Shown: in pieces, positions 1 through 64,000 of the stretch | Numbering within the stretch: the stretch's first letter is position 1 | How the letters are laid out: every line of letters starts with the position of its first letter | Origin: Escherichia phage vB_EcoM-pEB20 | Length of the DNA stretch: 64,000 bases | Reading direction: 5' to 3' (one strand) | Sequence record: OP114733 | Made by a program: the position numbers and the translations under genes | The notes under the pieces: model-generated | Seen by the model: the letters and a program-made list of their open reading frames with translations, nothing else | Database searches by the model: none | Told to the model about the DNA's origin: nothing

Positions 1-291
1 ACCGGACATAATACGGCACACTCCGATGGTCCTGAGTTTGTTACTTTGCACATTTTAAACAACAATAAGACAGAAGTAGTTTTGACGGCGAATTTCTATA
101 AACCATGGATTTCTGATTTGAGTGAAATTGAATTTAGTTACACTGAAGATTCTGACCCTGCCGTTACGTGCGTAGCAACTATTCACTACGCGTATATGAC
201 GATAGAAAAGGATGGCGAAGTCATTGTATCTCAACAACCGCGTCAAGCGGTCGAATCTAAATCCATTTCTAGACACCCTTCCTTGCGTTAA
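1..291 (+). CDS. partial CDS, 3' end of a gene truncated by window start (by T4 synteny possibly gene 3 tail completion protein)
   Basis: Frame 1 open from nt 1 to stop at 289-291; sits directly upstream of gene 1 as gene 3 does in T4. Confidence 0.4.
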   Translation, partial: TGHNTAHSDGPEFVTLHILNNNKTEVVLTANFYKPWISDLSEIEFSYTEDSDPAVTCVATIHYAYMTIEKDGEVIVSQQPRQAVESKSISRHPSLR

Positions 292-344
292 TCGCTTCTA
301 GCTCCGTATGTTATAATCGCTCATAAATTATATGAGGAAAACCT

Positions 345-1079
345 ATGGAGCTAATCTTTTTAAGTGGCATCAAACGTAGTGGTAAAGACACTACTGCTGA
401 TTACATCAATTCAAACTTTAAATCTGTAAAATATCAATTAGCATATCCAATTAAAGACGCTTTAGCAATTGCCTGGGGTCGTAGGCATGCTGAAAATCCT
501 GATGTATTCACAGAGTTGAAATACGAATACTTTGAAGGCATTGGATACGACCGTGAAACACCATTAAATCTCAATAAGTTGGATGTTATTGAATTATTGG
601 AAGAAGCGCTAATTTATTTGCAAAGTCAATATTTGCCGATTAATAATGTTAAAGTATTATCATCGTTAGAAGGTGGATATTCGTATCTAGATATTAAACC
701 ATATGAAGCCCTGCGTGAAGCTATAAATAATATCAACGACACATGGTCAATCCGCCGTCTTATGCAAGCCCTCGGTACGGATGTTGTCGTTAATTTATTT
801 GACCGTATGTATTGGGTTAAACTTTTTGCATTAAACTATATGGATTATATTGGAAGTGATTTCGATTACTATGTTGTAACCGATACACGCCAAGTCCATG
901 AAATGGAAACCGCTAGAGCGATGGGTGCTACAGTTATTCATGTGGTTCGCTCTGGTACGGAATCCACCGATAAACATATTACAGAAGCTGGGTTGCCTAT
1001 TGAAGAAGGCGATTTAGTTATTACAAACGACGGCTCTTTAGAAGAGCTTTATTCTAAAATTGAAACAATCTTAAGGTAA
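345..1079 (+). CDS. 1: deoxynucleoside monophosphate kinase (gp1)
   Basis: 244 aa; N-terminal P-loop LSGIKRSGKDTTAD; near-identical in motif content to T4 gp1 as recalled. Confidence 0.9.
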   Translation: MELIFLSGIKRSGKDTTADYINSNFKSVKYQLAYPIKDALAIAWGRRHAENPDVFTELKYEYFEGIGYDRETPLNLNKLDVIELLEEALIYLQSQYLPINNVKVLSSLEGGYSYLDIKPYEALREAINNINDTWSIRRLMQALGTDVVVNLFDRMYWVKLFALNYMDYIGSDFDYYVVTDTRQVHEMETARAMGATVIHVVRSGTESTDKHITEAGLPIEEGDLVITNDGSLEELYSKIETILR

Positions 1080-1083
1080 TAAA

Positions 1084-1769
<686 letters not shown>

Positions 1770-1783
1770 TTTTCACAAAAACA

Positions 1784-1819
1784 GTTTACATAAGGATGAT
1801 GGTGTGTTACTATCATCCT
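1784..1819 (+). promoter_or_regulatory. early sigma70-type promoter (GTTTACA ... TACTAT) with inverted repeat AGGATGAT/ATCATCCT around -10
   Basis: -35 GTTTACA at 1784, ~18 nt spacer, -10 TACTAT at 1808; IR arms flank -10. Confidence 0.55.
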
Positions 1820-1849
1820 ATCAAATAAACAAACCAAACGGAAAAACAA

Positions 1850-2161
1850 ATGAAAACTTATCAAGAGTTTATCGCTGAAGCTACTAAAGCCGATAAAAAT
1901 TTTATTATTAACACCACCGGTCCGTTAGATGATGAATACGCTAATGCTATTATTAAGTCAATTTCTAATCAAGGCGTTGAAGTAACAAATTTCGAATATA
2001 AGAAAAATGATACTTATATGGTAATTAGTATCAAAAAAGGTTCAAAGGCTAAAATTAAATCTGCATTTGGTGTTATGCGAGTTGACCAAATTGATAACCA
2101 TGATTTTTCACAAACAGGGGTCAAACGCCAGAATACTATTTCATCTAAAGGCATAAAATAA
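1850..2161 (+). CDS. internal-protein-like (capsid-targeted) protein, ipI-locus position
   Basis: 103 aa beginning MKTYQEFIAEA, the T4 internal-protein capsid targeting sequence; located after 57B like T4 ipI. Confidence 0.7.
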   Translation: MKTYQEFIAEATKADKNFIINTTGPLDDEYANAIIKSISNQGVEVTNFEYKKNDTYMVISIKKGSKAKIKSAFGVMRVDQIDNHDFSQTGVKRQNTISSKGIK

Positions 2162-2162
2162 T

Positions 2163-2197
2163 TTACAACACGATAGGACTATGTTATAGTAGTCCTA
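2163..2197 (+). promoter_or_regulatory. early promoter embedded in perfect inverted repeat ATAGGACTA..TAGTCCTAT (PeSL-like)
   Basis: TTTACA at 2163, -10 TATAGT at 2185, IR arms 2173-2181 and 2189-2197. Confidence 0.55.
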
Positions 2198-2222
2198 TCA
2201 AAACAACAAAATGGAACCTAAA

Positions 2223-2486
2223 ATGAAAACTTTCAACGAATTCATCTCAGAATCGTCTGGTATGAAAATTAACAAAGCGGTCAATCAGGTTATTGCTGAT
2301 ATTCTTAATTTGTATAACATTGACTTAACTCCGCATATCACGCTTGGTAACAAACGAAACTTTTTCGTATTTGACACATCCGAACTTGATGAAAATCAGT
2401 TCAATAACATTCAACGTTTTGCGAATGATAAAGGTCTTCGACACGAGCCTGGTGGCTATAAAAAATACGCAATATATTTGAAATAA
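2223..2486 (+). CDS. small protein with capsid-targeting-like N-terminus
   Basis: 87 aa from internal ATG; starts MKTFNEFISES (CTS variant); track ORF begins 12 nt earlier. Confidence 0.55.
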   Translation: MKTFNEFISESSGMKINKAVNQVIADILNLYNIDLTPHITLGNKRNFFVFDTSELDENQFNNIQRFANDKGLRHEPGGYKKYAIYLK

Positions 2487-2489
2487 AGG

Positions 2490-2525
2490 TATACAAGCCT
2501 ATAGGGATATGTTATAGTAGTCCTA
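2490..2525 (+). promoter_or_regulatory. early promoter with inverted repeat ATAGGGATA..TAGTCCTAT (PeSL-like)
   Basis: TATACA at 2490, -10 TATAGT at 2513; third copy of the TAGTCCTATCAAAACAA motif. Confidence 0.5.
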
Positions 2526-2534
2526 TCAAAACAA

Positions 2535-2741
2535 ATGAGTAAATGGAGAAATAAAATGAAACGCGCTGAACTGATTCGTAATGTTGCTGTAGTAATTGCT
2601 TCAATGGCTTTTAGCTTTTCAATGTTTGTAGGATTCATTTGTGGACTACTGACAACAACTGAAAACTCTATCTCATTGGTAGTAGCATTTCTAATCGGCT
2701 TAATCGCTATCGTTATGGATAAAATTGCAAAAGGTGAGTAA
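2535..2741 (+). CDS. small membrane protein
   Basis: 68 aa with two hydrophobic segments (VAVVIASMAFSFSMFVGFICGLL, LVVAFLIGLIAIV). Confidence 0.45.
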   Translation: MSKWRNKMKRAELIRNVAVVIASMAFSFSMFVGFICGLLTTTENSISLVVAFLIGLIAIVMDKIAKGE

Positions 2742-2742
2742 A

Positions 2743-3105
2743 ATGAAATATCACGTATATGCTGATTTTGAAGCAAATCCTTCTAAAGACCCTGATTGCC
2801 GTTTGATACGCAGACCATTTGATTCAGCGGCTCAAGCATGGGCTTGGATTAAAACTTGTACTCCTTCTTACACTTTCTTTGAAGTGGTAGACGATAACGG
2901 TGTTCTGCATCCGGAACCTACAGAAACTATTAATTTCCTTCTGTTTGCTGGTTACGATTGTTATCCTCTTGGCGGTATTGATGATCTTGTTGCTACAGGA
3001 AAAACTGTTGAGGCTCTTCGCGAAATTTATAAAAACGCAGAAGAAAATTTTGACTGGTATCATATTGTTGATGCTCATACCTTTGAAGTGGTGGAACATT
3101 CATGA
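2743..3105 (+). CDS. hypothetical protein
   Basis: 120 aa from ATG 2743 preceded by GGTGAG SD; track ORF starts at upstream TTG 2725. Confidence 0.55.
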   Translation: MKYHVYADFEANPSKDPDCRLIRRPFDSAAQAWAWIKTCTPSYTFFEVVDDNGVLHPEPTETINFLLFAGYDCYPLGGIDDLVATGKTVEALREIYKNAEENFDWYHIVDAHTFEVVEHS

Positions 3106-3392
3106 TTCTTTATGCTAAAGTGTCATCTATTGAGAACGGATACGAAAGCGATCAACGTGCAGCTAAAGCACTAGTCGATGACTACGGTATTCTGACTAAC
3201 TTTGAGGTTGAAAAGGTTTACATCGACCGTTCGTCTTCACAGGTCAAATTACTATGGGAAGACCGTAAATTTAATACAGTGAACTTTGATTTCTTTATTG
3301 AAACTGAATCAGGTCCAATGGAATATAATATTTTCAAGAATCCTTTGAAATTACGTTGCATTGAATATAATTACATTAATATGGTACGGTGA
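3102..3392 (+). CDS. hypothetical protein
   Basis: 96 aa ORF, ATGA overlap with upstream gene. Confidence 0.5.
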   Translation: MILYAKVSSIENGYESDQRAAKALVDDYGILTNFEVEKVYIDRSSSQVKLLWEDRKFNTVNFDFFIETESGPMEYNIFKNPLKLRCIEYNYINMVR

Positions 3393-3396
3393 GTAA

Positions 3397-3912
3397 ATGA
3401 ATATTTGTTTAGGCAGTACAATTCCTAAGGGTTACGTAATTGATGTCACCACTTCGGAAAATGATGGTGACAACTATAAAACTAAAACGTTGTTTGGTGT
3501 AGAAGAGCATGAGCTCCAACAGTTTAAATATCTCTTGAAGAAATTTAAGAGTCGTCATTCTAGCACTAAAGCTGAACATTACTGTGGTAATACACCATTC
3601 AGTGATTGCTCGCTTTTAATCTATGAATACTTGGTTGAAGGACTGTTCTCAGACCAGCTTTATCCAGAATTCATTAAAAAGGTCTTTGATATTGAAGTCG
3701 ACCTCGGTAATAAATCTGAAGAAGATGAATCACGTGTATTTGACCTGTTCCGTGAGAATGGATATTTGGTATCAGAAGGTCTCATTGATATTCTCGGCCA
3801 TGCTTCTGAATATTATGATTATGATTTCTTGCGTGTAGTTGAATGTGTTGAATTTGCTTATATTGAAGAAGAAATCGTTTTGCCGACTGTTAAAATGATT
3901 GATTTGCTTTAA
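3397..3912 (+). CDS. hypothetical acidic protein
   Basis: 171 aa ORF, no recognised motif. Confidence 0.55.
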   Translation: MNICLGSTIPKGYVIDVTTSENDGDNYKTKTLFGVEEHELQQFKYLLKKFKSRHSSTKAEHYCGNTPFSDCSLLIYEYLVEGLFSDQLYPEFIKKVFDIEVDLGNKSEEDESRVFDLFRENGYLVSEGLIDILGHASEYYDYDFLRVVECVEFAYIEEEIVLPTVKMIDLL

Positions 3913-3991
3913 GAATTATGTGTTATTATTAATTCATACCCTCTATTACCAAAGGTGCTCTAAAGTGCCTTTCATAATAGAAAGTTATTTA

Positions 3992-4065
3992 GGCCCTGTA
4001 GCTCAACGGTTAGCAGCAGTCCCCTCATAAGGGAAAGGTTACCAGTTCGAATCTGGTCTGGGTCA
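3992..4065 (+). tRNA. tRNA with CAU anticodon (Met or Ile2/lysidine type)
   Basis: Acceptor stem GGCCCTG/CTGGGTC, T-arm ACCAG-TTCGAAT-CTGGT, anticodon loop CTCATAA; no encoded CCA; D and anticodon stems each have one mismatch. Confidence 0.7.
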
Positions 4066-4071
4066 TATATT

Positions 4072-4148
<77 letters not shown>

Positions 4149-4166
4149 ACTTTAAGTGAGGAAAAT

Positions 4167-4511
4167 ATGAAAGGCAATATTTATCTGGTAGTTCATGATT
4201 TAACGTTTTATTTTAACGAACATGATACAGTTATTTCAGGCCGATTGATTAATTTGTTATACCAACACGCAGATTACATCTATGTTCAAAATGAATTCGG
4301 CCATTGGAAGTTCATTAAAAACCGTTCCAGGTTAACTAGTTTTGAATACTTTGACCGTAAAGACCTTTTAAACGAAATTCCATTGCAACATCGGTTCCAG
4401 AAACGCGAATCATTATATTATTGCCGTCATATACCAAACGCCGAATGTGTTAATGAAGCGATTAATCTATGGCGTCGGCGTCGAGAGCAAATTGATGATA
4501 TGCCAAAATAA
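4167..4511 (+). CDS. hypothetical protein
   Basis: 114 aa from ATG 4167 with GAGGA SD; track ORF start 4119 lies inside tRNA-Arg and is rejected. Confidence 0.55.
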   Translation: MKGNIYLVVHDLTFYFNEHDTVISGRLINLLYQHADYIYVQNEFGHWKFIKNRSRLTSFEYFDRKDLLNEIPLQHRFQKRESLYYCRHIPNAECVNEAINLWRRRREQIDDMPK

Positions 4512-4822
4512 GAAGCCGGGTCGCTACCGGCAAGTCGTCGGACTGATGTTCCCTGGGTAAGGACTAGCCTTAATAAATCTTTATGTTTTGTTAATGCTCC
4601 CTTACATCACAGCAGAAACGGCGCACAGAATTATCGATTCGAGGAAATATCTTTGCCGTAAGCCGAGTAGCGTTTTTGACGGAACGTTCGGATATGGTCG
4701 AGATATGGCCTTTTAAAAATATTAAGTAGCGTCAACTACTTAATAACCAGGTTCAAATCCCGGCGTTTCGTACAAACACTTGCCTTAGCAGGTGGAACCC
4801 CGACAAGGTTGCCGCAAGGCTT

Positions 4823-4853
4823 AGCCCCTTCCGAAAGGTTGGGGCTTTTTTTT
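4823..4853 (+). terminator. rho-independent terminator
   Basis: Hairpin AGCCCC..GGGGCT followed by T8 run. Confidence 0.7.
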
Positions 4854-4897
4854 GCATAATAATAAATAGATAAGTTAATTAACTTAGGAAAAGTAAC

Positions 4898-5362
4898 ATG
4901 AAATCATATGCAGAATTTTTGACTGAACAATCTAGTTCAGATGTAAAAGCCGCTGCGATTGCAGCAATTCAAGCAGGTAAATATTCTTACAAAGACGCCT
5001 CTGATGAAGAACGTTTCCGTTTTATTAGAGATTTTAAAGCCGAAGGTTTTACTAATGCTAATACTGTTAGCCGAGTTTTTAAAAGCCTAGCTGCGTCAGG
5101 TGAATTGTTCCAGAAAGCTACAGGTAAAGCACCTGCGCCAAAAACAGACCCTAAAGCAGCTCAAGAAAAAAATATCGCCAAAGGAATTATTTCTAAGTAT
5201 GAAGCAATTCTTAAAGAGCTTTTAGTAATCAAAACAGAAGGCCAGAAACTGGCACGAGCACATAGCTTCAAAGATAATCCTCACGCTCATAGCCTTGAGT
5301 ATGTTGAAGATATCCAAAAACTTATTAAAGACCGTATCTGGTCTGCTAAACAAATTAAATAA
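4898..5362 (+). CDS. internal-protein-like protein with CTS-like N-terminus
   Basis: 154 aa starting MKSYAEFLTEQ (CTS variant); Lys/Ala-rich. Confidence 0.6.
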   Translation: MKSYAEFLTEQSSSDVKAAAIAAIQAGKYSYKDASDEERFRFIRDFKAEGFTNANTVSRVFKSLAASGELFQKATGKAPAPKTDPKAAQEKNIAKGIISKYEAILKELLVIKTEGQKLARAHSFKDNPHAHSLEYVEDIQKLIKDRIWSAKQIK

Positions 5363-5368
5363 TAGAAT

Positions 5369-5396
5369 GCCCCTTCCTTATGGTTGGGGCCTTTTG
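5369..5396 (+). terminator. rho-independent terminator
   Basis: Hairpin GCCCC-ttccttatggtt-GGGGC then CTTTTGG; same hairpin recurs at 20605. Confidence 0.65.
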
Positions 5397-5428
5397 GTAT
5401 CTAGGGCATAAAAATATTTCATAAAGTT

Positions 5429-5457
5429 GTTTACTTCTTCCCTAGATGTGTTACTAT
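5429..5457 (+). promoter_or_regulatory. early promoter
   Basis: GTTTAC at 5429, 17 nt spacer, extended -10 TGtTACTAT. Confidence 0.55.
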
Positions 5458-5485
5458 AGACCTATCAAAACATGAGGAGAATATT

Positions 5486-5791
5486 ATGAGTCTTTACACT
5501 GAACTGAATAAAAAATCTGAAGAATCTGCTGAAACTATTTTTAAAAACGTGCAAAAGCGTATTTTAGAAAAGATGTATAACACCGCAGCTAAAGGTGAAA
5601 AATCTTGCCGGTTCCCGATGAGGTGTTCTTCCGATTTATGCGCAAATACTATTGAATGGCTGGAAAGTGAAGGTCTTACGGTAGAGAAAAACCCGGCGAC
5701 TTCTATTGACAGCGAATCATATATTAGTATTTCTTGGGATAAACCTCGTATGAATGAAGGACACTACAAGTTGTTAAGTTGGAAAAATTAA
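5486..5791 (+). CDS. hypothetical protein
   Basis: 101 aa, SD GAGGAGAA upstream. Confidence 0.5.
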   Translation: MSLYTELNKKSEESAETIFKNVQKRILEKMYNTAAKGEKSCRFPMRCSSDLCANTIEWLESEGLTVEKNPATSIDSESYISISWDKPRMNEGHYKLLSWKN

Positions 5792-5859
5792 AAATAATGA
5801 TGTACAAGCACCAAGGATGGTGATACTATAGACTTATCAACTACAGAGGAGTAAACAAA

Positions 5860-6024
5860 ATGACTACTTTAATTATTTGGTTTGATGAAAATGAAGAAAC
5901 ATACTGTGTGAATATTGGTGAAAGTCCAATGCCTGAATTTGAATCCTCGGATAAAAACTCTGTTGTATCTTGGGCTGAAGGTTATAAAGCAGCTAAAGGT
6001 GACGTTGAAATAATTTACATCTAA
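5860..6024 (+). CDS. small hypothetical protein (54 aa)
   Basis: Below track size cut-off; ATG 5860 preceded by AGAGGAG; translated by hand to stop at 6022-6024. Confidence 0.4.
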   Translation: MTTLIIWFDENEETYCVNIGESPMPEFESSDKNSVVSWAEGYKAAKGDVEIIYI

Positions 6025-6070
6025 GTAAGTTTATGTTATAGTAATCACAACAAATCAAGAGGAAAACAAA

Positions 6071-6298
6071 ATGGCTAAAGTTAGTATTGATGTCGTTGAT
6101 TATGAATACACTGAAGAAGTTATTCGCAACCGTCACCCTGAAGTTCGTATCGATTCAGTCCAAGATTCCAAGTTCTGGACAACCGAGCTTAATCTGAGTG
6201 GTCCTTATGAAGCTGTTAAGAAGTTCATGGTTGAAGAATACTGCGAAGGCATGCACCCCGAAGACGCCAAGTTTTATGTCAATTTGATTAAAAAATAA
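6071..6298 (+). CDS. hypothetical protein
   Basis: 75 aa ORF with SD AAGAGGAAAA. Confidence 0.5.
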   Translation: MAKVSIDVVDYEYTEEVIRNRHPEVRIDSVQDSKFWTTELNLSGPYEAVKKFMVEEYCEGMHPEDAKFYVNLIKK

Positions 6299-6334
6299 TT
6301 TACAAACTCTTGAGAGCAGAGTATAATGCTCTCA
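6299..6334 (+). promoter_or_regulatory. early promoter TTTACA..TATAAT flanked by IR TGAGAGCA/TGCTCTCA; near-identical copy at 36028
   Basis: -35 TTTACA 6299, -10 TATAAT 6322; about 45-bp repeat shared with 36028-36075. Confidence 0.55.
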
Positions 6335-6368
6335 TTGGATAATAAACCACCAATTGAAAGGTAATAAT

Positions 6369-6962
6369 ATGAACACACTGAAGAAACTTGTTGAATTCAT
6401 CCGCACTAAACTGGGTACTGCTATGGCTAAAAATCTGACTGTCGAAGAACAGTATAACGCAGCTGCAGATAAGTTGATTACCCAAATCAAAGAACTAAAA
6501 ACAGCTTCTGTTAAATCTATTAATGAAGAAAAACGTATTCGCGAACTTGTTAATGAAAAGAACAAGCAAGCCGCTTCTAAGGAACGTGAAATTCGTAAGC
6601 TCTTGGCTGAAGGACAAGATGTTACCATGCATGCTAAGCTTGGTCTTCTGTATCGTCGAACTGCCGAACAACTTAATACAAAAGCTGACGGATATGCCGC
6701 TATGCGAATTGAAATTGCTCGTAAGGTGGTTGAACTTGACGATGCTCGTCAGAACCTGGCAATCAAACTCGAATACATTCGTGAAACTCGAGCAGCCAAT
6801 GCCCTTGGTATCTCTACGGCCGATGATGTAATTGAAATCGCTGCACTGACTAAGGTTGATATCGAAGACACTCTGACTCGTGTTGAAACGTTCAATGGCA
6901 CTCCAGTCGGCGTCGAAACCACTTCTGCTGATGTACAAGAATATATTAACTCTTTGAAATAA
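6369..6962 (+). CDS. coiled-coil hypothetical protein
   Basis: 197 aa from ATG 6369; Lys/Glu-rich heptad-like sequence. Confidence 0.6.
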
Positions 6963-6970
6963 AATAATAC

Positions 6971-6992
6971 GGAGGACTCCGGTCCTCCTTTT
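6971..6992 (+). terminator. rho-independent terminator
   Basis: Hairpin GGAGGAC-tccg-GTCCTCC followed by TTTTGG. Confidence 0.7.
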
Positions 6993-7011
6993 GGATAATA
7001 AAGGAGTTAAC

Positions 7012-7614
7012 ATGCGAAACCAAAATAATGATATTGACTCAATGTTCGAAGAGTTCCGAGATAAGGTAAATCCACCTACGTCTTTAGTTGATTCATTACG
7101 ATATGTTGCAACCGGACGTAAATGGTACTGGTCGTCTTCTTATGAGACCGCCGAGAAAACGGCTAGCCATAGCAGAAAATCTTTATTAGCCCCAGGTATT
7201 ATGATTCATGATATCGGAGCTATTGCTAAACTAGTTGCAGACCATGATATTAGATTCACTGATTTCGTTGCTCCTACGTGGTCTGTTTGTTGTTTAAACA
7301 CTGAATGGGAATATATCAGCGAACGCTCTGAAGATTATTATGGTTTTAGAGATAAGCTTCTGAGGTCTAATATGTTTTATATCGATACAGAAGTTCTAGT
7401 CGATAATAAAAAATATTACTTTACGTTAATCATCGATTCTGAAACTATGTATGAAGGCAAGCCTTTGCTTAAAAGAGTTGATGCTTTAAGTGCTATTGAT
7501 GCGCTTTATGAAACTATGGTTGTTAGTCCTAATTTCACTAACAATTTAATCCTTGAGCAATTTATTATGGAATGTAGAGAATATGTCAAAGCCAACCCTA
7601 TACATGCCAAGTAA
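7012..7614 (+). CDS. hypothetical protein, C-terminus carries the QFIMECR motif
   Basis: 200 aa from ATG 7012 with AAGGAG SD; C-terminal motif shared with four membrane proteins. Confidence 0.6.
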   Translation: MRNQNNDIDSMFEEFRDKVNPPTSLVDSLRYVATGRKWYWSSSYETAEKTASHSRKSLLAPGIMIHDIGAIAKLVADHDIRFTDFVAPTWSVCCLNTEWEYISERSEDYYGFRDKLLRSNMFYIDTEVLVDNKKYYFTLIIDSETMYEGKPLLKRVDALSAIDALYETMVVSPNFTNNLILEQFIMECREYVKANPIHAK

Positions 7615-7978
7615 GCCCTGGGCATACGAATACAAACGTAAATTAATCCCAAATGAAGTACTATTTGGCCCTATTTTAGCTTTAGCATTTTTAATCTTTA
7701 TGATTATAGGAGCTATTTTAGATTCTAGTGAAGTTATATCGTCTGATGCAGTGTTTTTACTTATTATAGTCGGGTCGTTTATTGTGCCATTTTTATTAAT
7801 GCCTATTAATTGGGTAGGATATTGGCACCAAGGCCGTCATCACAGAGCCCGATTAAGAGAATGGAAAGTTCAGTGCGCAAAAGCCCAAGCTCAGTATGAT
7901 GAAGCTGTTAAAAAGTATGAATATGAAGAAGCTATGGAATTCGTTAAGGAAATAAGATGCAAAAGCCTCAACTCTTAA
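7583..7978 (+). CDS. membrane protein of the [NR]FI-x-EC-R C-terminal family
   Basis: Two predicted TM helices; C-terminal EFVKEIRCK; start uncertain (7583 or 7604). Confidence 0.5.
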   Translation: MSKPTLYMPSKPWAYEYKRKLIPNEVLFGPILALAFLIFMIIGAILDSSEVISSDAVFLLIIVGSFIVPFLLMPINWVGYWHQGRHHRARLREWKVQCAKAQAQYDEAVKKYEYEEAMEFVKEIRCKSLNS

Positions 7979-8316
7979 CCGTATGGCCTTCTCTTGGTGA
8001 GAACATTCTAATTTTTATTATGAGTATTGGCATGGGATTTGCCTTTGGATTAGTTGGATTTCTTATTGACGGCGTTGTGTTAGGATTTATAGGGAACACT
8101 GGTGGATTCACAGACCAATGGCAGGACTTACGATATACTCAAGCCTTTGCATCCATTGCATCATTTTGTACTATAGTCTATTTTTACTACGATTTTATAA
8201 ACCATAACAAGAAAAATAAAAAGGTTTACGCTTCTCAAATGATTAGTTATAATGAACTCCTAGCTAGACGTGAAAATGAAACAATCGAAAACTTTATTAA
8301 GGAATGTAGAAAATGA
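7957..8316 (+). CDS. membrane protein of the NFIKECR C-terminal family
   Basis: 119 aa, TM segments, C-terminal ENFIKECRK. Confidence 0.55.
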   Translation: MQKPQLLTVWPSLGENILIFIMSIGMGFAFGLVGFLIDGVVLGFIGNTGGFTDQWQDLRYTQAFASIASFCTIVYFYYDFINHNKKNKKVYASQMISYNELLARRENETIENFIKECRK

Positions 8317-8618
8317 GTAAGATTATTGAAATTAAAGTACCAGAGTTTAATGATGCCAAATCCGCTTCAGATGCAATTTATAAACTTCTGAATCAAGCTG
8401 AACGTATCGAAGAAGAAGCAACAAAGATCGCAGACCAATATGCCGTATCATTTTCTGTAGGTGATTATGGTAGCGGTCGTACTTATTATCCTAAGGGTGA
8501 AATCGTATCCCAGTGGATGAAAGATGAAATTGAAAATAATGGTGGCGATGTTAAGCGTGAAGGTAATGGTTACGTTATTACTGAAGGTGCTTGGGTTTCG
8601 TCTTCTGCGTTGTGCTAA
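8313..8618 (+). CDS. small protein, paralog 1 of GWVSSSxxC family
   Basis: 101 aa ending GAWVSSSALC. Confidence 0.55.
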   Translation: MSKIIEIKVPEFNDAKSASDAIYKLLNQAERIEEEATKIADQYAVSFSVGDYGSGRTYYPKGEIVSQWMKDEIENNGGDVKREGNGYVITEGAWVSSSALC

Positions 8619-8627
8619 GGAATCATT

Positions 8628-8900
8628 ATGTCTAAAGAACAAACCGAACTGGCTGAAGCTGTAGCAAAAATCTATGCAGCTATTGAGGCTGCCAAAGAAA
8701 TTGCTGATAAACAAAACACAACATTCGACTTGTACCCAGCTTATGGTATGGGTGGAACCTATCATTCACCCGGACATCTTAAAGCCGATCTTGAACGTTG
8801 TACAAAAAACGGCTATGCTGAATGGGCTGACGTTTACCAATACGACTACAACCTGAGCCTTGAAGATGGCGGTTGGGTTGCATCTTCTCACACTTGCTAA
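8628..8900 (+). CDS. small protein, paralog 2 of GWVSSSxxC family
   Basis: 90 aa ending GGWVASSHTC; junction TGCTAAGGAA gives SD for itself. Confidence 0.55.
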   Translation: MSKEQTELAEAVAKIYAAIEAAKEIADKQNTTFDLYPAYGMGGTYHSPGHLKADLERCTKNGYAEWADVYQYDYNLSLEDGGWVASSHTC

Positions 8901-8909
8901 GGAAACAAT

Positions 8910-9107
8910 ATGTCTCGTGAATTAGATTGTGCTGTACGTACGGCAGTAGCTGCTCTGGAAAACCTGTTCCAAATTGCAACAGAAGAACGCGAAGAAGTTA
9001 CATTATGGATTGAAGATAACGCAGGTCTGAATCTCCAGGACGCGATCTCATTATCCCACAATAGTATCACTGTTCAAGGCTGGGTATCATCTAGTTATTC
9101 TTGCTAA
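8910..9107 (+). CDS. small protein, paralog 3 of GWVSSSxxC family
   Basis: 65 aa ending QGWVSSSYSC. Confidence 0.5.
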   Translation: MSRELDCAVRTAVAALENLFQIATEEREEVTLWIEDNAGLNLQDAISLSHNSITVQGWVSSSYSC

Positions 9108-9111
9108 AACA

Positions 9112-9148
9112 GTTTACAACAAGATAGGGCTATGTTATAGTAGTCCTA
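9112..9148 (+). promoter_or_regulatory. early promoter in IR ATAGGGCTA..TAGTCCTAT (PeSL-like)
   Basis: GTTTACA 9112, -10 TATAGT 9136. Confidence 0.55.
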
Positions 9149-9169
9149 TCAAAACAAATGGAGTCCACA

Positions 9170-9409
9170 ATGATTTATTACGAAAGTATCGGAACCAAAG
9201 TGGTTGGTAAAACCATTACTCGTGAAAAGTTTGCAAAGATATTCGATATGCGTTATAAAAAATCTGAACACAAAGGCATCCGATTCGAAGATGCGCACTG
9301 TACAATTTGCCCTTATAATGAAGACATAAACGGTACAATCGTTCCATTGGTAGAGGCTTCACATGATGACCTCTGGGATGAATATGATATCGCATGTCGT
9401 GAAATTTAA
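9170..9409 (+). CDS. hypothetical protein
   Basis: 79 aa from ATG 9170 (GGAG SD 6 nt upstream). Confidence 0.5.
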   Translation: MIYYESIGTKVVGKTITREKFAKIFDMRYKKSEHKGIRFEDAHCTICPYNEDINGTIVPLVEASHDDLWDEYDIACREI

Positions 9410-9437
9410 GTTAATGAATTAATCCGAGGAAAATATT

Positions 9438-10394
9438 ATGATGTTGGTTATTGGTTCTCGTGCACTTCACTATCACGGTCTTATTGATTCTAGCGCTATT
9501 AAAAATAGTGATTGGGACTTTATTGCGGACCAATGTTCTTGGAATGCATTCAAAAATCAAATGATGGGTGTATATGTTCACCAAGATAACCCTGATGTCC
9601 AAGTTTTCAAATGCTTCCATAATGGACGCGAAACTCATTTTGAAGCATATATTGTTCCGGCAATCACTAATGTCCGTGAATTAGTCGGTGAACTCACTCC
9701 TGAAGATTTCACGTCTTCTTATGACCTTTTAAAATACGCCAAGAAAAATTTGACTAAAGACCGTTTGAACGGGTTTTACTGGGCAACTCCTGAGATATGT
9801 CTTGCAATTAAGATGTCTCATCGTTTCAAGAAAAATAATCCATTCTTTTTAAAGACTATGAACCATATTCAGTATCTTCGTGGTAAAGGTGTTACACTGG
9901 ACGATGAACTTACTGAAATTATGCTGAAACGCCAGAAAGAAACCTTGAATTATGCTCACCCAGTTCTTGACACTTCTAAAAGTGCGTTCTTTAAAGATGA
10001 CATCTATACATATGACCATGATACTATTCATGAAGCCATTGCACTAACAGACCGTCCAGCGTATACATTTTACATGAAAGATGGTTCTGAAGTCATGACC
10101 TCACGCGAGAAGTTCGAATCATTACCAGAAATGGTCAAATTGGCTGGTGTATACGAAGAATCATGTGTACTAGCGTTAGAACGTTCTCAGATTCCTAATA
10201 ACTTTGAAATCCATCCACGTGATAGTTTTATGATGGCTCTTGAAAAGGTCTGTACTTCAATCACATCAGGTTGGTTCCGTGAATACGCCTGGGAAAACCA
10301 CAGCAAAGTAGTAAGTATGTACCAAAGCTTAGGACATGACGATTACGTCAAACGTTTCAAACAAAATTTCCATATGGTAAAACCTTTCAAATAA
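9438..10394 (+). CDS. hypothetical protein with weak nucleotidyltransferase-like N-terminal motif
   Basis: 318 aa; VIGSRALHYHG...SDWDF resembles the G[SG]...D-x-D NTase signature; unverified. Confidence 0.55.
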   Translation: MMLVIGSRALHYHGLIDSSAIKNSDWDFIADQCSWNAFKNQMMGVYVHQDNPDVQVFKCFHNGRETHFEAYIVPAITNVRELVGELTPEDFTSSYDLLKYAKKNLTKDRLNGFYWATPEICLAIKMSHRFKKNNPFFLKTMNHIQYLRGKGVTLDDELTEIMLKRQKETLNYAHPVLDTSKSAFFKDDIYTYDHDTIHEAIALTDRPAYTFYMKDGSEVMTSREKFESLPEMVKLAGVYEESCVLALERSQIPNNFEIHPRDSFMMALEKVCTSITSGWFREYAWENHSKVVSMYQSLGHDDYVKRFKQNFHMVKPFK

Positions 10395-10406
10395 TTTCGC
10401 AAAACT

Positions 10407-10444
10407 GTTTACATCTTGATAGGACTATGTTATAGTAGTCCTAT
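10407..10444 (+). promoter_or_regulatory. early promoter in IR ATAGGACTA..TAGTCCTAT (PeSL-like)
   Basis: GTTTACA 10407, -10 TATAGT 10431. Confidence 0.55.
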
Positions 10445-10464
10445 TAAAACATGAGGAGAATATT

Positions 10465-10770
10465 ATGAAATTAGGCGAAACCAACCGAATTGGTCTTTTA
10501 ACAATATTTGTATCACTTTTTTACGCAGCTCTTTCTGTTGCAGTATTACAAAAGGCTTACAGTATGGATGGTGTTCCTGGTTTTGTATTCTTATCGCCGT
10601 TTTTGCTATTCGTTGGAGCATTGTTATTATATGCCACGACTAGTTTCGACCATAATGTCTGGGTCAATTATAAATGTAAATTGTCTGAAGAAGAACACGC
10701 AGAAGCTCGTAAAAAAGCTATTGAATCTACCAATCTAGAAAATTTCATTAAAGAATGTCGAGGAAAATAA
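10465..10770 (+). CDS. membrane protein of the NFIKECR C-terminal family
   Basis: 101 aa, two TM helices, C-terminal ENFIKECRGK; SD GAGGAG. Confidence 0.55.
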   Translation: MKLGETNRIGLLTIFVSLFYAALSVAVLQKAYSMDGVPGFVFLSPFLLFVGALLLYATTSFDHNVWVNYKCKLSEEEHAEARKKAIESTNLENFIKECRGK

Positions 10771-10771
10771 T

Positions 10772-11458
10772 ATGAATAGTTCTAAAGTGTTTAATAGTCA
10801 AGCTCGTGCAGTAGGTGGTTTTGCTCATGCGATTAAAAATGACCAGATTAAAAACGAGCCTATGTTCTTTAACTGCGATTTGAATTTTGCTTTTGATAAT
10901 GGCGGCCCAATTACTCGTAGCTTTATCCAAAATCTTCCTGACGATTGGAAAGACTCGGATGTAGTATTTGATTCACGAGTCCACATGTTGATGCCTGGTT
11001 GGTATCCTGCTATCCCAGGTTATCACCATGACGATGTACCACGCCCGGATATTCCGGTTGGTCAACATTTTATTACTGCAGGACAACCTGACTATGACAA
11101 CCCTCGTTACCATTCTGAACATATTCTTGGTCTTGTTAACGCTGATGTGTGTCCTACTCATTTTGCAACAGGAACTGCAGAGTTCAGTCAGATTCCTGAT
11201 GGCGAACTTATCTATCGCCAGTGGCACAAAGAAGTCCTCGAAAAAATTGAAAAAGGTGAACTAGAGAAATGGGAAGCTCCAGACCGTACTCTTCTTCAGT
11301 TTGATTGGCAAACATGGCACACTGGCTCTCATGCAATTAGTAATGGATGGCGTTGGTTCGGACGTGTATCTCGTAATACAGACCGAGTTAAAAAGATTAC
11401 CAATGAAATTCGTGTCAATGCTCAAGTTTATCTGGAATTCCCTATGGAAGGCTGGTAA
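10772..11458 (+). CDS. hypothetical protein, possible Fe(II)/2-oxoglutarate dioxygenase fold
   Basis: 228 aa; His-x-Asp (YHHDD), distal His (WHTGSH) and Arg-x-Ser (GRVSR) in the order typical of 2OG oxygenases; unverified. Confidence 0.55.
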   Translation: MNSSKVFNSQARAVGGFAHAIKNDQIKNEPMFFNCDLNFAFDNGGPITRSFIQNLPDDWKDSDVVFDSRVHMLMPGWYPAIPGYHHDDVPRPDIPVGQHFITAGQPDYDNPRYHSEHILGLVNADVCPTHFATGTAEFSQIPDGELIYRQWHKEVLEKIEKGELEKWEAPDRTLLQFDWQTWHTGSHAISNGWRWFGRVSRNTDRVKKITNEIRVNAQVYLEFPMEGW

Positions 11459-11949
11459 TGATTAACAAAACATATTGGTCTAATATTGACGACGGCAATG
11501 AAGGTATTTCGTACTATTCAGTGGATTGGACAGGATGTCCATCCTACTTAGTGAAACATATTTGCCAAGAATTTAAAATCGACCAGCCAGCAGGTATTAT
11601 TGTGAACAGATACATTAATGGATATCAACCTATCGATGAAGTAATACGAACAACTCAAGCTGAGCTTGAAAAGTTTTTCAATAAGTGCCAATGGATAACA
11701 GGATGGATTATATTTGTACCGTCGGTATGGTTTTTTAGTACTAAGGTGAGTTCTTTCGGTTTTGTTGATATTACTGCTATCTTATTAGCATCTAGTATCA
11801 TAAGTGTTGTTGGTGGCATCATTGGCGGCGGTGCCGCCGCTATCATTATTAATCTTATTAAAAGTAGTTTACAAGAACGTAAAGACAAGATAAAAGCCAA
11901 GAATAATGAAGTTGAACGTTTTATTACCGAATGCAGGAATTTGAGATGA
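11458..11949 (+). CDS. membrane protein of the NFIKECR-like C-terminal family
   Basis: 163 aa, TM helix and Gly-rich segment, C-terminal ERFITECRNLR. Confidence 0.55.
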   Translation: MINKTYWSNIDDGNEGISYYSVDWTGCPSYLVKHICQEFKIDQPAGIIVNRYINGYQPIDEVIRTTQAELEKFFNKCQWITGWIIFVPSVWFFSTKVSSFGFVDITAILLASSIISVVGGIIGGGAAAIIINLIKSSLQERKDKIKAKNNEVERFITECRNLR

Positions 11950-12182
11950 GTATAGCAATTTACATTAAATCAGAATCATGTGATAGTTATCTGTACACAT
12001 ACGATAAAGATGTGTCAGAAGAAAAAATCAAAGACGACCTTAATATGGACCTTGATATGTTCTGTCCTATTGCAGATTACAAACTTGCGGTCTCTAATAG
12101 TGAAAGTCCATCTAAAGAAACGCGCATTGAAGAATTTATGTCCGAATTAATGGCCAAATCATGGGACCGAGATGATGAGTAA
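11946..12182 (+). CDS. small acidic hypothetical protein
   Basis: 78 aa; ATGA overlap with upstream gene. Confidence 0.45.
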   Translation: MSIAIYIKSESCDSYLYTYDKDVSEEKIKDDLNMDLDMFCPIADYKLAVSNSESPSKETRIEEFMSELMAKSWDRDDE

Positions 12183-12630
12183 GAAAAATAAAGTGAAAGA
12201 ACTATCAGCCGGTATTATTTTCCTTACCGAAGATAAAGAATTATTCATGGGGCGTGTAACTGGTTCTCGTCCTAAAGGTTCTTTAGCTCATCGGTGGGAT
12301 ATTCCTAAAGGACGTGTCGAGCCCGGTGAATCTCCTATTGAAGCCGCTATTCGCGAATGCGAAGAAGAAACTGGGTTTACACAATATGACCCTGCCTTCC
12401 TGAAAGACCTAGGTGAACATCATTACTCAGACAATAAGAATATTCATCTGTTCCTATATACCATCCCTGTAGAGCACGAGCAATTCAGAAACAGTGTTTG
12501 TAATTCCTATCATACATTCCCAGACGGACGACAGATTCCTGAATTTGATGCATTCGCTTTAATTAAACCTTCTCAATGGGAATATGTAATGGGCAAATCA
12601 TTATATAGGGTGCTCACTACCCTCCTATAA
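12172..12630 (+). CDS. nudE: Nudix hydrolase NudE
   Basis: 152 aa with Nudix box GRVEPGESPIEAAIRECEEETG; immediately upstream of e as T4 nudE (e.1). Confidence 0.85.
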   Translation: MMSKKNKVKELSAGIIFLTEDKELFMGRVTGSRPKGSLAHRWDIPKGRVEPGESPIEAAIRECEEETGFTQYDPAFLKDLGEHHYSDNKNIHLFLYTIPVEHEQFRNSVCNSYHTFPDGRQIPEFDAFALIKPSQWEYVMGKSLYRVLTTLL

Positions 12631-12638
12631 GTAATAAA

Positions 12639-12662
12639 TACCTCCTATAAACATGGGAGGTA
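12639..12662 (+). promoter_or_regulatory. SD-sequestering hairpin with embedded late-promoter-like TATAAACA upstream of lysozyme gene
   Basis: TACCTCC-tataaacatg-GGAGGTA; 3' arm is the e gene SD; same arrangement described for T4 e. Confidence 0.6.
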
Positions 12663-12664
12663 TT

Positions 12665-13153
12665 ATGAATATATTTGAAATGCTTCGTAATGACGAAGGT
12701 CTTAGACTGACTTTATACAAAGACACTGAAGGCTTTTGGACGATTGGCATCGGCCATTTAGTAACAAAGAACCCGTCTTTAGCCGTAGCTAAAGCTGAAC
12801 TTGACAGAATGATCGGTCGTAAATGCAACGGTACAATTACCCTTGATGAGGCTGAAAAGCTATTTAATGAAGACGTTGATAAAGCCGTCCGCGGAATCTT
12901 GGGTAATGCTAAACTTAAACCGGTATATGATTCTTTAGATGCGGTTCGTCGATGCGCATTGGTTAATATGGTCTTCCAAATGGGTGTATCAGGCGTCGCC
13001 GGTTTTACTAATTCTCTTCGTATGCTTCAACAGAAACGTTGGGATGAAGCGGCAGTAAATCTAGCCCAATCTAAATGGTATCGTCAGACACCTAATCGTG
13101 CGAAACGCGTAATCTCAACATTTAAAACAGGAACTTGGAAAGCGTATATATGA
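12665..13153 (+). CDS. e: lysozyme (endolysin) e
   Basis: 162 aa [15 protein letters not shown]...; near-identical to T4 lysozyme including catalytic E11/D20/T26 region. Confidence 0.95.
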
Positions 13154-13431
13154 AAACATATAGTGAATTTTTATCAGAATCTATTCTTAACGAAGCTACT
13201 GACACATTTGCAACTAAGCTAGGTGCAGCTTTGGTTGAAGCTGAAAGTCTATTAGCACGTATTTCTGAACTTGCTAGTAAGATAGATACTCGCAAATTTG
13301 AACGTACCAGCGATATCGCTAAGCTTGAAGCCTTGTTACGTATGTGCGATAAACCGGAAGAAATCGCTAAGAACGGCTCGCTAATGAAACAACGTCTTGA
13401 AAAATATATTTCAGGCGCTTCGGAAAAATAG
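13150..13431 (+). CDS. internal-protein-like protein with CTS
   Basis: 93 aa starting [11 protein letters not shown]; ATGA overlap with e stop. Confidence 0.6.
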
Positions 13432-13432
13432 T

Positions 13433-13486
13433 GTTTACTTCCTCCAAGGACTTTGATACTATACATTCATCAACTACTTGGAGGAA
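13433..13486 (+). promoter_or_regulatory. early promoter with long IR TTCCTCCAAG/CTTGGAGGAA spanning promoter and SD of denV
   Basis: GTTTAC 13433, -10 TACTAT 13457; 3' IR arm contains SD GGAGGAA. Confidence 0.55.
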
Positions 13487-13489
13487 ATT

Positions 13490-13903
13490 ATGACCCGTAT
13501 CAATTTAACACTTGTTTCTGAACTGTCCGACCAACATCTTATGGCTGAGTATCGTGAATTACCACGCGTATTTGGTGCAGTCCGTAAACATGTTCAAAAC
13601 GGTAAACGTGTAAAGGATTTTAAAATCTCTCCAACATTTATCTTAGGCACAGGTCACGTAACATTCTTTTACGACAAACTCGAATTTTTACGTTTACGAC
13701 AAATCGAGCTAATCGCTGAATGCTTGAAACGTGGTTTCAAAATCAAGGACACGACTGTCCAGGATATTTCCGACATCCCTGCCGAATTTCGTAATAATTA
13801 TGTCCCGTCCGAAGCGTCCATTGCGATAAGTCAAGCACGCTTAGATGAAAAAATTGCTCAACGTCCGACTTGGTACAAATACTATGGTAAATCAATTTAC
13901 TAA
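13490..13903 (+). CDS. denV: endonuclease V (pyrimidine dimer DNA glycosylase) DenV
   Basis: 137 aa [29 protein letters not shown]...; near-identical to T4 endo V. Confidence 0.95.
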
Positions 13904-13910
13904 GGAAAAA

Positions 13911-14171
13911 ATGAAAATGTATCAAGAATTTATCACTGAAGCAGATGCCAAAGGTCCTAAATTTAAAGTTAAAGCTTTCATTGGTGATGCGGAAGACTTT
14001 GGCTCATTAAAACGTAATGGGTATTCTTTCTTAGGTGGCAATGGTAAAGAAATCAACACCTATGCAAAACGTAGTGAAATTGCTTATGTTGTAGCAAGCC
14101 CTAAAGTAGATGTTGACGATATTGGATACGATTTTAACAACTTCGGAATTATTTCTGGCGGTAAAGATTAA
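13911..14171 (+). CDS. internal-protein-like protein with CTS
   Basis: 86 aa starting MKMYQEFITEA; SD AAGGAAA. Confidence 0.6.
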   Translation: MKMYQEFITEADAKGPKFKVKAFIGDAEDFGSLKRNGYSFLGGNGKEINTYAKRSEIAYVVASPKVDVDDIGYDFNNFGIISGGKD

Positions 14172-14174
14172 ATT

Positions 14175-14204
14175 GTTTACGCTTAAGTATTAATATGGTA
14201 TAAT
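14175..14204 (+). promoter_or_regulatory. early promoter
   Basis: GTTTAC 14175, 18 nt spacer, TATAAT 14199. Confidence 0.5.
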
Positions 14205-14235
14205 TACTCTATCAAAACAAACAAGGAAACAAAAA

Positions 14236-14550
14236 ATGAAAACGTATAAAGAATTTATTGCAGAATCCGCCAACCAACGCGTTGAAGGTGGTTATATTTG
14301 GATTGAACAAGTTGAGCCACCGAGCCGCACTTCTACAGGTAAATGGAAAATTACTGTTGACGGTCCTGGCGGTAAACGTAGGACTCTTAAAGAAATTAAC
14401 GGGTACTATGAAGAAGCTCTTTCGGATGCAGGAACTTACATGATGCAAATCATGATTAAAAACCCTGAAAACCGTTTTGCAGCTAAAGTCTTCCGCCGTA
14501 TTGGTAATAAACTTTATGATGCATACTCTAAAAACTTCCCTAAAGAATAA
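14236..14550 (+). CDS. internal-protein-like protein with CTS
   Basis: 104 aa starting MKTYKEFIAES. Confidence 0.65.
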   Translation: MKTYKEFIAESANQRVEGGYIWIEQVEPPSRTSTGKWKITVDGPGGKRRTLKEINGYYEEALSDAGTYMMQIMIKNPENRFAAKVFRRIGNKLYDAYSKNFPKE

Positions 14551-14575
14551 CATAAATTAAAACAATAGGAACAAA

Positions 14576-14905
14576 ATGAAAACATATCAGGAGTTTATCA
14601 CTGAAGTTACATTATCTGCGGAACAGAAAGCTGCTATCGAAGAAGGTAAAAATCCCAAAGTAACATATAAAGTAAATAGTAAAGGCGTTTTTGATGGCTT
14701 GGTTCAAGACCCTGAATTGAAAAAAGCTCTTTCTAAAACTAATGCGTACTTTGCTCCTAAATTTAACACAGCCGGTGTACTTATTGGATTGGATGTATTC
14801 AACTCTAAAGGTGTTCTATCTAATGCCTTTGGTTATGCCGCTAACAAAATTACCAAAGCCGCATGGGAATCCAATACCAAACAAGCTCAAAAGCCTAGAG
14901 TATAA
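14576..14905 (+). CDS. internal-protein-like protein with CTS
   Basis: 109 aa starting MKTYQEFITEV. Confidence 0.65.
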   Translation: MKTYQEFITEVTLSAEQKAAIEEGKNPKVTYKVNSKGVFDGLVQDPELKKALSKTNAYFAPKFNTAGVLIGLDVFNSKGVLSNAFGYAANKITKAAWESNTKQAQKPRV

Positions 14906-15077
14906 TTCTTGCCTAATAAATGGAAACGCAACCTCTCCTCATGAACGTCGAGTCCTCTGAGTGATGTACCTTTTCCAACCTGTAATAAGGTCGAGCGCAA
15001 TGCGGTAATGGGTTTACATAGCGAGTCGAAGGACCTAACATGTGCCACGGAATGGCCCAAACCTTAAGAGAAATAAT

Positions 15078-15617
15078 ATGAGAACATTTTTAACTGGACC
15101 TTATCTATCCCTGATGAATGCTTTTACACACCATTCTGATGCTAGAGTAGAAGAAATTTGTAAGAACGGTTATGTCCCGCCATTTGAAGACGTACTCAAG
15201 CAGTACTGCACACTTCGTTTAGACGGCGGCCGACAATCAGGTAAATCAATTGCTGTGACTAACTTTGCTGCTAATTGGCTGTATGATGGTGGAACAGTTA
15301 TTGTTCTTTCTAATACTTCAGCTTATGCTAAAATTTCTGCTGGCAACATTAAAAAAGAATTTTCTCGTTATTCTAGCGATGATATTCGATTCCGTTTATT
15401 TACTGATTCTGTTCGTAGTTTTATTGGCAATGAAGGTTCTAAATTCCGTGGATTAACGCTTTCTCGTATTCTGTATATAATTGACGAGCCTATTAAAGCT
15501 CCTGATATGGATAAGATTTACAATGTACATATTAAAACAGTCCAACACTGTTGCAAAAGCAAATATTGCATCGGCGGTAATGCTCGTCCTCAATTTTTTG
15601 TGATTGGAATGCAATGA
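15078..15617 (+). CDS. P-loop NTPase-like hypothetical protein
   Basis: 179 aa from ATG 15078; Walker A GGRQSGKS and Walker B-like ILYIIDEP. Confidence 0.55.
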   Translation: MRTFLTGPYLSLMNAFTHHSDARVEEICKNGYVPPFEDVLKQYCTLRLDGGRQSGKSIAVTNFAANWLYDGGTVIVLSNTSAYAKISAGNIKKEFSRYSSDDIRFRLFTDSVRSFIGNEGSKFRGLTLSRILYIIDEPIKAPDMDKIYNVHIKTVQHCCKSKYCIGGNARPQFFVIGMQ

Positions 15618-15922
15618 TGACAACTATTGAAGTTTTTGAGTATTGTTATAACAGCCCAGTATGCAATAAAAGGGCTCTTGTAGAAAATTACGAGATTTAC
15701 CATTTTAAACCTAAACGATACCGTTTGACTAAAGGTCCGTTCGCAGGGCAGCAGGTTCTTTGTACTGCTCCTAATGCACGGTTGATGACTAGTATTCCGC
15801 ATTTCAAAATGGAATTTATTGACGGGCCATTTAAGGGATTAATCACTCAAAGTTTAATGGCGTTTAATTCCGACCCATTTTTGATTAAAGAAAAAACTTG
15901 GATAAATTTATTTTCTAATTGA
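15614..15922 (+). CDS. hypothetical protein
   Basis: 102 aa ORF overlapping upstream stop. Confidence 0.5.
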   Translation: MMTTIEVFEYCYNSPVCNKRALVENYEIYHFKPKRYRLTKGPFAGQQVLCTAPNARLMTSIPHFKMEFIDGPFKGLITQSLMAFNSDPFLIKEKTWINLFSN

Positions 15923-15928
15923 GGTTAT

Positions 15929-16291
15929 ATGAAAGCATATCAAATTCTTGAAGGTACACATAAAGGCACTATTTATTTTGAAGATGGTACTCAAGCCCGG
16001 ATTATTGTCTCTAAAACTTTTAAAGAAGACGCTATTGTAGACCCAGAAATTTTCTACGGTTTGCATGCCCGTGAAATTGAAATTGAACATCAACCTAAAG
16101 TTAAAATTGAAGGTGGTCAACATCTGAATGTTAACGTTCTGCGTCGTGAAACTCTAGAAGATGCAGTTAAGCATCCGGAAAAATATCCGCAGCTGACCAT
16201 CCGTGTATCCGGTTATGCAGTTCGCTTTAACTCTCTGACTCCGGAACAGCAGCGCGACGTTATCGCTCGCACCTTTACTGAGAGTCTATAA
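15929..16291 (+). CDS. grcA: autonomous glycyl radical cofactor (GrcA/YfiD-like)
   Basis: 120 aa; glycyl radical motif RVSGYAV; C-terminal ~70 aa matches E. coli GrcA as recalled; a T4 homolog (Y06I) is described. Confidence 0.85.
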
Positions 16292-16515
16292 TGGCTAAAT
16301 TGATTATAGAAGGGTCTGAAGATGTTTTAAAATGTTTTGCCGCCTGGTTTAGTTGCTCAGGCGAGCAATCATTCACTGAAGCATTTAGAACGGGTGATAT
16401 TACTGGAAAATATCCGACAACCGATATCACTGTACGTGGATATGGTATTAATGAGCCTATCCAATTGGTCGAATATGACCTTGCCACCGATGAGGAAATT
16501 CCTTATGTCGATTGA
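16291..16515 (+). CDS. hypothetical protein
   Basis: 74 aa ORF. Confidence 0.45.
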   Translation: MAKLIIEGSEDVLKCFAAWFSCSGEQSFTEAFRTGDITGKYPTTDITVRGYGINEPIQLVEYDLATDEEIPYVD

Positions 16516-16771
16516 AGACATCAAAGGCTACAAGCCGCATACCGATGATAAAATCGGTAAAGTGAACGCTATTAAAGATGCAGAAGTCCGTCTTGGATTG
16601 TTGTTTGATGCTCTGATTGAAGAAGCATATATCTTGAAAGAAAATGAAACAGAGCAACAAACCAAAGAAGATATGGATGCAGTGCAGGCTCTTAAGTATG
16701 CTAAGCAACATCTAAAAGAAGCCAGCATGTGGGCGTGTCGTGCAGTATTTCGACCTGAGGAAAAATACTAA
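16505..16771 (+). CDS. small helical hypothetical protein
   Basis: 88 aa from ATG 16505 with GAGGAAA SD; track ORF start 16337 is out of frame with neighbour and rejected. Confidence 0.45.
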   Translation: MSIEDIKGYKPHTDDKIGKVNAIKDAEVRLGLLFDALIEEAYILKENETEQQTKEDMDAVQALKYAKQHLKEASMWACRAVFRPEEKY

Positions 16772-16986
16772 TGGCTTCTACTATTACTGGGTTATTGGAC
16801 TTTCAAGAAAAGGTCAACAAAATTTGTAGTGAATACTTAAAGTATCTTGAAGAAGACCTTGAAGATTGTAAGGAAGAAGGCGAAGAAGACTATGCTGACC
16901 AGCGTCGACGCCAAATCGAAGAGATGAGGCATTTCGCCAATATAGTATCTAAAGAATCTTGGGCTTTAACTCCATTTTATCAATAA
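16771..16986 (+). CDS. small acidic hypothetical protein
   Basis: 71 aa ORF. Confidence 0.45.
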   Translation: MASTITGLLDFQEKVNKICSEYLKYLEEDLEDCKEEGEEDYADQRRRQIEEMRHFANIVSKESWALTPFYQ

Positions 16987-16990
16987 AGTA

Positions 16991-17040
16991 GTTTACTTCT
17001 CCTCTAGTTGTGTTACTATAGACCTGTCAACTAGAGGAGA
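16991..17040 (+). promoter_or_regulatory. early promoter with 13-bp IR TCTCCTCTAGTTG/CAACTAGAGGAGA spanning -10 and SD
   Basis: GTTTAC 16991, -10 TACTAT 17015; 3' arm includes GAGGAGA SD of regB. Confidence 0.55.
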
Positions 17041-17047
17041 AATCAAA

Positions 17048-17506
17048 ATGACTATCAATTCAGACGTTTTTATCCGCCGTAATAAACTCCGTCGAATCTT
17101 TGAAACGGAGTTCCGCAAAATAAATGCCGGTATAAAAGATGCTGCAAAGTCTCTTGGACTACCAGGCTTTCATATCAAGTATTCTCAACATCTCTTAGAT
17201 CGTGCCATCCAGAGAGAAATAGATGAGAATTACGTTTTTGAATTATTTCATAAAGTAAAAAATCACGTTAAAGAAGTTGCAGAATTTTTGTCAATGCCGG
17301 CACGTCCAGATGTTGATGAAGATTTTGTCGAAGGTGTCGAGTATCGTCCAGGCCGTTTAGAAATAACTGACGGAAATCTTTGGTTAGGACTTACAGTTTG
17401 TCGCGAAAATCCGGCATTCAAAATGAAGACTCTTCAATGCAGAATGGCTATTATTAACAGTAAACGACTACCAGGAAAAGCTTCTAAAGCAGTGATTAAA
17501 ATCTAG
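17048..17506 (+). CDS. regB: endoribonuclease RegB
   Basis: 152 aa MTINSDVFIRRNKLRR...; near-identical to T4 RegB as recalled. Confidence 0.9.
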   Translation: MTINSDVFIRRNKLRRIFETEFRKINAGIKDAAKSLGLPGFHIKYSQHLLDRAIQREIDENYVFELFHKVKNHVKEVAEFLSMPARPDVDEDFVEGVEYRPGRLEITDGNLWLGLTVCRENPAFKMKTLQCRMAIINSKRLPGKASKAVIKI

Positions 17507-17514
17507 AGGTAAAC

Positions 17515-18057
17515 ATGAGAAAAGCACTACTCGCTGGTCTATTTGCTCTTTCATTATCAGCACATAGCTCCGAGCATACTTTTAGTAATGTCCAACTCGA
17601 TAACTTGAATTATGCTTATCAGTTTGGGGAACAGTTTTCTAAGGACGGAAAATTTAAAACGCATGAAAATATGCATAAGAAAGGACTTGGATACATAATG
17701 GCCGCAATACTATGGCAGGAATCATCCGCCGGTATTAATCTTAAAGATAAGAAAGGTCACCATGCGTATGGAATGTTCCAAAATTATCTACCAACAATGA
17801 GGGCAAGAATTAACCAGCTTGGTTATAATATGACTGATGCCCAAATTAAGAAAATGCTATCTAAGCGGTCTAATTCAGCCAGATGGGCTTATATCGAATT
17901 TTCTTATTGGTTAAATATACATAACGGGGATATAAGAAAAGCTATATCCTCATATAATGCGGGATGGAAGACAAGTGCTGGAAGTAAATATGCTTCTGAA
18001 GTCCTAGAAAAGGCTAATTACCTTAAATCAAATAAACTACTGGAAATAAAAGAATGA
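17515..18057 (+). CDS. secreted lytic transglycosylase-like (SLT domain) protein
   Basis: Signal peptide; E-S catalytic motif (LWQESSAG), GMFQ and YNAG motifs of SLT family. Confidence 0.65.
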   Translation: MRKALLAGLFALSLSAHSSEHTFSNVQLDNLNYAYQFGEQFSKDGKFKTHENMHKKGLGYIMAAILWQESSAGINLKDKKGHHAYGMFQNYLPTMRARINQLGYNMTDAQIKKMLSKRSNSARWAYIEFSYWLNIHNGDIRKAISSYNAGWKTSAGSKYASEVLEKANYLKSNKLLEIKE

Positions 18058-18401
18058 CCAAAATGTTGGCTTTAATAGTTGGCTTGGTTTCATTTAACGC
18101 TCTTGCTAATACTACATATACTGATGTAACGGAGTATACAAACAGAACGGCGTCTGATTATTGCGGTAAAAGTCAAGAGTGTAAAGTAGATTTTTCACAA
18201 AAATTGTTATATGCGTATAAAGACGGAGAAAAAGATGGGGCGTCTAGTAGGTTCAAGGCGTCTACCTTAATTAAAAGATACTATAAAAAATGGCAAATAT
18301 TAGAATGCTCGGTGGCGGAACCTAAAGATAAGGCAGCATGCAATTCTATGGTGGACCGTCTAGTTGACTCTTATAATAGAGGACTTGCAGCAAGTGATTA
18401 A
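18054..18401 (+). CDS. secreted Cys-containing hypothetical protein
   Basis: 115 aa with signal peptide MTKMLALIVGLVSFNALA and 4 Cys. Confidence 0.55.
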   Translation: MTKMLALIVGLVSFNALANTTYTDVTEYTNRTASDYCGKSQECKVDFSQKLLYAYKDGEKDGASSRFKASTLIKRYYKKWQILECSVAEPKDKAACNSMVDRLVDSYNRGLAASD

Positions 18402-18861
18402 AAACTATATCAAGGGCGATATTGTCGCCCTGTTTTCTAAAGGTAATAATATTGCTCACGGGTGTAATTGTTTTCATACAATGGGCGCCGGTGTAGCAGG
18501 CCAATTAGCAAAGGCTTATCCAAAAATTTTAGAAGCCGATAAACTTCAAACCGAATTCGGAGACGAGTCTAAACTCGGGACTTATTCGGTTTATGAAAAA
18601 TATTTTAAGACCCATAAAGCTTATTGCTTTAATCTTTATACACAGTTTGAGCCGGGACCTAATTTTGAGTACTCTGCTTTAATGAATTGTATAATAGAAT
18701 TAAATGAATTCGGAAAGAATAAGATAACAAAGCCTGTAATTTATATGCCAAGAATTGGTGCAGGTATTGGTGGTGGAAACTGGGATGTCATCGAAGAGAT
18801 TTTAGATACGTATTCCACTAAACTAGAAATTGTGATTGTTGATTGGGAACCGTTATTATGA
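18394..18861 (+). CDS. macro-domain-like protein (putative ADP-ribose binding/hydrolase)
   Basis: About 155 aa; GDIVAL...HGCNC...MGAGVAGQ and PRIGAGIGGG resemble macro domain motifs; start uncertain (GTG 18394 or TTG 18364). Confidence 0.55.
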   Translation: MIKNYIKGDIVALFSKGNNIAHGCNCFHTMGAGVAGQLAKAYPKILEADKLQTEFGDESKLGTYSVYEKYFKTHKAYCFNLYTQFEPGPNFEYSALMNCIIELNEFGKNKITKPVIYMPRIGAGIGGGNWDVIEEILDTYSTKLEIVIVDWEPLL

Positions 18862-19070
18862 ATATACATTATCCACATCCATATGATCCAAAGAATAAGG
18901 CAGTAATTATTCGTCAATGGGAACGCATTTGTCGTACTAAATGTCCAATTAATAGTCCACATGATGTAGATAAAGACTACATCGGAACATTCGTTGAATA
19001 TACCTTTATTGATAAGAAAGGCCGTAAACAACATGTAGAAGAATATTGCTTAAAGGTGACATGGCTATGA
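18858..19070 (+). CDS. hypothetical protein
   Basis: 70 aa; ATGA overlap. Confidence 0.45.
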   Translation: MNIHYPHPYDPKNKAVIIRQWERICRTKCPINSPHDVDKDYIGTFVEYTFIDKKGRKQHVEEYCLKVTWL

Positions 19071-19273
19071 GTCAAACAAAAATTCTTACAGGTGCTAAAT
19101 GCGAAAAATGCGAATGGCCTGTAGTTTTTGCTTTATGCAATGACGAAATGGCTTGTGATTTTGATTATTGGTGTTACTGTTCGAACAAAGGTTGTAGCAA
19201 TCATAAAGGTGAAGGGTTTTACTCAGGATTTTACCCTTACCCAGATTTCGTTAAAGAAGGTGAACCTAAATGA
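19067..19273 (+). CDS. Cys-rich small protein (possible zinc binding)
   Basis: 68 aa with 8 Cys (CEKCEW...CNDEMAC...CYCSNKGC). Confidence 0.45.
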   Translation: MSQTKILTGAKCEKCEWPVVFALCNDEMACDFDYWCYCSNKGCSNHKGEGFYSGFYPYPDFVKEGEPK

Positions 19274-19452
19274 AATTGACTAAAGAAGAGAAAGCTAAAC
19301 TGTTCGAACTTATCCATGACCTATTGGATGAGCAAGCAGCCACCAATGCGTACGATGAATATGCTCCTTTAACAGATGAAGAATATAATGCATTGATGGA
19401 ATCATTTGACAGGAAAGAACAAGAACTCATTGACTACGTGAATTCACTATAA
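19270..19452 (+). CDS. small acidic hypothetical protein
   Basis: 60 aa; ATGA overlap. Confidence 0.45.
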   Translation: MKLTKEEKAKLFELIHDLLDEQAATNAYDEYAPLTDEEYNALMESFDRKEQELIDYVNSL

Positions 19453-19461
19453 AGGACTCTT

Positions 19462-20043
19462 ATGGCTAGTTTAATTTTTACCTATGCCGCTATGAACGCT
19501 GGTAAGTCTGCTTCATTACTTACTGCCGCACATAACTATAAAGAACGTGGCATGGGTGTATTAGTTCTTAAACCGGCTATTGATACTCGCGATTCAAAAG
19601 GTGAAATAGTCTCTCGTATTGGTATTCGTCAGGATGCCAATATAATTACAAAAGACATGGATATCTTTGAATTCTATAAATGGGCTGCAGCACAAAAGGA
19701 TATTCACTGTGTATTTGTTGACGAAGCTCAGTTCTTAACTACTGAAAAGGTGTATCAACTTAGTCGTATTGTTGACGTATACAATGTGCCGGTAATGGCA
19801 TATGGACTACGAACAGATTTTAAAGGTAATCTATTTGAAGGTTCTCAAGCATTAATGGCTATTGCCGATAAGCTTGTTGAACTTAAAGGTGTCTGTCATT
19901 GTGGTAAAAAGGCCACAATGGTAGCTAGAGTCACGGAAGACGGACTTCCAATTACAGATGGCAGTCAAATTGAAATTGGTGATACAGATAGATACGTGTC
20001 ATTATGCCGGAAGCATTGGAACGATTTGACAGGGTTGTTATAA
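19462..20043 (+). CDS. tk: thymidine kinase
   Basis: 193 aa; P-loop AMNAGKS, VDEAQF, C-terminal zinc ribbon CHCGKK...CRKH. Confidence 0.95.
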   Translation: MASLIFTYAAMNAGKSASLLTAAHNYKERGMGVLVLKPAIDTRDSKGEIVSRIGIRQDANIITKDMDIFEFYKWAAAQKDIHCVFVDEAQFLTTEKVYQLSRIVDVYNVPVMAYGLRTDFKGNLFEGSQALMAIADKLVELKGVCHCGKKATMVARVTEDGLPITDGSQIEIGDTDRYVSLCRKHWNDLTGLL

Positions 20044-20070
20044 ATACTAATATCTAACCAAGAGGTATAT

Positions 20071-20283
20071 ATGCAGCAATTAAACGAAAGACAACTTCGT
20101 AATCTTACTGTAACCCAATTGGATGAAATCCGAAGAGAATTAGGACATTCTATTTCTCATTTAAACGAGGATATCCGTCAAACTGGTTCTAAAGCTGATT
20201 ATACACGCAAGCGCAAGCTGGAAAAATACCTCACAGATGTTAAGGCCGTCCAAAGGCGAAAAATAAATACTGGCCAAAATTAA
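20071..20283 (+). CDS. hypothetical basic protein
   Basis: 70 aa ORF; TATAAATA late-promoter-like element at 20039-20046. Confidence 0.5.
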
Positions 20284-20295
20284 CAGGAGGCCTAT

Positions 20296-20598
20296 ATGGC
20301 CTTAAGAGCGATAGCTGTCATGGCGATGCTGGGGTTTTTTGCAGCAACAACTCCTATCGTTGGTACTGCATATATCGACCCATATTTTGATAACTTTATG
20401 GAATCAGGGATTAAAAACGTATATACTTTGTTTGAAATTCAAAATGTCGAGAATTCTGAAAAATTCTATAAGTATATGGCAAAGCATTACAAAAATAGCC
20501 CCTGTGATGATGCATTTGAATGTCATGAACAAGGCATAAAAACTGCCAGACAATTTGCTGAGTTCATGAAAATAAAATTAGAGCCTACATCTATCTAA
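20296..20598 (+). CDS. rI: lysis inhibition regulator rI
   Basis: 100 aa with N-terminal signal-anchor; matches T4 RI in size, topology and position as recalled. Confidence 0.8.
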   Translation: MALRAIAVMAMLGFFAATTPIVGTAYIDPYFDNFMESGIKNVYTLFEIQNVENSEKFYKYMAKHYKNSPCDDAFECHEQGIKTARQFAEFMKIKLEPTSI

Positions 20599-20604
20599 TT
20601 TACT

Positions 20605-20632
20605 AGCCCCTTCCTTATGGTTGGGGCTTTTT
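20605..20632 (+). terminator. rho-independent terminator
   Basis: AGCCCC-ttccttatggtt-GGGGCT + TTTTT; same hairpin as 5369. Confidence 0.7.
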
Positions 20633-20643
20633 GGCATCTATCA

Positions 20644-20695
20644 GTTTACTTCTCCTCAGGTTGTGTTATAGTAGTCCTTACTTACTAGAGGAGAA
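20644..20695 (+). promoter_or_regulatory. early promoter with IR TTCTCCTC/GAGGAGAA
   Basis: GTTTAC 20644, -10 TATAGT 20667, 3' arm is SD. Confidence 0.55.
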
Positions 20696-20699
20696 CGTT

Positions 20700-20879
20700 A
20701 TGACACGTAAAGAAAAGATTTCTAAGTTAATGTTTTTGATTGAAGAGTACGCTAATGCGGTATCTGATTGGGAAAATGCCCATGGTTGCGAAGATGGAGA
20801 CATCGACATTAACAGAGCTATGAAAAAGATGGCCGAAGCCCACACCGAATTGCAAATGTATGTTAACGAGATTATGTGA
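20700..20879 (+). CDS. small hypothetical protein
   Basis: 59 aa from ATG 20700 with GAGGAGAA SD; track ORF start 20631 spans terminator and is rejected. Confidence 0.45.
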   Translation: MTRKEKISKLMFLIEEYANAVSDWENAHGCEDGDIDINRAMKKMAEAHTELQMYVNEIM

Positions 20880-20886
20880 GGATATT

Positions 20887-21093
20887 ATGCTTTACGATTA
20901 TACTGGAAAATCTGAAGACGGTGTACTTGAACTTTTACCTGAAAGCGCTGAAGATGATGATATGGTGGTGATGTTTTGTAAAAATGGTCCTGGGGATAAG
21001 GGATGGATTTATCTTCGCCAAGAAAATGACCTAATTGTTTTGGACCCTAAACAAGTTGAAGAACTTTATCAACATTTAAAACATAATCGGTAG
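20887..21093 (+). CDS. small acidic hypothetical protein
   Basis: 68 aa from ATG 20887 (GAGGA SD). Confidence 0.45.
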   Translation: MLYDYTGKSEDGVLELLPESAEDDDMVVMFCKNGPGDKGWIYLRQENDLIVLDPKQVEELYQHLKHNR

Positions 21094-21130
21094 TTTACAT
21101 GCTAATAGGACTATGATATAGTAGTCCTAT
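21093..21130 (+). promoter_or_regulatory. early promoter in IR ATAGGACTA..TAGTCCTAT (PeSL-like)
   Basis: GTTTACA 21093, -10 TATAGT. Confidence 0.55.
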
Positions 21131-21150
21131 CAAATCAATTGGAGAACAAA

Positions 21151-21261
21151 ATGAAACTTTTGCTTATCGCTTATGTTGTAGTACAATACAATTATCCGAT
21201 GTTTACTTATAACATGGTAAACGGCATAGTGAATCTTATTGAAACGAGTATGGTAAAATGA
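21151..21261 (+). CDS. very small hydrophobic peptide ORF (36 aa)
   Basis: ATG 21151 after GGAGAA; MKLLLIAYVVVQYNY...; below track cut-off; speculative. Confidence 0.3.
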   Translation: MKLLLIAYVVVQYNYPMFTYNMVNGIVNLIETSMVK

Positions 21262-21373
21262 CCCGTGAACAAGCTAATAAATTGATGGACCTTATTTAAT
21301 TTTTATAGAAATCAGGTTGATGCTCGTCAGAATGATTTGGTGAATTTTGTTGAAACTTTAATTGGTGAATAAT

Positions 21374-21904
21374 ATGAAAACTGTAATTGAAACGACTGAG
21401 TTGTTTGGTGATTTATGTATCGAAAAACGTGGTTATGCGTACGTTCTGACGCAAGAAGATGATGTTGTTACTATTCTTCCTATGGAACTAGACAAGATTT
21501 TGAAACTCAATCCACCCGGCCATGCATCTGTAATTAACATTGATGAAGACCTTCAAGTTCGTTTTTATCACAGTCTTTATAGTGGGGTTAATATCGAAAC
21601 AGAAGATGAATGCCTTTCTATCAATAATTGGAAAACATTCGTCACTAAGGTGAAAGAATTCATAGAATCTGAAACAGCCAAAAAGGCCAAACTTCAATGG
21701 GCTAAATGCCGTAATGCTTTTATTACAAATCAGGACCGCCCTGACTATACAACAGTCCTAGGCGTTAATCCTTCTTATGAAGACGGTGATGTCGTAGTTA
21801 TTCGCCAAATTGATGACCTTCGTCAGCATATCATTACATTAGACAAAGATGAAGCAGTTGCTCTTAAAGCTTATCTCGATTCTATTATCCCGACTTTGAA
21901 ATAA
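21374..21904 (+). CDS. hypothetical protein
   Basis: 176 aa from ATG 21374. Confidence 0.55.
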   Translation: MKTVIETTELFGDLCIEKRGYAYVLTQEDDVVTILPMELDKILKLNPPGHASVINIDEDLQVRFYHSLYSGVNIETEDECLSINNWKTFVTKVKEFIESETAKKAKLQWAKCRNAFITNQDRPDYTTVLGVNPSYEDGDVVVIRQIDDLRQHIITLDKDEAVALKAYLDSIIPTLK

Positions 21905-21913
21905 GGAATTATT

Positions 21914-22387
21914 ATGATTATCAATGAAAACTCTTGGCATTTTAAAATTTATGCCGCGTTCAATAGTACATGGAATCGCCCGAAAACGTTGTGTGCTTAT
22001 TTTTGGAAAACGTTAATCCCAGTATTGGCTGTTTCAATTATTGGATTTGCGATTTTAGCAGCAGTCACAATCATTGGCCATGAAATTTTAACTAAATTCT
22101 TTGTTTTTAGCAGTCTATGGACATTAGTTCCAGCCTCAATTGGTGTAGGCATTTTATTGGTAGCAGTCATGGCTTTTATTTCTACCGGGTTGGTAATTGG
22201 TCCGTCTTGGTTGTTAGACAAATATAACGACAGAAAATATTATAAAGAAATTGAGCTCATTGCACAAAACCAAGAACGAATTAAAAATGGACTTGAGCCT
22301 ATTGAACGTAAGAAATCATTAATAGGCGAATACCTTAAAGCTCGTAAAGAAAAAGTCTGTCCTACTCTTGAATATAAGGCTAAATGA
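21914..22387 (+). CDS. membrane protein
   Basis: 157 aa with about 3 TM helices. Confidence 0.55.
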   Translation: MIINENSWHFKIYAAFNSTWNRPKTLCAYFWKTLIPVLAVSIIGFAILAAVTIIGHEILTKFFVFSSLWTLVPASIGVGILLVAVMAFISTGLVIGPSWLLDKYNDRKYYKEIELIAQNQERIKNGLEPIERKKSLIGEYLKARKEKVCPTLEYKAK

Positions 22388-23373
22388 TGAAAACAATTAT
22401 GAAAGGCTACTTTGGTAGCCACCTTTATGGAACGTCTACCCCAGAATCTGACGTTGATTTTAAAGAAATTTATGTCCCTCATGCTCGTGATATCTTGACC
22501 GGTAACGTTAAAGAACATATGAGCAAGAACACGAATAACACATCTTCTAAGAACACAAAAGACGACGTGGACCATGAGTTATATAGTCTCAAATATTTCT
22601 TTAAACTAGCTGCGGATGGTGAAACTGTCGCATTAGATATGCTTCACACTCCACCAAGTCTAGTAGTTAAATCTGATTTGCCTGATGTATGGAAGTATAT
22701 TCAAGATAACAGGTCTCGTTTCTATACCACTAACATGAAATCTTATTTAGGGTATGTCCGTAAGCAAGCTTCTAAATATGGTGTCAAGGGTTCTCGACTG
22801 GCTGTTCTTCGTCAAGCCCTTAAACGTTCTAATGAATGGGGACAATACTTTGATAACGGTGCAGTAATTCGTTTATCACATATGAAGAATGTTCTGCCTG
22901 TAGGTGAATTTGCTTCATGGGTTGAAATCGAAAACGAGAAAACAGGTAAGCAAACATTCTATAATCTGTTAGACCGTAAATTCCAAGACACGTTAACCAA
23001 TAAAGAGTTCAATGCCATCCTGGTTAAACTGGAAGAGAACTATGGTGAACGTGCTCGTAAGGCAGAAGCTAACGAAGGTATTGACTGGAAAGCATTGAGT
23101 CATGCATGTCGTGGTGGACTTCAATTATTGGAAATTTACAAAACCGGCGACCTGGTTTACCCACTTCAGGATGCTCCATTTATTCTCGATGTTAAGCTTG
23201 GTAAACATACGTTTAAAACTGTACAAGAATTCCTAGAAGATATCGTTGACCAAGTTGAACATGCGTCAGAACAAGCTGCCAAGAATGGTATGCAACAAAA
23301 AGTAGATATGAGTTTCTGGGATGATTTCCTTGAGCAGGTCTATCTCGAAAATCATAATTCTTACTATAAATAA
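22384..23373 (+). CDS. hypothetical protein with nucleotidyltransferase-like N-terminal motif
   Basis: 329 aa; GSHLYGTSTPESDVDF matches G-S...D-x-D NTase signature; unverified. Confidence 0.55.
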   Translation: MMKTIMKGYFGSHLYGTSTPESDVDFKEIYVPHARDILTGNVKEHMSKNTNNTSSKNTKDDVDHELYSLKYFFKLAADGETVALDMLHTPPSLVVKSDLPDVWKYIQDNRSRFYTTNMKSYLGYVRKQASKYGVKGSRLAVLRQALKRSNEWGQYFDNGAVIRLSHMKNVLPVGEFASWVEIENEKTGKQTFYNLLDRKFQDTLTNKEFNAILVKLEENYGERARKAEANEGIDWKALSHACRGGLQLLEIYKTGDLVYPLQDAPFILDVKLGKHTFKTVQEFLEDIVDQVEHASEQAAKNGMQQKVDMSFWDDFLEQVYLENHNSYYK

Positions 23374-23404
23374 ATAGATAAATAACCATTAACTTGAGGT
23401 AAAT

Positions 23405-23686
23405 ATGAAAAAATTAGTAATTGGTTTATTCGCAGTAATGATGGCATTCTCTGTTGGTGCTACCACGGGTTCAGCCAGCGGTAGTGCAGGAACTGGTGGT
23501 AACCAGTCTTCTGGGCCTTCCAACGGTTCGGTAAATGCATCACATTCTCAGGGTATTGAGAATATCAAATCAAGCTATATTAATAGCACGGCCGGACAAG
23601 CAACTGAAGCATGGTCAAAGGGTCGAGTAGTTACACGCTCCGTATTCTGTGATATGCCTAATTATGTTGCTAAGTGCGATAAGTAA
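23405..23686 (+). CDS. secreted Gly/Ser-rich small protein
   Basis: 93 aa with signal peptide MKKLVIGLFAVMMAFSVGA. Confidence 0.55.
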   Translation: MKKLVIGLFAVMMAFSVGATTGSASGSAGTGGNQSSGPSNGSVNASHSQGIENIKSSYINSTAGQATEAWSKGRVVTRSVFCDMPNYVAKCDK

Positions 23687-23691
23687 ATGTG

Positions 23692-23710
23692 GGGACCTTC
23701 GGGTCCCTTT
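23692..23710 (+). terminator. hairpin terminator with UUCG tetraloop
   Basis: GGGACC-TTCG-GGTCCC followed by TTT. Confidence 0.55.
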
Positions 23711-23804
23711 AGGGGGTTAAAATATTTTTAAAAAGTGGTGTACATGCTTTTAGGATATGTTATTATAGACCTATCGAAACGAAATGAGTAAATTGGAGAA
23801 TAAA

Positions 23805-24785
23805 ATGTTCAACGTTCAAATCAAAAAAGGTATCTATCGTAATAACGAAATCTCTGGTTCTTATGTTGCCACAAAGACCTGGTTCCCGGCAAAGCTTAAT
23901 CCTGAATGTTCCCACTTAGGTGATGGTAAAATTTTCGTTATGATTGATGGTTCTGAACGTGGAGTATGGGTCTTCAAATCAGACATCGTAATGGAAGGAG
24001 TTGAGACGTCACCGGTTGCAGTTGTTGAAAGCACTGAAGATATGAAAACTCGTATCAACAAACGCTTTAAAGTAATGAACATGATGACGAATGGTATTAT
24101 CGATGGCAAAATTCGTTCACTCATTATTTCAGGTGCAGCCGGTATCGGTAAGACGTATTCTCTGGATAAAGCACTTAATAGTGCTAATGATAACGGTTTC
24201 ATCAAATACAAAAGCATTAATGGTAAAATCTCTGGTATTGGCCTTTACGAACAACTTTGGCTCAACCGTGATGCAGACAGCGTTCTCTTAATCGACGACG
24301 TTGATGTATTCTCAGATATGGATATCTTGAACCTTCTTAAAGCAGCATTAGATACCGGTGATAAACGCAAAGTTTGTTGGAGCACTGCGTCATCTTATCT
24401 TGATGATAAGGGTATTGATAAAGAATTTGAGTTTGAAGGTACTATCGTTTTCATTACAAACGTTGATATTGATAAAGAGTTAGAACGCGGTTCGAAACTT
24501 GCTCCGCACCTTCAAGCTTTAGTATCTCGTTCAGTGTATCTCGACCTTGGAGTACACTCTAATGAAGAGATTATGGTTCGAGTTGAAGATGTAATATTAT
24601 CTACTGACATGATGCAGAAACGTGGCTTGACTGATGCTGAAACGTACAAAGCATTGTCCTGGATGAAGGCTAACGTATCTCGTCTTCGCAATGTATCATT
24701 ACGTACGGCTCTTTATGTAGCAGATTTTATTTCAACTGATAAAGATGGTTGGGAGGAAATCTCTGAAGTAACTTTACTGAAATAA
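23805..24785 (+). CDS. AAA+ family ATPase
   Basis: 326 aa from ATG 23805 (GGAGAA SD); Walker A GAAGIGKT, Walker B VLLIDDVD. Confidence 0.7.
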   Translation: MFNVQIKKGIYRNNEISGSYVATKTWFPAKLNPECSHLGDGKIFVMIDGSERGVWVFKSDIVMEGVETSPVAVVESTEDMKTRINKRFKVMNMMTNGIIDGKIRSLIISGAAGIGKTYSLDKALNSANDNGFIKYKSINGKISGIGLYEQLWLNRDADSVLLIDDVDVFSDMDILNLLKAALDTGDKRKVCWSTASSYLDDKGIDKEFEFEGTIVFITNVDIDKELERGSKLAPHLQALVSRSVYLDLGVHSNEEIMVRVEDVILSTDMMQKRGLTDAETYKALSWMKANVSRLRNVSLRTALYVADFISTDKDGWEEISEVTLLK

Positions 24786-24923
24786 GCTTATAGGAAGTTC
24801 TGAGGTAACAAAAGCCATAAAGATGAATAATCATATGGCTTACCTCAAAGAAGGACACCAGGAACCTACTGAGGGCATAGAAATATTTAAAAATAATGAT
24901 GTACAAATCAAAGAGGATATGTT

Positions 24924-25211
24924 ATGGATTTTATGCAAAAAATTAAAGCCGCAGTCGAACTGTATGCTCATCGTATGGTTAGTTCTACAATGCAATATAG
25001 CGAGGAGGTTCGCCAGGACTCTTCCTTGAAAGGAAAAACTAAAGCCTTAATTACCTTAGATCGTTTGCAAAAGAATGCCATAGAGATGCTCCAGTACGAC
25101 AAGGGTGTATATAAGAAAGAACAGGAAGAGAAACTTAAATCTGAAAAATTACAAAAAATCCCGAAGTCTGTTTGGTTCAGTGGAAAAAATACCGAAAAAA
25201 GTTTCTTTTAG
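24924..25211 (+). CDS. hypothetical protein
   Basis: 95 aa with AGAGGA SD. Confidence 0.45.
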   Translation: MDFMQKIKAAVELYAHRMVSSTMQYSEEVRQDSSLKGKTKALITLDRLQKNAIEMLQYDKGVYKKEQEEKLKSEKLQKIPKSVWFSGKNTEKSFF

Positions 25212-25213
25212 TT

Positions 25214-25250
25214 GTTTACAAGGTCTATGGTTATGTTATTATAGACCTAT
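25214..25250 (+). promoter_or_regulatory. early promoter with IR AGGTCTAT/ATAGACCT
   Basis: GTTTACA 25214, -10 TATTAT 25237. Confidence 0.5.
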
Positions 25251-25269
25251 CAACTACTGGAGGTAAAAC

Positions 25270-25797
25270 ATGAACGCTAAAGATATTTTCAACCTGGTAA
25301 ATTATAACGACGGTAAATTTAAATCTGAAGCACAAAGCAAGTTCTTTAATGACGTTGCTTATGGTAACGAGATTACCGTGGACGGAGGTCAGATTTTCAA
25401 ATCTCGCTGGAATTGGATTGTTATCATCGATTCAGTTGGAATTGTGGAAGTCTACAAAAACACTAACAAAAAACGTACATTATTCTGGTCTCGTGAAACT
25501 AACGAGCAGTACAAAAAGGATAAAGCATCTCGTTTATCCAAAGTAACCCAGGAAGATATCGAGTTTATCAAGAAAGATATCGAGATGTACGAAAATTTAA
25601 TCGCTGAAGACCAGGCAGTACTCGATAAGTTTGATGAAATTAAAGCTTCTCGTGAAATCCCTGACTTCATGAAAGAATCAGTAAACGAACGATACGCTCT
25701 CACTTCAGAACGTATTGCAAACTATACAAAACAGAAAGCAGAACGTATTAGTACTCTTCGGAAATTTGAAGAACGTTTAAAGACGGTTCACGCATAA
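25270..25797 (+). CDS. hypothetical protein
   Basis: 175 aa ORF. Confidence 0.55.
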   Translation: MNAKDIFNLVNYNDGKFKSEAQSKFFNDVAYGNEITVDGGQIFKSRWNWIVIIDSVGIVEVYKNTNKKRTLFWSRETNEQYKKDKASRLSKVTQEDIEFIKKDIEMYENLIAEDQAVLDKFDEIKASREIPDFMKESVNERYALTSERIANYTKQKAERISTLRKFEERLKTVHA

Positions 25798-25799
25798 AC

Positions 25800-25824
25800 G
25801 CTTTACCCAAGGACGGGTTATAAT
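25800..25824 (+). promoter_or_regulatory. middle (MotA-type) promoter candidate
   Basis: MotA-box-like GCTTTAC at 25800, 12 nt, TATAAT at 25819. Confidence 0.45.
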
Positions 25825-25859
25825 GGTTCTGAGTTCCAATTCAATCTGAGGAAATAGTT

Positions 25860-26855
25860 ATGAGCATTACATCTGATGCGGTAAAACATGAAATTAACGG
25901 TTTATGTGCTTCACAGATTAAAGTGTGGTTTAAAGACCATAATGATCGCAGAGCACTTAATTATGAACAAATTGCTATCCAAGTTCATCAATTACTGGTT
26001 AGTAAATTTGATTTTCATATGCCGTCTGAAATCTATACTAATCTGCCGCGAGCACTTATTAAAGCGTGTAAAGGTTATGGAAAATCAATGGCTGATGGAA
26101 TCTTCAGCGCGCTGAATAAACTTAACGTTCTGTCGATGATTAACTCTAACAACATCCTTCGTAATCTAGGACGTACTGATTTGTTCGGTCGTGAACAGGG
26201 TAAAATGCCTTTGAAATGGATTGTTGCTCATCTTAACGAGAACCAAACACGTTTTATGGCCGTAACAGCACGCTTACAAATGGGCCTAGATCGTCAGATG
26301 AACTTTAAAACTCATCCACGTTATTCAGGTTCAACTGACTTTTATAAATGTGAGCTTCAAAAGGTTGCAGGTAAAACTGTCTTAGTAGTTCGTGTAACGT
26401 TTGAAGGACGACGTCAAGGATATTTTGACATAATCGGCTCCGGGCTTAAACATTGTGGATTTATCGACGAAGTTGATATCAAGCGAGACGGCATTGGATA
26501 CCGTATTGGATATGTTTGTACTCTTAAAGAAGAGATTTCAGGACCAGCACCAGGACTAAAAGACGTTAGATATAAAGACGAGCTCATTGAAGAAATAAAA
26601 GAAGTTGAATATGATATCAACCAAGAAGATGCTCTTAAAGACCTTATTGACGAACTAAACCAAGACTTTATTCCGGTTCAGAAATTTGAATCAAAACATG
26701 CTGAGCAAATCAAATACTTTGAAGCTTTGATTAACGAACTTAATGTAACTATTCAACAGACCGACGATGAAATCTCACGATTAGCAGGCTTAAATGGTAA
26801 AAATAAAACAGAACGAGCTAATCTTATTCAAGTAGTAAAACTTCTTAAGGAATGA
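25860..26855 (+). CDS. hypothetical protein with C-terminal coiled coil
   Basis: 331 aa ORF. Confidence 0.6.
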   Translation: MSITSDAVKHEINGLCASQIKVWFKDHNDRRALNYEQIAIQVHQLLVSKFDFHMPSEIYTNLPRALIKACKGYGKSMADGIFSALNKLNVLSMINSNNILRNLGRTDLFGREQGKMPLKWIVAHLNENQTRFMAVTARLQMGLDRQMNFKTHPRYSGSTDFYKCELQKVAGKTVLVVRVTFEGRRQGYFDIIGSGLKHCGFIDEVDIKRDGIGYRIGYVCTLKEEISGPAPGLKDVRYKDELIEEIKEVEYDINQEDALKDLIDELNQDFIPVQKFESKHAEQIKYFEALINELNVTIQQTDDEISRLAGLNGKNKTERANLIQVVKLLKE

Positions 26856-26884
26856 TGTACAACCAAGGAAGGTTGGAGTATAAT
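26856..26884 (+). promoter_or_regulatory. early promoter, near-identical to copy at 27851
   Basis: TGTACA..CAACCAAGGAAGGTTGGAG..TATAAT. Confidence 0.5.
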
Positions 26885-26910
26885 AAATTTTTCAACATGA
26901 GGAATATAAA

Positions 26911-27846
26911 ATGGCTTCTATTACACGTAGAGAACTTATCAAAGAATTTACCTCGAACGCATATACCCCAGGACCTAATCCTATCCGTATGCCTGTAAAG
27001 ACTCCTGAAGAGATTGAGGAAATCTGTTCATATTATGGGATTAATTCTCGTAAGTTTACTCAATTTGAATGCGTTACTAACACACCCGTTAAAGAGTTCA
27101 TTAAAAATGGTGAGTTCAGCCGTTTATTAGCCAAACAGAAACTTCGTAATTTTTGTATCGGCGGTTACGGACAATATTTCGCTAAGCAGTTCCGGAATAA
27201 CCTTAACAATCTGATGGCCATTGCTTCTCGTATTCGTCCTCAAGCAATTAACATGAAACATTTGAAATATACTTACGATAAGTTGGAAATCATGGTTATC
27301 AGTGAGAATGAGTTCACTCTCACGTATAAACCTAAGAATGATAACGTTGCTCGTGTATTCCACCAAGCGTTGGAAGTGTTAGGTGATAATATTCACCAGA
27401 TTAAAGCAATTTATTCTCGTGAGCTTAATATTATCAACCCTATCAAGAATAAGGGCCATATCGCTATCCAGGCTCGTGTATCTATTGGTAAAAAGGTTCC
27501 TGCGCCATGGTGGCACAAAGACTCTGAATACTATCAAAATCTTAAAAAGGAAAATGCAACGTTCGAAGCGTCAATTACTGCAACACCAATTGGCCATGCT
27601 GAAGTTCTAGGTGCATATTCTACTGCTCCATCTATACACATTTCACCGTCGACTAAACTGGAAATCTCTAACGGTCTTCTTCCTGCCGAAGATTACCATT
27701 ATAATCAAATCAAGGCCACTGTAGACCAACTATCCGTTGAACTTGACAAAGCACAAGCTAAGCTTCGTGATGCTCAACAAGTAGTTACCAAGCTCCAGTT
27801 GCAGTACTCTAAACTTTTTAACGCAATGAATGCGTTAAAATCATAA
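26911..27846 (+). CDS. hypothetical protein with C-terminal coiled coil
   Basis: 311 aa ORF. Confidence 0.6.
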   Translation: MASITRRELIKEFTSNAYTPGPNPIRMPVKTPEEIEEICSYYGINSRKFTQFECVTNTPVKEFIKNGEFSRLLAKQKLRNFCIGGYGQYFAKQFRNNLNNLMAIASRIRPQAINMKHLKYTYDKLEIMVISENEFTLTYKPKNDNVARVFHQALEVLGDNIHQIKAIYSRELNIINPIKNKGHIAIQARVSIGKKVPAPWWHKDSEYYQNLKKENATFEASITATPIGHAEVLGAYSTAPSIHISPSTKLEISNGLLPAEDYHYNQIKATVDQLSVELDKAQAKLRDAQQVVTKLQLQYSKLFNAMNALKS

Positions 27847-27850
27847 ATCA

Positions 27851-27880
27851 GTTTACAACCAAGGATGGTTGGAGTATAAT
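27851..27880 (+). promoter_or_regulatory. early promoter, near-identical to copy at 26856
   Basis: GTTTACA 27851, CAACCAAGGATGGTTGGAG, TATAAT 27875. Confidence 0.55.
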
Positions 27881-27908
27881 GAATTTATCTTAACGAGAGG
27901 AAAATATT

Positions 27909-28859
27909 ATGACACGTTCACATTACATTGAATACTTTGCAGGTCTTATCGCTAACGTTCATGCCCAACGTGCTTCTGGTGCACTAGGATTTGATGTTCC
28001 ACACCGAGATGTAGTAAGTGGTATTCTTCGCGATTTTGGTACATACACAGGCCAAGAAAATCATATCTGTAAAGATACTCAGAATGCGTATTCTCATTCA
28101 TTAGGGACGCTGCTTCAATGGTTCAAACGTTCTCGTTTATTATCTTCTACTGTAGCTCGCGATAACATTAAAAACTTTATGAAACCGAGCTTTATTAAAT
28201 CTGTGACATCTAAAACTGATTTGGTTGAATTCACTATTGTTAATGATGTTAAAAAGACTCATTTGGCTGATTGGTTATCTACCATTCCTGAAACTAAATT
28301 TGCTGATAAATTTGCTTGTGAATTCAATAAACAAGTGAATATGCTTTTTAAACATTCTCGTAAATTATTCACTGGCGGTGATGGCCGTACAAATAAAGTT
28401 CATGTTAAAGATTGGGTTACTGCAGTATTCAAACCAACTGGTAATGGTAACGCATCATTATCAATTGATATCCAGGTTCCTTATTACTACTCACGTAATC
28501 TCGGTACCATGAAAGCCGAAGAAATTAATAAGCACAACAAAACTATTCGTTCGTTGTCTTATAAACTTATTACATTGTTAGAGACTATGGATGTTGTTGA
28601 AACGTTCGACGAATCCGAAGATAACGGTTCAATGTTATATAGTTCTCGTACCCGAATTAAGTTGAAGAACCCTAACGAGTATAAACTTAAGACTATTAAA
28701 GAACCTAAAGTAGAAAAGGTTGATATCATGGCTGAAGAACGTGAATATCTCAAATCTCGTCTGAAAGAAGTCGAAGCCCAGATTGCAGAACAAACTAAAT
28801 CGTTAAAAGCTCTGAATGCGAAAGCGGATGGTTTACGAAATGCCATTGAGGTGTTATAA
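27909..28859 (+). CDS. hypothetical protein with C-terminal coiled coil
   Basis: 316 aa ORF. Confidence 0.6.
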   Translation: MTRSHYIEYFAGLIANVHAQRASGALGFDVPHRDVVSGILRDFGTYTGQENHICKDTQNAYSHSLGTLLQWFKRSRLLSSTVARDNIKNFMKPSFIKSVTSKTDLVEFTIVNDVKKTHLADWLSTIPETKFADKFACEFNKQVNMLFKHSRKLFTGGDGRTNKVHVKDWVTAVFKPTGNGNASLSIDIQVPYYYSRNLGTMKAEEINKHNKTIRSLSYKLITLLETMDVVETFDESEDNGSMLYSSRTRIKLKNPNEYKLKTIKEPKVEKVDIMAEEREYLKSRLKEVEAQIAEQTKSLKALNAKADGLRNAIEVL

Positions 28860-29164
28860 TGAGCCTACGTCTTTTAGAGGATATTGATATGAGCACTAAT
28901 CATGACTTGGTTAAGTTTATTGACGATAGTTCAAAGATTGAATTTGTTCAGCGAGATAAAATCCACGGTGAAGAAGAGTTCGTTCCTCCGGCATGGAACG
29001 AAATAATGAAAATGGTTGAACGACGTGAAAATGCTGCCAAATCGGCAGCAAAACATCCATGCCCGGAATGTGGAACTATCCAAGTCCAACTGGTTAACTG
29101 GACCACTGATAACTTGAAATTGAAATGCCGTAAATGCTTCCACAAATTTGAGAGAACATTATAA
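28859..29164 (+). CDS. zinc-ribbon hypothetical protein
   Basis: 101 aa; CPECG...CRKC. Confidence 0.5.
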   Translation: MSLRLLEDIDMSTNHDLVKFIDDSSKIEFVQRDKIHGEEEFVPPAWNEIMKMVERRENAAKSAAKHPCPECGTIQVQLVNWTTDNLKLKCRKCFHKFERTL

Positions 29165-29577
29165 TGAGATATAGCCTTCGTTGTTTTATCGCAGCTTTAG
29201 TTTTTGCTATTATTCCATTCATTTGGAACAGCCAGAATACTTACATGGAAACTAAAGTAATTCCTGTGGAGGTAGTGGAATTAATCTCAGGCCAATCTAC
29301 AGGAAAATATTCTAAATTAGAATTTATTGCAGTCTATAAAGATGAGCAAGGACGAGTTTTTGACAGGCGTGTATCACCGTCGTTTTATACGCTTCTGAAT
29401 AAAGGTGATACGATAGCTATAGAAATTCGTGAGATGGATATCAAACAAACTACTAAAGATAACTTGATTTGGTTCTTTGGTACGGTGTTGTTGGTTTCTA
29501 TCTGTATCACAGGTTTTATTACATGTATTGTATTTGGCATTGCATATTTAATCGATGAAAGGAAAAATAATGTTTAA
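29164..29577 (+). CDS. membrane protein
   Basis: 137 aa; N- and C-terminal TM helices. Confidence 0.5.
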   Translation: MRYSLRCFIAALVFAIIPFIWNSQNTYMETKVIPVEVVELISGQSTGKYSKLEFIAVYKDEQGRVFDRRVSPSFYTLLNKGDTIAIEIREMDIKQTTKDNLIWFFGTVLLVSICITGFITCIVFGIAYLIDERKNNV

Positions 29578-29833
29578 AGTGTACGGGTATGACTCTACTA
29601 TTCATAAATGCATTTATTGTGATAATGCGAAACGATTGCTGACTGTTAAGAAACAGCCGTTCGAATTCATTAACGTGATGCCAGAAAAAGGTGTTTTTGA
29701 TGATGAGAAAATTGCTGAGCTTCTGGTTAAGCTTGGACGTGAATCACAAGTCGGATTGACTATGCCTCAAGTGTTTGCTCCTGACGGAAGTCACATTGGT
29801 GGATTTGATCAACTGCGAGAATATTTTAAATGA
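29570..29833 (+). CDS. nrdC: glutaredoxin/thioredoxin NrdC
   Basis: 87 aa MFKVYGYDSTIHKCIYCDNAKRLL; CxxC redox motif; near-identical to T4 NrdC as recalled. Confidence 0.9.
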   Translation: MFKVYGYDSTIHKCIYCDNAKRLLTVKKQPFEFINVMPEKGVFDDEKIAELLVKLGRESQVGLTMPQVFAPDGSHIGGFDQLREYFK

Positions 29834-30045
29834 TGCTTGAAGGAACTGATTATATCCATGACTACCGCGGAAGCGCGGTATATGTAGGTGATGAAGTTGC
29901 AGTTTATTATGGGTATGGAACTTTGATGACAGCCAAGGTTATTCAAATTAAAAATAATCGTGCTAAACTCGAAGTTTATTATTCTAATGGCGAAAAGTCT
30001 ATTTCTAAATGGAAATACGGCGATTGCATGGTCAAACTGGGGTAA
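29830..30045 (+). CDS. hypothetical protein
   Basis: 71 aa ORF. Confidence 0.5.
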   Translation: MMLEGTDYIHDYRGSAVYVGDEVAVYYGYGTLMTAKVIQIKNNRAKLEVYYSNGEKSISKWKYGDCMVKLG

Positions 30046-30047
30046 AT

Positions 30048-30218
30048 ATGATTTACGATATTAGTGCAGCAAGAGCTCCATCAATGGTTACTATTCCTGT
30101 TGAAGAATTAGATCGTCTTCAGAAAATTGAAGAGCTTCTTTGGGAAATTGAATCTGATTTGCCATCTGGGCTAGAATCCTGGATTGATTATGAAGAACTT
30201 AATAAGCTCCGCGGTTAA
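30048..30218 (+). CDS. small hypothetical protein
   Basis: 56 aa from ATG 30048. Confidence 0.4.
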   Translation: MIYDISAARAPSMVTIPVEELDRLQKIEELLWEIESDLPSGLESWIDYEELNKLRG

Positions 30219-30267
30219 ACCATGGTATTCGGCTCGATGGGAGACGGTCGAGCCAGACGTCGAAACA

Positions 30268-30297
30268 GTTTACAACGACGAAGAAACGTGTTATGAT
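30268..30297 (+). promoter_or_regulatory. early promoter
   Basis: GTTTACA 30268, 17 nt, TATGAT 30292; preceded by 7-bp hairpin 30231-30254. Confidence 0.5.
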
Positions 30298-30346
30298 GAA
30301 CCTTCAATAAATGAATTAATTGATATGGAAATGGGAAGAGATTATT

Positions 30347-30517
30347 ATGCAAGTTAAATTATTGTACCGTTTATTAAAAAATGGCAAGCATGATTGGTAT
30401 TTGCTTATTAAAACCGATCCGAATTTTTTCTCTGGACAACCATTTACAGTTCGTCCTACTAAACGTCAGCTTCGCAAAGCTAAACGTTCTCATCGTAACT
30501 TTTATAGAGAATATTGA
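30347..30517 (+). CDS. small basic hypothetical protein
   Basis: 56 aa from ATG 30347 with GGAAGAG SD. Confidence 0.4.
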   Translation: MQVKLLYRLLKNGKHDWYLLIKTDPNFFSGQPFTVRPTKRQLRKAKRSHRNFYREY

Positions 30518-30518
30518 T

Positions 30519-30944
30519 ATGAATATTTCTGAAACTCGCGGTAAATGGTTCAAGATTGTTAAAGAAGATGAAGAACTACAAGTCAAGTTTCCTGAATTAA
30601 AGAAAGGAACAATCATCAAGGTAATTGGTACTACGACCGAAGATGGTTATGGCGACCATGGCATTATTGAAGTGATGTTGAACACTGGTGAGAAACTTTG
30701 CATCTATGACCGTGATACTTCTCTTTGGTGCTTCTGGGAATCACATTCAATAGATGAACTCGAAGAAATTGATTCGGCTGATATTGCGGATGTGCTAGGT
30801 AGTAAACTTGGCGAATTCGAAGGTGAACGTATTTCTTATGCATTAGCTAAATTAGCCGGACAAGAAAATAACGACGGCTATGAAGGTAACCTGATGCAAG
30901 CAGCCGCAGAATACATTGAATATTTAGAAAGACGTTTAAGTTAA
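30519..30944 (+). CDS. hypothetical acidic protein (position of T4 pin, identity unverified)
   Basis: 141 aa from ATG 30519. Confidence 0.5.
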   Translation: MNISETRGKWFKIVKEDEELQVKFPELKKGTIIKVIGTTTEDGYGDHGIIEVMLNTGEKLCIYDRDTSLWCFWESHSIDELEEIDSADIADVLGSKLGEFEGERISYALAKLAGQENNDGYEGNLMQAAAEYIEYLERRLS

Positions 30945-30979
30945 TAAATACCCTTATCTATTTAAGGTAAGGGTTTATC

Positions 30980-31453
30980 ATGTTATTATCAGGCGCAAAA
31001 TATAAAGAAGAAAAACAAAAATTTTATGATGCACAGAACGGTAAGTGTCCTATTTGCCACCGTGAATTAGACCCTGATGTTCAAGGTAACCATCTTGACC
31101 ACGACCACGAATTAAACGGGCCAAAAGCAGGTAGAGTTCGTGGGTTACTCTGTTCTCTGTGCAACGCAGCAGAAGGTCAAATGAAGCATAAGTTCAACCG
31201 TTCCGGTCTTAAAGGTCGTGATGTCAACTACCTAGAATGGCTTGAAGCTCTTCTTGCTTATTTGAAACAAGATTATTCTGATAATAATATCCATCCTAAT
31301 TTTGTTCCAGACAAAACTAAAGAGTTCTCAAGACTAGGTAAAGAGGAAATGATGGCCGAGATGCTTCAAAGAGGATTTGAATATAATGAATCTGATACTA
31401 AAACACAATTAATAGCTTCATTCAAAAAGCAGCTTAGAAAGAGTTTAAAATGA
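30980..31453 (+). CDS. 49: recombination endonuclease VII (Holliday junction resolvase)
   Basis: 157 aa MLLSGAKYKEEKQKFYDAQNGKCPIC...HLDHDHE; near-identical to T4 gp49. Confidence 0.95.
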   Translation: MLLSGAKYKEEKQKFYDAQNGKCPICHRELDPDVQGNHLDHDHELNGPKAGRVRGLLCSLCNAAEGQMKHKFNRSGLKGRDVNYLEWLEALLAYLKQDYSDNNIHPNFVPDKTKEFSRLGKEEMMAEMLQRGFEYNESDTKTQLIASFKKQLRKSLK

Positions 31454-33267
31454 AAATTGAAAAAGAAATTGAAGGATTAATTCATAAAACTAATAAAGAT
31501 CTTTTGAACGAGAACGCTAATAAAGATTCTCGTGTTTTTCCAACTCAACGGGACCTTATGGCTGGTATTGTGTCTAAGCACATTGCCAAAAATATGGTCC
31601 CGTCTTTTATTATGAATGCGCATGAAAGCGGAATCATTCACATGCATGATATTGATTATTCTCCTGCTCTTCCGTTTACCAATTGCTGTTTAGTCGATTT
31701 AAAGGGGATGCTTGAGAATGGATTTAAATTAGGCAATGCTCAAATTGAAACGCCTAAATCTATTGGTGTTGCTACTGCAATTATGGCACAAATTACTGCA
31801 CAAGTTGCTTCACACCAGTATGGCGGAACTACATTTGCGAATGTCGATAAAGTTCTTTCTCCTTATGTTAAACGCACATACGCTAAACATGTTGAAGATG
31901 CAGAAAAATGGCAAATCGCTGATGCGTTGAATTATGCTCAATCCAAAACAGAAAAAGATGTCTATGACGCGTTCCAAGCTTATGAATATGAAGTAAATAC
32001 TCTCTTTAGTTCAAACGGACAAACGCCTTTTGTAACAATTACATTTGGTATGGGAACTGACTGGACTGAACGAATGATTCAGAAGGCAATTCTTAAAAAC
32101 CGCATTAAAGGTCTTGGTCGTGATGGAATAACTCCTATTTTTCCTAAACTTGTTATGTTTGTTGAAGAAGGTGTTAATCTTTATAAAGATGATCCAAACT
32201 ATGATATTAAACAACTTGCGTTAGAATGTGCAAGCAAAAGAATGTATCCTGACATTATTTCGGTTAAGAATAATAAAGCTATTACCGGTTCTTCAGTTCC
32301 AGTTTCTCCAATGGGTTGCCGTAGTTTCTTGAGCGTATGGAAAGATTCGACTGGTAATGAAATTCTTGATGGACGTAATAATCTTGGTGTTGTAACACTG
32401 AATCTTCCTCGTATCGCATTAGATTCTTATATTGGAACACAGTTCAATGAACAGAAATTTATCGAATTGTTTAATGAACGAATGGATCTGTGTTTTGAAG
32501 CTTTGATGTGTAGAATTAGTTCCTTAAAAGGAGTTAAAGCGACTGTTGCTCCTATTCTTTACCAAGAAGGTGCATTCGGGGTTCGTCTTAAACCTGATGA
32601 CGATATAATTGAGTTATTTAAAAACGGTAGAAGTTCAGTGTCTTTGGGATACATTGGTATTCACGAATTGAATATTCTTGTCGGTCGTGATATTGGACAA
32701 GAAATTTTAACTAAAATGAATGCTCATCTTAAACAGTGGACTGAAAGAACTGGTTTTGCTTTTAGTTTATATTCTACTCCTGCTGAAAACCTTTGTTATC
32801 GCTTCTGTAAACTCGATACAGAAAAATATGGAAGTGTAAAGGATGTTACCGATAAAGGCTGGTACACTAATAGTTTCCATGTTTCAGTAGAAGAAAATAT
32901 TACTCCGTTTGAAAAGATTTCTCGTGAAGCGCCATATCATTTCATTGCGACAGGTGGTCACATTTCTTATGTTGAACTTCCAGATATGAAAAACAATTTA
33001 AAGGGACTTGAGGCTGTCTGGGATTATGCTGCACAACATTTAGATTATTTTGGTGTTAATATGCCAGTGGATAAATGTTTTACATGCGGAAGTACTCATG
33101 AAATGACTCCCACTGAAAACGGATTTGTTTGTTCAGTTTGTGGAGAAACTGATCCTAAAAAGATGAACACAATAAGAAGAACATGTGGTTATTTGGGAAA
33201 TCCGAACGAACGCGGATTTAATCTCGGTAAAAATAAAGAAATCATGCATAGGGTTAAACACCAATGA
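31450..33267 (+). CDS. nrdD: anaerobic ribonucleoside-triphosphate reductase NrdD
   Basis: 605 aa; C-terminal glycyl radical motif RRTCGYLG and Zn ribbon CFTCGS...CSVCG; uninterrupted (no intron). Confidence 0.95.
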   Translation: MKIEKEIEGLIHKTNKDLLNENANKDSRVFPTQRDLMAGIVSKHIAKNMVPSFIMNAHESGIIHMHDIDYSPALPFTNCCLVDLKGMLENGFKLGNAQIETPKSIGVATAIMAQITAQVASHQYGGTTFANVDKVLSPYVKRTYAKHVEDAEKWQIADALNYAQSKTEKDVYDAFQAYEYEVNTLFSSNGQTPFVTITFGMGTDWTERMIQKAILKNRIKGLGRDGITPIFPKLVMFVEEGVNLYKDDPNYDIKQLALECASKRMYPDIISVKNNKAITGSSVPVSPMGCRSFLSVWKDSTGNEILDGRNNLGVVTLNLPRIALDSYIGTQFNEQKFIELFNERMDLCFEALMCRISSLKGVKATVAPILYQEGAFGVRLKPDDDIIELFKNGRSSVSLGYIGIHELNILVGRDIGQEILTKMNAHLKQWTERTGFAFSLYSTPAENLCYRFCKLDTEKYGSVKDVTDKGWYTNSFHVSVEENITPFEKISREAPYHFIATGGHISYVELPDMKNNLKGLEAVWDYAAQHLDYFGVNMPVDKCFTCGSTHEMTPTENGFVCSVCGETDPKKMNTIRRTCGYLGNPNERGFNLGKNKEIMHRVKHQ

Positions 33268-33734
33268 ATTATGATAGATTTTATCCTTGCGATTTTGTGA
33301 ATGGCCCTGGCTGCAGGGTCGTTCTTTTCGTTACAGGTTGTTTGCATAAATGCGAAGGGTGTTATAATAAATCAACATGGAATGCTAGAAATGGTATTCC
33401 ATTCACTGGAGAGACACTAGAACAATTGATTGAATGTTTGAATAATGATTATATAGAAGGATTAACTATAACCGGAGGAGACCCTCTCTATCCTGATAAT
33501 CGAGATGTTATTCATTGCATTGTTCAAACAGTAAAACATCTTTATCCCAATAAAAGCATTTGGTTGTGGACAGGATATAAGTTTGAAGATATTAAACAAC
33601 TAGAAATGCTTAAATATGTTGATGTTATTATTGATGGGAAGTATGAGAAAAATCTTCCGACTAAAAAGCTGTGGCGAGGATCAGATAATCAGCGACTTTG
33701 GTCAAATACCGATGGGGTGTGGAAACATGATTAA
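33264..33734 (+). CDS. nrdG: anaerobic RNR activating enzyme NrdG (radical SAM)
   Basis: 156 aa; CLHKCEGC radical SAM cluster motif. Confidence 0.9.
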   Translation: MNYDRFYPCDFVNGPGCRVVLFVTGCLHKCEGCYNKSTWNARNGIPFTGETLEQLIECLNNDYIEGLTITGGDPLYPDNRDVIHCIVQTVKHLYPNKSIWLWTGYKFEDIKQLEMLKYVDVIIDGKYEKNLPTKKLWRGSDNQRLWSNTDGVWKHD

Positions 33735-33844
33735 ATTGAATTACATTATGGATACTATAAATGATATGATTTTTCGTTTTGGTCCAGAATTTTATTCGCA
33801 ATATAGTTTAGTGCTTATCAATGCTTAGTTAATTAAGGGCAAAT

Positions 33845-34060
33845 ATGTATAAATTTCGTAAAGGTTTAGCTGATTTTCTTACAACTGTAACGTTCTTTTT
33901 GTTTATGGCAGTTGGAGCTATTTTTCTTATTCCTTTTACTGTTGTATTTTTCGTGATTAGTTTAATTTCTCCGGAAAAGGGTTTATCCTCCAGCGAATTC
34001 AATGAACGTTTGGACAAAATTACTAATAAACTGAATTCTGTTCTTGATAAAAAGGCTTAA
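33845..34060 (+). CDS. small membrane protein
   Basis: 71 aa, one long hydrophobic stretch. Confidence 0.5.
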   Translation: MYKFRKGLADFLTTVTFFLFMAVGAIFLIPFTVVFFVISLISPEKGLSSSEFNERLDKITNKLNSVLDKKA

Positions 34061-34062
34061 TT

Positions 34063-34380
34063 ATGATTAGTTTTGAGCGGTATGTAGTAGAGAGTTGGAA
34101 TGGTTTTGATATGTTCGGTAATGACTATTATTTCTATGAATGTAGTCTGAACCCAAGCTTCTGGGCTGGACGTGAACAAGACCTCGAAGAAATCAACGCT
34201 CGTGCCGATTTGTTAGGTGAACTGCCTACGGTTTATTTTACCTTTGATGAATCCGGCTTCGTTATCCAGGTTTATTTTCCTGAAGAAAACTCTGGTGAGG
34301 ATTCTGTTAATCCTCCTTATTGGGCTTACCAAGGAATTATTTCTCGTGGAACAAAACTCGAACTTAAAGAACAAGATTGA
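34063..34380 (+). CDS. hypothetical protein
   Basis: 105 aa ORF. Confidence 0.5.
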   Translation: MISFERYVVESWNGFDMFGNDYYFYECSLNPSFWAGREQDLEEINARADLLGELPTVYFTFDESGFVIQVYFPEENSGEDSVNPPYWAYQGIISRGTKLELKEQD

Positions 34381-34669
34381 AATTTATGGCATCCCTGAAG
34401 AAGTTGGACGTTGTCCAGGATGTTATACTGTTACAAAACTTTTAAAGGAGCTCAATGCTCCTTATACATTTTATAAAGTCCTCACTAATAATGGTAAGAT
34501 TGAATATGACCGTCCTTTAATCGTATCTCTTGCTAAACGTGCAGGATTCACTTCACTTAATATTCGTTATCCTGTCATATTTTTAAATGATAAGAAACAA
34601 AAGAATATTGCAGAGTTTAAAAAGTCCTTGATTTCATTAGGATATGACTCTGATATCATAGAAGATTGA
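34346..34669 (+). CDS. nrdH: NrdH/glutaredoxin-like redoxin
   Basis: About 107 aa; CPGC motif in KIEIYGIPEEVGRCPGCYTV; start uncertain (GTG 34346); track ORF 34217 includes out-of-context N-terminus. Confidence 0.5.
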   Translation: MEQNSNLKNKIEIYGIPEEVGRCPGCYTVTKLLKELNAPYTFYKVLTNNGKIEYDRPLIVSLAKRAGFTSLNIRYPVIFLNDKKQKNIAEFKKSLISLGYDSDIIED

Positions 34670-34693
34670 CCAGGTGCCGCCTGGTCTTCTTTA
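34669..34693 (+). terminator. hairpin terminator-like element
   Basis: ACCAGG-tgccg-CCTGGT followed by CTTCTTT. Confidence 0.45.
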
Positions 34694-34777
34694 TCTCATT
34701 TCTAATATAATCCATTGGAATCTTCACTTCACTATCTCCTTGTGCCCCTCTCAAATCAAAAATATTTCATAAAACCA

Positions 34778-34807
34778 GTTTACATCCTCGATAGATATGT
34801 TAAGATT
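34778..34807 (+). promoter_or_regulatory. early promoter
   Basis: GTTTACA 34778, 17 nt, TAAGAT. Confidence 0.45.
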
Positions 34808-34835
34808 AACACCATCTACTATAGAGGAAAATAAA

Positions 34836-35084
34836 ATGATTAGTTTAGATTCAAAGAAAGTTGTTCTAACCCTTAAAGTTAATGACGAGCGTCTGGTATT
34901 CGTTACCATTTCCGATTTGCATGTTGAAATTGCTAATGGCGTTCGTACTTATCAAGCAAATAAAACTCATTGGGATTATATCCCAATGTTGACGCTTACT
35001 CAGCGTTTAGAATCAATCGGTCTTAAAGACCTTTCAGTAAGTGAAGTGAATTTTATCAAACGCGTTGTATCAATCAACCTCTGA
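34836..35084 (+). CDS. hypothetical protein
   Basis: 82 aa from ATG 34836 with AGAGGAAA SD. Confidence 0.5.
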   Translation: MISLDSKKVVLTLKVNDERLVFVTISDLHVEIANGVRTYQANKTHWDYIPMLTLTQRLESIGLKDLSVSEVNFIKRVVSINL

Positions 35085-35091
35085 GGTACTT

Positions 35092-35385
35092 ATGGGTAAA
35101 ACATATCGTCGTAAAGATTTGAAAGTTCGCGATTACGACTATTTTGGTAAGCGTAAAGCTCCTGACGGTGTTAGCCACAAAGACATGGTTGAAAACATTT
35201 TCCGCTCAGATAAATGGAAACGTATGAAAGGCGTTGATTCTGAAGTCAAGAACGAAATGAATCGACAACTCCGCAAAGAAGTTCGTAAGTTGAAAAAAGA
35301 TGTTTACAGTAAAGAAGATTATGATTATAATACTTCTCATACTGAAGCCAAACGTAAAGCTAACGAATGTTATCGTTACAGTTGA
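35092..35385 (+). CDS. hypothetical basic protein
   Basis: 97 aa from ATG 35092 (TGAGGT SD). Confidence 0.5.
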   Translation: MGKTYRRKDLKVRDYDYFGKRKAPDGVSHKDMVENIFRSDKWKRMKGVDSEVKNEMNRQLRKEVRKLKKDVYSKEDYDYNTSHTEAKRKANECYRYS

Positions 35386-35392
35386 GGAAATT

Positions 35393-35527
35393 ATGAATAT
35401 CAAACGAATGCTTTTTAAGCAGGGATTATATACTTTAAATGTTAATCCAAAGGGTGATACAACTAAATGGTCTGTAAATGACTGGATTAAGTTCATCGAT
35501 GAAAATGGGGCCTGGAACACAAAATGA
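35393..35527 (+). CDS. small hypothetical protein
   Basis: 44 aa from ATG 35393 with GAGGAAA SD. Confidence 0.35.
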   Translation: MNIKRMLFKQGLYTLNVNPKGDTTKWSVNDWIKFIDENGAWNTK

Positions 35528-35724
35528 ATCCTGAATCTATGTTATCGCAAAAGCTTCGTGAAGAACGTGCCGAATTCTTTGCCAATATGAAACTCAACGG
35601 CGTTGAGGATGAAGACTTCTTACGCTGGTTCTGGATTTACAAATACAAAGAATGCCAACATGCCGTGCTATTGACTTGCGCAGTTATGTACGAAGGCTGG
35701 AAAGGCGCTAAAAAGTTCGGTTAA
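35524..35724 (+). CDS. small hypothetical protein
   Basis: 66 aa; ATGA overlap. Confidence 0.45.
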   Translation: MNPESMLSQKLREERAEFFANMKLNGVEDEDFLRWFWIYKYKECQHAVLLTCAVMYEGWKGAKKFG

Positions 35725-35727
35725 TAA

Positions 35728-35767
35728 TGTACAACGATAGGAAGATAATAACATGACTTCCTATCGT
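35728..35767 (+). promoter_or_regulatory. promoter region within perfect 11-bp IR ACGATAGGAAG/CTTCCTATCGT
   Basis: TGTACA then IR arms 35733-35743 and 35757-35767. Confidence 0.45.
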
Positions 35768-35787
35768 CTTAAAATGAGGAAAATATC

Positions 35788-36027
35788 ATGGCCCAAGAAT
35801 TAGATTTTATCAAATTCAAAAAACACCTCGACGTTAAAATTGGGGATTCAATTGTTAGGATTGAGTATGACATTTTAACAGATGCTATTACTGTTAGTTG
35901 TGATGGAAATAGTTTCAGCTTCGATACAACCGAAAACAAATACCCAATCTATAAAGGCATCTTTGATATGGGTGTTGATATTACTCCACGTGATACAAAT
36001 TACTTACTTTTCATGCTTAAAAAATAA
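35788..36027 (+). CDS. hypothetical protein
   Basis: 79 aa ORF. Confidence 0.5.
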   Translation: MAQELDFIKFKKHLDVKIGDSIVRIEYDILTDAITVSCDGNSFSFDTTENKYPIYKGIFDMGVDITPRDTNYLLFMLKK

Positions 36028-36062
36028 TATACAAACTCTTGAGAGATGAGTATAATGCTCTC
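36028..36062 (+). promoter_or_regulatory. early promoter, near-identical repeat of 6299-6334
   Basis: ATACAAACTCTTGAGAGatGAGTATAATGCTCTCgTTGGATAATAAA. Confidence 0.55.
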
Positions 36063-36093
36063 GTTGGATAATAAAATAACCGAGGAAAATAAT

Positions 36094-36426
36094 ATGTCTA
36101 CTAAAATCAAAAACGTAGTTAATTCTTTCGCTTTCGATAAAGTTGTTGCTCTTCTGGAATCCGGCAATATTGTTACTCCTCAAGTTCTTGACGCGTGGGA
36201 ATTCCGTCTTTATGAAATCATGCAAAAACACGACCAGAAAATTGGACGTAATTCTATTCGTGAAATTCTAGTACAATATATTCTTTCTGAATTTGGCGTT
36301 GCTGCATTTGGTGTTGAATCTAAAGCTTATCAGAAACATGAAATCTCTGAAAAGACTATCCGTCGTATGAAAAATCAACGTAAGAAAAAATTCGTTGACC
36401 TGAAAATTGTTAAGGCGGCAAAATGA
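36094..36426 (+). CDS. hypothetical protein
   Basis: 110 aa from ATG 36094 with GAGGAAAA SD. Confidence 0.5.
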   Translation: MSTKIKNVVNSFAFDKVVALLESGNIVTPQVLDAWEFRLYEIMQKHDQKIGRNSIREILVQYILSEFGVAAFGVESKAYQKHEISEKTIRRMKNQRKKKFVDLKIVKAAK

Positions 36427-36650
36427 GCGTATTAACAGAAACTTTGATTAATGACCTGCGTCTAGCTGGTTACGAAGTTGGTACAAATAGCCTAGGTCTT
36501 CCTCAGATTGAAGGTCCTGGATTTATTCTAGAATATGAATTCAAACAATGGTGGTTATATGCTACGGTTGATGATGCGATGAATATTGATTTCGTCGACC
36601 AATTTGATTCGCTGGATGCTGCTCTTGAAGCAGCAAAGGAACTAGAATGA
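36423..36650 (+). CDS. small acidic hypothetical protein
   Basis: 75 aa; ATGA overlap. Confidence 0.45.
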   Translation: MSVLTETLINDLRLAGYEVGTNSLGLPQIEGPGFILEYEFKQWWLYATVDDAMNIDFVDQFDSLDAALEAAKELE

Positions 36651-36916
36651 AATTAACTCGAATCAGTATAACTGAAGAAAAGCTGGGCGAATTTTATGTT
36701 GACGAATACATGAAAGTTACGTATTTTCCATTCGTTAAAGGTGTTGGTTTTTGGGAAACTCATGTATCTCAATTAAACGAAGGCGACTATAACGAAACAC
36801 ATGAGAACTTTTTAGATTTTCTTTATAATGCCGGTCTTACTGAGCTTTATATCGATATCCATGAGTTCAAACGTTTAATGGAAAAAGTGTTTCAGGCTTA
36901 TTGTTTGCTCCGATAG
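36647..36916 (+). CDS. hypothetical protein
   Basis: 89 aa; ATGA overlap. Confidence 0.5.
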   Translation: MKLTRISITEEKLGEFYVDEYMKVTYFPFVKGVGFWETHVSQLNEGDYNETHENFLDFLYNAGLTELYIDIHEFKRLMEKVFQAYCLLR

Positions 36917-36988
36917 TATCTCGTGCTTTAAGATAGGTCTCTAAATATTATGATATAATAGACCTATGAATTGAGCCAAGAGGTACTT

Positions 36989-37546
36989 ATGACTGAACAA
37001 AAACCTAAAAATAACTATGTGAATAATAAAGAGCTTCTCGCCGCTATAATCGAGTGGAAAAAGGAGCTCTTAAATAATAAAGACCCAAACAAAATTATTC
37101 GTCAGAATGATACCATCGGTTTAGCAATTATGCTTATCGCCGAAGGCCTGTCCAAACGTTTCAACTTTTCAGGATATACCCAGTCTTGGAAGCAGGAGAT
37201 GATTGCAGATGGGATTGAAGCCTCTATTAAGGGACTTCATAATTTCGACGAAACTAAGTACAATAACCCACATGCATACATAACTCGAGCTTGTTTTAAT
37301 GCTTTTGTCCAACGTATCAAAAAAGAACGTAAGGAAGTTGCAAAGAAATACAGTTACTTCGTTCATAATGTCTACGACAGTCATGACGATGATATGGTAG
37401 CGTTGGTAGATGAAACGTTTATTCAAGACATCTACGATAAAATGACGCATTATGAAGAATCCGCTTATAAAGCTCCTGGGGCTGAAAAGAAGGAAGTTGT
37501 TAGCGATTCGCCTAGTTTGGATTTTTTATATGAGGATGACAATTGA
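36989..37546 (+). CDS. 55: late-transcription sigma factor gp55
   Basis: 185 aa [27 protein letters not shown]...; near-identical to T4 gp55 as recalled. Confidence 0.95.
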
Positions 37547-37745
37547 CATCTCTAACTACTTAGAAGAACCTTTTGACGAAGCAATCCCTTATTTGGTAAA
37601 ACTGTTGGGTCGGGAATTTAAAATTAATTTTGACATCGACCCTTTGAACCCACATGACGTGTCATTTTCGATAAATGGGACTCCGGTTGAGTATGAGTTC
37701 TGTATTGAAGAGGATGGACGTTTTTATTTTAATTTAATGAGATAA
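37536..37745 (+). CDS. small hypothetical protein
   Basis: About 69 aa; start ambiguous (37530 or 37536), weak RBS. Confidence 0.35.
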
Positions 37746-37746
37746 T

Positions 37747-38070
37747 ATGACTACCGAGATTATTGAAAATAAAGAAGCAGAAGATGCAGTAGCTAAAATG
37801 CTACAAGAAATCCAAAAGAAAAATGAAGCTGAAGCACGTAAAAAATCCGAAAAGATTCTTAAAAAGAATCGTTTTGAACTAAACCGTCTTTATGCTCATG
37901 CTCAAGAAGCAGCAATTCAAAACAACTTCGAAGCTTACGAATATGCTATTAAGAAATCTCGGGATATTCTACGACAACCATATAATGACAAGTTAATTAA
38001 AATCCAGTGGGTTACTACTCGTCAGGCTATTGAGGACATCATTAATGGCGCTAGTTCAAACAAAGTTTAA
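37747..38070 (+). CDS. hypothetical helical protein
   Basis: 107 aa ORF. Confidence 0.5.
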   Translation: MTTEIIENKEAEDAVAKMLQEIQKKNEAEARKKSEKILKKNRFELNRLYAHAQEAAIQNNFEAYEYAIKKSRDILRQPYNDKLIKIQWVTTRQAIEDIINGASSNKV

Positions 38071-38251
38071 ACGTCTGAAGCTGAACGCAGGGTTCACCCT
38101 TAAATTGGGAGGTCCTCTTTGTGTTAAAATTTCTGAAAAGGAATATCACGATGGTTCTATTACAGAAATTTGTCCGCCTATTGTAAAGGCAGACCCAAAA
38201 CAACTTGTGTGGGTTGATTCATTTCAAGTTAAGAAATGGTGGAAACGATGA
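38045..38251 (+). CDS. small hypothetical protein
   Basis: 68 aa from ATG 38045 (GAGGA SD). Confidence 0.4.
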   Translation: MALVQTKFKRLKLNAGFTLKLGGPLCVKISEKEYHDGSITEICPPIVKADPKQLVWVDSFQVKKWWKR

Positions 38252-38290
38252 GAGAAATTGATTTAGGCATTTTCTGAGAGGTGCTTATGC

Positions 38291-38464
38291 ATGACGAACA
38301 TCCCGACTTCTGAAAATTTCGATAAAATCCGTAAAGGCAAAGCAGAAAGAATGAGACGTTTTAAAGAGTCTTATGATAAAGCTAAAGCCGAAGGAACTAT
38401 TACGTACAAGCCCATTCGATTTAAAAGTTCAAATGAGCCTCTGTACGGTGTACTATGTGGATAG
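38291..38464 (+). CDS. small basic hypothetical protein (57 aa)
   Basis: ATG 38291 after GAGAGGTG; below track cut-off; followed by terminator. Confidence 0.35.
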   Translation: MTNIPTSENFDKIRKGKAERMRRFKESYDKAKAEGTITYKPIRFKSSNEPLYGVLCG

Positions 38465-38487
38465 GAACTCTTCGGAGTTCCTTTTTT
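38464..38487 (+). terminator. rho-independent terminator with UUCG tetraloop
   Basis: GGAACTC-TTCG-GAGTTCC + T6. Confidence 0.75.
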
Positions 38488-38510
38488 GCTTTATAAACGG
38501 ATGATAGAAT
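38487..38510 (+). promoter_or_regulatory. middle (MotA-type) promoter candidate for gene 47
   Basis: MotA box TGCTTTA at 38487, 11 nt, -10 TAGAAT at 38505. Confidence 0.5.
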
Positions 38511-38533
38511 GAATTAACTAATGAGGAAATAAT

Positions 38534-39553
38534 ATGAAAATTTTGCACTTAGGCGACTTCCATATCGGAGTCAAACAAGACGACCCATGGGTTCAAGATA
38601 TTCAACGTGATGGTATTCGTCAAGCAATTGAATACTCTAAGAAACACGGGATTAAAACTTGGATTCAGTACGGTGATTGGTTTGACGTCCGTAAAGCAAT
38701 AACACATCGTACAATGGAATTCAATCGTGAAATCGTTGATATGATTTCTAAAGCAGACATTCACGTTCATGTCACGATAGGAAACCATGACATGGCGTTT
38801 AAGAATACAATAACACCTAACACTGTTTCTGAATTGTTAACTCAATTTGAAAACTTTACTATTTACGAGCATCCGACTACTGTAGATTTTGATGGATGTC
38901 TGATTGATATCGTTCCATGGATGTGTGAAGAAAATACAGGTGAAATCTTAGAGCACATCAAGACTTCTTCTGCCGCATATTGTGTTGGTCACTGGGAATT
39001 AAATGGCTTCTATTTCTATAAAGGAATGAAGTCTCATGGGCTTGAACCTGATTTCTTAAAGACCTATAAACAAGTCTGGTCCGGCCACTTCCACACAATC
39101 TCTGAAGCTGCTAACGTCAAATATATTGGGACACCATGGACCCTTACTGCAGGCGATGAGAACGACCCACGCGGATTCTGGGTATTTGACACTGATGTTG
39201 AACATATGGAATTTATTCCTAATGAAACAACATGGCATCGACGAATCACTTATCCGTTTAAAGGCAAAATTAATTATTCTGATTATACTAATCTAGCCGT
39301 ACGTGTTATAGTATCAGAAATTGATTCAGAGTTGACTAAGTTTGAATCTGAACTTGAAAAAGTAGTTCACTCTCTTCGTATGGTTTCTAAAGTTGATAAC
39401 AGTGTTGAATCTGATGATGACCAGGAAATCGAGATTAAATCACTTCAAGATATCATTAAAGAATATATTGACGCGATTCCAGATATCTCAGACGAAGACA
39501 GAGAAGCGCTGGTCAAATATTCCAACGAACTTTATATTGAGGCAACACAATGA
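38534..39553 (+). CDS. 47: recombination nuclease subunit gp47 (Mre11-like)
   Basis: 339 aa; phosphoesterase motifs LGDFH, GDWFD, GNHD. Confidence 0.95.
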   Translation: MKILHLGDFHIGVKQDDPWVQDIQRDGIRQAIEYSKKHGIKTWIQYGDWFDVRKAITHRTMEFNREIVDMISKADIHVHVTIGNHDMAFKNTITPNTVSELLTQFENFTIYEHPTTVDFDGCLIDIVPWMCEENTGEILEHIKTSSAAYCVGHWELNGFYFYKGMKSHGLEPDFLKTYKQVWSGHFHTISEAANVKYIGTPWTLTAGDENDPRGFWVFDTDVEHMEFIPNETTWHRRITYPFKGKINYSDYTNLAVRVIVSEIDSELTKFESELEKVVHSLRMVSKVDNSVESDDDQEIEIKSLQDIIKEYIDAIPDISDEDREALVKYSNELYIEATQ

Positions 39554-39807
39554 CTTTAGATGAATTTAACAATGCTGGGCTCGGGCTTGAAGTTGAAATG
39601 GACGTTAAAGATGATGATGGATTCGAGAACACTATCAAGTATTGGATTGAACCATTACGTGTTGAAGGCAATGAAGTTAAAGCAGTTCATGTTTGTACCG
39701 ACTGGGCTATTGAATTTAGCTTTAATATAATGGACAATGATACTCCTGGCTCTATTCTTAAAATGGCTGAAGCGTGTATCGAGGATGCGTATAATGACGA
39801 AGACTGA
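39550..39807 (+). CDS. small acidic hypothetical protein
   Basis: 85 aa; ATGA overlap. Confidence 0.5.
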   Translation: MTLDEFNNAGLGLEVEMDVKDDDGFENTIKYWIEPLRVEGNEVKAVHVCTDWAIEFSFNIMDNDTPGSILKMAEACIEDAYNDED

Positions 39808-40033
39808 TTATGAAATCCATCGTCATGAATTTAGTATTGGTGACGGTTATATTGGTATTGTTGAATGGACTGAGAATTACGAGGAATCAACTCCTCGTTT
39901 CTTTGGAACAATGTATGTTACCTGTGAGTATGCACCAGGTGTTGTTATGTATGCAGAACTAGATGAGTATTTTGCTGATAGAGATGACATGTTAAAATAT
40001 GTAGAGGACTTCATTCGAAGAGAATACATATGA
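39794..40033 (+). CDS. hypothetical protein
   Basis: 79 aa from ATG 39794 (GAGGA SD). Confidence 0.5.
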   Translation: MTKTDYEIHRHEFSIGDGYIGIVEWTENYEESTPRFFGTMYVTCEYAPGVVMYAELDEYFADRDDMLKYVEDFIRREYI

Positions 40034-41718
40034 AATCATTTAAATTAAATCGTGTTCGTTATCAAAACATCATGTCGGTAGGTGGGAATCCTATTGATAT
40101 CCAATTAGATAAAGTCCAAAAGACATTAATCACTGGTAAAAATGGCGGTGGTAAATCTACGATGTTAGAAGCCATTACTTTCGGACTTTTCGGTAAACCA
40201 TTTCGTGATGTTAAGAAAGGACAAATCATTAATAGCACGAACAAGAAAGAGCTCTTAGTTGAGCTTTGGATGGAATTCGATGATAAAAAATACTTCATTA
40301 AACGTGGCCAAAAGCCCAATATTTTCGAAATCTCCGTTGACGGTGTTCGTCTTGATGAATCTGCCAGCAGTCGTGACTTCCAAGAAGAATTTGAACGTAG
40401 CATCGGAATGTCATACGCGTCTTTTAAACAAATCGTTGTGCTTGGGACGGCAGGGTATACCCCTTTCATGGCTCTTAGCACCCCTGCTCGTAGAAAACTT
40501 GTCGAAGACCTTTTAGAAGTAGGCACACTCGCTGAAATGGATAAAATCAATAAGTCTCAAGTTCGAGAACTTAATTCCCAGGGACAAGTTCTCGATGCCA
40601 AGAAAGATGGTGTTATCCAACAAATTAAGATTTATAATGAGAATATCGAACGTCAAAAGAAATTATCTGGTGATAATGTAGCGCGTCTACAGAATATGTA
40701 TGACGACCTAGCCAAAGAAGCTCGTTCATTAAAAGCAGAAATCGAAGAAGCTAATGAGCGACTACTTAATATCGTTCTTGATGAAGACCCTACTGAGGCA
40801 TTCAACAAGATAGGACAAGAAGCATTCTTGATTAAATCTAAAATCGACTCATATAACAAAGTTATTAAGATGTATCATGATGGCGGTACATGTCCTACTT
40901 GTGCATCACAGTTGCACCAGGGTGATCCTATTGTCTCTAAGATTACCGATAAGCTTCATGAATGTAATCACTCATTCGAGCAACTTACCTGTCACAGAGA
41001 TAATCTGAGTGTCCTAGTGGACGAATATAGAGCTAATGTTAAGACTAAACAGGACCTTGCATCTGATATTCGTACCAAGAAACAAGCAATGATTGCCACT
41101 ATTGATAAAGCTAAGAAAGTTAAAGCTGCAATAGAACAAGCCTCAGCAGAATTTATCGACCATGCCGATGAGATAGCTTTGCTTCAAAAAGAACTTGATA
41201 AAATCATTAAAACAAAATCGGATATCGTTCTTGAAAAATACCATCGTGGTATTATCACAGATATGTTAAAAGATTCTGGTATTAAAGGTGCTATCATTAA
41301 AAAATATGTGCCTCTGTTTAATAAGCAGATTAACCATTATCTTAAAATCATGGAAGCTGATTACGTGTTTTCTATTGATGAAGAATTCAATGAATCTATA
41401 AAATCACGTGGTCGTGAAGAGTTCAGTTATGCTTCATTTAGTCAAGGTGAAAAAGCACGTATCGATATTGCACTGTTGTTTACATGGCGAGATATTGCTG
41501 AAAAGGTCTCTGGTGTTAGAATCAATACATTAATTATGGACGAAGTCATGGATTCCGCGACTGATTCTGAAGGTATTAAAGCTATTTCAACAATTCTTAA
41601 CTCTCTAACCGATGCAAACGTGTTTATAATTAGTCACAGAGACCATGACCCACAAGCTTATGGACAACATCTTCAAATGAGCAAAGTTGGACGATTTACT
41701 GTAATGACTGTTTCATAA
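40030..41718 (+). CDS. 46: recombination ATPase gp46 (Rad50/SbcC-like)
   Basis: 562 aa; Walker A GKNGGGKST, zinc hook CPTC, Walker B LIMDEV. Confidence 0.95.
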   Translation: MKSFKLNRVRYQNIMSVGGNPIDIQLDKVQKTLITGKNGGGKSTMLEAITFGLFGKPFRDVKKGQIINSTNKKELLVELWMEFDDKKYFIKRGQKPNIFEISVDGVRLDESASSRDFQEEFERSIGMSYASFKQIVVLGTAGYTPFMALSTPARRKLVEDLLEVGTLAEMDKINKSQVRELNSQGQVLDAKKDGVIQQIKIYNENIERQKKLSGDNVARLQNMYDDLAKEARSLKAEIEEANERLLNIVLDEDPTEAFNKIGQEAFLIKSKIDSYNKVIKMYHDGGTCPTCASQLHQGDPIVSKITDKLHECNHSFEQLTCHRDNLSVLVDEYRANVKTKQDLASDIRTKKQAMIATIDKAKKVKAAIEQASAEFIDHADEIALLQKELDKIIKTKSDIVLEKYHRGIITDMLKDSGIKGAIIKKYVPLFNKQINHYLKIMEADYVFSIDEEFNESIKSRGREEFSYASFSQGEKARIDIALLFTWRDIAEKVSGVRINTLIMDEVMDSATDSEGIKAISTILNSLTDANVFIISHRDHDPQAYGQHLQMSKVGRFTVMTVS

Positions 41719-41720
41719 AC

Positions 41721-41744
41721 GCTTTAACACGATGTGGTTATAAT
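41721..41744 (+). promoter_or_regulatory. middle promoter candidate within IR GATGTGGT/ACCACATC
   Basis: GCTTTAA at 41721, 11 nt, TATAAT at 41739. Confidence 0.45.
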
Positions 41745-41772
41745 GACCACATCAAATTAAATGGAGAACAAC

Positions 41773-41961
41773 ATGGAGTATTCAACCGGACAACATCTTC
41801 TTGTTGTCCCTGAAATTAAAAAATATGTTTTGACCAATACGTTTTCAGGTGAAGAACATATTGTTACTGAACAAATGCTCAAATCTGCTTTTAAAGATGA
41901 GTATAATAAAATAATGTCTAATCGCAATTCCGCATGGACAGTTACCGACTTCTACGAATAA
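41773..41961 (+). CDS. small hypothetical protein
   Basis: 62 aa from ATG 41773. Confidence 0.45.
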   Translation: MEYSTGQHLLVVPEIKKYVLTNTFSGEEHIVTEQMLKSAFKDEYNKIMSNRNSAWTVTDFYE

Positions 41962-41973
41962 GAGAGAAATAAT

Positions 41974-42390
41974 ATGTTTACTACTGCTAAAGGTTTCACT
42001 GCTGCTGATCTGAAAGTTACTTCTATCCGTACTGACGCTAACCCACATAACCATAATCGTGTTCGTAAAGCATGGGTCCTGCATTGTGATGACGCAAGTG
42101 CTAAAAAGCTTCAATCTCTTCCACAAGAAACTCGTTTCATGATTTATGGCTTTATTGATAACGATGTGTCTGATATGTGGATTCATTTGATGCGTAAGCA
42201 CTATAAAGATTCTATCGAAGCAGGTGCTAAAATCGTTCTTGATAAAGACGGTTCTGAACGCCTTGAAGATTTTTACTGTGTTGATGCCGACGAACAACTA
42301 ATTGCAGCTGGCGAAATTGTTGCTTCTAAAATTCCAGAATATATTGAATCACTGCCTGAAGCTATTAAAAAGCAGATGGTTGCTGCATAA
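41974..42390 (+). CDS. rpbA: RNA polymerase binding protein RpbA-like (by position)
   Basis: 138 aa between 46 and 45 as T4 rpbA; sequence identity not verified. Confidence 0.55.
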   Translation: MFTTAKGFTAADLKVTSIRTDANPHNHNRVRKAWVLHCDDASAKKLQSLPQETRFMIYGFIDNDVSDMWIHLMRKHYKDSIEAGAKIVLDKDGSERLEDFYCVDADEQLIAAGEIVASKIPEYIESLPEAIKKQMVAA

Positions 42391-42432
42391 TAAATTTGTT
42401 ATAAACTTTGAATTGTCTTGAAAGGAAATAAA

Positions 42433-43119
42433 ATGAAACTGTCTAAAGATACTATCGCTATTCTGAAAAACTTCGCTTCTATTAACTCTGGCATCCTGCT
42501 GAGTCAAGGTAAATTTATTATGACTCGTGCAGTTAATGGCACCACTTACGCAGAAGCAAATATCTCTGATGAAATTGATTTTGACGTAGCACTTTATGAT
42601 TTGAATAGCTTCTTAAGCATTTTGAGTCTAGTGTCTGATGATGCTGAAATTTCAATGCACACCGATGGCAATATTAAAATTGCAGATACACGTTCTACTG
42701 TTTATTGGCCTGCCGCAGACAAGAGCACTATCGTGTTCCCGAATAAGCCAATTCAGTTCCCAGTAGCTTCCGTTATTACTGAAATTAAAGCTGAAGACCT
42801 CCAACAATTGCTCCGAGTTTCACGTGGACTGCAGATTGATACAATTGCTATTACAAATAAAGATGGTAAAATTGTTATCAATGGCTATAATAAAGTTGAA
42901 GATTCTGGACTAACTCGTCCTAAGTATTCTTTGACTCTTACCGATTATGATGGTTCTAACAACTTTAACTTCGTAATCAATATGGCTAATATGAAAATCC
43001 AGCCAGGTAACTATAAAGTAATGTTGTGGGGAGCTGGTGATAAAGTTGCAGCCAAGTTTGAAAGCTCTCAAGTAAGTTATGTTATTGCGATGGAAGCCGA
43101 TTCTACTCACGACTTCTAA
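42433..43119 (+). CDS. 45: sliding clamp gp45
   Basis: 228 aa MKLSKDTIAILKNFASINSGILL...; near-identical to T4 gp45 as recalled. Confidence 0.95.
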   Translation: MKLSKDTIAILKNFASINSGILLSQGKFIMTRAVNGTTYAEANISDEIDFDVALYDLNSFLSILSLVSDDAEISMHTDGNIKIADTRSTVYWPAADKSTIVFPNKPIQFPVASVITEIKAEDLQQLLRVSRGLQIDTIAITNKDGKIVINGYNKVEDSGLTRPKYSLTLTDYDGSNNFNFVINMANMKIQPGNYKVMLWGAGDKVAAKFESSQVSYVIAMEADSTHDF

Positions 43120-43194
43120 GTCAAAGCTTTACGTTTATTGTGATACGATTATGGAGGAGAAATCCTCCAGTTTAATGATAATGAGGAAAATTAC

Positions 43195-44157
43195 ATGATT
43201 ACTATCAATTCCAAAGAACACATTCTAGAACAGAAATATCGTCCTTCTTCCATTGACGAATGTATTCTGCCTGCGTATGACCATGAAACATTCAAGTCTT
43301 TAGTATCTAAAGGAAAACTTCCTCATATTATTTTACACTCTCCATCTCCTGGTACCGGTAAAACAACCGTGGCAAAAGCATTATGTAACGATATCAACGC
43401 TGAAATGATGTTCGTCAACGGTTCTGATTGTAAAATTGATTTTGTACGTGGTCCGTTAACTGCATTCGCTCGTTCAGTCTCAATGGAAGGCAAGCCGAAA
43501 GTTATCGTTATCGATGAATTTGACCGTAGTGGCCTTGCTGAATCACAACGGCACCTTCGTACGTTTATGGAAGAATTCTCTAGTAACTGTTCTATTATTA
43601 TTACTGCCAACAACATCGATGGAATTATCGAACCGTTACGTAGTCGTTGTCGAGTTATCGAATTCGGACGTCCAACCGAAGAAGATAAAATCTCAATGAT
43701 GAAGAAAATGATTCATCGCATGGTTGAAATCTGTAAGAACGAAAATATCGAAATCGCTGATATGAAAGTTGTTGCAGCTCTGGTTAAAAAGAACTTCCCA
43801 GACTTTCGTCGTACAATTGGCCAATTAGACCAGTACTCGTCTAAAGGTGTTCTTGATGCGGGTATTTTGTCGATTGTAACCAATGATCGTGGCACGGTAG
43901 ATGATGTCATAGAAGCAATGAAAAATAAAGATATCAAACAGCTTCGTGCATTAGCTCCAAAATATGCCGCTGATTATTCATGGTTCATCGATAAATTAGT
44001 TTCTGAGTGTTATGACAAAGTTGCACCGGGTAAAAGTATTATTTCGCTTTACGAAATTGCAGGCGAAAATAATAAGTTTCATGGGCTAGCTAGTAATATT
44101 GAATTACATGTTATGTATATGCTTCTTCAATTGACTTGTGAATTGACTTGGAAATAA
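43195..44157 (+). CDS. 44: clamp loader large subunit gp44
   Basis: 320 aa AAA+; Walker [10 protein letters not shown], Walker B VIVIDEFD. Confidence 0.95.
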
Positions 44158-44158
44158 T

Positions 44159-44722
44159 ATGAACTTATTTGATGATGACGTCCAACTTAACGAGCACCAA
44201 ATCGCATGGAAGTCTAATGACGCTGATGCGATTCAAAAATGTGCTGATATGTTTAAAGAAAAACCTGAGAATGAATTCTTTAAAATCATTAATGCTATTA
44301 ATGAAAAGAAATCTATGTCAATTGCTCAGGTTGACTACTCAAAATTTATGGTTGAGAACTCATTATCCCAGTTCCCGGAATGTATGCCTGCAGTTTACAT
44401 GATGAACTTGGTCGGCTCTGAATTAAGCGATGAAGCACACTTCAACTACATGATGGCCGCCATTCCGCGTGGTCGTCGATTCTCTAAATGGGCTAAACTA
44501 GTTGAAGACACTTCAGAGTTACTAGTTATCAAACTGTTGATGAAACATTACATAATCAACATGAATGATGCCACCGAGTATAAGCGGCTCCTTGAAAAAA
44601 ATAACAAGTTGCCAATAGTCCTTAAAGAACTGAAGGCCATGGTCACTGATGAGTTTCTCAAAGAAGTTACAAAAAATGTGAAAGAACAAAAACAATTTAA
44701 AAAATTAGCATTGGAATGGTAA
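44159..44722 (+). CDS. 62: clamp loader small subunit gp62
   Basis: 187 aa; position between 44 and regA. Confidence 0.9.
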
Positions 44723-44724
44723 AA

Positions 44725-45093
44725 ATGATTGAAATTAAATTGAAGAACCCTGAAGATTTTCTGAAAGTCAAAGAGACTTTGACCCGTATGGGCATCGCTA
44801 ATAACAAGGATAAAGTCCTTTATCAGTCCTGTCATATCCTCCAAAAGCAAGGTAAATATTACATCGTCCACTTTAAAGAAATGCTGCGAATGGACGGACG
44901 TCAGGTTGATATTGATGGTGAAGACTATCAGCGACGTGATTCGATTGCTCAGTTGCTTGAAGACTGGGGATTGATTGTTATTGAAGACTCTGCTCGTGAA
45001 GATCTGTTTGGCCTGACTAATAACTTCCGTGTTATCTCTTTTAAACAGAAAGATGACTGGACTTTGAAAGCAAAATATACAATTGGTAATTAA
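44725..45093 (+). CDS. regA: translational repressor RegA
   Basis: 122 aa MIEIKLKNPEDFLKVKETLTRMGIANNKDKVLYQSCHILQK; near-identical to T4 RegA. Confidence 0.9.
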   Translation: MIEIKLKNPEDFLKVKETLTRMGIANNKDKVLYQSCHILQKQGKYYIVHFKEMLRMDGRQVDIDGEDYQRRDSIAQLLEDWGLIVIEDSAREDLFGLTNNFRVISFKQKDDWTLKAKYTIGN

Positions 45094-45097
45094 AGCA

Positions 45098-45118
45098 ATG
45101 GGACTTCGGTCCCATTTG
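45098..45118 (+). terminator. hairpin with UUCG tetraloop (terminator/RNA stability element)
   Basis: ATGGGAC-TTCG-GTCCCAT then TTGG. Confidence 0.5.
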
Positions 45119-45174
45119 GAGTATAATAAGTTCATCAACAAACAAAAGACAATAACTCGTCTAAAGGAAATTAA

Positions 45175-47886
45175 ATGAAAGAATTTTACTTAACGGTTGA
45201 ACAGATTGGTGATTCAATTTTTGAACGTTACATCGATTCTAATGGCCGTGAACGTACTCGTGAAGTAGAATATAAACCATCACTGTTTGCTCATTGTCCA
45301 GAAAGTCAGGCTACAAAATATTTCGATATCTACGGTAAGCCGTGTACTCGTAAGTTGTTCGCTAATATGCGTGATGCCTCCCAATGGATTAAACGCATGG
45401 AAGATATCGGACTTGAAGCACTTGGCATGGACGATTTCAAATTGGCGTATTTGTCTGACACTTATAACTATGAAATCAAATACGACCATACAAAAATTCG
45501 TGTGGCTAACTTCGACATCGAAGTAACATCTCCGGACGGGTTCCCTGAGCCGTCACAAGCAAAACATCCGATTGATGCTATCACCCATTATGACTCAATT
45601 GACGACAGGTTCTACGTATTTGATCTATTGAATTCTCCATATGGTAATGTAGAAGAATGGTCTATTGAAATCGCTGCTAAGCTTCAAGAACAAGGTGGTG
45701 ATGAAGTTCCATCTGAAATTATCGATAAAATCATTTATATGCCGTTCGATAGCGAAAAAGAATTGTTGATGGAATATCTCAACTTCTGGCAACAGAAAAC
45801 TCCTGTCATTTTGACTGGATGGAACGTTGAGTCATTTGATATTCCATATGTGTATAACCGAATCAAGAATATTTTTGGCGAATCTACTGCGAAACGTTTA
45901 TCACCACATCGTAAAACTCGTGTTAAAGTTATCGAAAACATGTATGGTTCTCGTGAAATCATTACATTGTTCGGTATCTCTGTTCTTGATTACATTGACC
46001 TTTACAAAAAATTCTCTTTTACCAATCAACCGTCGTATTCTCTGGATTACATTTCAGAATTTGAATTGAACGTTGGTAAACTGAAATATGACGGCCCTAT
46101 TTCTAAGCTTCGTGAAAGCAATCACCAACGATATATTTCTTATAACATTATCGACGTGTATCGTGTATTGCAAATTGATGCTAAGCGTCAGTTCATCAAC
46201 TTGAGCTTGGACATGGGTTATTATGCTAAGATACAGATTCAATCTGTGTTCAGCCCAATTAAAACATGGGATGCCATTATTTTTAATAGCCTTAAAGAGC
46301 AGAACAAGGTGATTCCACAAGGTCGTTCTCACCCGGTTCAACCTTATCCTGGCGCTTTTGTTAAGGAACCTATTCCAAATCGATACAAATATGTAATGAG
46401 TTTCGACCTTACATCTCTGTATCCAAGTATTATTCGCCAAGTGAATATTAGCCCGGAAACAATAGCAGGAACGTTTAAAGTAGCTCCACTGCATGATTAT
46501 ATTAACGCTGTTGCTGAACGTCCTTCAGATGTGTACAGTTGTTCTCCTAACGGCATGATGTATTATAAAGACCGTGATGGTGTAGTTCCAACTGAAATCA
46601 CTAAGGTCTTTAATCAACGTAAAGAACATAAAGGTTACATGCTTGCAGCTCAACGTAATGGTGAAATAATTAAAGAGGCATTGCATAATCCTAATCTTTC
46701 TGTTGACGAACCATTAGATGTTGATTATCGTTTCGACTTCAGCGATGAGATTAAAGAAAAGATTAAAAAGTTGTCTGCTAAATCTCTTAATGAAATGTTG
46801 TTTAGAGCTCAACGTACTGAAGTTGCAGGTATGACTGCACAAATTAACCGTAAATTGCTCATCAACTCACTTTATGGTGCACTTGGAAACGTTTGGTTCC
46901 GTTATTATGATTTGCGTAATGCTACTGCAATCACAACATTCGGGCAAATGGCTTTACAGTGGATTGAACGTAAAGTTAATGAATATCTGAATGAGGTTTG
47001 TGGTACAGAAGGCGAAGCTTTCGTTCTATATGGTGATACAGACTCCATTTACGTATCTGCAGATAAAATTATTGATAAGGTTGGTGAATCTAAATTCCGT
47101 GATACCAACCATTGGGTAGACTTCTTAGATAAGTTCGCTCGTGAACGTATGGAACCAGCTATTGATAGAGGTTTCCGTGAAATGTGTGAATACATGAACA
47201 ATAAACAACACTTAATGTTCATGGACCGAGAAGCTATCGCTGGGCCTCCGCTCGGTTCTAAAGGTATTGGTGGATTCTGGACTGGTAAGAAACGTTATGC
47301 ATTAAACGTGTGGGATATGGAAGGTACTCGTTACGCTGAGCCTAAACTCAAAATCATGGGTCTCGAAACACAGAAATCTTCGACTCCTAAAGCAGTACAG
47401 AAAGCTCTTAAGGAATGTATTCGTCGTATGCTTCAAGAAGGTGAAGAATCATTACAAGAATATTTTAAAGAGTTTGAAAAAGAATTCCGTCAATTGAATT
47501 ATATTAGCATCGCGTCGGTATCTTCTGCGAATAACATTGCTAAATATGACGTCGGTGGATTCCCTGGCCCCAAATGTCCGTTCCATATTCGTGGAATTCT
47601 GACATATAACCGGGCTATCAAAGGTAATATTGATGCTCCACAAGTTGTAGAAGGTGAAAAAGTATATGTTCTGCCTTTACGTGAAGGAAACCCATTCGGT
47701 GATAAATGTATCGCATGGCCTTCTGGTACTGAAATCACAGATTTAATTAAAGACGACGTACTTCATTGGATGGACTACACTGTTCTCCTTGAGAAGACAT
47801 TTATTAAACCACTTGAAGGATTCACATCAGCAGCGAAACTCGATTACGAGAAGAAAGCATCTCTGTTCGATATGTTCGATTTTTGA
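45175..47886 (+). CDS. 43: DNA polymerase gp43 (B family)
   Basis: 903 aa; exo motifs FDIEV, YNIIDV; pol motifs DLTSLYPSII, KILINSLYGALG, YGDTDS; matches RB69 polymerase as recalled; no intein/intron. Confidence 0.97.
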   Translation: MKEFYLTVEQIGDSIFERYIDSNGRERTREVEYKPSLFAHCPESQATKYFDIYGKPCTRKLFANMRDASQWIKRMEDIGLEALGMDDFKLAYLSDTYNYEIKYDHTKIRVANFDIEVTSPDGFPEPSQAKHPIDAITHYDSIDDRFYVFDLLNSPYGNVEEWSIEIAAKLQEQGGDEVPSEIIDKIIYMPFDSEKELLMEYLNFWQQKTPVILTGWNVESFDIPYVYNRIKNIFGESTAKRLSPHRKTRVKVIENMYGSREIITLFGISVLDYIDLYKKFSFTNQPSYSLDYISEFELNVGKLKYDGPISKLRESNHQRYISYNIIDVYRVLQIDAKRQFINLSLDMGYYAKIQIQSVFSPIKTWDAIIFNSLKEQNKVIPQGRSHPVQPYPGAFVKEPIPNRYKYVMSFDLTSLYPSIIRQVNISPETIAGTFKVAPLHDYINAVAERPSDVYSCSPNGMMYYKDRDGVVPTEITKVFNQRKEHKGYMLAAQRNGEIIKEALHNPNLSVDEPLDVDYRFDFSDEIKEKIKKLSAKSLNEMLFRAQRTEVAGMTAQINRKLLINSLYGALGNVWFRYYDLRNATAITTFGQMALQWIERKVNEYLNEVCGTEGEAFVLYGDTDSIYVSADKIIDKVGESKFRDTNHWVDFLDKFARERMEPAIDRGFREMCEYMNNKQHLMFMDREAIAGPPLGSKGIGGFWTGKKRYALNVWDMEGTRYAEPKLKIMGLETQKSSTPKAVQKALKECIRRMLQEGEESLQEYFKEFEKEFRQLNYISIASVSSANNIAKYDVGGFPGPKCPFHIRGILTYNRAIKGNIDAPQVVEGEKVYVLPLREGNPFGDKCIAWPSGTEITDLIKDDVLHWMDYTVLLEKTFIKPLEGFTSAAKLDYEKKASLFDMFDF

Positions 47887-47926
47887 TATAATGTCATGGA
47901 CGGTAAACTAATTAAATGAGAGAAAT

Positions 47927-48562
47927 ATGAAAACTACTCCTATTACTATCGCTATTGACGCAATTATAAAACAAGCTTCTTCTTTGGCCGCTATGGCCAA
48001 AGTAATTAGTCAAAACCCTGCTCGTTATAATGCTATTCTAGAAACTCTTCGACGCCCTGGACTTAGTAATTATGAAAGCCGGGTAATTATTACAGGTGTT
48101 GGTAAGAATGCTAATATCGCAACTAAAGCTTCCGAGACTTTTGCTTCACTCGGTATCCCGAGTATGTACTTGAACACTGGGCATTATTCTCACGGTGATG
48201 CAGGATTCATTGCGCCTAATGATGTGTTGATTCATATTAGTCGTTCTGGTAAAACTGAAGAAATGATAGGCGTGGCTAAGCATCTTAAAATGATTCGTCC
48301 GAATGTCAAACAGATTCTGTTGCATTGTAACCCAGACATTCCACAAGAAAATGAAGCCCTTTTTGATTACTCTTTCTGTACAGGCATCGCGGTAGAGGTT
48401 GATGAGAATTCTCTGGCTCCGACTATGTCCACTACATTGTTGTTAGCGCTTATCGATACGTTTGCTATCAACCTTTCGTCTGAGCGTGGATTTACCTCTA
48501 ATGACTTCCTTAAGTTCCATCCAGGCGGTGCACTAGGTGCCATGTTACGAGGCGAACAATGA
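47927..48562 (+). CDS. SIS-domain sugar-phosphate isomerase (arabinose-5-phosphate isomerase-like, KdsD/GutQ family)
   Basis: 211 aa; GVGKNANIATKASETFASLG, HGD, LAPTMSTT and HPGGALG motifs align with the KdsD SIS domain; no CBS domains. Confidence 0.8.
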   Translation: MKTTPITIAIDAIIKQASSLAAMAKVISQNPARYNAILETLRRPGLSNYESRVIITGVGKNANIATKASETFASLGIPSMYLNTGHYSHGDAGFIAPNDVLIHISRSGKTEEMIGVAKHLKMIRPNVKQILLHCNPDIPQENEALFDYSFCTGIAVEVDENSLAPTMSTTLLLALIDTFAINLSSERGFTSNDFLKFHPGGALGAMLRGEQ

Positions 48563-48743
48563 AAGCAATAACAATAGGACTTTTACTATTGATGCTTGTC
48601 ATGACTATCTACTGGAGCTTAACGGCTCCAGTAATGATTCCAACACTTGTAATTGGATGGATTATGATTGGACTACAAGCAAAGTATGAATGCTTTAACT
48701 AGAATAGTGTACAATACTCCTACTTACCAATGAGGACTTCAAC

Positions 48744-50429
48744 ATGAAAAAAGCTGTTATTCTTGGTGCTGGACTGGCAACTCGTTTGTATCCAATAACG
48801 CACCATATTCCTAAGGTGCTTGTTAACTATAAACAAGACACTATTCTAAGCAATTTGTATACAATTTATTCTGACCTTGGCGCAGATGAAATTATTGTAG
48901 TAGTTCATTCAAAATTTGCTGAAACTGTTCGAGCTTATTGTGAGCAAGAAGGGTTCAATGTGACTATTCGTACAGTTGATGAAGCGTATGGTTCTGCTTA
49001 TGCTCTTGCTAAATTACACAAAGATTTAGACGGCCATAATGTAATTGTTAACTGGTGTGATATTATTCCTGATTTTGGTTCATGGTCTTGGAATGTTAAC
49101 GCAATCTATGTTAAGGGTGACGAATGTCGATATAATTTCGACGGTGAAAATATCACTAACGTAGGTTCAACAGGTGGTAATGTTGTAGGAATTTATCAGT
49201 TCAAAGACTGGGAATTCTATATGGGTTCTACTGATGAGGAAATTCATGAATACTGCAAAGGACGTGATTTCGTAGAATTCCTTTACGGCAGCGCATTCAA
49301 TAAATCAGAGCTTATGAATCTAATTGATTTAGGTGATATGCCTAAACTTGAAAAAGCTCATGAAGTTCGTGAACTTAATCGTAGTTTTAATGCAGTTGAA
49401 ATTGGTGAAGAAACTGTAACTAAATTCGCATTAACCGAACAGGGTCGAGCTCTTCAGAAAGATGAGATTTCATGGTATCTTAAAGTGAAATCAGATTCAG
49501 TTCCTCAGTTAGTTTCGGTAAATGAAAATAATTTTGAAATGGAACGTATTAAAGGTAAGCCGGCATTTGAATATATTAAATCCAAATCAAGTCTTGCTCG
49601 TCCACAAATTGTTGATGCAATTTTAGATGCACTGAAATTCAGCACAGACACTTATTTTGTAAGTCCTGAAACTGTTCGTCGTGATTTCACTAAAGAGTTC
49701 TATACGAAAGTTATTGATCGTTGTGAAAGCATTCAACCATTGATTGATTCATTTGGTAAAATCACACATGTGAACTACACTAAGATTGGACGTCTGAAGC
49801 CAATGCTGAAACAAGCTTTAGAACACCTTATTCGTTATCATAACCGTTCTCAGGGACAGTACTCTGTTATTCATGGTGACCCGAACTTCAGTAATACTAT
49901 GATTACTGATAACGGCGAAGTCAAGTTTATAGACCCTCGTGGATATTTTGGCGAAACCAAGATTTATGGGCCAAAATTGTATGATGAAGCTAAAGTGCTT
50001 TATGCTGTTTCAGGATATGATGAATTCAATGCTAATCCGACCTGGGGACAGTTTACTATTGATGAAACAACTTGTAATGTGACTATTAACATCAATCCAT
50101 TAGTTTACAAATATGGAAAGATGAGTTCGTTTAACGAGTATCATCATTTGGCTGTAGCAATTATCTGGATTGCATTAGGTGGTTATTTCAAGAATAATCC
50201 ACTTAAAGCGGTAGCCGCATATTATAAAGGTATGGAACTTCTGACTAAGCAATTACGTAACATGGGCCGTGTACTTCAGGACGGCTCTATTAGTTATGAC
50301 GTAGCAGAACCTGTAACGGCTACTCTGATTACAAAAAATCCTGGTAAATGGGTACTAACTGATAAAGAAACCGGTGTTTCCTATCGTCCAATCGGTGGCG
50401 ATATCACTCATCAATGGGAACGAATTTAA
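48744..50429 (+). CDS. bifunctional sugar-1-phosphate nucleotidyltransferase / kinase-like protein
   Basis: 561 aa; N-terminal GAGLATRLYP (RmlA/GlmU-type NTase); C-terminal HGDPNFSN...D.E resembles APH/choline-kinase fold. Confidence 0.7.
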   Translation: MKKAVILGAGLATRLYPITHHIPKVLVNYKQDTILSNLYTIYSDLGADEIIVVVHSKFAETVRAYCEQEGFNVTIRTVDEAYGSAYALAKLHKDLDGHNVIVNWCDIIPDFGSWSWNVNAIYVKGDECRYNFDGENITNVGSTGGNVVGIYQFKDWEFYMGSTDEEIHEYCKGRDFVEFLYGSAFNKSELMNLIDLGDMPKLEKAHEVRELNRSFNAVEIGEETVTKFALTEQGRALQKDEISWYLKVKSDSVPQLVSVNENNFEMERIKGKPAFEYIKSKSSLARPQIVDAILDALKFSTDTYFVSPETVRRDFTKEFYTKVIDRCESIQPLIDSFGKITHVNYTKIGRLKPMLKQALEHLIRYHNRSQGQYSVIHGDPNFSNTMITDNGEVKFIDPRGYFGETKIYGPKLYDEAKVLYAVSGYDEFNANPTWGQFTIDETTCNVTININPLVYKYGKMSSFNEYHHLAVAIIWIALGGYFKNNPLKAVAAYYKGMELLTKQLRNMGRVLQDGSISYDVAEPVTATLITKNPGKWVLTDKETGVSYRPIGGDITHQWERI

Positions 50430-50794
50430 TGCAACTATGCTTCGATGTCGATGATTGTATAACCGAATGGAATAACAATCGTGATTACGCTAATTTTAAA
50501 CCGGACCTAGAAATGGTGGCAGCCATTAATGCCTTGTATGACGCAGGGCATACCATCACGCTTTACACTGCTCGTGGTATGAAGTCTGTAGGTCCTGGAC
50601 GTATTGCTGTAGATATCCTACCAGGTCTGTTACAGAACTTAGCTAACATTGGTTTGAAGTATCATAATTTGCTAACACATAAACCAGTATATGATTGGAT
50701 TATCGACGACAAAGCTATGCGTCCTGACGAATTCAAAGCTCTTATGAATAAAGGCGAATTCGAAACATTTAAATCATATAAACCAAATCTATAA
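50429..50794 (+). CDS. HAD-superfamily phosphatase-like protein
   Basis: About 121 aa; motif I FDVDDCIT; start 50429 (TAATG overlap) or 50414. Confidence 0.6.
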   Translation: MQLCFDVDDCITEWNNNRDYANFKPDLEMVAAINALYDAGHTITLYTARGMKSVGPGRIAVDILPGLLQNLANIGLKYHNLLTHKPVYDWIIDDKAMRPDEFKALMNKGEFETFKSYKPNL

Positions 50795-50840
50795 TAATTT
50801 AAGTAAGACCTGCAAAAACCGTCGCATCAATTAACGCGAG

Positions 50841-52010
50841 ATGCAAAAAATGAATACTTTTAAAATTGGAACGAATTTCGATTTAGCTCTTCTTGATAAA
50901 ATCGTAGAGCTCAATAAAACTTATCCTAATAGCTTGATAAATGAAGTATACGGCTCTACAAGAGAAATGGCTTTTGTAGCAGCCAGACCTGATTTTAGGC
51001 TTCCTGACGTTGACAAAAAGATGTTAGAAGACTACGTTAAACGTTGTAACGAATTAGGTATTTGCTTTAACTATACACTCAACACGATAAATCCTGGTTC
51101 AAAAAGAGAACTAGTTGAGTGGAAGAAGAAAGCTATTCAGGATTATGTTCAGTATCTTTGGTCAATAGGCGTATGGCGTATTACTATCGCTAACCCTGTT
51201 GTTATGGAAATTGTTCGTGAAGTCAATAAAGACATTGAGATTGAAGTTTCAACAATTCTACATGTCGATGCTGTAACTCAAATCAAATACTTGCATGACC
51301 AGTATAATATCAAAAAGGTCTGCTGTGGAATTCATAAGAACCGTTCAGTTTCTTTCCTGAAGCGTGCAGCAGAGTTTTGCAATAAGAACAATATAATATT
51401 TGAAGTTCTTGTAAATGAGTTCTGTTCTAATGCTGGTAAAGGGTATACAACACATTGTAGCTATCGTGACTCTTGCTATATTTTCCATAGTACTGATGTT
51501 ACAGCTGATGATGCTAAATCCTTAAACGGATATCCTATGCAGCACTGTATTAAAGCTCGTGATACAGACCCATTTAACTGGTTGAGAACTCGTTTTGTTC
51601 GTCCTCAAGATTTGAAACTTTATAATGATATTGGTATCACTCAATTTAAAGTTTCAGGACGTACAGGTAGCACAGACTACATTTTGAAAGTTCTTGAAGC
51701 ATACGCTTCTGAAAAGTTTGAAGGTAATTTGTTAGAACTGTGGAAGCCTTTAGAGACTATTTTCACTCTTGAAAACGAAACTGAGTTTTCACATACGGTA
51801 AATATTGAAACCTCTTTGTTAGACGGCTTTTTAGAAAAAAGGTGGTTCAGACATCCAGATTTCGATTGTGCTAATGAAATCTGCGGGACGACGTGTACAT
51901 ATTGTGAAAGATATTATAAACGTCAGTTATCTAAAAATGGGTTATCAGAAAACTCTATATCTATTATTGATATAACTAACTCTGATGACGCTTTGAGGTA
52001 CCCGGAATGA
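50841..52010 (+). CDS. peptidase U32-family-like protein (putative Fe-S dependent enzyme)
   Basis: 389 aa; EVLVNEFCSNAGKG and QFKVSGRTGSTDYI resemble U32 signature regions; C-terminal Cys cluster C-x4-C-x3-C-x2-C; assignment tentative. Confidence 0.5.
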   Translation: MQKMNTFKIGTNFDLALLDKIVELNKTYPNSLINEVYGSTREMAFVAARPDFRLPDVDKKMLEDYVKRCNELGICFNYTLNTINPGSKRELVEWKKKAIQDYVQYLWSIGVWRITIANPVVMEIVREVNKDIEIEVSTILHVDAVTQIKYLHDQYNIKKVCCGIHKNRSVSFLKRAAEFCNKNNIIFEVLVNEFCSNAGKGYTTHCSYRDSCYIFHSTDVTADDAKSLNGYPMQHCIKARDTDPFNWLRTRFVRPQDLKLYNDIGITQFKVSGRTGSTDYILKVLEAYASEKFEGNLLELWKPLETIFTLENETEFSHTVNIETSLLDGFLEKRWFRHPDFDCANEICGTTCTYCERYYKRQLSKNGLSENSISIIDITNSDDALRYPE

Positions 52011-52246
52011 TTTCTAGAAAAACTTTTAACCACCAACTTAATGAAGAGATTTTGACTATAAAACTGAACACTAACGAACAAATTCTTAAAAAGGCCCTGA
52101 TGGGCCTGTTTGAAACTAAAGCGGCTAAAGTGATTAAAGAACCTGTTCAATTGGAATACTACGCTGATGCATTTCTTCATAGTGTTCTTGGAAGTATCGA
52201 TGCTGAAGCTTTACGTTATATCAACATTGTCAAGAAATTCAAATAA
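52007..52246 (+). CDS. hypothetical protein
   Basis: 79 aa ORF; ATGA overlap. Confidence 0.45.
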   Translation: MISRKTFNHQLNEEILTIKLNTNEQILKKALMGLFETKAAKVIKEPVQLEYYADAFLHSVLGSIDAEALRYINIVKKFK

Positions 52247-52288
52247 GCTTTACGAATTGAGTATATAATAAATTGTATTGAGGTAAAC

Positions 52289-53005
52289 ATGGGAAAACAT
52301 AACACAATGAAATATATCAAAGCCGCAGATTTTCAAACCGCATTTAAAGCAGTCAATCGTGAAATTTTAGAAAACCCGGAATTCGTAACTGATTCTCGTA
52401 TTGGACGTTGTAATGAAATTGGGTCTATGACAGTAGTTGTTGACACTCCATCATCATTCAAAATGACCGACCCACGTATTAACCGCATCTCTTATGAATA
52501 TGCCGAAGACTTCTGGAAGTTTATGATTTCTGGTGGTACCAACGCAGAAGAAGCGTTTAAGGCATATCCTAATGTCGCTAAATTTATTTCTAAACCAAAA
52601 TCAGATGTTTTGCCGGCGAACTTCAACACTTTCTATGGTCCTCGCATTGCGGCCCAATTACCAGCTCTTCTAAAAGAACTTAAAGAGAAGCCTAACTCTC
52701 GAAGAGTTGTGTTCCAAATTCTAGAAAGTTCTGATCAGGCTTTGCTTGATTCAGACGAAACGCTTGAATATCCATGTACTGACTCAGTGACTTATTATAT
52801 TCGTGATGGTAAGCTTTATACCCACTGTCATATGCGTTCTCAGAACTGTGCTGTTGTTATGCAGTTGGATTTTTATCTCCAAGGAAAATTACTTCATTAT
52901 ATCGCTAACGAATGCGGTGTAGAAGTTGGTGATTATACTCATACCATGGTAAGTGCCCATGTGTTTGAACGTGATTTTGATTATGTTAAAGGATTCCTTG
53001 ACTAA
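52289..53005 (+). CDS. 42: thymidylate-synthase-fold pyrimidine hydroxymethylase (gene 42-like dCMP hydroxymethylase)
   Basis: 238 aa; PNSRRVVFQI and catalytic-Cys region YPCTDSVTYYIRDGKLYTHCHMRSQN align to TS/dCMP-HMase motifs; more divergent from T4 gp42 than neighbours. Confidence 0.7.
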   Translation: MGKHNTMKYIKAADFQTAFKAVNREILENPEFVTDSRIGRCNEIGSMTVVVDTPSSFKMTDPRINRISYEYAEDFWKFMISGGTNAEEAFKAYPNVAKFISKPKSDVLPANFNTFYGPRIAAQLPALLKELKEKPNSRRVVFQILESSDQALLDSDETLEYPCTDSVTYYIRDGKLYTHCHMRSQNCAVVMQLDFYLQGKLLHYIANECGVEVGDYTHTMVSAHVFERDFDYVKGFLD

Positions 53006-53904
53006 TGGCTATTTTCCGCGTACCTATCTTGAGTATGCGGTCTTATGAAACTGGACAGTATGCTATCCTTAAGGATGGCAACTTCCAACTTCATTTGCAC
53101 CGTGCTAATCCGGGTGATGTGATTACATATCCACGTAATGCATCTGATATTAAAGAATGCGAACGTCTTTTCCCAGAATTTAAGTTTGTTCCGTTATGGT
53201 ATAAAGATAACGCATATAATACTCGTAAATATTTCTGGTCTGAAAATGAATTTGTAGTTGATTCGTTGATTGCTTATTATGATTGTGATTTTCTCATCAC
53301 GGATATCACTGGATATGATGGTGCTTTTGACGTAGAATTCAATTTCAATATCACTGCAGACCCTAATAAACCACGTTTTTATATTGACGAATTCTTAAAA
53401 ACTGATATGTTGTCGGTTAATCGTTCACTTCAAACTACTGTGTTGAATGAACGTCAAAAAGAAGTGCTGGTTAACGCAGGTGCAGATGGTAATAAGATTA
53501 TCGTAACGCAGAAAGTTATACGTCCTTCCATCATGCAGCGTCTTGTAGGTGATTTGGCTCCTATTCATCTAGATGGTATTTTTCATCCATTTCGAATTAG
53601 TGACCCGTGCTATCGTTTTGAACAAGTGGTTGAATGTGCAATTCAATTAGGCCAACCGCTTTATATAACCGATCCAAATAATAGCTTCGACAGAAATAAG
53701 TATCCTGAAGAAGCACTGATTCGAATTTTTAAACCAACTAAAACTGAGTACTATCAAATTCTTAAAGGACGTCCGAAGATTCAATATTTCGAAAATCCTG
53801 AAGAAGTATTCCATCCAGGTCTTGGTGAGTTCATCTACTTTAACGCTTTAATTTCTTCGCCGTATAATATACCTAAATATGAAGATGTCGTAATCGAGGA
53901 ATAA
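53005..53904 (+). CDS. hypothetical protein at the position of T4 beta-glucosyltransferase
   Basis: 299 aa; no recognised motif; synteny only. Confidence 0.55.
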   Translation: MAIFRVPILSMRSYETGQYAILKDGNFQLHLHRANPGDVITYPRNASDIKECERLFPEFKFVPLWYKDNAYNTRKYFWSENEFVVDSLIAYYDCDFLITDITGYDGAFDVEFNFNITADPNKPRFYIDEFLKTDMLSVNRSLQTTVLNERQKEVLVNAGADGNKIIVTQKVIRPSIMQRLVGDLAPIHLDGIFHPFRISDPCYRFEQVVECAIQLGQPLYITDPNNSFDRNKYPEEALIRIFKPTKTEYYQILKGRPKIQYFENPEEVFHPGLGEFIYFNALISSPYNIPKYEDVVIEE

Positions 53905-53905
53905 A

Positions 53906-54454
53906 ATGGCTAAAATTATTTTAGTAGATGGCCCGGATAATGCTGGTAAAACAACTTTCATTAATGACATAATGGAAATTAGTGAAAGATATGTAAAGAT
54001 TGATTTCCCTAAACGAACAGTTGATGGGCGTTTCGATGTTAAGTCTCGAAATGAAGTTGGCTGTTTCGAAACGATGTTGAATTATTTAGACCCTACTAAG
54101 ATTTATCTGTTAGACCGTGGATATATTAGTAACTGGGTTTATGGACGTATTCGACAAGATGCGGACTCGATTCTTGACGTTTATGAACAGGACTATGTTC
54201 GTCTTTGCCAAAACCATGATGTGTTCACAATTATTTTAACACGTAACGAAATGACTGAAAGTTTTGAAGACGACCTTATTACTTTGTCTTCACTCAGTTT
54301 CAATACAGTCATTTCACATTTTGAAGAGTTTGCAATTCATAACAAAATCCAAACGTATCAATTACTTAATCATGATGGTGCTAACAAAGTTATAGGATTT
54401 AATGCAAGCGAACGTAATTATTTGATTACAGAAATTATCAAATGGGCTCGTTAA
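53906..54454 (+). CDS. P-loop kinase-like protein
   Basis: 182 aa; Walker A VDGPDNAGKTT at N-terminus as in NMP/small-molecule kinases. Confidence 0.6.
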   Translation: MAKIILVDGPDNAGKTTFINDIMEISERYVKIDFPKRTVDGRFDVKSRNEVGCFETMLNYLDPTKIYLLDRGYISNWVYGRIRQDADSILDVYEQDYVRLCQNHDVFTIILTRNEMTESFEDDLITLSSLSFNTVISHFEEFAIHNKIQTYQLLNHDGANKVIGFNASERNYLITEIIKWAR

Positions 54455-54552
54455 GAGCCATTTAAAGTTTTAAATGCTGTATAACCCTTAGTATATAATC
54501 ATCTTATCTTTTAAACATGAGTAAAATATAATGATGCCTATGGAAAAATACA

Positions 54553-55725
54553 ATGTCTGATTTAAAATCTCGTCTGATTAAAGCTTCTACTTCTAAAATG
54601 ACTGCGGACTTGACTAAGTCTAAGCTGTTTAATAATCGCGATGAAGTCCCTACTCGTATTCCGATGTTGAATATTGCATTAGGCGGTGCACTGAATGCCG
54701 GGTTGCAATCAGGCTTAACTATTTTTGCTGCTCCTTCTAAACACTTTAAAACGTTGTTTGGACTGACCATGGTTGCAGCGTATATGAAGAAATATAAAGA
54801 TGCAATCTGTTTGTTTTATGACTCAGAATTCGGTGCTTCAGAATCTTATTTTCGTTCAATGGGTGTTGATTTAGACCGTGTAGTTCATACTCCTATTCAA
54901 TCTGTCGAACAACTTAAAGTTGATATGACTAATCAGCTAGATGCAATCGAACGTGGCGAGAAAGTTATTATCTTTATTGACTCAATCGGTAACACTGCAT
55001 CTAAGAAAGAAACCGAAGATGCTTTGAACGAGAAAGTTGTAGGCGATATGTCTCGTGCTAAGGCACTTAAATCTTTATTTCGTATCGTAACGCCTTATCT
55101 GACTATTAAAGATATTCCGTGCGTTGCAATTAACCACACTGCTATGGAAATTGGTGGATTATATCCTAAAGAGATTATGGGTGGTGGTACAGGTATTCTT
55201 TATTCAGCCAACACCGTATTCTTTATCTCTAAACGTCAGGTTAAAGAAGGTACAGAATTGACCGGTTATGACTTCACGTTGAAAGCAGAAAAATCTCGTA
55301 CAGTTAAAGAGAAATCTACTTTCCCAATCACGGTTAATTTTGATGGCGGTATTGACCCATTCAGTGGCTTGTTAGAAATGGCAACTGAAATTGGTTTTGT
55401 AGTTAAGCCTAAAGCCGGTTGGTATGCTCGTGAATTCCTTGACGAAGAAACAGGTGAAATGATTCGTGAAGAGAAATCGTGGCGTGCTAAAGCTACTGAT
55501 TGTGTAGAATTCTGGGGACCTTTGTTTAAACATAAGCCTTTCCGTGACGCAATTGAAATGAAATATAAGCTAGGCGCTATCTCGTCTATTAAAGAAGTTG
55601 ATGACGCTGTTAACGACCTTATTAATTGCAAAGCAACAACTAAAGTTCCGGTTAAAGCTTCTGATGCTCCATCTGCAGCAGATATTGAAAACGACCTGGA
55701 CGAAATGGAAAATTTTGATGAATAA
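54553..55725 (+). CDS. uvsX: RecA-like recombinase UvsX
   Basis: 390 aa MSDLKSRLIKASTSKMTADL...; Walker A GLTIFAAPSKHFKT; near-identical to T4 UvsX as recalled. Confidence 0.95.
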   Translation: MSDLKSRLIKASTSKMTADLTKSKLFNNRDEVPTRIPMLNIALGGALNAGLQSGLTIFAAPSKHFKTLFGLTMVAAYMKKYKDAICLFYDSEFGASESYFRSMGVDLDRVVHTPIQSVEQLKVDMTNQLDAIERGEKVIIFIDSIGNTASKKETEDALNEKVVGDMSRAKALKSLFRIVTPYLTIKDIPCVAINHTAMEIGGLYPKEIMGGGTGILYSANTVFFISKRQVKEGTELTGYDFTLKAEKSRTVKEKSTFPITVNFDGGIDPFSGLLEMATEIGFVVKPKAGWYAREFLDEETGEMIREEKSWRAKATDCVEFWGPLFKHKPFRDAIEMKYKLGAISSIKEVDDAVNDLINCKATTKVPVKASDAPSAADIENDLDEMENFDE

Positions 55726-56059
55726 TCTCGATGATTTAAATCTAGAAATCGTTGATGAATCCCCTTCTTCGGAAGGGGAAGACATTCGCAAAGAACGAGT
55801 GTTTAATGAATCTCTTAAAATTGTCCGTTCAGCAATGGAAAATGTCATTCAAGAGATTCTGATTACACTTGAAGACGGTTCCCATCATATAGTCTATATT
55901 ACAAAACTAGACTGGGTTGATGGTAAAATCGTAATGGACTTTGCAGTTCTTGACCAGGACAGAAAAGCAGAACTTGCACCACACGTTGAAAAATGTGTTA
56001 CAATGCAAGTACAACAAGCTTTTAATGAACGGACCAAGAAAAAATTTAAATTCTTTTAA
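55718..56059 (+). CDS. 40: gp40-like protein (by position between uvsX and 41)
   Basis: 113 aa; ATG overlaps uvsX stop; synteny-based. Confidence 0.5.
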   Translation: MNNLDDLNLEIVDESPSSEGEDIRKERVFNESLKIVRSAMENVIQEILITLEDGSHHIVYITKLDWVDGKIVMDFAVLDQDRKAELAPHVEKCVTMQVQQAFNERTKKKFKFF

Positions 56060-56068
56060 GGAGTTATC

Positions 56069-57511
56069 GTGGTAGAAATTATTTTGTCTCATCTAGTATA
56101 TGACCAGGCTTATTTTTCTAAGGTCTGGCCTTATATGGATTCTGAGTATTTTGAGCGTGGACCGGCAAAAAATGTCTTTAAAATTATAAAGAGCCACGTT
56201 AACGAATATAATGCAATGCCATCTATCAATGCGTTAAAGGTGGCTTTAGATAACAGTTCTTTAACTGAAGCCGAATATAAAGGAACTTCAGACCTAATTG
56301 AAAAATTGGCTGATACTCCTGAAGACCACGAATGGTTGGTTAAAGAAACCGAGAAATATGTCCAGCAAAAAGCGATGTATAATGCTACGTCCAAAATCAT
56401 TGAGATTCAGTCTAATGCTGAACTACCTCCAGAACAACGTAACAAGAAAATGCCTGACGTAGGAGCTATTCCTGATATTATGCGTCAAGCACTTTCAATT
56501 TCGTTCGATAGTTATGTTGGACATGACTGGATGGAAGACTACGAAGCACGCTGGCTTTCTTATCTAAATAAAGCACGTAAGGTCCCGTTCAAATTAAACA
56601 TTTTGAATAAAATCACTAAAGGTGGTGCTGAAACCGGTACACTGAATGTTTTAATGGCCGGTGTTAACGTTGGTAAATCTTTAGGCCTTTGTTCACTTGC
56701 TGCAGATTATCTTCAAACAGGTCATAACGTTCTTTATATTTCTATGGAAATGGCTGAAGAAGTTTGTGCTAAGCGTATCGATGCAAACATGCTTGACGTA
56801 TCACTTGATGATATTGATGATGGTAACGTATCTTATGCTGAATATAAAGCCAAGATGGAAAAATGGCGTTCAAAATCCACATTAGGACGTTTAGTAGTTA
56901 AACAGTATCCTACTGGTGGAGCTAATGCTAATACATTTCGTGCATTGCTTAATGAGTTAAAACTTAAGAAGAACTTTGTACCATCTGTAATCATGGTTGA
57001 TTACTTAGGTATTTGTGGGTCTTGTCGTATCAGAGTTTACACTGAAAATAGCTACACATTAGTTAAAGCTATCGCAGAAGAACTTCGTGCATTAGCAGTA
57101 GAATCTGAAACAGTTCTATGGACTGCAGCTCAAGTAGGACGTGCAGCATGGGATGCTTCAGACATGAACATGAGTGATATCGCAGAATCAGCAGGTTTAC
57201 CAGCAACGGCAGATTTCATGTTGGCCGTAATTGAAACCGAAGAACTTGCACAAGCTGAACAACAACTTATCAAACAAATCAAATCACGATATGGCGATAA
57301 GAATAAGTGGAATAAATTCCTGATGGGTGTACGTAAAGGCAACCAGAAATGGGTTGAGATTGAGCAAGAAGGCATGAACACACCTAACACAGTAAATGAA
57401 AACGCAGGTGCTCAGATGCGTCAGGCAGAGGTGAATCGTACGGAACGCGTAGGTAAAGCCAAAGCAACACGTGCTGACCTAGATAGCTTAGCCAATGAGT
57501 TAAAATTTTAA
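56069..57511 (+). CDS. 41: replicative DNA helicase gp41
   Basis: 480 aa, GTG start; Walker A GVNVGKS; near-identical to T4 gp41 as recalled. Confidence 0.95.
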   Translation: MVEIILSHLVYDQAYFSKVWPYMDSEYFERGPAKNVFKIIKSHVNEYNAMPSINALKVALDNSSLTEAEYKGTSDLIEKLADTPEDHEWLVKETEKYVQQKAMYNATSKIIEIQSNAELPPEQRNKKMPDVGAIPDIMRQALSISFDSYVGHDWMEDYEARWLSYLNKARKVPFKLNILNKITKGGAETGTLNVLMAGVNVGKSLGLCSLAADYLQTGHNVLYISMEMAEEVCAKRIDANMLDVSLDDIDDGNVSYAEYKAKMEKWRSKSTLGRLVVKQYPTGGANANTFRALLNELKLKKNFVPSVIMVDYLGICGSCRIRVYTENSYTLVKAIAEELRALAVESETVLWTAAQVGRAAWDASDMNMSDIAESAGLPATADFMLAVIETEELAQAEQQLIKQIKSRYGDKNKWNKFLMGVRKGNQKWVEIEQEGMNTPNTVNENAGAQMRQAEVNRTERVGKAKATRADLDSLANELKF

Positions 57512-57517
57512 TAAAAA

Positions 57518-57537
57518 GGAGACTTCGGTCTCCTTTC
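57518..57537 (+). terminator. hairpin terminator with UUCG tetraloop
   Basis: GGAGAC-TTCG-GTCTCC then TTTCGGGGTTT. Confidence 0.6.
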
Positions 57538-57540
57538 GGG

Positions 57541-57570
57541 GTTTACATCTTCCTCTAGGCATGATATGAT
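57541..57570 (+). promoter_or_regulatory. early promoter
   Basis: GTTTACA 57541, 17 nt, TATGAT 57565. Confidence 0.5.
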
Positions 57571-57599
57571 GAACTTACACCAACCAAGAGGAAAACATT

Positions 57600-57974
57600 A
57601 TGAATATGTCTCAAGCAATTTTTACTGCAATCACCGAAAACACAACTGTTGAAGTAGTTTCTCCGCTGGCAACCTACGTTATTCTTGCTCCTAAAACTAT
57701 TGTATCTCGTATGGAAAACATGGGCAAACGTATCGTACAAATTGTTGGAGCCGGAAATCAAAAACTTGATTATCTGCGAACCATCAAAGCTTATGAACAT
57801 TTCCAACTCGAAAAAGGTTCTCCTATCCAGGTAGAACTCGTAAATGGTGATATCGTTCGAGCAATGTTCCATCATTTCTATGCATTGAATGACCCATCTA
57901 AAGCAGTTCGTTTAATTGCATACGACGCAAACCAAAACGAAATCAACGCGGATATATCTAAATTACGTTTTTAA
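57600..57974 (+). CDS. hypothetical protein
   Basis: 124 aa ORF. Confidence 0.5.
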   Translation: MNMSQAIFTAITENTTVEVVSPLATYVILAPKTIVSRMENMGKRIVQIVGAGNQKLDYLRTIKAYEHFQLEKGSPIQVELVNGDIVRAMFHHFYALNDPSKAVRLIAYDANQNEINADISKLRF

Positions 57975-58025
57975 GTTTACTTCTCCAGTAGTTGTGTTAT
58001 TATAGACCTATCAACTACTGGAGAA
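57975..58025 (+). promoter_or_regulatory. early promoter with perfect 14-bp IR TTCTCCAGTAGTTG/CAACTACTGGAGAA spanning -10 and SD
   Basis: GTTTAC 57975, -10 TATTAT 57998; 3' arm contains SD. Confidence 0.55.
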
Positions 58026-58029
58026 CAAA

Positions 58030-58347
58030 ATGAAAACCATCGATTGTAAAGCAGAATTTAAGATTTTTTATCACGGTTCAAGTAGTTCAGCTAACATCGA
58101 AAACATGCTTTGTCCTCCTGAAGAAACAGGAGTTCTGTCTGAAACTGGACGTAAGAAAAACTTGGATCGTGTATTCTTTACTGAAGATATCGGTTTAGCA
58201 AAGATTTATGCAGGACGAGCAGCCCGCTCTTATGGAGGTGAACCACGTCTCTATCGAGTAATTTCTCCGGTAGATGTAGTTCAAATGAATGATACTAAAG
58301 GCGCTACAGTTTATCACGCTGAATGGGCCTTCTGTGAGGAAATATGA
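58030..58347 (+). CDS. hypothetical protein
   Basis: 105 aa ORF. Confidence 0.5.
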   Translation: MKTIDCKAEFKIFYHGSSSSANIENMLCPPEETGVLSETGRKKNLDRVFFTEDIGLAKIYAGRAARSYGGEPRLYRVISPVDVVQMNDTKGATVYHAEWAFCEEI

Positions 58348-58532
58348 GCAAATTAACTAAAGTTACTTTTATCGGTTGGTTTAAAAGCGGTGAGATGTTC
58401 ACTAAAGATATCATGTTATCAGGTGATCGCGAAGAAATCGAGTGGGTTGCGGTACAACTTGCTGAAGTGAACAAAGCATTAGTTAAAGCATTTGTTAATG
58501 ACGAGAAAGTTTTCGAAGCAGATTTTCGATAA
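58344..58532 (+). CDS. dmd: Dmd antitoxin (inhibitor of RnlA/LsoA mRNA endoribonuclease toxins)
   Basis: 62 aa MSKLTKVTFIGWFKSGEMFTKDIML...EVNKALVKAF; closely matches T4 Dmd as recalled. Confidence 0.8.
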   Translation: MSKLTKVTFIGWFKSGEMFTKDIMLSGDREEIEWVAVQLAEVNKALVKAFVNDEKVFEADFR

Positions 58533-58545
58533 TTTTAAAATAACT

Positions 58546-58575
58546 GTTTACAAGCCCCACATACTGTGTTACTAT
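58546..58575 (+). promoter_or_regulatory. early promoter
   Basis: GTTTACA 58546, -10 TACTAT 58570. Confidence 0.5.
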
Positions 58576-58603
58576 CTTTCTATCAACTACAGAGGAAATT
58601 GAA

Positions 58604-58972
58604 ATGAAAAAATTAATCGCTTTAGCAATGGTATTTGGATTAACCGGATGTGGTGCCCATGGCTTTATCCCTAATAACGTTGGCCAACTGATTTACAATC
58701 CGAATGTTAAACAGTACGACCACCCTAAAGTTGAAGTGGAAGACCCGGTTACTGTAGGTAATCGAATGATTCAAGCTGATGCCCATGCTCAACGTTATCG
58801 TGACTCTGATACTGTAGCATTGTCAAAAGAACAACGCGTTAAAGAACATTGCTTACAGGCTACTGAAATCGCATTCATTCGCTATGTTGAAACAACTGGT
58901 AAAGAGCCTACCCAGAAACAAATCGCGAATAACTACGTACAGTGTATTGAACGTTTAAACAAATTTAATTAA
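58604..58972 (+). CDS. putative lipoprotein
   Basis: 122 aa; signal peptide with lipobox LTGC. Confidence 0.6.
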   Translation: MKKLIALAMVFGLTGCGAHGFIPNNVGQLIYNPNVKQYDHPKVEVEDPVTVGNRMIQADAHAQRYRDSDTVALSKEQRVKEHCLQATEIAFIRYVETTGKEPTQKQIANNYVQCIERLNKFN

Positions 58973-59033
58973 TTGGTTTACACCAAAGTTAAAATAAGAT
59001 ACTATAAACATAACAAATCAAGAGGAAATTAAC

Positions 59034-59282
59034 ATGGAATTATTCGTAGCTAGTTCAGTAGCAGTTTTAATCGCAGGTATTGGTTCAATCATCATTTACA
59101 TGTTGCCTTGGGTAATCGCACTTATTCGTGGTACAAAAAGCACAACAGCAATCTTCTTTGTATCTTTACTCTTTAACTGGACGATGATTGGTTGGATTGG
59201 AACTTTAATTTGGTCTATCGTTGCCGAAAAGAAATCTGCTCAGCAGCCTCAACAAGTAATTATTATTCGCGAAAAAGAATAA
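59034..59282 (+). CDS. small membrane protein
   Basis: 82 aa, two TM helices, SD AGAGGAAA. Confidence 0.5.
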   Translation: MELFVASSVAVLIAGIGSIIIYMLPWVIALIRGTKSTTAIFFVSLLFNWTMIGWIGTLIWSIVAEKKSAQQPQQVIIIREKE

Positions 59283-59286
59283 ACTT

Positions 59287-59325
59287 GTTTACATTATAGA
59301 TGGACTATAGTATAGTAGTCCTATC
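59287..59325 (+). promoter_or_regulatory. early promoter with IR GGACTA/TAGTCC (PeSL-like)
   Basis: GTTTACA 59287, -10 TATAGT, TAGTCCTATCAAA motif. Confidence 0.55.
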
Positions 59326-59345
59326 AAATCAACTAAGGAGTTAAA

Positions 59346-59639
59346 ATGAAAAAGTTATCATTGGCAGCAATCTTACTTGCAGTATCATGTGCACCAGCTC
59401 CAGTTACGGCAGGTTATGATAAAGACCTCTGTGAGTGGTCAATGACTGCAAATCAAGAAGATGTTGAACAACAAATCTTCTCTGATATCATGAACATCAC
59501 TAAAAGAGACCGTCCTAATATGGTTAATAAAGTTGTTGAACAACTTAAGTCTGGCGGTATCATGCAGTACAACTATGTTTTGTATTGTGACCCTAATTTC
59601 GATAACAAAGATATCGTAACCGAAATCACAGGTGAATAA
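59346..59639 (+). CDS. sp: Spackle (periplasmic superinfection-exclusion protein, inhibitor of gp5 lysozyme)
   Basis: 97 aa with signal peptide; AGYDKDLCEWSMTA...GGIMQYNYVLYCD matches T4 Sp as recalled. Confidence 0.8.
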   Translation: MKKLSLAAILLAVSCAPAPVTAGYDKDLCEWSMTANQEDVEQQIFSDIMNITKRDRPNMVNKVVEQLKSGGIMQYNYVLYCDPNFDNKDIVTEITGE

Positions 59640-59640
59640 T

Positions 59641-60291
59641 ATGATTTATTATATGCACAAAAACGCGCCATTTAAATATGGTAAATTTCCTAATGCACAA
59701 TGTTATAATATAACGCCGAATGAAAATAATAATGGATACCATATTGGTGTAATTTTTGTAATTGTTAAAGATAATGAAATCGTTGCCTGGGCAGATTTTA
59801 AAGGTACAACATATGATGTTAATCCGGTGCCTTTCACATATTACAATATAATGGATTTGGCATATGATTATAATTGGTTTAATCATGACACGTTGGCTCA
59901 TATTGAAGGTGTAGGATTTGACATCTCTTATTCTAGCTATTCATTATGTCCTATGAGCCGAGCTCACGGTAAAGATGCATCATATCTTTCAATTCGGAAA
60001 CGTGTAAACTTCAAACGTAGTACAGAGTATGTTGGTGGACTCTTTGTTAAAGATAATAAAATAACCCGTATTAGTTATCCTTTAAGTGTAGGTCAAAAAG
60101 ATGTTGATGTTGATTTGGACTTAACTGAAAATAACATTAATCGCATTGCTTCTGTATATTTTGATATCGATGAAAAAATTGTAGTGTGTGGATACGAATT
60201 ACCACCTGAAGAAAAGGCTGAAGCAATTGAAGTCGAATTAGAAATTTCTGTTGATGACCAAATATTTAATGCATTTATGAATCGAGGTTAA
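59641..60291 (+). CDS. hypothetical protein at T4 61.2 position
   Basis: 216 aa from ATG 59641 (AGGTGA SD); synteny only. Confidence 0.55.
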   Translation: MIYYMHKNAPFKYGKFPNAQCYNITPNENNNGYHIGVIFVIVKDNEIVAWADFKGTTYDVNPVPFTYYNIMDLAYDYNWFNHDTLAHIEGVGFDISYSSYSLCPMSRAHGKDASYLSIRKRVNFKRSTEYVGGLFVKDNKITRISYPLSVGQKDVDVDLDLTENNINRIASVYFDIDEKIVVCGYELPPEEKAEAIEVELEISVDDQIFNAFMNRG

Positions 60292-60292
60292 A

Positions 60293-60490
60293 ATGACTAC
60301 TGCAATTTGCACTGGTTCTAAAATTAGTGTTTTTACAAGTTTTGAAGATTATGAAGTTGTTTCAAAACACCAATGCCATATTAGCGTAAAAGCTAATGAT
60401 GGTGTAATTTGGAATATTCCACAGTATGAAGGCACTACATATGAAGTCACAGATATAAATGGTGATAAAGCGATCTTTGTGATTGATTAA
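60293..60490 (+). CDS. small hypothetical protein
   Basis: 65 aa ORF. Confidence 0.45.
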   Translation: MTTAICTGSKISVFTSFEDYEVVSKHQCHISVKANDGVIWNIPQYEGTTYEVTDINGDKAIFVID

Positions 60491-60509
60491 ATATACTCAG
60501 GAGGTACCT

Positions 60510-60977
60510 ATGGGTATTATTAACACTGCAATAGATTCTGTTTATGCATATAAGTTTATTCGACTAATGCAAAAACCTTTTACTGAATGGAAAGCATACG
60601 AAGCCAAAATCATCGATGAACGTGGAAGTGTTCTTAAACGTCCTTCCACTCCTGAAGAGAAAGCGGCTTATACACCTTTTCATGCTTCAGTTCGTTCAAT
60701 GAAGCGAATGATGAGCACTGTTCCAGGTCTTAATGGAATGGCCTCAATGATGTCTGCTTGGAGTGCTGTAGCTTCACGCTATAACATTACGGAAGAACAA
60801 CAGAAAGAAATATTTAAAGAACTCCCTTTATTTGAGGATATGGTTGCTGGCGATTCAGGTGGCAGCCCTCAAGCTATTGCATCAGGAACAACTACAGGTG
60901 CAGTCGTAAATAAAGGTCCAGAACAAATTCCTTCCAAGAAAAGAAAGCGAATTAAAGTAAATATTAACAAGTTGTGA
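60510..60977 (+). CDS. hypothetical protein (T4 61.1 position)
   Basis: 155 aa from ATG 60510 with AGGAGGT SD. Confidence 0.55.
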   Translation: MGIINTAIDSVYAYKFIRLMQKPFTEWKAYEAKIIDERGSVLKRPSTPEEKAAYTPFHASVRSMKRMMSTVPGLNGMASMMSAWSAVASRYNITEEQQKEIFKELPLFEDMVAGDSGGSPQAIASGTTTGAVVNKGPEQIPSKKRKRIKVNINKL

Positions 60978-61016
60978 TATGATGGCCTTATTAATTTAAG
61001 GCCTCTGGAGAATACT

Positions 61017-62039
61017 ATGGCTGAATGGATAGATAATGAATTTGCTTATCGTGCGTTTTCTCACCTACCTCGTTTTAGACAAATCAATAATTCAAGCACA
61101 TTTAAATTAACGTTTCGTTGTCCAGTTTGTGGCGACTCTCAGACAGATGCAATGAAAGCCCGCGGATGGTATTATGGCGGTACTCCTGGTAATGTACATT
61201 GCTATAACTGCCAATACCACAATACAATTTCCGGATACTTAAAAGAGTATGATGAAGAGCTTTATCGCGAATATCTAATGGAAGTTCGTAAAGAAAAGGC
61301 TAGAATGGAACCAAAGATTGAAAAGGTTCCTGAACATAAACCAGAACCGGAGAAAAAGACTATAAATTCTTTGCCGTCTTGTTCTCGTCTAGACAAGTTG
61401 CCTGAAGAGCATCCTATTGTGAAATATGTTAAGTCTCGGTGTATTCCTAAAGAATCGTGGAACAGATTATGGTTCACATTGGAATGGCCTAAATTGGTCA
61501 ACAAGATTCAACCTGGCACATATAAGAAAGAGATTCCCGAACCACGTTTAGTTATTCCTATTTTTAATAAAGATGGGAAGGCCGAGTCATTCCAAGGACG
61601 TGCACTTCGTAAAGATGCTCCTCAGAAATATATCACTATTAAAGCGTTTGAGTCTGCAACAAAAATTTATGGTGTTGAACGTGTTAAGGAAGGAGACGTC
61701 TGGGTAATGGAAGGCCCTATTGATAGTTTATTCATACCAAACGCAATCGCTATTACAGGCGGCTCAATAGATTTAGATGTGGTACCATTTAAAGAACGTC
61801 GGGTATGGGTAATGGATAATGAACCTAGGCATCCAGATACTATAGCTCGCATGAAGCGATTAGTTGATGCAGGCGAACGTGTCATGTTCTGGGACCGAGC
61901 TCCGTGGAGTTCAAAGGATGTGAATGATATGGTAATGAAAGAAAATGCAACACCACAAGAAATTTTAGAATATATGAAACAGAATATTTCAAGTGGGTTG
62001 CATGCTAAAATGAGATTATCTCGTTATTCGAAGATTTAA
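61017..62039 (+). CDS. 61: DNA primase gp61
   Basis: 340 aa; N-terminal zinc ribbon CPVCGDS...CYNC; TOPRIM-like region; T4 synteny. Confidence 0.95.
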   Translation: MAEWIDNEFAYRAFSHLPRFRQINNSSTFKLTFRCPVCGDSQTDAMKARGWYYGGTPGNVHCYNCQYHNTISGYLKEYDEELYREYLMEVRKEKARMEPKIEKVPEHKPEPEKKTINSLPSCSRLDKLPEEHPIVKYVKSRCIPKESWNRLWFTLEWPKLVNKIQPGTYKKEIPEPRLVIPIFNKDGKAESFQGRALRKDAPQKYITIKAFESATKIYGVERVKEGDVWVMEGPIDSLFIPNAIAITGGSIDLDVVPFKERRVWVMDNEPRHPDTIARMKRLVDAGERVMFWDRAPWSSKDVNDMVMKENATPQEILEYMKQNISSGLHAKMRLSRYSKI

Positions 62040-62233
62040 ACCAGTCCTACAATAGCAAAGGCCAAATCAACTACAGTATCCAATGGAACAGAAGGAACTA
62101 TAATACCATGGGCAACTAACAATGGTGCAATCCCGAAGTTCCATGAAATAATGCCACCTACAACTATTGCAGCGATAGCAGTTTTCTTTTTATTGCCTTT
62201 AATAGCGTTGATTAACGATGGAAGTTTAAACAT
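62036..62233 (-). CDS. small membrane protein (only minus-strand gene candidate)
   Basis: 65 aa, two TM helices; ATG preceded by strong SD TAAGGAG with 6-nt spacing; convergent with gene 61. Confidence 0.5.
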   Translation of the reverse strand: MFKLPSLINAIKGNKKKTAIAAIVVGGIISWNFGIAPLLVAHGIIVPSVPLDTVVDLAFAIVGLV

Positions 62234-62264
62234 AATAATCTCCTTAGTTACCTATTATTTATTA

Positions 62265-62289
62265 CGCTTTATAAAATTAATGTTAGAAT
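62265..62289 (+). promoter_or_regulatory. middle (MotA-type) promoter candidate for gene 56
   Basis: GCTTTA at 62266, 12 nt, TAGAAT at 62284. Confidence 0.45.
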
Positions 62290-62323
62290 TAAACTCTCTT
62301 ATACTGAATTGAAAGGAAAAATA

Positions 62324-62845
62324 ATGGCGCACTTTAACGAATGTTCACAACTTATTTCTGGTGTTGATAAAGCAGAAGAAGCTTATTTTAATGCTCTGAT
62401 TCACGAAGATAAAGACCCACTGCAGGTAATGCTTGATATGCAGAAATCTTTACAGGTTCGTCTGGCAAATGACAAGCCTGAACATAACAAACATCCTGAT
62501 GAATTGGCTACTGCTGGTGATGTTGTTGATTGGCTGCGTAATCAGAAAGATTATATTGATGACGAATTCCGTGAACTACTGACTTCACTTGGTGGTATGT
62601 CCAATGGTGAAAAAGCCGCTAGCTCTGTGTGGAAGCCATGGAAAGCACAACATGCCGAATATCGTAATCGTCGTATCGATGAACTGTCTCCTGAAGACCA
62701 GCTTGAAATTAAATTTGAGATGATTGATATCCTCCACTTTGTTCTGAATATGTTCCAAGGTCTGGGTCTTTCTGCTGAAGAAATCTTTAAACTTTACTAC
62801 TTGAAAAACCAACACAACTTTGAACGCCAGAATAATGGTTACTGA
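62324..62845 (+). CDS. 56: dCTP pyrophosphatase gp56 (MazG-like)
   Basis: 173 aa MAHFNECSQLISGVDKAEE...; matches T4 gp56 as recalled. Confidence 0.9.
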   Translation: MAHFNECSQLISGVDKAEEAYFNALIHEDKDPLQVMLDMQKSLQVRLANDKPEHNKHPDELATAGDVVDWLRNQKDYIDDEFRELLTSLGGMSNGEKAASSVWKPWKAQHAEYRNRRIDELSPEDQLEIKFEMIDILHFVLNMFQGLGLSAEEIFKLYYLKNQHNFERQNNGY

Positions 62846-62851
62846 TTAAGT

Positions 62852-62859
62852 TATAAATA
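62852..62859 (+). promoter_or_regulatory. late promoter TATAAATA upstream of soc
   Basis: Exact T4 late promoter consensus about 30 nt upstream of soc ATG. Confidence 0.65.
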
Positions 62860-62890
62860 CACCTGTAATTAAACAACAAAGGAGTTAATT

Positions 62891-63127
62891 ATGGGTGGTT
62901 ATGTAAACATCAAAACCTTTACGCATCCTGCGGGTGAAGGTAAAGAAGTTAAAGGTATGGAAGTTTCTGTACCGTTTGAGATTTATTCAAACGAACATCG
63001 GATTGCAGATTCTCATTACCAAATCTTTCCATCAGAAAAGGCAGCTTATTCTACTGTAGTTTCTGATGCAGCTGACTGGAAAACTAAGAACGCTGCAATG
63101 TTTACCCCTACACCAGTAAGTGGTTAA
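62891..63127 (+). CDS. soc: small outer capsid protein Soc
   Basis: 78 aa GYVNIKTF...HYQIFPSEKAAYSTV matches T4 Soc. Confidence 0.85.
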   Translation: MGGYVNIKTFTHPAGEGKEVKGMEVSVPFEIYSNEHRIADSHYQIFPSEKAAYSTVVSDAADWKTKNAAMFTPTPVSG

Positions 63128-63136
63128 ATAATTTAA

Positions 63137-63164
63137 GGAATCCTTCGGGATTCCTTTTTTTTTT
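63137..63164 (+). terminator. rho-independent terminator with UUCG tetraloop
   Basis: GGAATCC-TTCG-GGATTCC + T10. Confidence 0.8.
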
Positions 63165-63173
63165 GTTTCTACA

Positions 63174-63203
63174 GTTTACAACCACTAAAAACTGTGTTAA
63201 GAT
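63174..63203 (+). promoter_or_regulatory. early promoter
   Basis: GTTTACA 63174, 17 nt, TAAGAT. Confidence 0.45.
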
Positions 63204-63231
63204 ATTCTTACTTACTCAAGAGGAGAACAAT

Positions 63232-63459
63232 ATGTTAAATCGTTGGATTAAACCTAATAACACATTAGGTGCTTTGATTGCTCAAGAAGTTTCGTTGAAA
63301 TACGGTCTTGGATATTACGATGATGTAGTCGTACACTCATTCATGATGGATGTTGAAGACGTCAAATTTAATGCCGAAATCCGCTGGGATGATGGTGGTG
63401 TTCGTTTTGTTCGAGGAACAATTAATGCTTACGATACTGAAGAAGTTGTTTGCTGTTAA
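63232..63459 (+). CDS. hypothetical protein
   Basis: 75 aa from ATG 63232 with AAGAGGAGAA SD. Confidence 0.5.
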   Translation: MLNRWIKPNNTLGALIAQEVSLKYGLGYYDDVVVHSFMMDVEDVKFNAEIRWDDGGVRFVRGTINAYDTEEVVCC

Positions 63460-63472
63460 ACCAGGCGAAGGT

Positions 63473-63673
63473 ATGATGCCTATTCCTGATACACACGAAA
63501 AAAGTTGGGAATATATCGGTGACGGAATGATGGAAGAAGTTGTTCGTCCAAAAACAAAACAGGTTAATGCTTCAAGCTCTTCAAGTTATAATCATTCATA
63601 CGTATCGTCTTGGCCTGGTGATTCCGGGTCAAGTTATTCTGATTGTGGTTCAAGCTCAGGGAGCTGCGAATGA
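63473..63673 (+). CDS. Ser-rich small protein
   Basis: 66 aa; C-terminal SSSSSYNHSYVSS...CGSSSGSCE. Confidence 0.4.
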   Translation: MMPIPDTHEKSWEYIGDGMMEEVVRPKTKQVNASSSSSYNHSYVSSWPGDSGSSYSDCGSSSGSCE

Positions 63674-63849
63674 ACAAGATAGTTAAATGGTTTAAAAGCT
63701 GGGACGATGGTGTCGGTCCAGAAGATTGGCTGGATGTTCTTGAAGAGAATATGGCTAAAGAATTCCAGAAACATGAAGAAAAGCTCGTCGAAGATGAAGG
63801 CGAACGTATTGTAAAACTTTATATGGGTGAACCATCGAGGAAATTATAA
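63670..63849 (+). CDS. small acidic hypothetical protein
   Basis: 59 aa; ATGA overlap. Confidence 0.45.
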   Translation: MNKIVKWFKSWDDGVGPEDWLDVLEENMAKEFQKHEEKLVEDEGERIVKLYMGEPSRKL

Positions 63850-64000
63850 TGGATGCTATGCTATTTAAAATGTATTTGCTTGAAGCCAAGTCATTTAAAC
63901 ATATACCAGTGGAAGATAAGACTCCACTAGAAATAGCTATTCTCATTAACAAAAGTCTAAATAATCCGCAATATATCGTAGAAGAATTCTGCAAATTGCA
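63849..64000 (+). CDS. partial CDS, 5' end (continues past window end)
   Basis: ATG 63849 overlapping upstream stop; open to nt 64000. Confidence 0.5.
   Translation, partial: MDAMLFKMYLLEAKSFKHIPVEDKTPLEIAILINKSLNNPQYIVEEFCKL

Follow-up and report, generated by a model that had tools for sequence, protein, structure and literature searches.

The window, the 64,000 nucleotides of Escherichia phage vB_EcoM-pEB20 (OP114733) that were analysed as a whole, contains a small P-loop gene between a glycosyltransferase gene and uvsX (Table 1). Its reading frame runs on the plus strand from an ATG at 53906 to a TAA at 54452-54454 and encodes 182 amino acids; the N-terminus of the protein, MAKIILVDGPDNAGKTT, contains the Walker A motif GPDNAGKTT. 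The gene is tightly packed against its upstream neighbour. The glycosyltransferase stop codon occupies 53902-53904, the kinase gene starts 1 nt further on, and direct reading of the sequence shows a GAGGA ribosome-binding site within the 3' end of the upstream gene, separated from the ATG by 5 nt. This is a genuine gene, and a chance open reading frame was discarded. A terminator scan gave no terminator downstream of it, and a hairpin that spans its stop codon falls short of significance (z -1.3).

Table 1. Features of the kinase locus, the modification module and gene 1 in the window
Feature	Coordinates	Strand	Evidence or remark
Gene 1-type dNMP kinase	345..1079	+	Pfam DNMK PF21448, E 1.4e-96
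Putative arabinose-5-phosphate isomerase (RB69 gp55 homologue), 211 aa	47927..48562	+	ORF list; NRG-P0074 syntenic gene annotation
Predicted sugar-1-P nucleotidyltransferase and sugar kinase, 561 aa, AfhE / RB69 gp52:53 homologue	48744..50429	+	PHROG 4098; PMC13326640
HAD-type phosphatase, AfhF / RB69 gp51 homologue	50414..50794	+	PHROG 1238; role after PMC13326640
U32-family protein, RB69 gp50 homologue	50841..52010	+	Pfam Peptidase_U32, E 7.4e-11; weak match to UbiU
Thymidylate-synthase homologue, 5-hydroxy-dCMP synthase	52289..53005	+	Pfam Thymidylat_synt, E 2.3e-15
Glycosyltransferase, 299 aa, RB69 gp46:47 homologue, proposed first arabinosyltransferase	53005..53904	+	PHROG 3891, E 3.4e-156
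GAGGA ribosome-binding site of the kinase gene	53896..53900	+	Sequence read directly; within 3' end of upstream gene
Thymidylate-kinase-fold P-loop kinase, 182 aa	53906..54454	+	Orthologue of RB69 gp45 and Thanatos TH1_064
uvsX recombinase, downstream module boundary	54553..55725	+	ORF; annotation of syntenic genomes

The kinase is the already annotated RB69 gp45-type "nucleotide kinase". As a gene it is ordinary; the annotation is carried by hundreds of genomes, and it is also found in PMC13326640 and PMC8056088. RB69 gp45 (RB69p045, NP_861735.1), DLP3 gp78, Thanatos TH1_064 and Ac42p075 are orthologues that show no substantive difference from it, and like gp45 it follows the gene of the first glycosyltransferase in the interval from DNA polymerase to uvsX. 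Both papers count gp45 among the genes of the arabinosyl-cytosine cluster, as a homologue of thymidylate kinase or a "nucleotide kinase". It is entered as 'Nucleotide kinase' in PMC13326640 and is said in PMC8056088 to take part, presumably, in making the arabinosylated nucleotide. The label "thymidylate kinase" is attached to the gene in many records.

The protein is 97-99% identical to its counterparts in about 150 Mosigvirus (RB69-like) genomes, the closest isolate being Shigella phage JK42 (98%), and 43% identical to the kinase of Shewanella phage Thanatos-1. It matches PHROG 761 (E 8.5e-45). The gene is present in 343 of 50,697 phage records searched by tblastn, and a profile search of 1.84 billion proteins gave 310 cluster representatives of the family. 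At least eight representatives carry a fused DNA-binding MBD4-type HhH-GPD domain. This fusion partner is found in some metagenomic phages, where no GT-B gene adjoins the kinase, and nothing homologous to the C-terminal domain of these fusions is encoded in the 64-kb window.

The 299-aa neighbour of the kinase is a glycosyltransferase in the NRG-P0074 annotation and is 28% identical to RL38J1 gp215; its homologue RB69 gp46:47 is the proposed first arabinosyltransferase (PMC13326640). The thymidylate-synthase homologue before it shares about 98% sequence identity with PDB entries 9iqc, 9ir2 and 9iqu. Its sequence, which includes LEYPC and, further on, HMRSQNCAVVMQLD, carries L143E, D169N and N177D, the signature of 5-hydroxy-dCMP synthases (PMC13326640). 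A preliminary description of this DNA had proposed a second P-loop kinase in addition to that of gene 1, adjoining a hydroxymethylase, with hm-dCMP as the relevant modified nucleotide. The second kinase is borne out by the Walker A motif, the 343 records and PHROG 761, and gene 1 is, as described, a T4-type dNMP kinase. The supposed hydroxymethylase, though, is the 5-hydroxy-dCMP synthase, the glycosyltransferase lies between it and the kinase, and the modified nucleotide would be 5-hydroxy-dCMP instead.

The 561-aa protein contains a Pfam NTP_transferase domain at the N-terminus and has weak matches of the APH/fructosamine-kinase type at residues 308-409. The conversion of arabinose-5-phosphate to arabinose-1,5-bisphosphate is assigned to the C-terminal domain of AfhE (PMC13326640), and from sequence likeness it is the C-terminal half of this protein that is predicted to be the module's sugar kinase. 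The U32 gene is kept in most related loci. A literature search with the Afh gene names gave nothing further.

The kinase has the three-dimensional fold of thymidylate kinases. The profile of its family matches thymidylate kinases in the PDB with E-values of 0.004-0.06, and in profile comparison the P-loop with FPxR, and the motif DRxxxSxxxY, align with the vaccinia and yeast thymidylate kinases. The Walker A motif is of the thymidylate-kinase type, G9-P-D11-N-A-G14-K15-T16, with an acidic residue (D11) at its third position. Single-sequence hhalign against E. coli Tmk aligned the P-loop alone, and an alignment of 157 sequences including E. coli Tmk, made with MAFFT and of low identity, was used in its place. 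There D11 corresponds to E12 of Tmk, K15 to K16, F34-P35-K36 to F37-T38-R39, D70-R71 to D99-R100, S75-N76-x-x-Y79 to S104-T105-x-x-Y108 and F132-N133 to F167-N168. In thymidylate kinases the positions aligned with D11, K15, F34-K36, D70-R71, S75-Y79 and F132-N133 are the ones that contact the dNMP, at its deoxyribose, 5'-phosphate and base.

Sixteen positions are conserved in at least 85% of 72 diverse family members. These include G9, G14 and K15 (100% each), D122 (98%), Y79 (97%), D11 (95%), N133 (94%), D123 (91%), S75 and R113 (90% each) and N76 (87%). D70-R71 is present in 72 of 72 and is followed by the S/T...Y motif; the residue directly after R71 is G, F, S or C, as against the Y or H of thymidylate kinases. 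The protein differs from thymidylate kinases such as E. coli Tmk, vaccinia A48R and PDB 5x7j and 2v54 in length as well (182 aa against about 205-215 aa), and in that it is distributed along with 5-hydroxy-dCMP synthases. Thymidylate kinases have a catalytic arginine in the P-loop (type I) or in a basic lid (type II); the P-loop position is here N12, and is N, G or D across the family, with no arginine. In the low-identity alignment the lid is acidic (NEMTESFEDD, [FY]-x-D-D) where that of E. coli Tmk is basic (KRARARGE), and the stretch of Tmk containing R78, the thymine-O4 arginine, is a gap in the kinase family. R113, with which the lid begins, could take over as the catalytic arginine.

A Pfam search gave no match to PF02223 at E <= 1, and TIGR00041 scores 15.9 bits, on the P-loop only, against a cut-off of 83.25. 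The protein also gave no match to the model or fold of the T4 gene 1 dNMP kinase (PF21448), although both would be phage P-loop dNMP kinases of one genome. Sub-threshold P-loop matches to AAA_14, MMR_HSR1, RecA and thioredoxin in single-sequence searches of Pfam, NCBIfam and PDB were uninformative. The AAA matches are below threshold and confined to the P-loop, and do not place the protein among the AAA regulators that had been named as the alternative. The gluconate and shikimate kinase families, suggested earlier for a profile search, provide neither the best structural nor the best profile match; thymidylate kinases score clearly higher. Membership among the 5-hydroxymethyluracil DNA kinases (5-HMUDK) was rejected, as the hhalign match to M6 gp54 (81%) is confined to 82 columns of the N-terminal half and M6 gp54 belongs to PHROG 800, not 761.

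Synthase, first glycosyltransferase and kinase are inherited together. The kinase, glycosyltransferase and synthase clade occur in 343, 348 and 342 of the 50,697 records respectively, with the same host-name distribution. No T4/T2/T6-type (Tequatrovirus) phages are apparent among those of the 343 kinase records that were listed or in the host-name counts. The kinase co-occurs with a D169N synthase, and one exception was found, Morganella phage MP1. The order synthase, glycosyltransferase, kinase is present in 14 of 16 Straboviridae loci from IMG/VR; the other two are MP1 (L012), which is without synthase and glycosyltransferase, and L016, in which the kinase lies elsewhere in the cluster, apart from the glycosyltransferase. 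Ac42, Morganella phage Rgz1, a metagenomic T4-like contig and Shewanella phage Thanatos-1 have the trio in the same order, and in Ac42, Rgz1 and Thanatos the kinase and glycosyltransferase genes overlap.

The pairing extends to more distant phages. In a distant metagenomic phage (L025) a family member lies directly 3' of a D169N/N177D synthase and is followed by an FMN reductase, a SIS isomerase and an AfhE-like gene. A more distant relative, in a PolA phage (L018), is found 1.2 kb upstream of a hydroxymethylase-type thymidylate-synthase homologue with D169/D177 and adjoins a MazG-type pyrophosphatase. The latter locus is consistent with the idea that kinases of this sort generally go with enzymes making modified pyrimidines.

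The MP1 kinase is intact and retains all 37 residues that are invariant in the close family, and the whole MP1 genome contains no synthase, glycosyltransferase, AfhE-like, HAD or U32 gene. As for relaxed selection in MP1, its copy and that of Rgz1 share only 59% identity and dS is saturated, which precludes a lineage-specific dN/dS. The paper on MP1 makes no statement on DNA modification.

Rhizobium phage RL38J1 has both gp219, annotated 'dNMP kinase', and the TMPK-like gp214. There too the order is synthase, glycosyltransferase, TMPK-like kinase, and the first sugar is galactose. gp214 was not accepted as a proven orthologue, hhalign giving just 43%, and is regarded as an analogue, TMPK-like and in the corresponding position. 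That Pootjesviridae have no dNMP kinase other than the TMPK-like one is false given the annotation of gp219; the BLASTP comparison of gp219 with gene 1 is insignificant. The lasting coexistence of both kinases argues for a distinct role over plain redundancy.

The best explanation, to which we would give a probability of roughly 45%, is that the gene may encode an active ATP-dependent dNMP kinase for C5-modified dCMP, a fixed part of the phage module that puts glycosylated 5-hydroxycytosine, arabinosylated in these T4-like phages, in place of cytosine. The synthase two genes upstream would supply 5-hydroxy-dCMP, the kinase would convert this to 5-hydroxy-dCDP, and 5-hydroxycytosine would reach DNA through the nucleoside-diphosphate kinase of the host and the phage polymerase. 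The kinase would act alongside the gene 1 dNMP kinase, with partly overlapping functions. We infer the phosphate acceptor from context, and we also infer the non-redundancy with gene 1. A kinase for a modified nucleotide had been one of the roles proposed in the preliminary description. Such an enzyme would agree with the fold and motifs, and with the almost perfect joint inheritance of kinase and synthase, but hm-dCMP would not be its substrate. RB69 gp159, the orthologue of gene 1, phosphorylates 5-hydroxy-dCMP in vitro, yielding the diphosphate, and the synthase and gp159 alone, when co-expressed, give 5-hydroxy-dC in E. coli plasmid DNA (PMC13326640). Since these two suffice in the plasmid assay, the gp45-type kinase is dispensable for that step there. 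The activity of gp159 counts against the explanation, as do the coexistence of two such kinases in RL38J1 as well, the intact kinase that MP1 retains without modification genes and the failure to reach the curated dTMP-kinase models PF02223 and TIGR00041.

The MP1 copy would be easier to understand if the protein were a general pyrimidine dNMP kinase, for dTMP, dUMP or dCMP, that merely accompanies the module and is not linked in particular to a modified base, and the thymidylate-kinase fold, motifs and annotations agree with this. We nevertheless regard it as unlikely, if not negligibly so: MP1 aside, the distribution is near one-to-one with those of the synthase and the glycosyltransferase, the scores are far under the curated dTMP-kinase cut-offs, and the alignment has no counterpart of the thymine-binding arginine of Tmk. 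In T4 biochemistry, moreover, dTMP phosphorylation is already covered by the gene 1 kinase and host Tmk. The apparent redundancy with gene 1 could instead indicate a P-loop protein that is regulatory or does no catalysis, such as a scaffold for the dNTP-synthesising complex, and the atypical acidic lid and the P-loop without arginine would fit this. It is very improbable, as K15/T16, D70-R71 and R113 are 90-100% conserved in the 72 members, as expected of an active phosphotransferase. Least credible of all is the other role proposed earlier, a dedicated sugar or sugar-acid kinase, which would here serve to activate arabinose; it is already largely refuted. Thymidylate kinases score clearly higher, the dNMP-site motifs are present with their residues conserved, and the route from ribulose-5-phosphate to UDP-arabinofuranose is complete without the kinase at 53906-54454, its kinase step being covered by the AfhE-like C-terminal domain.

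Two further alternatives concern the point at which the modification is made. P-loop kinases beside thymidylate-synthase homologues prime thymidine hypermodification in phages M6, ViI and SP10 (PMC8989533), and by analogy the present kinase might act on the base or on DNA, phosphorylating the 5-hydroxyl of 5-hydroxycytosine. The 5-HMUDK proteins M6 gp54 and ViI gp67 resemble it as small P-loop kinases, some of them fused, near a thymidylate-synthase homologue in a hypermodification cluster; the MBD4-type fusions of at least eight family representatives, and the failure to reconstitute the first glycosylation on DNA in the absence of other factors (PMC13326640), can be read in the same direction. 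The 5-HMUDK proteins differ in acting on the base in DNA and in being partnered by aGPT-Pplase transferases, none of which was found in this cluster with Pfam or PHROG. In addition, the likeness to M6 gp54 is confined to the N-terminal P-loop half, with the DR motif unaligned, the conserved residues are those for the sugar and 5'-phosphate of a free dNMP, and on chemical reasoning an O-glycoside at the 5-hydroxyl requires no phosphate leaving group. We consider such a DNA kinase highly unlikely.

The other alternative is a kinase for a glycosylated mononucleotide. The neighbouring glycosyltransferase would attach the first arabinose to 5-hydroxy-dCMP ahead of replication, and the kinase would accept the bulky arabinosyl-5-hydroxy-dCMP that the gene 1 kinase would refuse, so that the first sugar enters DNA via the polymerase. 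This would account for two coexisting dNMP kinases. The kinase gene lies 1 nt from the first glycosyltransferase gene and overlaps it in Ac42, Rgz1 and Thanatos, the order of the trio is kept even in RL38J1 with its galactose, and the gap at the O4-arginine stretch together with the acidic lid permits, without proving, a different and larger pocket. Single glycosyltransferases with UDP-arabinose did not arabinosylate 5-hydroxycytosine DNA, and the authors cannot place the first sugar addition on the mononucleotide or on DNA; they demonstrated that the third arabinose is added on DNA, which speaks against this alternative (PMC13326640). MP1 has the kinase without any glycosyltransferase, kinase and glycosyltransferase are separated in L016, and some metagenomic kinases are fused to the MBD4-type glycosylase domain and do not lie beside a GT-B gene. 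To our knowledge, moreover, all phage DNA glycosylations, such as those by the T4 alpha- and beta-glucosyltransferases, act on DNA. On balance a kinase of this kind seems doubtful, and it is a little more doubtful still that synthase, first glycosyltransferase and kinase might together form a pre-replicative pathway in which the polymerase incorporates an already glycosylated dCTP.

RB69, other Mosigviruses and T4-like phages of Acinetobacter and Serratia are in use for phage therapy and for studies of defence systems. The arabinosylated 5-hydroxycytosine of these phages was correctly identified only in 2025-2026. The substrate of the kinase, once known, would decide whether the first glycosylation takes place on nucleotides or on DNA and would account for two dNMP kinases side by side; it would also provide an enzyme source for C5-modified dCTP analogues. 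Pre-replicative glycosylation, if true, would be the first DNA glycosylation to arrive via the nucleotide pool and not the polymer, and would give a reason for the retention of two dNMP kinases in these phages.

The kinase gene is already known, both annotated and published, and in that sense it is ordinary. Its 182-aa ORF begins with an ATG at 53906, with GAGGA 5 nt before it, and ends with a stop codon at 54452-54454; the Walker A motif is GPDNAGKTT. The gene is present in 343 phage records (tblastn, 50,697 records) and the protein matches PHROG 761 (E 8.5e-45). Homologues fall into 27 clusters in a set of 5.8 billion proteins, and a profile search gives 310 representatives of the family. 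This conservation is far above chance, and the gene is real. Gene 1 (345-1079) is a genuine T4-type dNMP kinase (PF21448, 323 bits), therefore the genome does encode a second P-loop kinase, as the preliminary description proposed.

The gene belongs to the cluster known in RB69 as gp55-gp45 (PMC6024577; PMC13326640). Over 52000-55000 the sequence shares 98% identity with Shigella phage JK42 and with about 150 more Mosigvirus genomes (RB69-like T-even phages). The AfhE-like and HAD phosphatase genes overlap (~50414-50429), without the homing-endonuclease gene that splits them at the NRG-P0074 locus (L001 4692-5453). Homing endonucleases are also found inside the module in Ac42 and RL38J1.

Genes of the cluster around the kinase, in local order
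Feature	Position	Strand	Remark
DNA polymerase		+	first in local order
211-aa ORF	47927-48562	+	
561-aa protein (AfhE-like)	48744-50429	+	
126-aa HAD-type protein	50414-50794	+	
389-aa U32 protein	50841-52010	+	Pfam Peptidase_U32, E 7.4e-11
79-aa ORF		+	between U32 gene and thymidylate-synthase homologue
238-aa thymidylate-synthase (TS) homologue	52289-53005	+	
299-aa protein (glycosyltransferase)	53005-53904	+	
182-aa kinase ORF	53906-54454	+	
uvsX	54553-55725	+	last in listed order

The TS homologue has about 98% identity to PDB 9iqc/9ir2/9iqu, and its residues at the L143, D169 and N177 positions are E, N and D, respectively. Substitutions at L143, D169 and N177 form a signature tied to dCMP 5-hydroxylation (PMC13326640). 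In the DNA of RB69 and phage NP arabinose is joined to C5 directly via oxygen, with no hydroxymethyl group. Judged by its sequence, the TS homologue is a 5-hydroxy-dCMP synthase. Many GenBank records label this gene dCMP hydroxymethylase or thymidylate synthase; these labels are outdated because of the PDB match and the D169N signature. The same holds for the hydroxymethylase beside which the kinase had been placed, and the two genes are not adjacent, the glycosyltransferase gene lying between them. The PDB includes the synthase of a near-identical phage, and a search of it found no close relative of the kinase.

A Pfam search with the kinase sequence gives AAA matches only, all of them sub-threshold; for TIGR00041 (dTMP kinase) the score is 15.9 bits, where the cut-off is 83.25. 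Sequence libraries by themselves do not place the kinase. An AlphaFold2 model was built on a 21-sequence alignment, A1 (mean pLDDT 86.9); with this predicted structure Foldseek against BFVD returned one orthologue, followed by viral Tmk and dNK proteins. Near-invariant residues in 72 diverse members are G9, D11, G14, K15, K36, D70, R71, S75, N76, Y79, R113, D122, D123, F132 and N133. A 157-sequence alignment, at low identity, maps D11 to E12 of E. coli Tmk, K15 to K16, F34-P35-K36 to F37-T38-R39, D70-R71 to D99-R100, S75-N76-x-x-Y79 to S104-T105-x-x-Y108, D123 to D157 and F132-N133 to F167-N168. In the kinase profile the P-loop+FPxR and DRxxxSxxxY segments align with vaccinia and yeast thymidylate kinases. 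The mapped positions in thymidylate kinases presumably touch the 3'-OH, 5'-phosphate, base edge and 2' position of the deoxynucleotide.

The phage kinase differs from true dTMP kinases in being ~30 residues shorter from the P-loop to the DR motif, in having N instead of R in the P-loop, and in its lid, which is acidic ([FY]-x-D-D, 91-98% conserved) whereas theirs is basic; R113 is the sole conserved basic residue near it. It is also gapped, in the low-identity alignment, where the thymine-O4 arginine stretch of Tmk falls. These four differences are leads, because identity is low. We conclude that the protein has a predicted thymidylate-kinase fold and a putative deoxynucleotide-type acceptor site, yet lies outside the curated dTMP-kinase family.

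The order synthase, glycosyltransferase, kinase occurs in 14 of 16 Straboviridae loci (IMG/VR). In one of the others (L016) the kinase is elsewhere within the same cluster; the last, from Morganella phage MP1 (L012), is without synthase and glycosyltransferase genes. Acinetobacter phage Ac42, Morganella phage Rgz1 and a metagenomic T4-like contig have this order, and it is kept in Shewanella phage Thanatos-1, which is mono-arabinosylated and whose TH1_064 has 43% identity to the kinase (E 6e-45). Among the 50,697 phage records the kinase, glycosyltransferase and synthase clade number 343, 348 and 342, with essentially identical host-name distributions. Rhizobium phage RL38J1 (Pootjesviridae), whose DNA contains galactosyl/glucosyl 5-hydroxycytosine, has synthase gp216, glycosyltransferase gp215 (28% identity to the 299-aa protein, E 5e-9) and TMPK-like gp214 in this order. 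No orthology of gp214 to the kinase family was detectable (hhalign 43%).

A PolA-type phage contig (L018 6001-8589) encodes a distant kinase relative, with 33% identity over the N-terminal half. A MazG-type pyrophosphatase adjoins it, and a TS homologue of the hydroxymethylase type (D169, D177) lies ~1.2 kb downstream. Here a kinase and a TS homologue seem to form a parallel pair serving a different modified cytosine.

In at least eight cluster representatives the kinase is fused to a 150-aa C-terminal domain, whose profile matches the MBD4-type HhH-GPD mismatch-glycosylase domain (PDB MBD4, E 1e-20). The fused metagenomic relatives include P0059, P0060, P0065, P0067, P0069, P0074, P0076 and P0116; one such gene lies in a distant metagenomic phage (L025 7986-9074). 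In this phage the fusion gene directly follows a D169N/N177D synthase, and FMN reductase, SIS isomerase and AfhE-like genes come next; no GT-B gene was seen up to the contig end. The kinase family is thus associated with 5-hydroxycytosine systems far beyond T4-like phages. The fusion could act in repairing deaminated 5-hydroxy-C or in a step at the DNA level.

In MP1 the kinase gene is intact and lies between those for DNA polymerase and uvsX (L012 5995-6525 = NC_031020.1 20500-21030); its product keeps 37/37 positions invariant in the close family. Tblastn of the whole genome found no synthase, glycosyltransferase, AfhE-like, HAD or U32 gene, all of which are present in its sister phage Rgz1. 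Identity between the MP1 and Rgz1 kinases is only 59%, compared with 93% for UvsX, therefore the kinase locus has been exchanged. Genes for Alc-like, DenB-like and dCTPase/dUTPase-like proteins remain in MP1; the paper describing this phage does not report DNA base composition.

The U32 protein has a weak UbiU match. We take its family to include the O2-independent, prephenate-dependent hydroxylases UbiU/V, TrhP and RlhA. TrhP forms 5-hydroxy-U in tRNA and RlhA 5-hydroxy-C in rRNA. In Rgz1 (L020 16667-17827, 18023-18400) the U32 and synthase genes flank one for chorismate mutase (Pfam CM_2, E 5.9e-12); prephenate is the product of chorismate mutase. This family membership and gene neighbour suggest an anaerobic route to 5-hydroxycytosine beside the O2/flavin-dependent synthase. 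The RB69 homologue has been named only 'sugar or heterocycle reductase' (PMC13326640).

The synthase product is 5-hydroxy-dCMP. In vitro the gene 1 orthologue of RB69, gp159, phosphorylates it to the diphosphate; synthase and gp159 alone bring 5-hydroxy-dC into E. coli DNA (PMC13326640). The sugar branch leads from ribulose-5-P via arabinose-5-P, arabinose-1,5-bisP and arabinose-1-P to UDP-arabinofuranose, by an isomerase, a bifunctional AfhE-type enzyme and a HAD phosphatase (PMC13326640). Since these enzymes cover the branch no sugar kinase is missing from it, and a sugar kinase, one of two roles proposed in the preliminary description, is extremely improbable. Its other proposal, a modified-nucleotide kinase, is the better one, with the module's base probably 5-hydroxy-C and not hydroxymethyl-C. 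The best-supported role, at a probability of roughly 45%, is a dNMP kinase for the module's C5-modified cytidylate.

A more unusual variant, in which the substrate is a glycosylated mononucleotide, is quite unlikely. It would account for the close link between the kinase and the first glycosyltransferase, and for the joint presence of two dNMP kinases both here and in RL38J1 (gp219 and gp214). Single glycosyltransferases are inactive on 5-hydroxy-C DNA, the first arabinosylation has not been reconstituted, and the authors cannot tell whether the first sugar joins the mononucleotide or DNA (PMC13326640). In the Thanatos paper TH1_063 (L040 5460-6362), a homologue of the 299-aa protein, which is the proposed first arabinosyltransferase, is reported to have UDP-xylose pyrophosphorylase activity in vitro; such an activity is at odds with the role of a simple DNA glycosyltransferase and makes the first sugar transfer more uncertain. 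A generic pyrimidine dNMP kinase, for which MP1 is the main support, is unlikely. Action on the base or DNA, by analogy with 5-HMUDK, would be very doubtful: similarity to M6 gp54, which is in PHROG 800, is limited to the P-loop half, and the conserved dNMP-site residues weaken this idea further. A non-catalytic role is equally doubtful.

What the present analysis contributes beyond the known gene is a set of motifs for the whole kinase family, its quantified co-inheritance with the synthase and glycosyltransferase, the MBD4 fusions, the MP1 exception and the persistence of both kinases in two phage families that are distant from each other.

Follow-up and report, generated by a model that had tools for sequence, protein, structure and literature searches.

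Our results suggest that positions 57541-60977 of the window, the 64,000-nucleotide stretch of Escherichia phage vB_EcoM-pEB20 (OP114733) that we analysed, are the RB69/Mosigvirus version of a variable early-gene cluster located between helicase gene 41 and primase gene 61, a reading to which we give a probability of about 85%. The cluster, which belongs to an RB69-like (Mosigvirus) coliphage, had already been sequenced and partly characterised. It is largely ordinary, because it is made of two known anti-toxin genes, three superinfection-exclusion genes, one ADP-ribosyltransferase-like gene and three genes with no assigned function. Sequencing of the RB69 genome had already revealed its composition, and the interval is about 98-99% identical to more than 100 published Mosigvirus genomes (98.3-98.8% over its full length to many of those in GenBank). 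The roles that we give to the cluster genes all come from homology or inference. The features are the following:

57515-57536, + strand: stem-loop with a TTCG loop (AAAGGAGAC-TTCG-GTCTCCTTT), read directly from the sequence, just 3' of the gene 41 stop (57509-57511)
57542-57570, + strand: early-type promoter P1, (G)TTTACA-N17-TATGAT, 5' of ORF1; 10 of 12 matches, TG extension
57600-57974, + strand: ORF1, 124 aa (RB69ORF041c); phrog_10668 at 3e-86
57976-58003, + strand: early-type promoter P2, TTTACT-N16-TATTAT, 5' of ORF2-dmd; promoter scan
58030-58347, + strand: ORF2, 105 aa (RB69ORF040c), predicted minimal ADP-ribosyltransferase-fold protein
58344-58532, + strand: dmd, 62 aa, 56% identical to T4 Dmd; Pfam Dmd (PF17587), E 3e-20 and 72.8 bits (cut-off 27)
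58533-58546, + strand: tifA (61.4) junction; in the pairwise alignment with RB69, 206 bp are absent and only the last 3' bases of tifA are left (TTTAAAATAA)
58547-58575, + strand: early-type promoter P3, TTTACA-N17-TACTAT, 5' of imm.1; promoter scan, conserved in RB69
58604-58972, + strand: imm.1, 122 aa; lipoprotein by prediction, lipobox LTGC with Cys16; Pfam DUF5481 at 37.2 bits (cut-off 27); RB69 annotation
58977-59005, + strand: early-type promoter P4, TTTACA-N17-TACTAT, 5' of imm; promoter scan
59034-59282, + strand: imm, 82 aa, two-TM superinfection immunity protein; Pfam Imm_superinfect (PF14373) at 1.5e-15, 57.2 bits against a cut-off of 27.9
59288-59316, + strand: early-type promoter P5, TTTACA-N17-TATAGT, 5' of sp; promoter scan
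59346-59639, + strand: sp (spackle, 61.3), 97 aa, periplasmic, superinfection exclusion; Pfam T4_Spackle (PF25676) at 1.1e-42, 145 bits against a cut-off of 27
59641-60291, + strand: adfA (61.2), 216 aa, anti-DarT factor A; Pfam AdfA (PF23813) at 4.4e-120, 399 bits against a cut-off of 27
60293-60490, + strand: ORF8, 65 aa (RB69ORF033c); phrog_3249 at 3.2e-33
60510-60977, + strand: 61.1, 155 aa, in its full-length form; 75% identity between its C-terminus and T4 61.1 (54 aa)

The original prediction described this interval as an anti-defence island expanded relative to T4. The eight ORFs that it named are all present on the + strand with the starts it gave, and match PHROG families with E-values of 1e-29 to 1e-131, but it overlooked a ninth gene, ORF8. 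The expansion holds in gene number, with nine genes between 41 and 61 in vB_EcoM-pEB20 against five in T4, yet the cluster is not simply T4 plus additions, because gene 61.4 (tifA) of T4 and RB69 is absent. Dmd and Spackle had been rightly recognised, as had the functions of 61.2 (AdfA, anti-DarT) and 61.4 (TifA, a ToxN inhibitor). The prediction went astray in counting six genes as extra, since four of them are not new (Imm.1, Imm, AdfA and full-length 61.1), and the candidacy of the extra genes as inhibitors of toxin-antitoxin or abortive-infection systems survives, by position only, for at most ORF1, ORF2 and ORF8.

The cluster seems to be organised in five short cassettes, [ORF1], [ORF2-dmd], [imm.1], [imm] and [sp-adfA-ORF8-61.1 running into 61], each of which would have its own T4-early-type promoter and would be expressed immediately after infection. 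Sites of the form TTTAC(A/T)-N16-17-TAnnAT are found in all five intergenic gaps of at least 55 bp, and at the remaining junctions the genes lie close together or overlap. The scan looked for a consensus, and its overall enrichment was only modest (24 sites found against 15.3 +/- 4.2 in shuffles). The stem-loop that follows gene 41 is probably a transcript end or a stability element; owing to its short T-run, it was not flagged by the terminator scan.

T4 Dmd is described in the literature as an antitoxin mimic that inhibits the RNase toxins RnlA and LsoA, and the homologue found here would bind and block the same toxins. The ToxN inhibitor gene tifA, which RB69 and T4 carry in this cluster, has been lost from its site beside dmd, and tblastn found no match to TifA in the island (57.5-61 kb). 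An RB69-type tifA occurs in 69 phage records, compared with about 132 records of Mosigvirus that have ORF1. Elsewhere in the window, a 56-aa ORF at 30347-30517 is a TifA-family paralog (Pfam DUF7279), with 54.5 bits against a cut-off of 24.5, whereas the TifA proteins of T4 and RB69 score about 72 bits with this model. With no TifA at the dmd locus, the lineage is predicted to be more sensitive to toxIN than RB69.

The other known anti-toxin gene, adfA, encodes a protein with 66% identity to T4 61.2 and identical to RB69 AdfA at 211 of 212 positions. The residue at RB69 position 164 is an arginine (R164, the RB69-type allele), not a histidine. AdfA with R164 is reported neither to bind nor to neutralise E. 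coli DarT1, whereas R164H binds it, and a histidine at this position is reported to be required for both activities (PMC11257639). Because the R164 allele was reported to have neither activity, the AdfA encoded here is probably inactive against DarT1, or tuned to a different DarT, and the lineage is predicted to be about equal to RB69 in its sensitivity to DarTG1. This residue bears on the activity of AdfA against DarT1, not on its membership of the family.

Three other genes are associated with superinfection exclusion. The lipoprotein of the original prediction is Imm.1 (32% identity to T4 Imm.1, E 9e-19), its two-TM protein is Imm (65% identity to T4 Imm, with two hydrophobic segments visible in the sequence), and Sp has 66% identity to its T4 counterpart. 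In T4, imm and imm.1 are located between genes 42 and 43 instead of 41 and 61, so they are better regarded as relocated than as new. Judging from these similarities, Imm and Spackle, and probably also Imm.1, would exclude superinfecting T-even phages at the envelope. Orthology to characterised non-defence proteins had been named as the finding that would speak against the original prediction, and this is what we found for Imm, Spackle and probably Imm.1, which act in superinfection exclusion, phage against phage, and not against host defence.

Two of the genes with no assigned function are narrow-range accessory genes, and no others in the cluster are real candidates, by position, for new anti-defence factors. 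ORF1 is a Mosigvirus-restricted orphan: its homologues form only two clusters in 5.8 billion proteins, give only four matches in 1.84 billion representatives, and occur in 134 phage records, with at least 95% identity in 132 of these. It is 100% identical to the RB69 protein, and its residues 45-106 show a weak similarity to Big_9/cadherin-like repeats of a 3411-aa adhesin. ORF8 has homologues in 262 phage records, including Mosigvirus- and Dhakavirus-named phages and the Salmonella phages S16 and Melville. The product of the third gene, 61.1, starts with a helical domain and continues as a disordered tail rich in Gly and Ser, with a basic patch at its end; its AF2 model (pLDDT 66) had no fold match in the PDB. 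It has 588 near-full-length matches among 1473 records, and is found directly or almost directly upstream of the primase gene in Acinetobacter, Aeromonas and RB16 phages. The gene thus accompanies the primase gene across Straboviridae subfamilies, a conserved adjacency that does not prove a role in replication, and T4 61.1 is a truncated form that retained only the tail.

From its fold and its invariant residues, ORF2 would be a minimal NAD+-dependent ADP-ribosyltransferase. The structure model is confident (pLDDT 88.5), nearly all of its top structural matches are ADP-ribosyltransferases, and the split beta-sheet fold of these enzymes is present in the predicted structure. The model resembles KptA/Tpt1 (RNA 2'-phosphotransferase), Arr (rifampin ADP-ribosyltransferase) and AcrF11 (anti-CRISPR ADP-ribosyltransferase), but the protein is shorter than all three. 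Three residues invariant in 35 homologues, H15 (within a YHGS motif), Y60 and E103, are putative NAD+-site residues, and the second-strand aromatic may be F49 or F50 instead of Y60. At the sequence level, none of the Pfam ADP-ribosyltransferase models gave a significant match (the best were Arr-ms, which reached E 0.12 with two of the 35 members, and ART-PolyVal at E 0.27), and there was no match among PDB sequences.

Homologues of ORF2 are found in 609 (roughly 600) records of T4-like phages of several host genera, nearly all 60-100% identical. This level of conservation holds for most of the T4-like phages that infect enterobacteria, Acinetobacter and Aeromonas, and some homologues in Vibrio phages are far more divergent. 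Because ORF2 is so conserved across the phages of these hosts, its target would most likely be common to them, and would be the end of a nucleic acid or a core protein of the host. ORF2 would then act in host takeover or as a broad counter-defence enzyme, and would not be dedicated to a partnership with Dmd. We found no experimental test of an ORF2-type small ADP-ribosyltransferase in the literature; knowing what it modifies would bring the kinds of ADP-ribosylation in T4-like phages to four, the others being those of Alt, ModA and ModB. Family members that lack a Dmd neighbour are found beside a Cys4 mini-protein, a small TM protein, a lipoprotein, gp30.6 or other genes.

It is possible, and we put this forward tentatively, that ORF2 is an enzymatic counter-defence factor that ADP-ribosylates and inactivates a host immune protein or a toxin. 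There are precedents for both: AcrF11 modifies and inactivates type I-F Cascade in this way, and T4 Alt does so with MazF. Yet, the very high conservation of ORF2 across phages of distant hosts favours a conserved target over a variable defence protein, the gene is found in non-defence contexts in other genera (near srd, an RNA ligase or 30.6), and the enzymes that it matches best in structure work on RNA ends (KptA/Tpt1) and on a small molecule (Arr). We find it doubtful that ORF2 represents a new class of enzymatic counter-defence or RNA-modifying factors, maybe working with Dmd, and that ORF1 is a further anti-toxin. Under such a reading, ADP-ribose attached covalently by ORF2 to a toxin of the host, to an immune protein or to an RNA end would protect the phage.

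The position of ORF2 might also be explained if this ADP-ribosyltransferase-like protein were the toxin of a type II toxin-antitoxin pair carried by the phage, and Dmd the antitoxin. The stop of ORF2 overlaps the start of dmd (ATGA at 58344-58347), one promoter precedes both genes, and all 10 sampled Dmd loci without gp41 directly upstream have the ORF2-type ADP-ribosyltransferase there. A 'p0068-family ART + Dmd' pair was predicted computationally in phages of Escherichia, Shigella and Salmonella by Iyer, Burroughs, Anantharaman and Aravind (2022, Viruses 14:1977), with the enzyme directly upstream of dmd and overlapping it in Escherichia and Shigella T4-like phages, as in the ORF2-dmd arrangement; they also report that Dmd adjoins an unrelated, Mod-like ADP-ribosyltransferase in phages of Klebsiella. 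However, the equation of the published family with the ORF2 protein is putative, we found no experimental test of the published pair in the literature, and the pairing concerns only a minority of the ORF2 family. Dmd lies directly downstream in 10 of 62 metagenomic loci, the other 52 having no adjoining Dmd, and none adjoins the gene in the Kanagawavirus, Slopekvirus, Acinetobacter and Aeromonas phages that we examined. Conversely, T4-type phages carry Dmd without the enzyme, so that the two genes do not consistently occur together. Where they do, the enzyme is 86-100% identical and Dmd 45-98%, and thus they do not co-vary. Finally, four-base overlaps are frequent between unrelated neighbours in these genomes. 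Together, these observations make such a pair very unlikely.

The broader idea that inhibition of host toxin-antitoxin or abortive-infection systems is the dedicated function of most of the extra genes (ORF1, ORF2, the lipoprotein, the two-TM protein and 61.1), making the interval an expanded anti-defence island, is not new. Srikant et al. (2022), by the same guilt by association, called the region a possible 'anti-TA island' and described its other genes as 'attractive anti-toxin candidates'. Indeed, the neighbouring Dmd and AdfA are validated anti-TA factors, a third, TifA, is located here in RB69 and T4, and ORF1 and ORF8 have the usual profile of counter-defence genes, being small, early-promoted and narrowly distributed. 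We nevertheless regard this reading as unlikely, given what the individual genes appear to be. Imm.1 (the lipoprotein) and Imm (the two-TM protein), like Spackle, concern superinfection exclusion, and 61.1 is kept beside the primase gene across subfamilies, unlike an accessory gene caught in an arms race. The predicted fold of ORF2 is that of an enzyme and not of a small binding inhibitor, and its conservation in nearly all 609 records contrasts with the fast evolution of Dmd in the same loci. As for the validated factors, TifA is absent from the island, and the AdfA allele is the one reported not to neutralise DarT1. None of the ORFs of the cluster matched the defence-related models.

The RB69/Mosigvirus cluster, with its many sequenced representatives, is a useful illustration of the shuffling of small early genes by T-even phages, in counter-defence as well as in competition between phages. 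RB69 (NC_004928) has the same gene order and orientation, running from 41 to 61 as RB69ORF041c, ORF040c, dmd, 61.4, imm.1, imm, sp, 61.2, ORF033c and ORF032c+61.1, and differs by having 61.4/tifA and by a 61.1 split into ORF032c and 61.1 in its record. The 'anti-TA island' of T4, dmd-tifA-sp-adfA-61.1 (Srikant, Guegler and Laub 2022; LeRoux et al. 2022), occupies the same position between 41 and 61. The comparison with the T4 61.x proteins that the original prediction called for identified homologues of Dmd, Sp, 61.2 (AdfA) and the tail of 61.1 at 56-75% identity, whereas T4 has TifA and is without ORF1, the ADP-ribosyltransferase-like ORF2, ORF8 and the N-terminal 100 aa of 61.1.

Nine tightly packed ORFs lie on the plus strand between the helicase gene 41 and the primase gene 61. 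All nine match PHROG phage protein families (E-values 1e-29 to 1e-131), which indicates real genes rather than chance ORFs.

Genes of the 41-61 interval and its flanks (window coordinates)
56069-57511, plus strand: gene 41, helicase
57600-57974, plus strand: ORF1, 124 aa
58030-58347, plus strand: ORF2, 105 aa
58344-58532, plus strand: dmd, 62 aa
58604-58972, plus strand: imm.1, 122 aa
59034-59282, plus strand: imm, 82 aa
59346-59639, plus strand: sp, 97 aa
59641-60291, plus strand: adfA, 216 aa
60293-60490, plus strand: ORF8, 65 aa
60510-60977, plus strand: 61.1, 155 aa
61017-62039, plus strand: gene 61, primase

NCBIfam and PADLOC gave no meaningful matches to the nine proteins, and a search of the interval, intergenic gaps included, found no tRNA or known RNA family. 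Just 3' of the primase, a 65-aa hydrophobic ORF (62036-62233, minus strand), the counterpart of RB69ORF029w, is the sole minus-strand gene of this neighbourhood.

The original prediction was that this region is an anti-defence island, expanded relative to T4, whose extra genes would be inhibitors of host toxins or abortive infection. The observation behind it is real but incomplete: eight of the nine ORFs were listed, and the 65-aa ORF8 was missed. Dmd and Spackle are indeed conserved (72.8 and 145 bits on their Pfam models; 56% and 66% identity to T4 Dmd and Sp), and the literature confirms the roles given for T4 61.2 (AdfA, an anti-DarT factor) and 61.4 (TifA, a protein inhibitor of ToxN). 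The interpretation is right in part. The cluster encodes two bona fide anti-toxin factors, but three genes are assigned to superinfection exclusion, another is conserved and linked to the primase gene, and one encodes a predicted enzyme. The idea is also an existing published hypothesis, since Srikant et al. (2022) wrote that the region "may be an anti-TA island" and that its other genes "are attractive anti-toxin candidates". A simple expansion does not describe the cluster, given that the ToxN inhibitor gene tifA is absent and that the AdfA allele is predicted to be inactive on DarT1.

The absence of tifA is clean. In the alignment with RB69, 206 bp are missing from directly after the dmd stop codon, so that a few terminal bases at the 3' end are all that remains of tifA, ahead of the putative imm.1 promoter. 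RB69 TifA, encoded beside dmd, inhibits ToxN more potently than T4 TifA does. The RB69-type tifA occurs in 69 phage records, against about 132 for the Mosigvirus-specific ORF1, so Mosigvirus genomes differ in whether they carry it. The lipoprotein encoded by imm.1 occupies the 61.4 slot; reading it as a diverged TifA was rejected, because it shows no TifA similarity and a clear Imm.1 match (DUF5481; 32% identity to T4 Imm.1, E 9e-19). Far outside the cluster, just upstream of pinA (30519-30944), a 56-aa ORF (30347-30517, plus strand) is a member of the TifA Pfam family (DUF7279, 54.5 bits against a cut-off of 24.5) and has in common with TifA the central basic motif VRPTKRQ-R--KR. Other Mosigvirus genomes and further Escherichia T4-like phages, PP01 for example, also have homologs of it upstream of pin.

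The remaining named genes are readily assigned. The two-TM protein is Imm (Pfam Imm_superinfect match; 65% identity to T4 Imm), and the 216-aa protein is identified as AdfA (Pfam score 399 bits; 66% identity to T4 61.2), identical to RB69 AdfA at 211 of 212 residues and with an arginine at RB69 position 164. Work from the LeRoux laboratory reported that R164 AdfA neither binds nor neutralises E. coli DarT1, whereas both activities are found in the R164H escape variant and in natural alleles with H164, and RB69 is accordingly blocked by DarTG1 (PMC11257639). Judged by this residue, the AdfA encoded here is a predicted DarT1-inactive allele.

The one element of the cluster that merits experiment is ORF2, a predicted minimal ADP-ribosyltransferase (ART). 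No curated sequence model matched it significantly, and a search of its sequence against PDB chains returned nothing usable. Its AlphaFold2 model is confident (pLDDT 88.5), and the top Foldseek match is the rifampin ADP-ribosyltransferase Arr (probability 1.0, TM 0.62), with diphtheria toxin, PARP15, DarT and dozens more ADP-ribosyltransferases below it. Three residues, H15 (in a YHGS/T motif), Y60 and E103, are invariant in 35 homologs. Homologs are found in 609 phage records, with hosts including Escherichia, Klebsiella, Acinetobacter, Aeromonas and Vibrio, and are 60-100% identical to ORF2 in all but nine, among them a Vibrio phage homolog at 34%. A few depositors had already named such homologs ADP-ribosyl transferase; our literature search found no experimental study of ORF2 or of the 'p0068-family ART'. 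Elsewhere, the ART domain lies within or at the C-terminal end of ORFs of about 620-850 aa on metagenomic viral contigs (comparison loci L068-L070), two of which are 230 kb and 461 kb long.

Iyer et al. (2022, Viruses 14:1977) proposed that the 'p0068-family ART' and Dmd of Escherichia, Shigella and Salmonella phages form a phage toxin-antitoxin pair, and ORF2-dmd is very probably that gene pair. The stop codon of ORF2 and the start codon of dmd overlap in ATGA, both genes stand behind one predicted promoter, and the ART is immediately upstream of dmd in all ten sampled Dmd loci lacking an adjacent upstream gp41, in a partial census of 15 loci with narrow patterns that missed the Klebsiella Dmd loci cited by Iyer et al. 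Yet Dmd lies downstream of the ART in just 10 of 62 metagenomic ART loci, the others having neighbours such as a Cys4 mini-protein, a small membrane protein, a lipoprotein or gp30.6. The ART gene also occurs at other genome positions, T4-type phages carry Dmd without it, and at loci with both genes the ART is 86-100% identical whereas Dmd ranges from 45 to 98%. These observations indicate that the ART does not depend on Dmd and leave the toxin-antitoxin reading weak. Since ORF2 is strongly conserved across most host genera, a conserved target is suggested, and we favour a predicted enzyme for host takeover or RNA-end modification. A counter-defence role like that of AcrF11 is a live alternative. 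In several genera, the ART or the ART-dmd pair is directly followed by a protein of 41-46 aa that has two CxxC pairs and whose C-terminal tail is acidic (e.g., MEEFECVVCGCS...CLDCD...GEEE), a possible zinc-ribbon partner for the ART; among our comparison loci it follows the ART in L005 (2816-2956), L020 and L025-L027, and dmd in L013 and L015.

In its pattern, 61.1 is a conserved gene tied to the replication module rather than an accessory gene of an arms race. Its 155-aa version is the common form (588 near-full-length matches among 1473 records), of which T4 retains the C-terminal 54 aa alone, and it is directly or almost directly upstream of the primase in Acinetobacter phage LemonAid, Aeromonas phage AS-zj and RB16. 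In a model of moderate confidence the N-terminal domain is helical, and the Gly/Ser-rich tail is disordered and has a basic patch at its end; comparison with solved folds gave no match. The RB69 reference record (L003, 2318-2784) splits the gene into ORF032c (63 aa) and 61.1 (92 aa), whereas the window (60510-60977) and most relatives have it intact, and a frameshift or sequencing error is probably behind the split. Some homologs are named 'major capsid protein' in databases (proteins P0169 and P0223; entry H98, from Klebsiella phage Roth67), which looks like a propagated misannotation given the size, primase adjacency and predicted helical and disordered structure of 61.1.

By their position, ORF1 and ORF8 are the only real candidates for new anti-defence factors. 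ORF1 is essentially confined to Mosigvirus, its relatives are too few to give a useful alignment, and its sequence found nothing usable among PDB chains. Its sole distant match is an adhesin (P0238; 3411 aa, with a type IX secretion signal), whose Big_9/cadherin-like (Ig/cadherin-like) repeats show weak, repeated similarity to residues 45-106, a weak hint that the fold may be a beta-sandwich. ORF8 is present in 262 records, nearly all from Escherichia, Shigella and Salmonella phages, including some named Mosigvirus or Dhakavirus and the Salmonella phages S16 and Melville.

All five intergenic gaps of at least 55 bp contain a match to TTTAC(A/T)-N16-17-TAnnAT, the T4 early-promoter type. These putative promoters precede ORF1, ORF2-dmd, imm.1, imm and sp, and the remaining junctions are tight or overlapping. 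The consensus matches suggest five early cassettes, each separately promoted, a layout that would fit a region in which cassettes have been gained, lost and relocated. Between the gene 41 stop and the first of these promoters lies a stable TTCG-loop hairpin, AAAGGAGAC-TTCG-GTCTCCTTT (57515-57536).

The sequence of the interval is already many times in public databases: over its full 3.7 kb it is 98.3-98.8% identical to many Escherichia and Shigella phages with deposited genomes, including AV109, JK42, O157 typing phages 3 and 6, and mobillu, the one relative whose taxonomy was retrieved (genus Mosigvirus, RB69 group). RB69 has the same order: 41, ORF041c, ORF040c, dmd, 61.4, imm.1, imm, sp, 61.2, ORF033c, ORF032c+61.1 and 61. 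Between 41 and 61, T4 carries only dmd, 61.4, sp, 61.2 and the 54-aa 61.1. Its imm and imm.1 are located elsewhere, between genes 42 and 43; in the RB69 group both have moved into the 41-61 cluster, and neither is thus a new gene.

Follow-up and report, generated by a model that had tools for sequence, protein, structure and literature searches.

Which protein, if any, is encoded by the one open reading frame (ORF) that runs against its neighbours between the primase and dCTPase genes of Escherichia phage vB_EcoM-pEB20? The DNA analysed here, hereafter the window, is a stretch of 64,000 nucleotides from record OP114733. It belongs to a Mosigvirus, a T4-like phage of the RB69 type, and has a nucleotide identity of 97-98% to Mosigvirus genomes. 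The ORF occupies positions 62036..62233 on the minus strand and encodes a protein of 65 amino acids, MFKLPSLINAIKGNKKKTAIAAIVVGGIISWNFGIAPLLVAHGIIVPSVPLDTVVDLAFAIVGLV. Here, we show that it is a genuine, old gene of T4-like phages, an ortholog of RB69ORF029w that belongs to PHROG family 2024. Overall, the explanation that we put forward, and in which we have somewhat better than even confidence, is that of an old late-strand gene whose product would be a single-pass membrane protein acting as a modulator of the cell envelope.

The window contains 181 minus-strand ORFs of at least 40 amino acids, and only one of them, that at 62036..62233, sits in a gap between plus-strand ORFs. Its overlap with plus-strand ORFs is 2%, while that of the next best minus-strand ORF is 27%. 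This agrees with the first-pass annotation, which had singled it out as the sole minus-strand gene of the window. Furthermore, in the stretches of phage JS09 that are collinear with the window (93000-142900 and 151681-158879 of its record), the homologue of the ORF is the sole gene annotated on that strand. After the upstream stop codon, the first possible start of the ORF is its ATG (62233..62231). The Shine-Dalgarno sequence TAAGGAG (62246..62240, minus strand) is separated from it by the 6-nt spacer ATTATT, and a strong GGAG or GGAGG is found at the equivalent place in all the homologues that head the locus. At the other end, the stop codons of the ORF (62038..62036, minus strand) and of the primase gene (62037..62039, plus strand), both TAA, have in common the palindrome TTAA at 62036..62039. 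Both the ribosome-binding site with its 6-nt spacing and the overlap with the primase stop had been described earlier, and both are confirmed by the sequence. The TTAA overlap is also present in T4, in RB69 and in Klebsiella-phage loci; the homologous loci L017, L019 and L026 have gaps of 7-18 nt instead.

The convergent neighbour, gene 61 (61017..62039, plus strand), is conserved in position; its product matches phrog_47, DNA primase (E=3.8e-102), and is annotated accordingly in related phages. Upstream of the ORF, a middle-promoter-like site for gene 56, composed of GCTTTA, 12 nt and TAGAAT (62266..62289, plus strand), is placed back-to-back with the late-type motif described below, in a divergent spacer of 90 bp. 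By its position, this site appears to be the counterpart of Pm:16038 predicted in RB69 (Nolan et al. 2006, supplement 4). Scans for sigma-70 promoters and for terminators around the locus returned sites no more commonly than in shuffled sequence.

The length of the ORF is by itself not significant in DNA of 37% GC. The ORF nevertheless goes beyond chance because it is under purifying selection, matches a protein family over its full length and keeps its position across genera. When the window was compared with RB69, L009, L021 and ESCO47, dN/dS values of 0.075-0.149 were obtained by the Nei-Gojobori method. The differences favour the third codon position, with 14, 3 and 30 differences at the first, second and third positions in one pair and 16, 6 and 39 in another. 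Synonymous sites are saturated between genera. A plus-strand ORF at 62151..62312, which overlaps the gene, was considered as the true gene and rejected; it has no counterpart in T4, and the substitutions fit the minus-strand frame. We conclude that 62036..62233 is, almost beyond doubt, a real protein-coding gene, and the proposal that it encodes a small membrane protein, made before from the sequence, is supported.

The product is 96.9% identical to RB69ORF029w (NP_861719). The gene was already known: ever since the genome of RB69 was published it has figured as a hypothetical protein, and it is so annotated in MM02, JS09 and RB69. The protein matches phrog_2024 with E=1.4e-27 over positions 1-65 of 65, and all 24 diverse members of our alignment A3 match this family as well. 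A tblastn search gave matches in 692 phage records, 685 of which cover at least 80% of the protein. In records of Mosigvirus, Tequatrovirus (T4 included) and Gaprivervirus, the gene converges with the 3' end of gene 61. It is found at the equivalent place in T4-like phages of Klebsiella, Enterobacter and Salmonella too, and the paralogue-type genes of Klebsiella phages are likewise convergent with gene 61. The junction of genes 61 and 56 in related phages, which had been pointed out as the place to look for homologues, does hold them, down to metagenomic relatives of about 25% identity.

This distribution bears on the suggestion, also made in the first-pass annotation, that the gene is a recently inserted cassette. 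On that explanation, the ORF would be a moron, or else a spurious reading frame within regulatory DNA between genes. No other gene of the window is on its strand, and the locus does vary among genomes: the copy number is one or two, genes such as dam are inserted at its side, and T4 has a homing endonuclease nearby. In ESCO47, L017, L021 and UPEC01 there are tandem A and B copies, of which one is a diverged paralogue. However, the gene keeps its place in Mosigvirus, Tequatrovirus and Gaprivervirus and in relatives of about 25% identity, and its GC content is 37.4%, against a window mean of 37.0%. With synonymous sites saturated, the homologues are not near-identical copies of DNA, and the dN/dS of about 0.1 and the lack of a T4 counterpart for the overlapping plus-strand ORF argue against this explanation. 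The comparative data effectively refute the idea of a recent or spurious insertion, and we assign it hardly any probability.

The family is small. An exhaustive HMM search of 1.8 billion representative sequences recovered 18 proteins only; therefore, the family is largely confined to phages. When a broad profile was used in a word-indexed protein search, none of the proteins gathered had a Pfam domain. Searches of Pfam, NCBIfam, PADLOC and PDB sequences gave nothing meaningful for the 65-residue protein, and a comparison of folds with viral models yielded only members of the family and noise. Some distant relatives are located in non-T4 contexts, where there is no primase nearby. Literature searches on RB69ORF029w, on T4 ribosome profiling, on T4 transcription start sites and on unannotated T4 proteins turned up nothing about the gene, expression data included.

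In T4 itself, a 66-residue ortholog occupies positions 17738..17938, in the unannotated gap between dam and gene 61 of NC_000866. Its ribosome-binding site is AAAGGAGG, and its stop codon overlaps that of gene 61 in the same TTAA. RB69ORF029w is listed in the table of transmembrane segments and signal peptides among ORFs otherwise without T4 names (Nolan et al. 2006), yet T4 has this ortholog, for which RefSeq NC_000866 contains no CDS. This ortholog, which is under purifying selection and is preceded by a promoter motif of the late type and a strong ribosome-binding site, marks a concrete gap in the annotation of the best-studied phage.

The second question is when the gene is expressed. The octamer AATAAATA (62256..62263, minus strand) is located 22 nt before the ATG and agrees with the T4 late promoter TATAAATA at seven of eight positions, with the mismatch at the first base; it could serve as a gp55-dependent promoter. 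The motif NATAAATA is found 14-24 nt upstream of the gene in almost every T4-like homologue examined, the homologue of L019 being without it. The octamers of the orthologues have G, C, A or T followed by ATAAATA, and a perfect TATAAATA occurs in four contexts, namely three Klebsiella-phage loci and L021. By chance, the heptamer would be present in such an upstream stretch at about 0.7% of loci. Moreover, ATAAATA is depleted in the 64-kb window, where it occurs 13 times against 31+-5 expected, with three occurrences on the minus strand. T4-type late genes, which depend on gp55, gp33 and gp45, have the octamer at -13 to -6. Upstream of RB69ORF029w, no site was called by the HMM that Nolan et al. 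(2006) used for late promoters; the same study reports A or T at position -13 for most of the phages that it covered. The conserved upstream NATAAATA supports a flexible first base of the late promoter. The gene is a candidate for late, gp55-dependent transcription, which this promoter-like signal makes likely. Late expression, which had been suggested before, is the best-supported mode, given a motif at a fixed distance upstream in nearly all T4-like homologues and perfect in some, and we regard it as probable. Transcription of the late strand would begin about 6 nt downstream of this variant promoter of the gene's own (62263..62256), near 62250 in the window and about 17715-17720 in T4; the predicted 5' leader is some 16 nt long and includes the TAAGGAG ribosome-binding site.

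A late transcript of this orientation could also act as RNA. It would run convergently, as antisense, into gene 61 and pair with read-through mRNA from gene 61 to gene 56, shutting down early mRNAs at late times of infection, and the peptide would then be secondary. Convergence with gene 61 is conserved across genera, often with overlapping stop codons, and no terminator-like site was found between the ORF and gene 61, nor on the minus strand from 61400 to 62036. However, purifying selection on the amino acids and a conserved protein motif are needless for a role as antisense only. Several genomes keep the gene without the stop overlap, and the distant relatives outside T4 contexts have no neighbouring primase gene. 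Regulation at the RNA level is quite improbable as the main function.

The predicted structure of this protein comprises three helices. The AlphaFold2 model, with a pLDDT of 83, has helices at residues 4-12, 17-41 and 52-62, and a loop at residues 42-51. The first helix (62198..62224, minus strand) is amphipathic and is followed by a basic stretch rich in lysine and asparagine; residues 1-18 include five Lys or Arg, from which the positive-inside rule would place the N-terminus in the cytoplasm. The second helix, residues 17-41 (62111..62185, minus strand), has 25 residues, a pLDDT of 89-95, and the conserved residues W31, N32 and P37. It is the single confident transmembrane (TM) helix; one TM segment, 21-41, is given for RB69ORF029w in the TM table of the supplement of Nolan et al. 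(2006). In the homologues of T4, Gaprivervirus and Klebsiella phages, the best 19-residue window falls in this helix, with octanol free energies of -9.8 to -13.3 kcal/mol, a range that comes from these homologues; in the window protein the top Kyte-Doolittle window is C-terminal, at residues 44-62, and has -0.6 kcal/mol. The third segment, residues 42-62 (62048..62110, minus strand), consists of a conserved loop with G43 and P47 (GxxLPxV) and a short acidic amphipathic helix, and would be periplasmic. This helix has 11 residues, two of them acidic; the segment contains no basic residues, and its octanol energy of about -0.6 kcal/mol is near zero.

Across 24-49 sequences, with identities down to 15%, conservation of W31, N32, P37, G43 and P47 is complete or exceeds 90%. 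The first three are the most conserved of the family, being invariant in alignment A2 and invariant or at least 90% conserved in A3. The core motif of the family, W-N-(F/Y/L)-x4-P ... G-x3-P ... (D/E), which extends through and beyond the TM helix, is present in the window protein. We infer with good confidence that the product is a single-pass protein of the inner membrane with its N-terminus in and its C-terminus out. The first-pass annotation had described a protein with two TM segments, which is confirmed in part. One firm TM helix, at about residues 17-41, stands; the second stretch is short, carries two acidic residues, has a near-zero insertion energy and is not hydrophobic in the paralogue, and Nolan et al. 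list one TM segment.

As an alternative, the protein was compared with holins. A small holin or antiholin of the class II or pinholin-like type would form a two-TM hairpin in the inner membrane that makes or gates the lethal lesion at the end of infection. The size of 65 amino acids, a promoter motif of the late type and a hydrophobic stretch near the C-terminus are compatible with this; however, that stretch spans only 11-14 residues, with its two acidic residues, and neither a two-TM hairpin nor a location in a lysis cassette was found. The homologue of OE5505 is named 'Holin' in UniProt, and distant members of the family weakly match the holin families phrog_3427 (E=5e-4) and phrog_11161 (E=0.012). 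Three of the 24 members match GTA_holin_3TM (PF11351) with E=0.03-0.1, in the C-terminal third of the model only. The best of them reaches 15.3 bits (E=0.03), below the gathering threshold of 24.8, and the predicted protein has one TM helix against three in PF11351. The window protein itself has no Pfam match at E<=1. An hhalign comparison with the 81-residue 'GTA-like holin' of Pseudanabaena phage Pan1 gave a probability of 88.6%, but the Pan1 protein's own score against PF11351 is below the threshold. The corresponding comparison of A3 with ORF26 of the Oceanospirillum phage PD0307, reported as a 3TM holin of PF11351, gave 0.2%, as did that with ORF137 of ICP1. The latter, which from its ORF number we tentatively take to be the TeaA holin, gave no match to PF11351.

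Genome context was also considered. Some of the non-T4 relatives are encoded directly after tail genes, a frequent site of lysis cassettes. When the neighbours of distant relatives were checked for lysis genes, EndoVII, a weak hemolysin/XhlA-like match (E=0.004) and a RelA_SpoT protein were all that turned up. In the window no lysis gene adjoins, and the gene is not adjacent to e, t, rI or the spanin genes; on the collinear map of JS09, the lysozyme gene e and rI are tens of kb away. T-even phages are already equipped with a holin, T, with the antiholins RI and RIII, and with spanins, which counts against a further holin. Homology to holins was rejected as evidence of membership, on the sub-threshold matches to PF11351 and the values of 0.2%, and kept as a lead. 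A holin or antiholin is an improbable identity for the single-pass protein that we predict. The family was also compared with type I toxin peptides of the Ldr or Hok kind and gave no significant match; one of the 24 members matches Ldr_toxin, with E=0.1.

What might a bitopic protein of this kind do? The Trp-Asn pair and the proline in the membrane helix, together with a tandem paralogue that has an Asp in its own membrane helix, suggest helix-helix association. We propose that the basic amphipathic N-terminus, with its five Lys or Arg, would stay in the cytoplasm, that one 25-residue helix would cross the membrane, and that the loop from G43 to P47 and the short acidic helix would face the periplasm. 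The protein would act through association of its helix with itself, with the paralogue, or with another membrane protein of the phage or host. Its role may be that of a late-acting modulator of the cell envelope, in lysis timing, lysis inhibition or late exclusion, and not of the hole-former itself. An envelope or lysis-modulating role is, for the moment, a tentative assignment, well short of probable; neither the adjoining genes nor the searches of Pfam, NCBIfam, PADLOC and PDB tie the protein to lysis. A more specific form, which we consider rather unlikely, is that the single-pass product of this conserved and probably late gene, with the tandem paralogue where there is one, is a new component of T-even lysis, lysis inhibition or envelope control. 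It would associate through its Asn with a partner, for example the T holin or some membrane protein of the host, and a remote kinship of the family with the last helix of 3TM holins is conceivable.

The same features could instead belong to a factor for membrane exclusion, immunity or counter-defence. Such a protein would have a role similar to that of Imm or Sp, exerted late, for example by blocking a secondary injection of DNA or a membrane-based defence of the host. The predicted product, small, bitopic in the inner membrane and with a conserved tail in the periplasm, would suit this function. The gene shares its early-region neighbourhood with sp, imm and imm.1 in Mosigvirus genomes, and a variable copy number with turnover of paralogues is typical of arms-race genes. 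However, the protein has no homology to Imm, to Sp or to any PADLOC or Pfam family. Its dN/dS of about 0.1 indicates strong purifying selection and points away from diversifying selection, and exclusion, which is needed early, would be an odd task for a gene with a late promoter. We consider such a factor unlikely, and return to the envelope modulator of late infection as our working proposal. Either way, the family is a positionally fixed late-strand membrane-protein gene across many T4-like phages, and a tractable candidate for the missing players of T-even lysis timing, lysis inhibition or envelope control; should the protein turn out to have no phenotype, it would be one more small accessory gene.

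Several known systems can be compared with this gene. The small holins and antiholins, such as the class II holin S21, the 3TM GTA-type holins of PF11351 and T4 RI, are small, late proteins of the inner membrane, and the window protein is predicted to be alike in these respects. Class II and 3TM holins have two or three TM segments, whereas the window protein has one confident TM helix and no adjoining endolysin or spanin gene. Imm and Sp of T4 are small envelope proteins whose genes lie in the same region at a distance of a few kb; these are early or middle genes of the early strand. The ORF product has no sequence similarity to them, and its gene has signals of the late type and is read from the other strand. 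A parallel in gene organisation is soc, a late gene of the T4 type inside the early region. Both are small genes in a block of early genes, with an octamer of the TATAAATA type about 15-25 nt before the gene and a strong ribosome-binding site. The soc gene of the window, with a perfect TATAAATA at 62852, is read in the direction of the early genes, whereas the ORF is read against them and has AATAAATA, the signal from which we propose its late transcription. The closest counterpart of all is RB69ORF029w of RB69, which is equally long, lies in the same orientation between genes 56 and 61, and likewise shares a TTAA with gene 61. There is no essential difference between the two; they are the same gene in sister phages.

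Between the primase gene 61 and the dCTPase gene 56 lies a minus-strand open reading frame (ORF), 62233 to 62036, for a protein of 65 amino acids. Its ATG is preceded, across a 6-nt spacer, by the Shine-Dalgarno sequence TAAGGAG at 62246..62240 (-), and its TAA stop codon and that of gene 61 lie within the palindrome TTAA (62036-62039). The first-pass annotation had described this ORF, its ribosome-binding site and its overlap with the primase stop, and had called it the only minus-strand gene of the window; all of this holds. The window has 181 minus-strand ORFs that reach 40 amino acids, of which this one alone occupies a gap between plus-strand ORFs, with which it has an overlap of 2%, compared with 27% for the next-best candidate. 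The window belongs to an RB69-type T-even phage of the genus Mosigvirus, and the 2.2 kb surrounding the ORF have 97-98% identity with phages NHEP36, MM02, JS09 and HX01. In the collinear stretches of JS09 (record positions 93000-142900 and 151681-158879), the homologue is the sole gene annotated on that strand. Existing annotations list it as a hypothetical protein in MM02, JS09 (JS09_0153, with a note of similarity to RB69ORF029w) and RB69, whose counterpart RB69ORF029w (NP_861719) is 96.9% identical. The protein matches, end to end, the PHROG family phrog_2024 (E = 1.4e-27), which is of unknown function, while a Pfam search gave no matches at E ≤ 1, and searches of NCBIfam, PADLOC and the PDB gave no relatives. 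Regarding the neighboring genes, gene 56 begins at TTG 62309 (+) in the mechanical ORF list; the start annotated in relatives is ATG 62324, which is preceded by GAAAGGAAAAATA. Just after soc, at 63135-63156, a 9-bp GC-containing hairpin, whose stem is legible on both strands, is followed by a T-run; this terminator-like site agrees with a terminator annotated in phage MM02.

Sequence divergence bears out that the ORF is a real gene. The Nei-Gojobori dN/dS of the window ORF is 0.075 against RB69, 0.096 against ESCO47, and 0.086 and 0.149 against the homologous loci L009 and L021, respectively. The differences fall mostly at third codon positions, with 14, 3 and 30 differences at positions 1, 2 and 3 against ESCO47 and 16, 6 and 39 against locus L017. 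Comparisons between genera show saturation at synonymous sites and still 48-57% identity in the protein. The plus-strand ORF 62151..62312, which overlaps it, has no T4 counterpart. Together, the dN/dS, the third-position bias and the lack of a T4 counterpart for the overlapping ORF argue that this region is a gene and not merely a regulatory spacer.

The gene is old and fixed in position. A tblastn search matched the protein in 692 phage records, with at least 80% coverage in 685 of them. Homologues are present at the 61/56 junction in related phages, where the first-pass annotation had proposed to search for them, and in Enterobacter phages (e.g. ZX14) and Salmonella phages (e.g. S16) the gene adjoins the primase or the dCTPase gene. 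This fixed position across T4-like lineages, together with a GC content of 37.4% (37.0% for the window), contradicts the earlier suggestion of a recently inserted cassette. The T4 ortholog has 66 amino acids and is located at 17738..17938 (+) of NC_000866 (2239-2439 of locus L003). It has the ribosome-binding site AAAGGAGG, the TTAA stop overlap with gene 61 and the motif GATAAATA upstream. The 310 bp separating dam from gene 61, where it resides, are left without a CDS by RefSeq; in other T4-like records it is annotated as hypothetical. In T4_ev240 (LR597657.1 16195-16320), a 1-nt deletion in the A-run of the ORF, from AATAAGAAAC to AATAA-AAAC, throws the ORF out of frame past about codon 16. 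This is the lone truncated match noticed among the 692 records; the gene may be genuinely lost there, or the deletion may be a sequencing error in the homopolymer.

When 1.8 billion representative proteins were searched exhaustively with an HMM, only 18 were recovered. Two of these, distant members with about 25% identity, are flanked by the dCTPase and primase genes in T4-like contigs. Four others are found in non-T4 phage or prophage-like contexts (L029 3001-3213, L030 3001-3153, L031 3001-3210 and L033 129-308; profile search E = 1e-4 to 4e-6), and all four match phrog_2024. Three of them follow tail genes, and two of the three have an endonuclease VII gene as neighbor; the fourth adjoins a gene with a RelA_SpoT domain. 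The motif NATAAATA is absent at all four loci.

The AlphaFold2 model, made from a 49-sequence alignment, has a mean pLDDT of 83 and comprises helices 4-12, 17-41 and 52-62, the last two joined by a loop (42-51). Hydropathy points to one robust transmembrane (TM) segment in the family; in the homologues from T4, Gaprivervirus and Klebsiella phages, its octanol free energy is -9.8 to -13.3 kcal/mol. In the window protein, the top Kyte-Doolittle window is the C-terminal segment 44-62, whose octanol free energy, about -0.6 kcal/mol, makes it marginal as a TM segment; this stretch has two acidic residues and is non-hydrophobic in a diverged paralogue, type B. Thus, of the two-TM membrane protein proposed at first pass, the membrane assignment stands and the second TM segment is doubtful, given this marginal segment, the one long helix of the model and the single predicted TM segment (21-41, no signal peptide) listed for RB69ORF029w in the supplementary table of Nolan et al. 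2006 (PMC1524935). Residues 1-18 contain five Lys/Arg and no acidic residues, while the C-terminal third contains two acidic and no basic residues. Under the positive-inside rule, this distribution predicts an N-in/C-out single-pass protein. Conservation extends across the family at W31 and N32, halfway along the TM helix, and at P37, G43, P47 and an acidic residue close to position 52.

In the 90-bp divergent spacer between the ORF and gene 56, two elements lie back to back. The plus strand carries, in front of gene 56, a MotA-box-like GCTTTA followed after 12 nt by TAGAAT (62266-62289); judging by position, this is apparently the counterpart of Pm:16038, a middle promoter predicted for RB69. 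On the minus strand, 22 nt before the ATG, is the late-promoter-like octamer AATAAATA (62263..62256), which agrees with the T4 late promoter TATAAATA at 7 of 8 bases. As the two sites abut on opposite strands, the spacer resembles a pair of divergent promoters, one middle and one late. Nearly all of the T4-like homologues examined have the motif NATAAATA 14-24 nt ahead of the first gene at the locus, even though the sequence around it is unrelated between groups. The first base of the octamer is G in T4, L015 and L026, A in the RB69 type and L010, C in Gaprivervirus, ESCO47, L017 and L028, and T, giving a perfect TATAAATA, in L021 and three Klebsiella-phage loci; the motif is absent from L019. 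The heptamer would occur by chance in such an upstream window at about 0.7% per locus. Across the window, ATAAATA is depleted (13 copies, 31±5 expected), with just 3 copies on the minus strand. The four perfect copies of TATAAATA, at 722, 20039, 23365 and 62852, all lie on the plus strand, and one immediately precedes soc; at 23366-23384 (+), three ATAAATA copies overlap one another. For most of the T4-like phages in their study, Nolan et al. 2006 (PMC1524935) describe poor conservation of the T at -13, with either A or T at this position, and their late-promoter HMM lists no site at RB69ORF029w. The literature on RB69ORF029w and T4 expression yielded no RNA-seq, ribosome-profiling or proteomic evidence for the ORF. 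Late expression, which the first-pass annotation had raised as a possibility, is probable from the motif NATAAATA, and we predict with reasonable confidence that transcription is gp55-dependent.

Profile searches also reach type B, which has the N-terminus MGT(I/L)FYQIWKL and an Asp in the TM helix (L005 2707-2907; L017 2305-2508; L021 2285-2491; L022 2305-2508; L023-L025 2501-2701). In Klebsiella phages Potts1, Marfa and pzk-kv8, it is the only copy and is convergent with gene 61. In Gaprivervirus UPEC01, it follows the A copy, the ortholog of the window ORF, and in ESCO47 and two metagenomic Mosigvirus-like contigs it precedes the A copy, with overlapping stop and start codons. Several GenBank records (UPEC01, SAKp28, Yersinia phage P8) label type B 'DNA packaging ATPase', clearly a misannotation of a 66-residue membrane protein.

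An Asn buried in the membrane is a classic driver of helix-helix association. With the buried Asn, the Asp in the type B helix and the tandem A/B arrangement, the most plausible mode of action would be homo- or hetero-oligomerization, or binding of another membrane protein. Our best guess, which we propose tentatively, is an oligomerizing inner-membrane protein that acts late to modulate envelope events, for example lysis timing, lysis inhibition or late exclusion. That the protein is itself a holin is a weaker lead, and improbable. One homologue is named 'Holin' in UniProt, some distant members weakly match holin profiles (phrog_3427, 5e-4; phrog_11161, 0.012), 3 of 24 members match PF11351 over the C-terminal third only (0.03-0.1), and the family profile matches the 81-residue 'GTA-like holin' of phage Pan1 with 88.6% probability. 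However, the Pan1 protein is itself sub-threshold for PF11351, no lysis genes adjoin the ORF, and profile comparison gave 0.2% probability both with the reported PF11351 holin of Oceanospirillum phage PD0307 and with ICP1 ORF137, which from its ORF number we take to be the experimentally tested holin TeaA and which has no match in a PF11351 search. A convergent late transcript might have an additional effect as antisense to gene 61, but this would leave the selection on the protein unexplained. As RB69ORF029w/phrog_2024, the gene was already on record as a hypothetical; to this, the present analysis adds coding selection, a conserved late-type promoter motif, a predicted single-pass topology, the A/B paralogue pair and the omission, from the T4 reference annotation, of an ortholog present in T4 itself.
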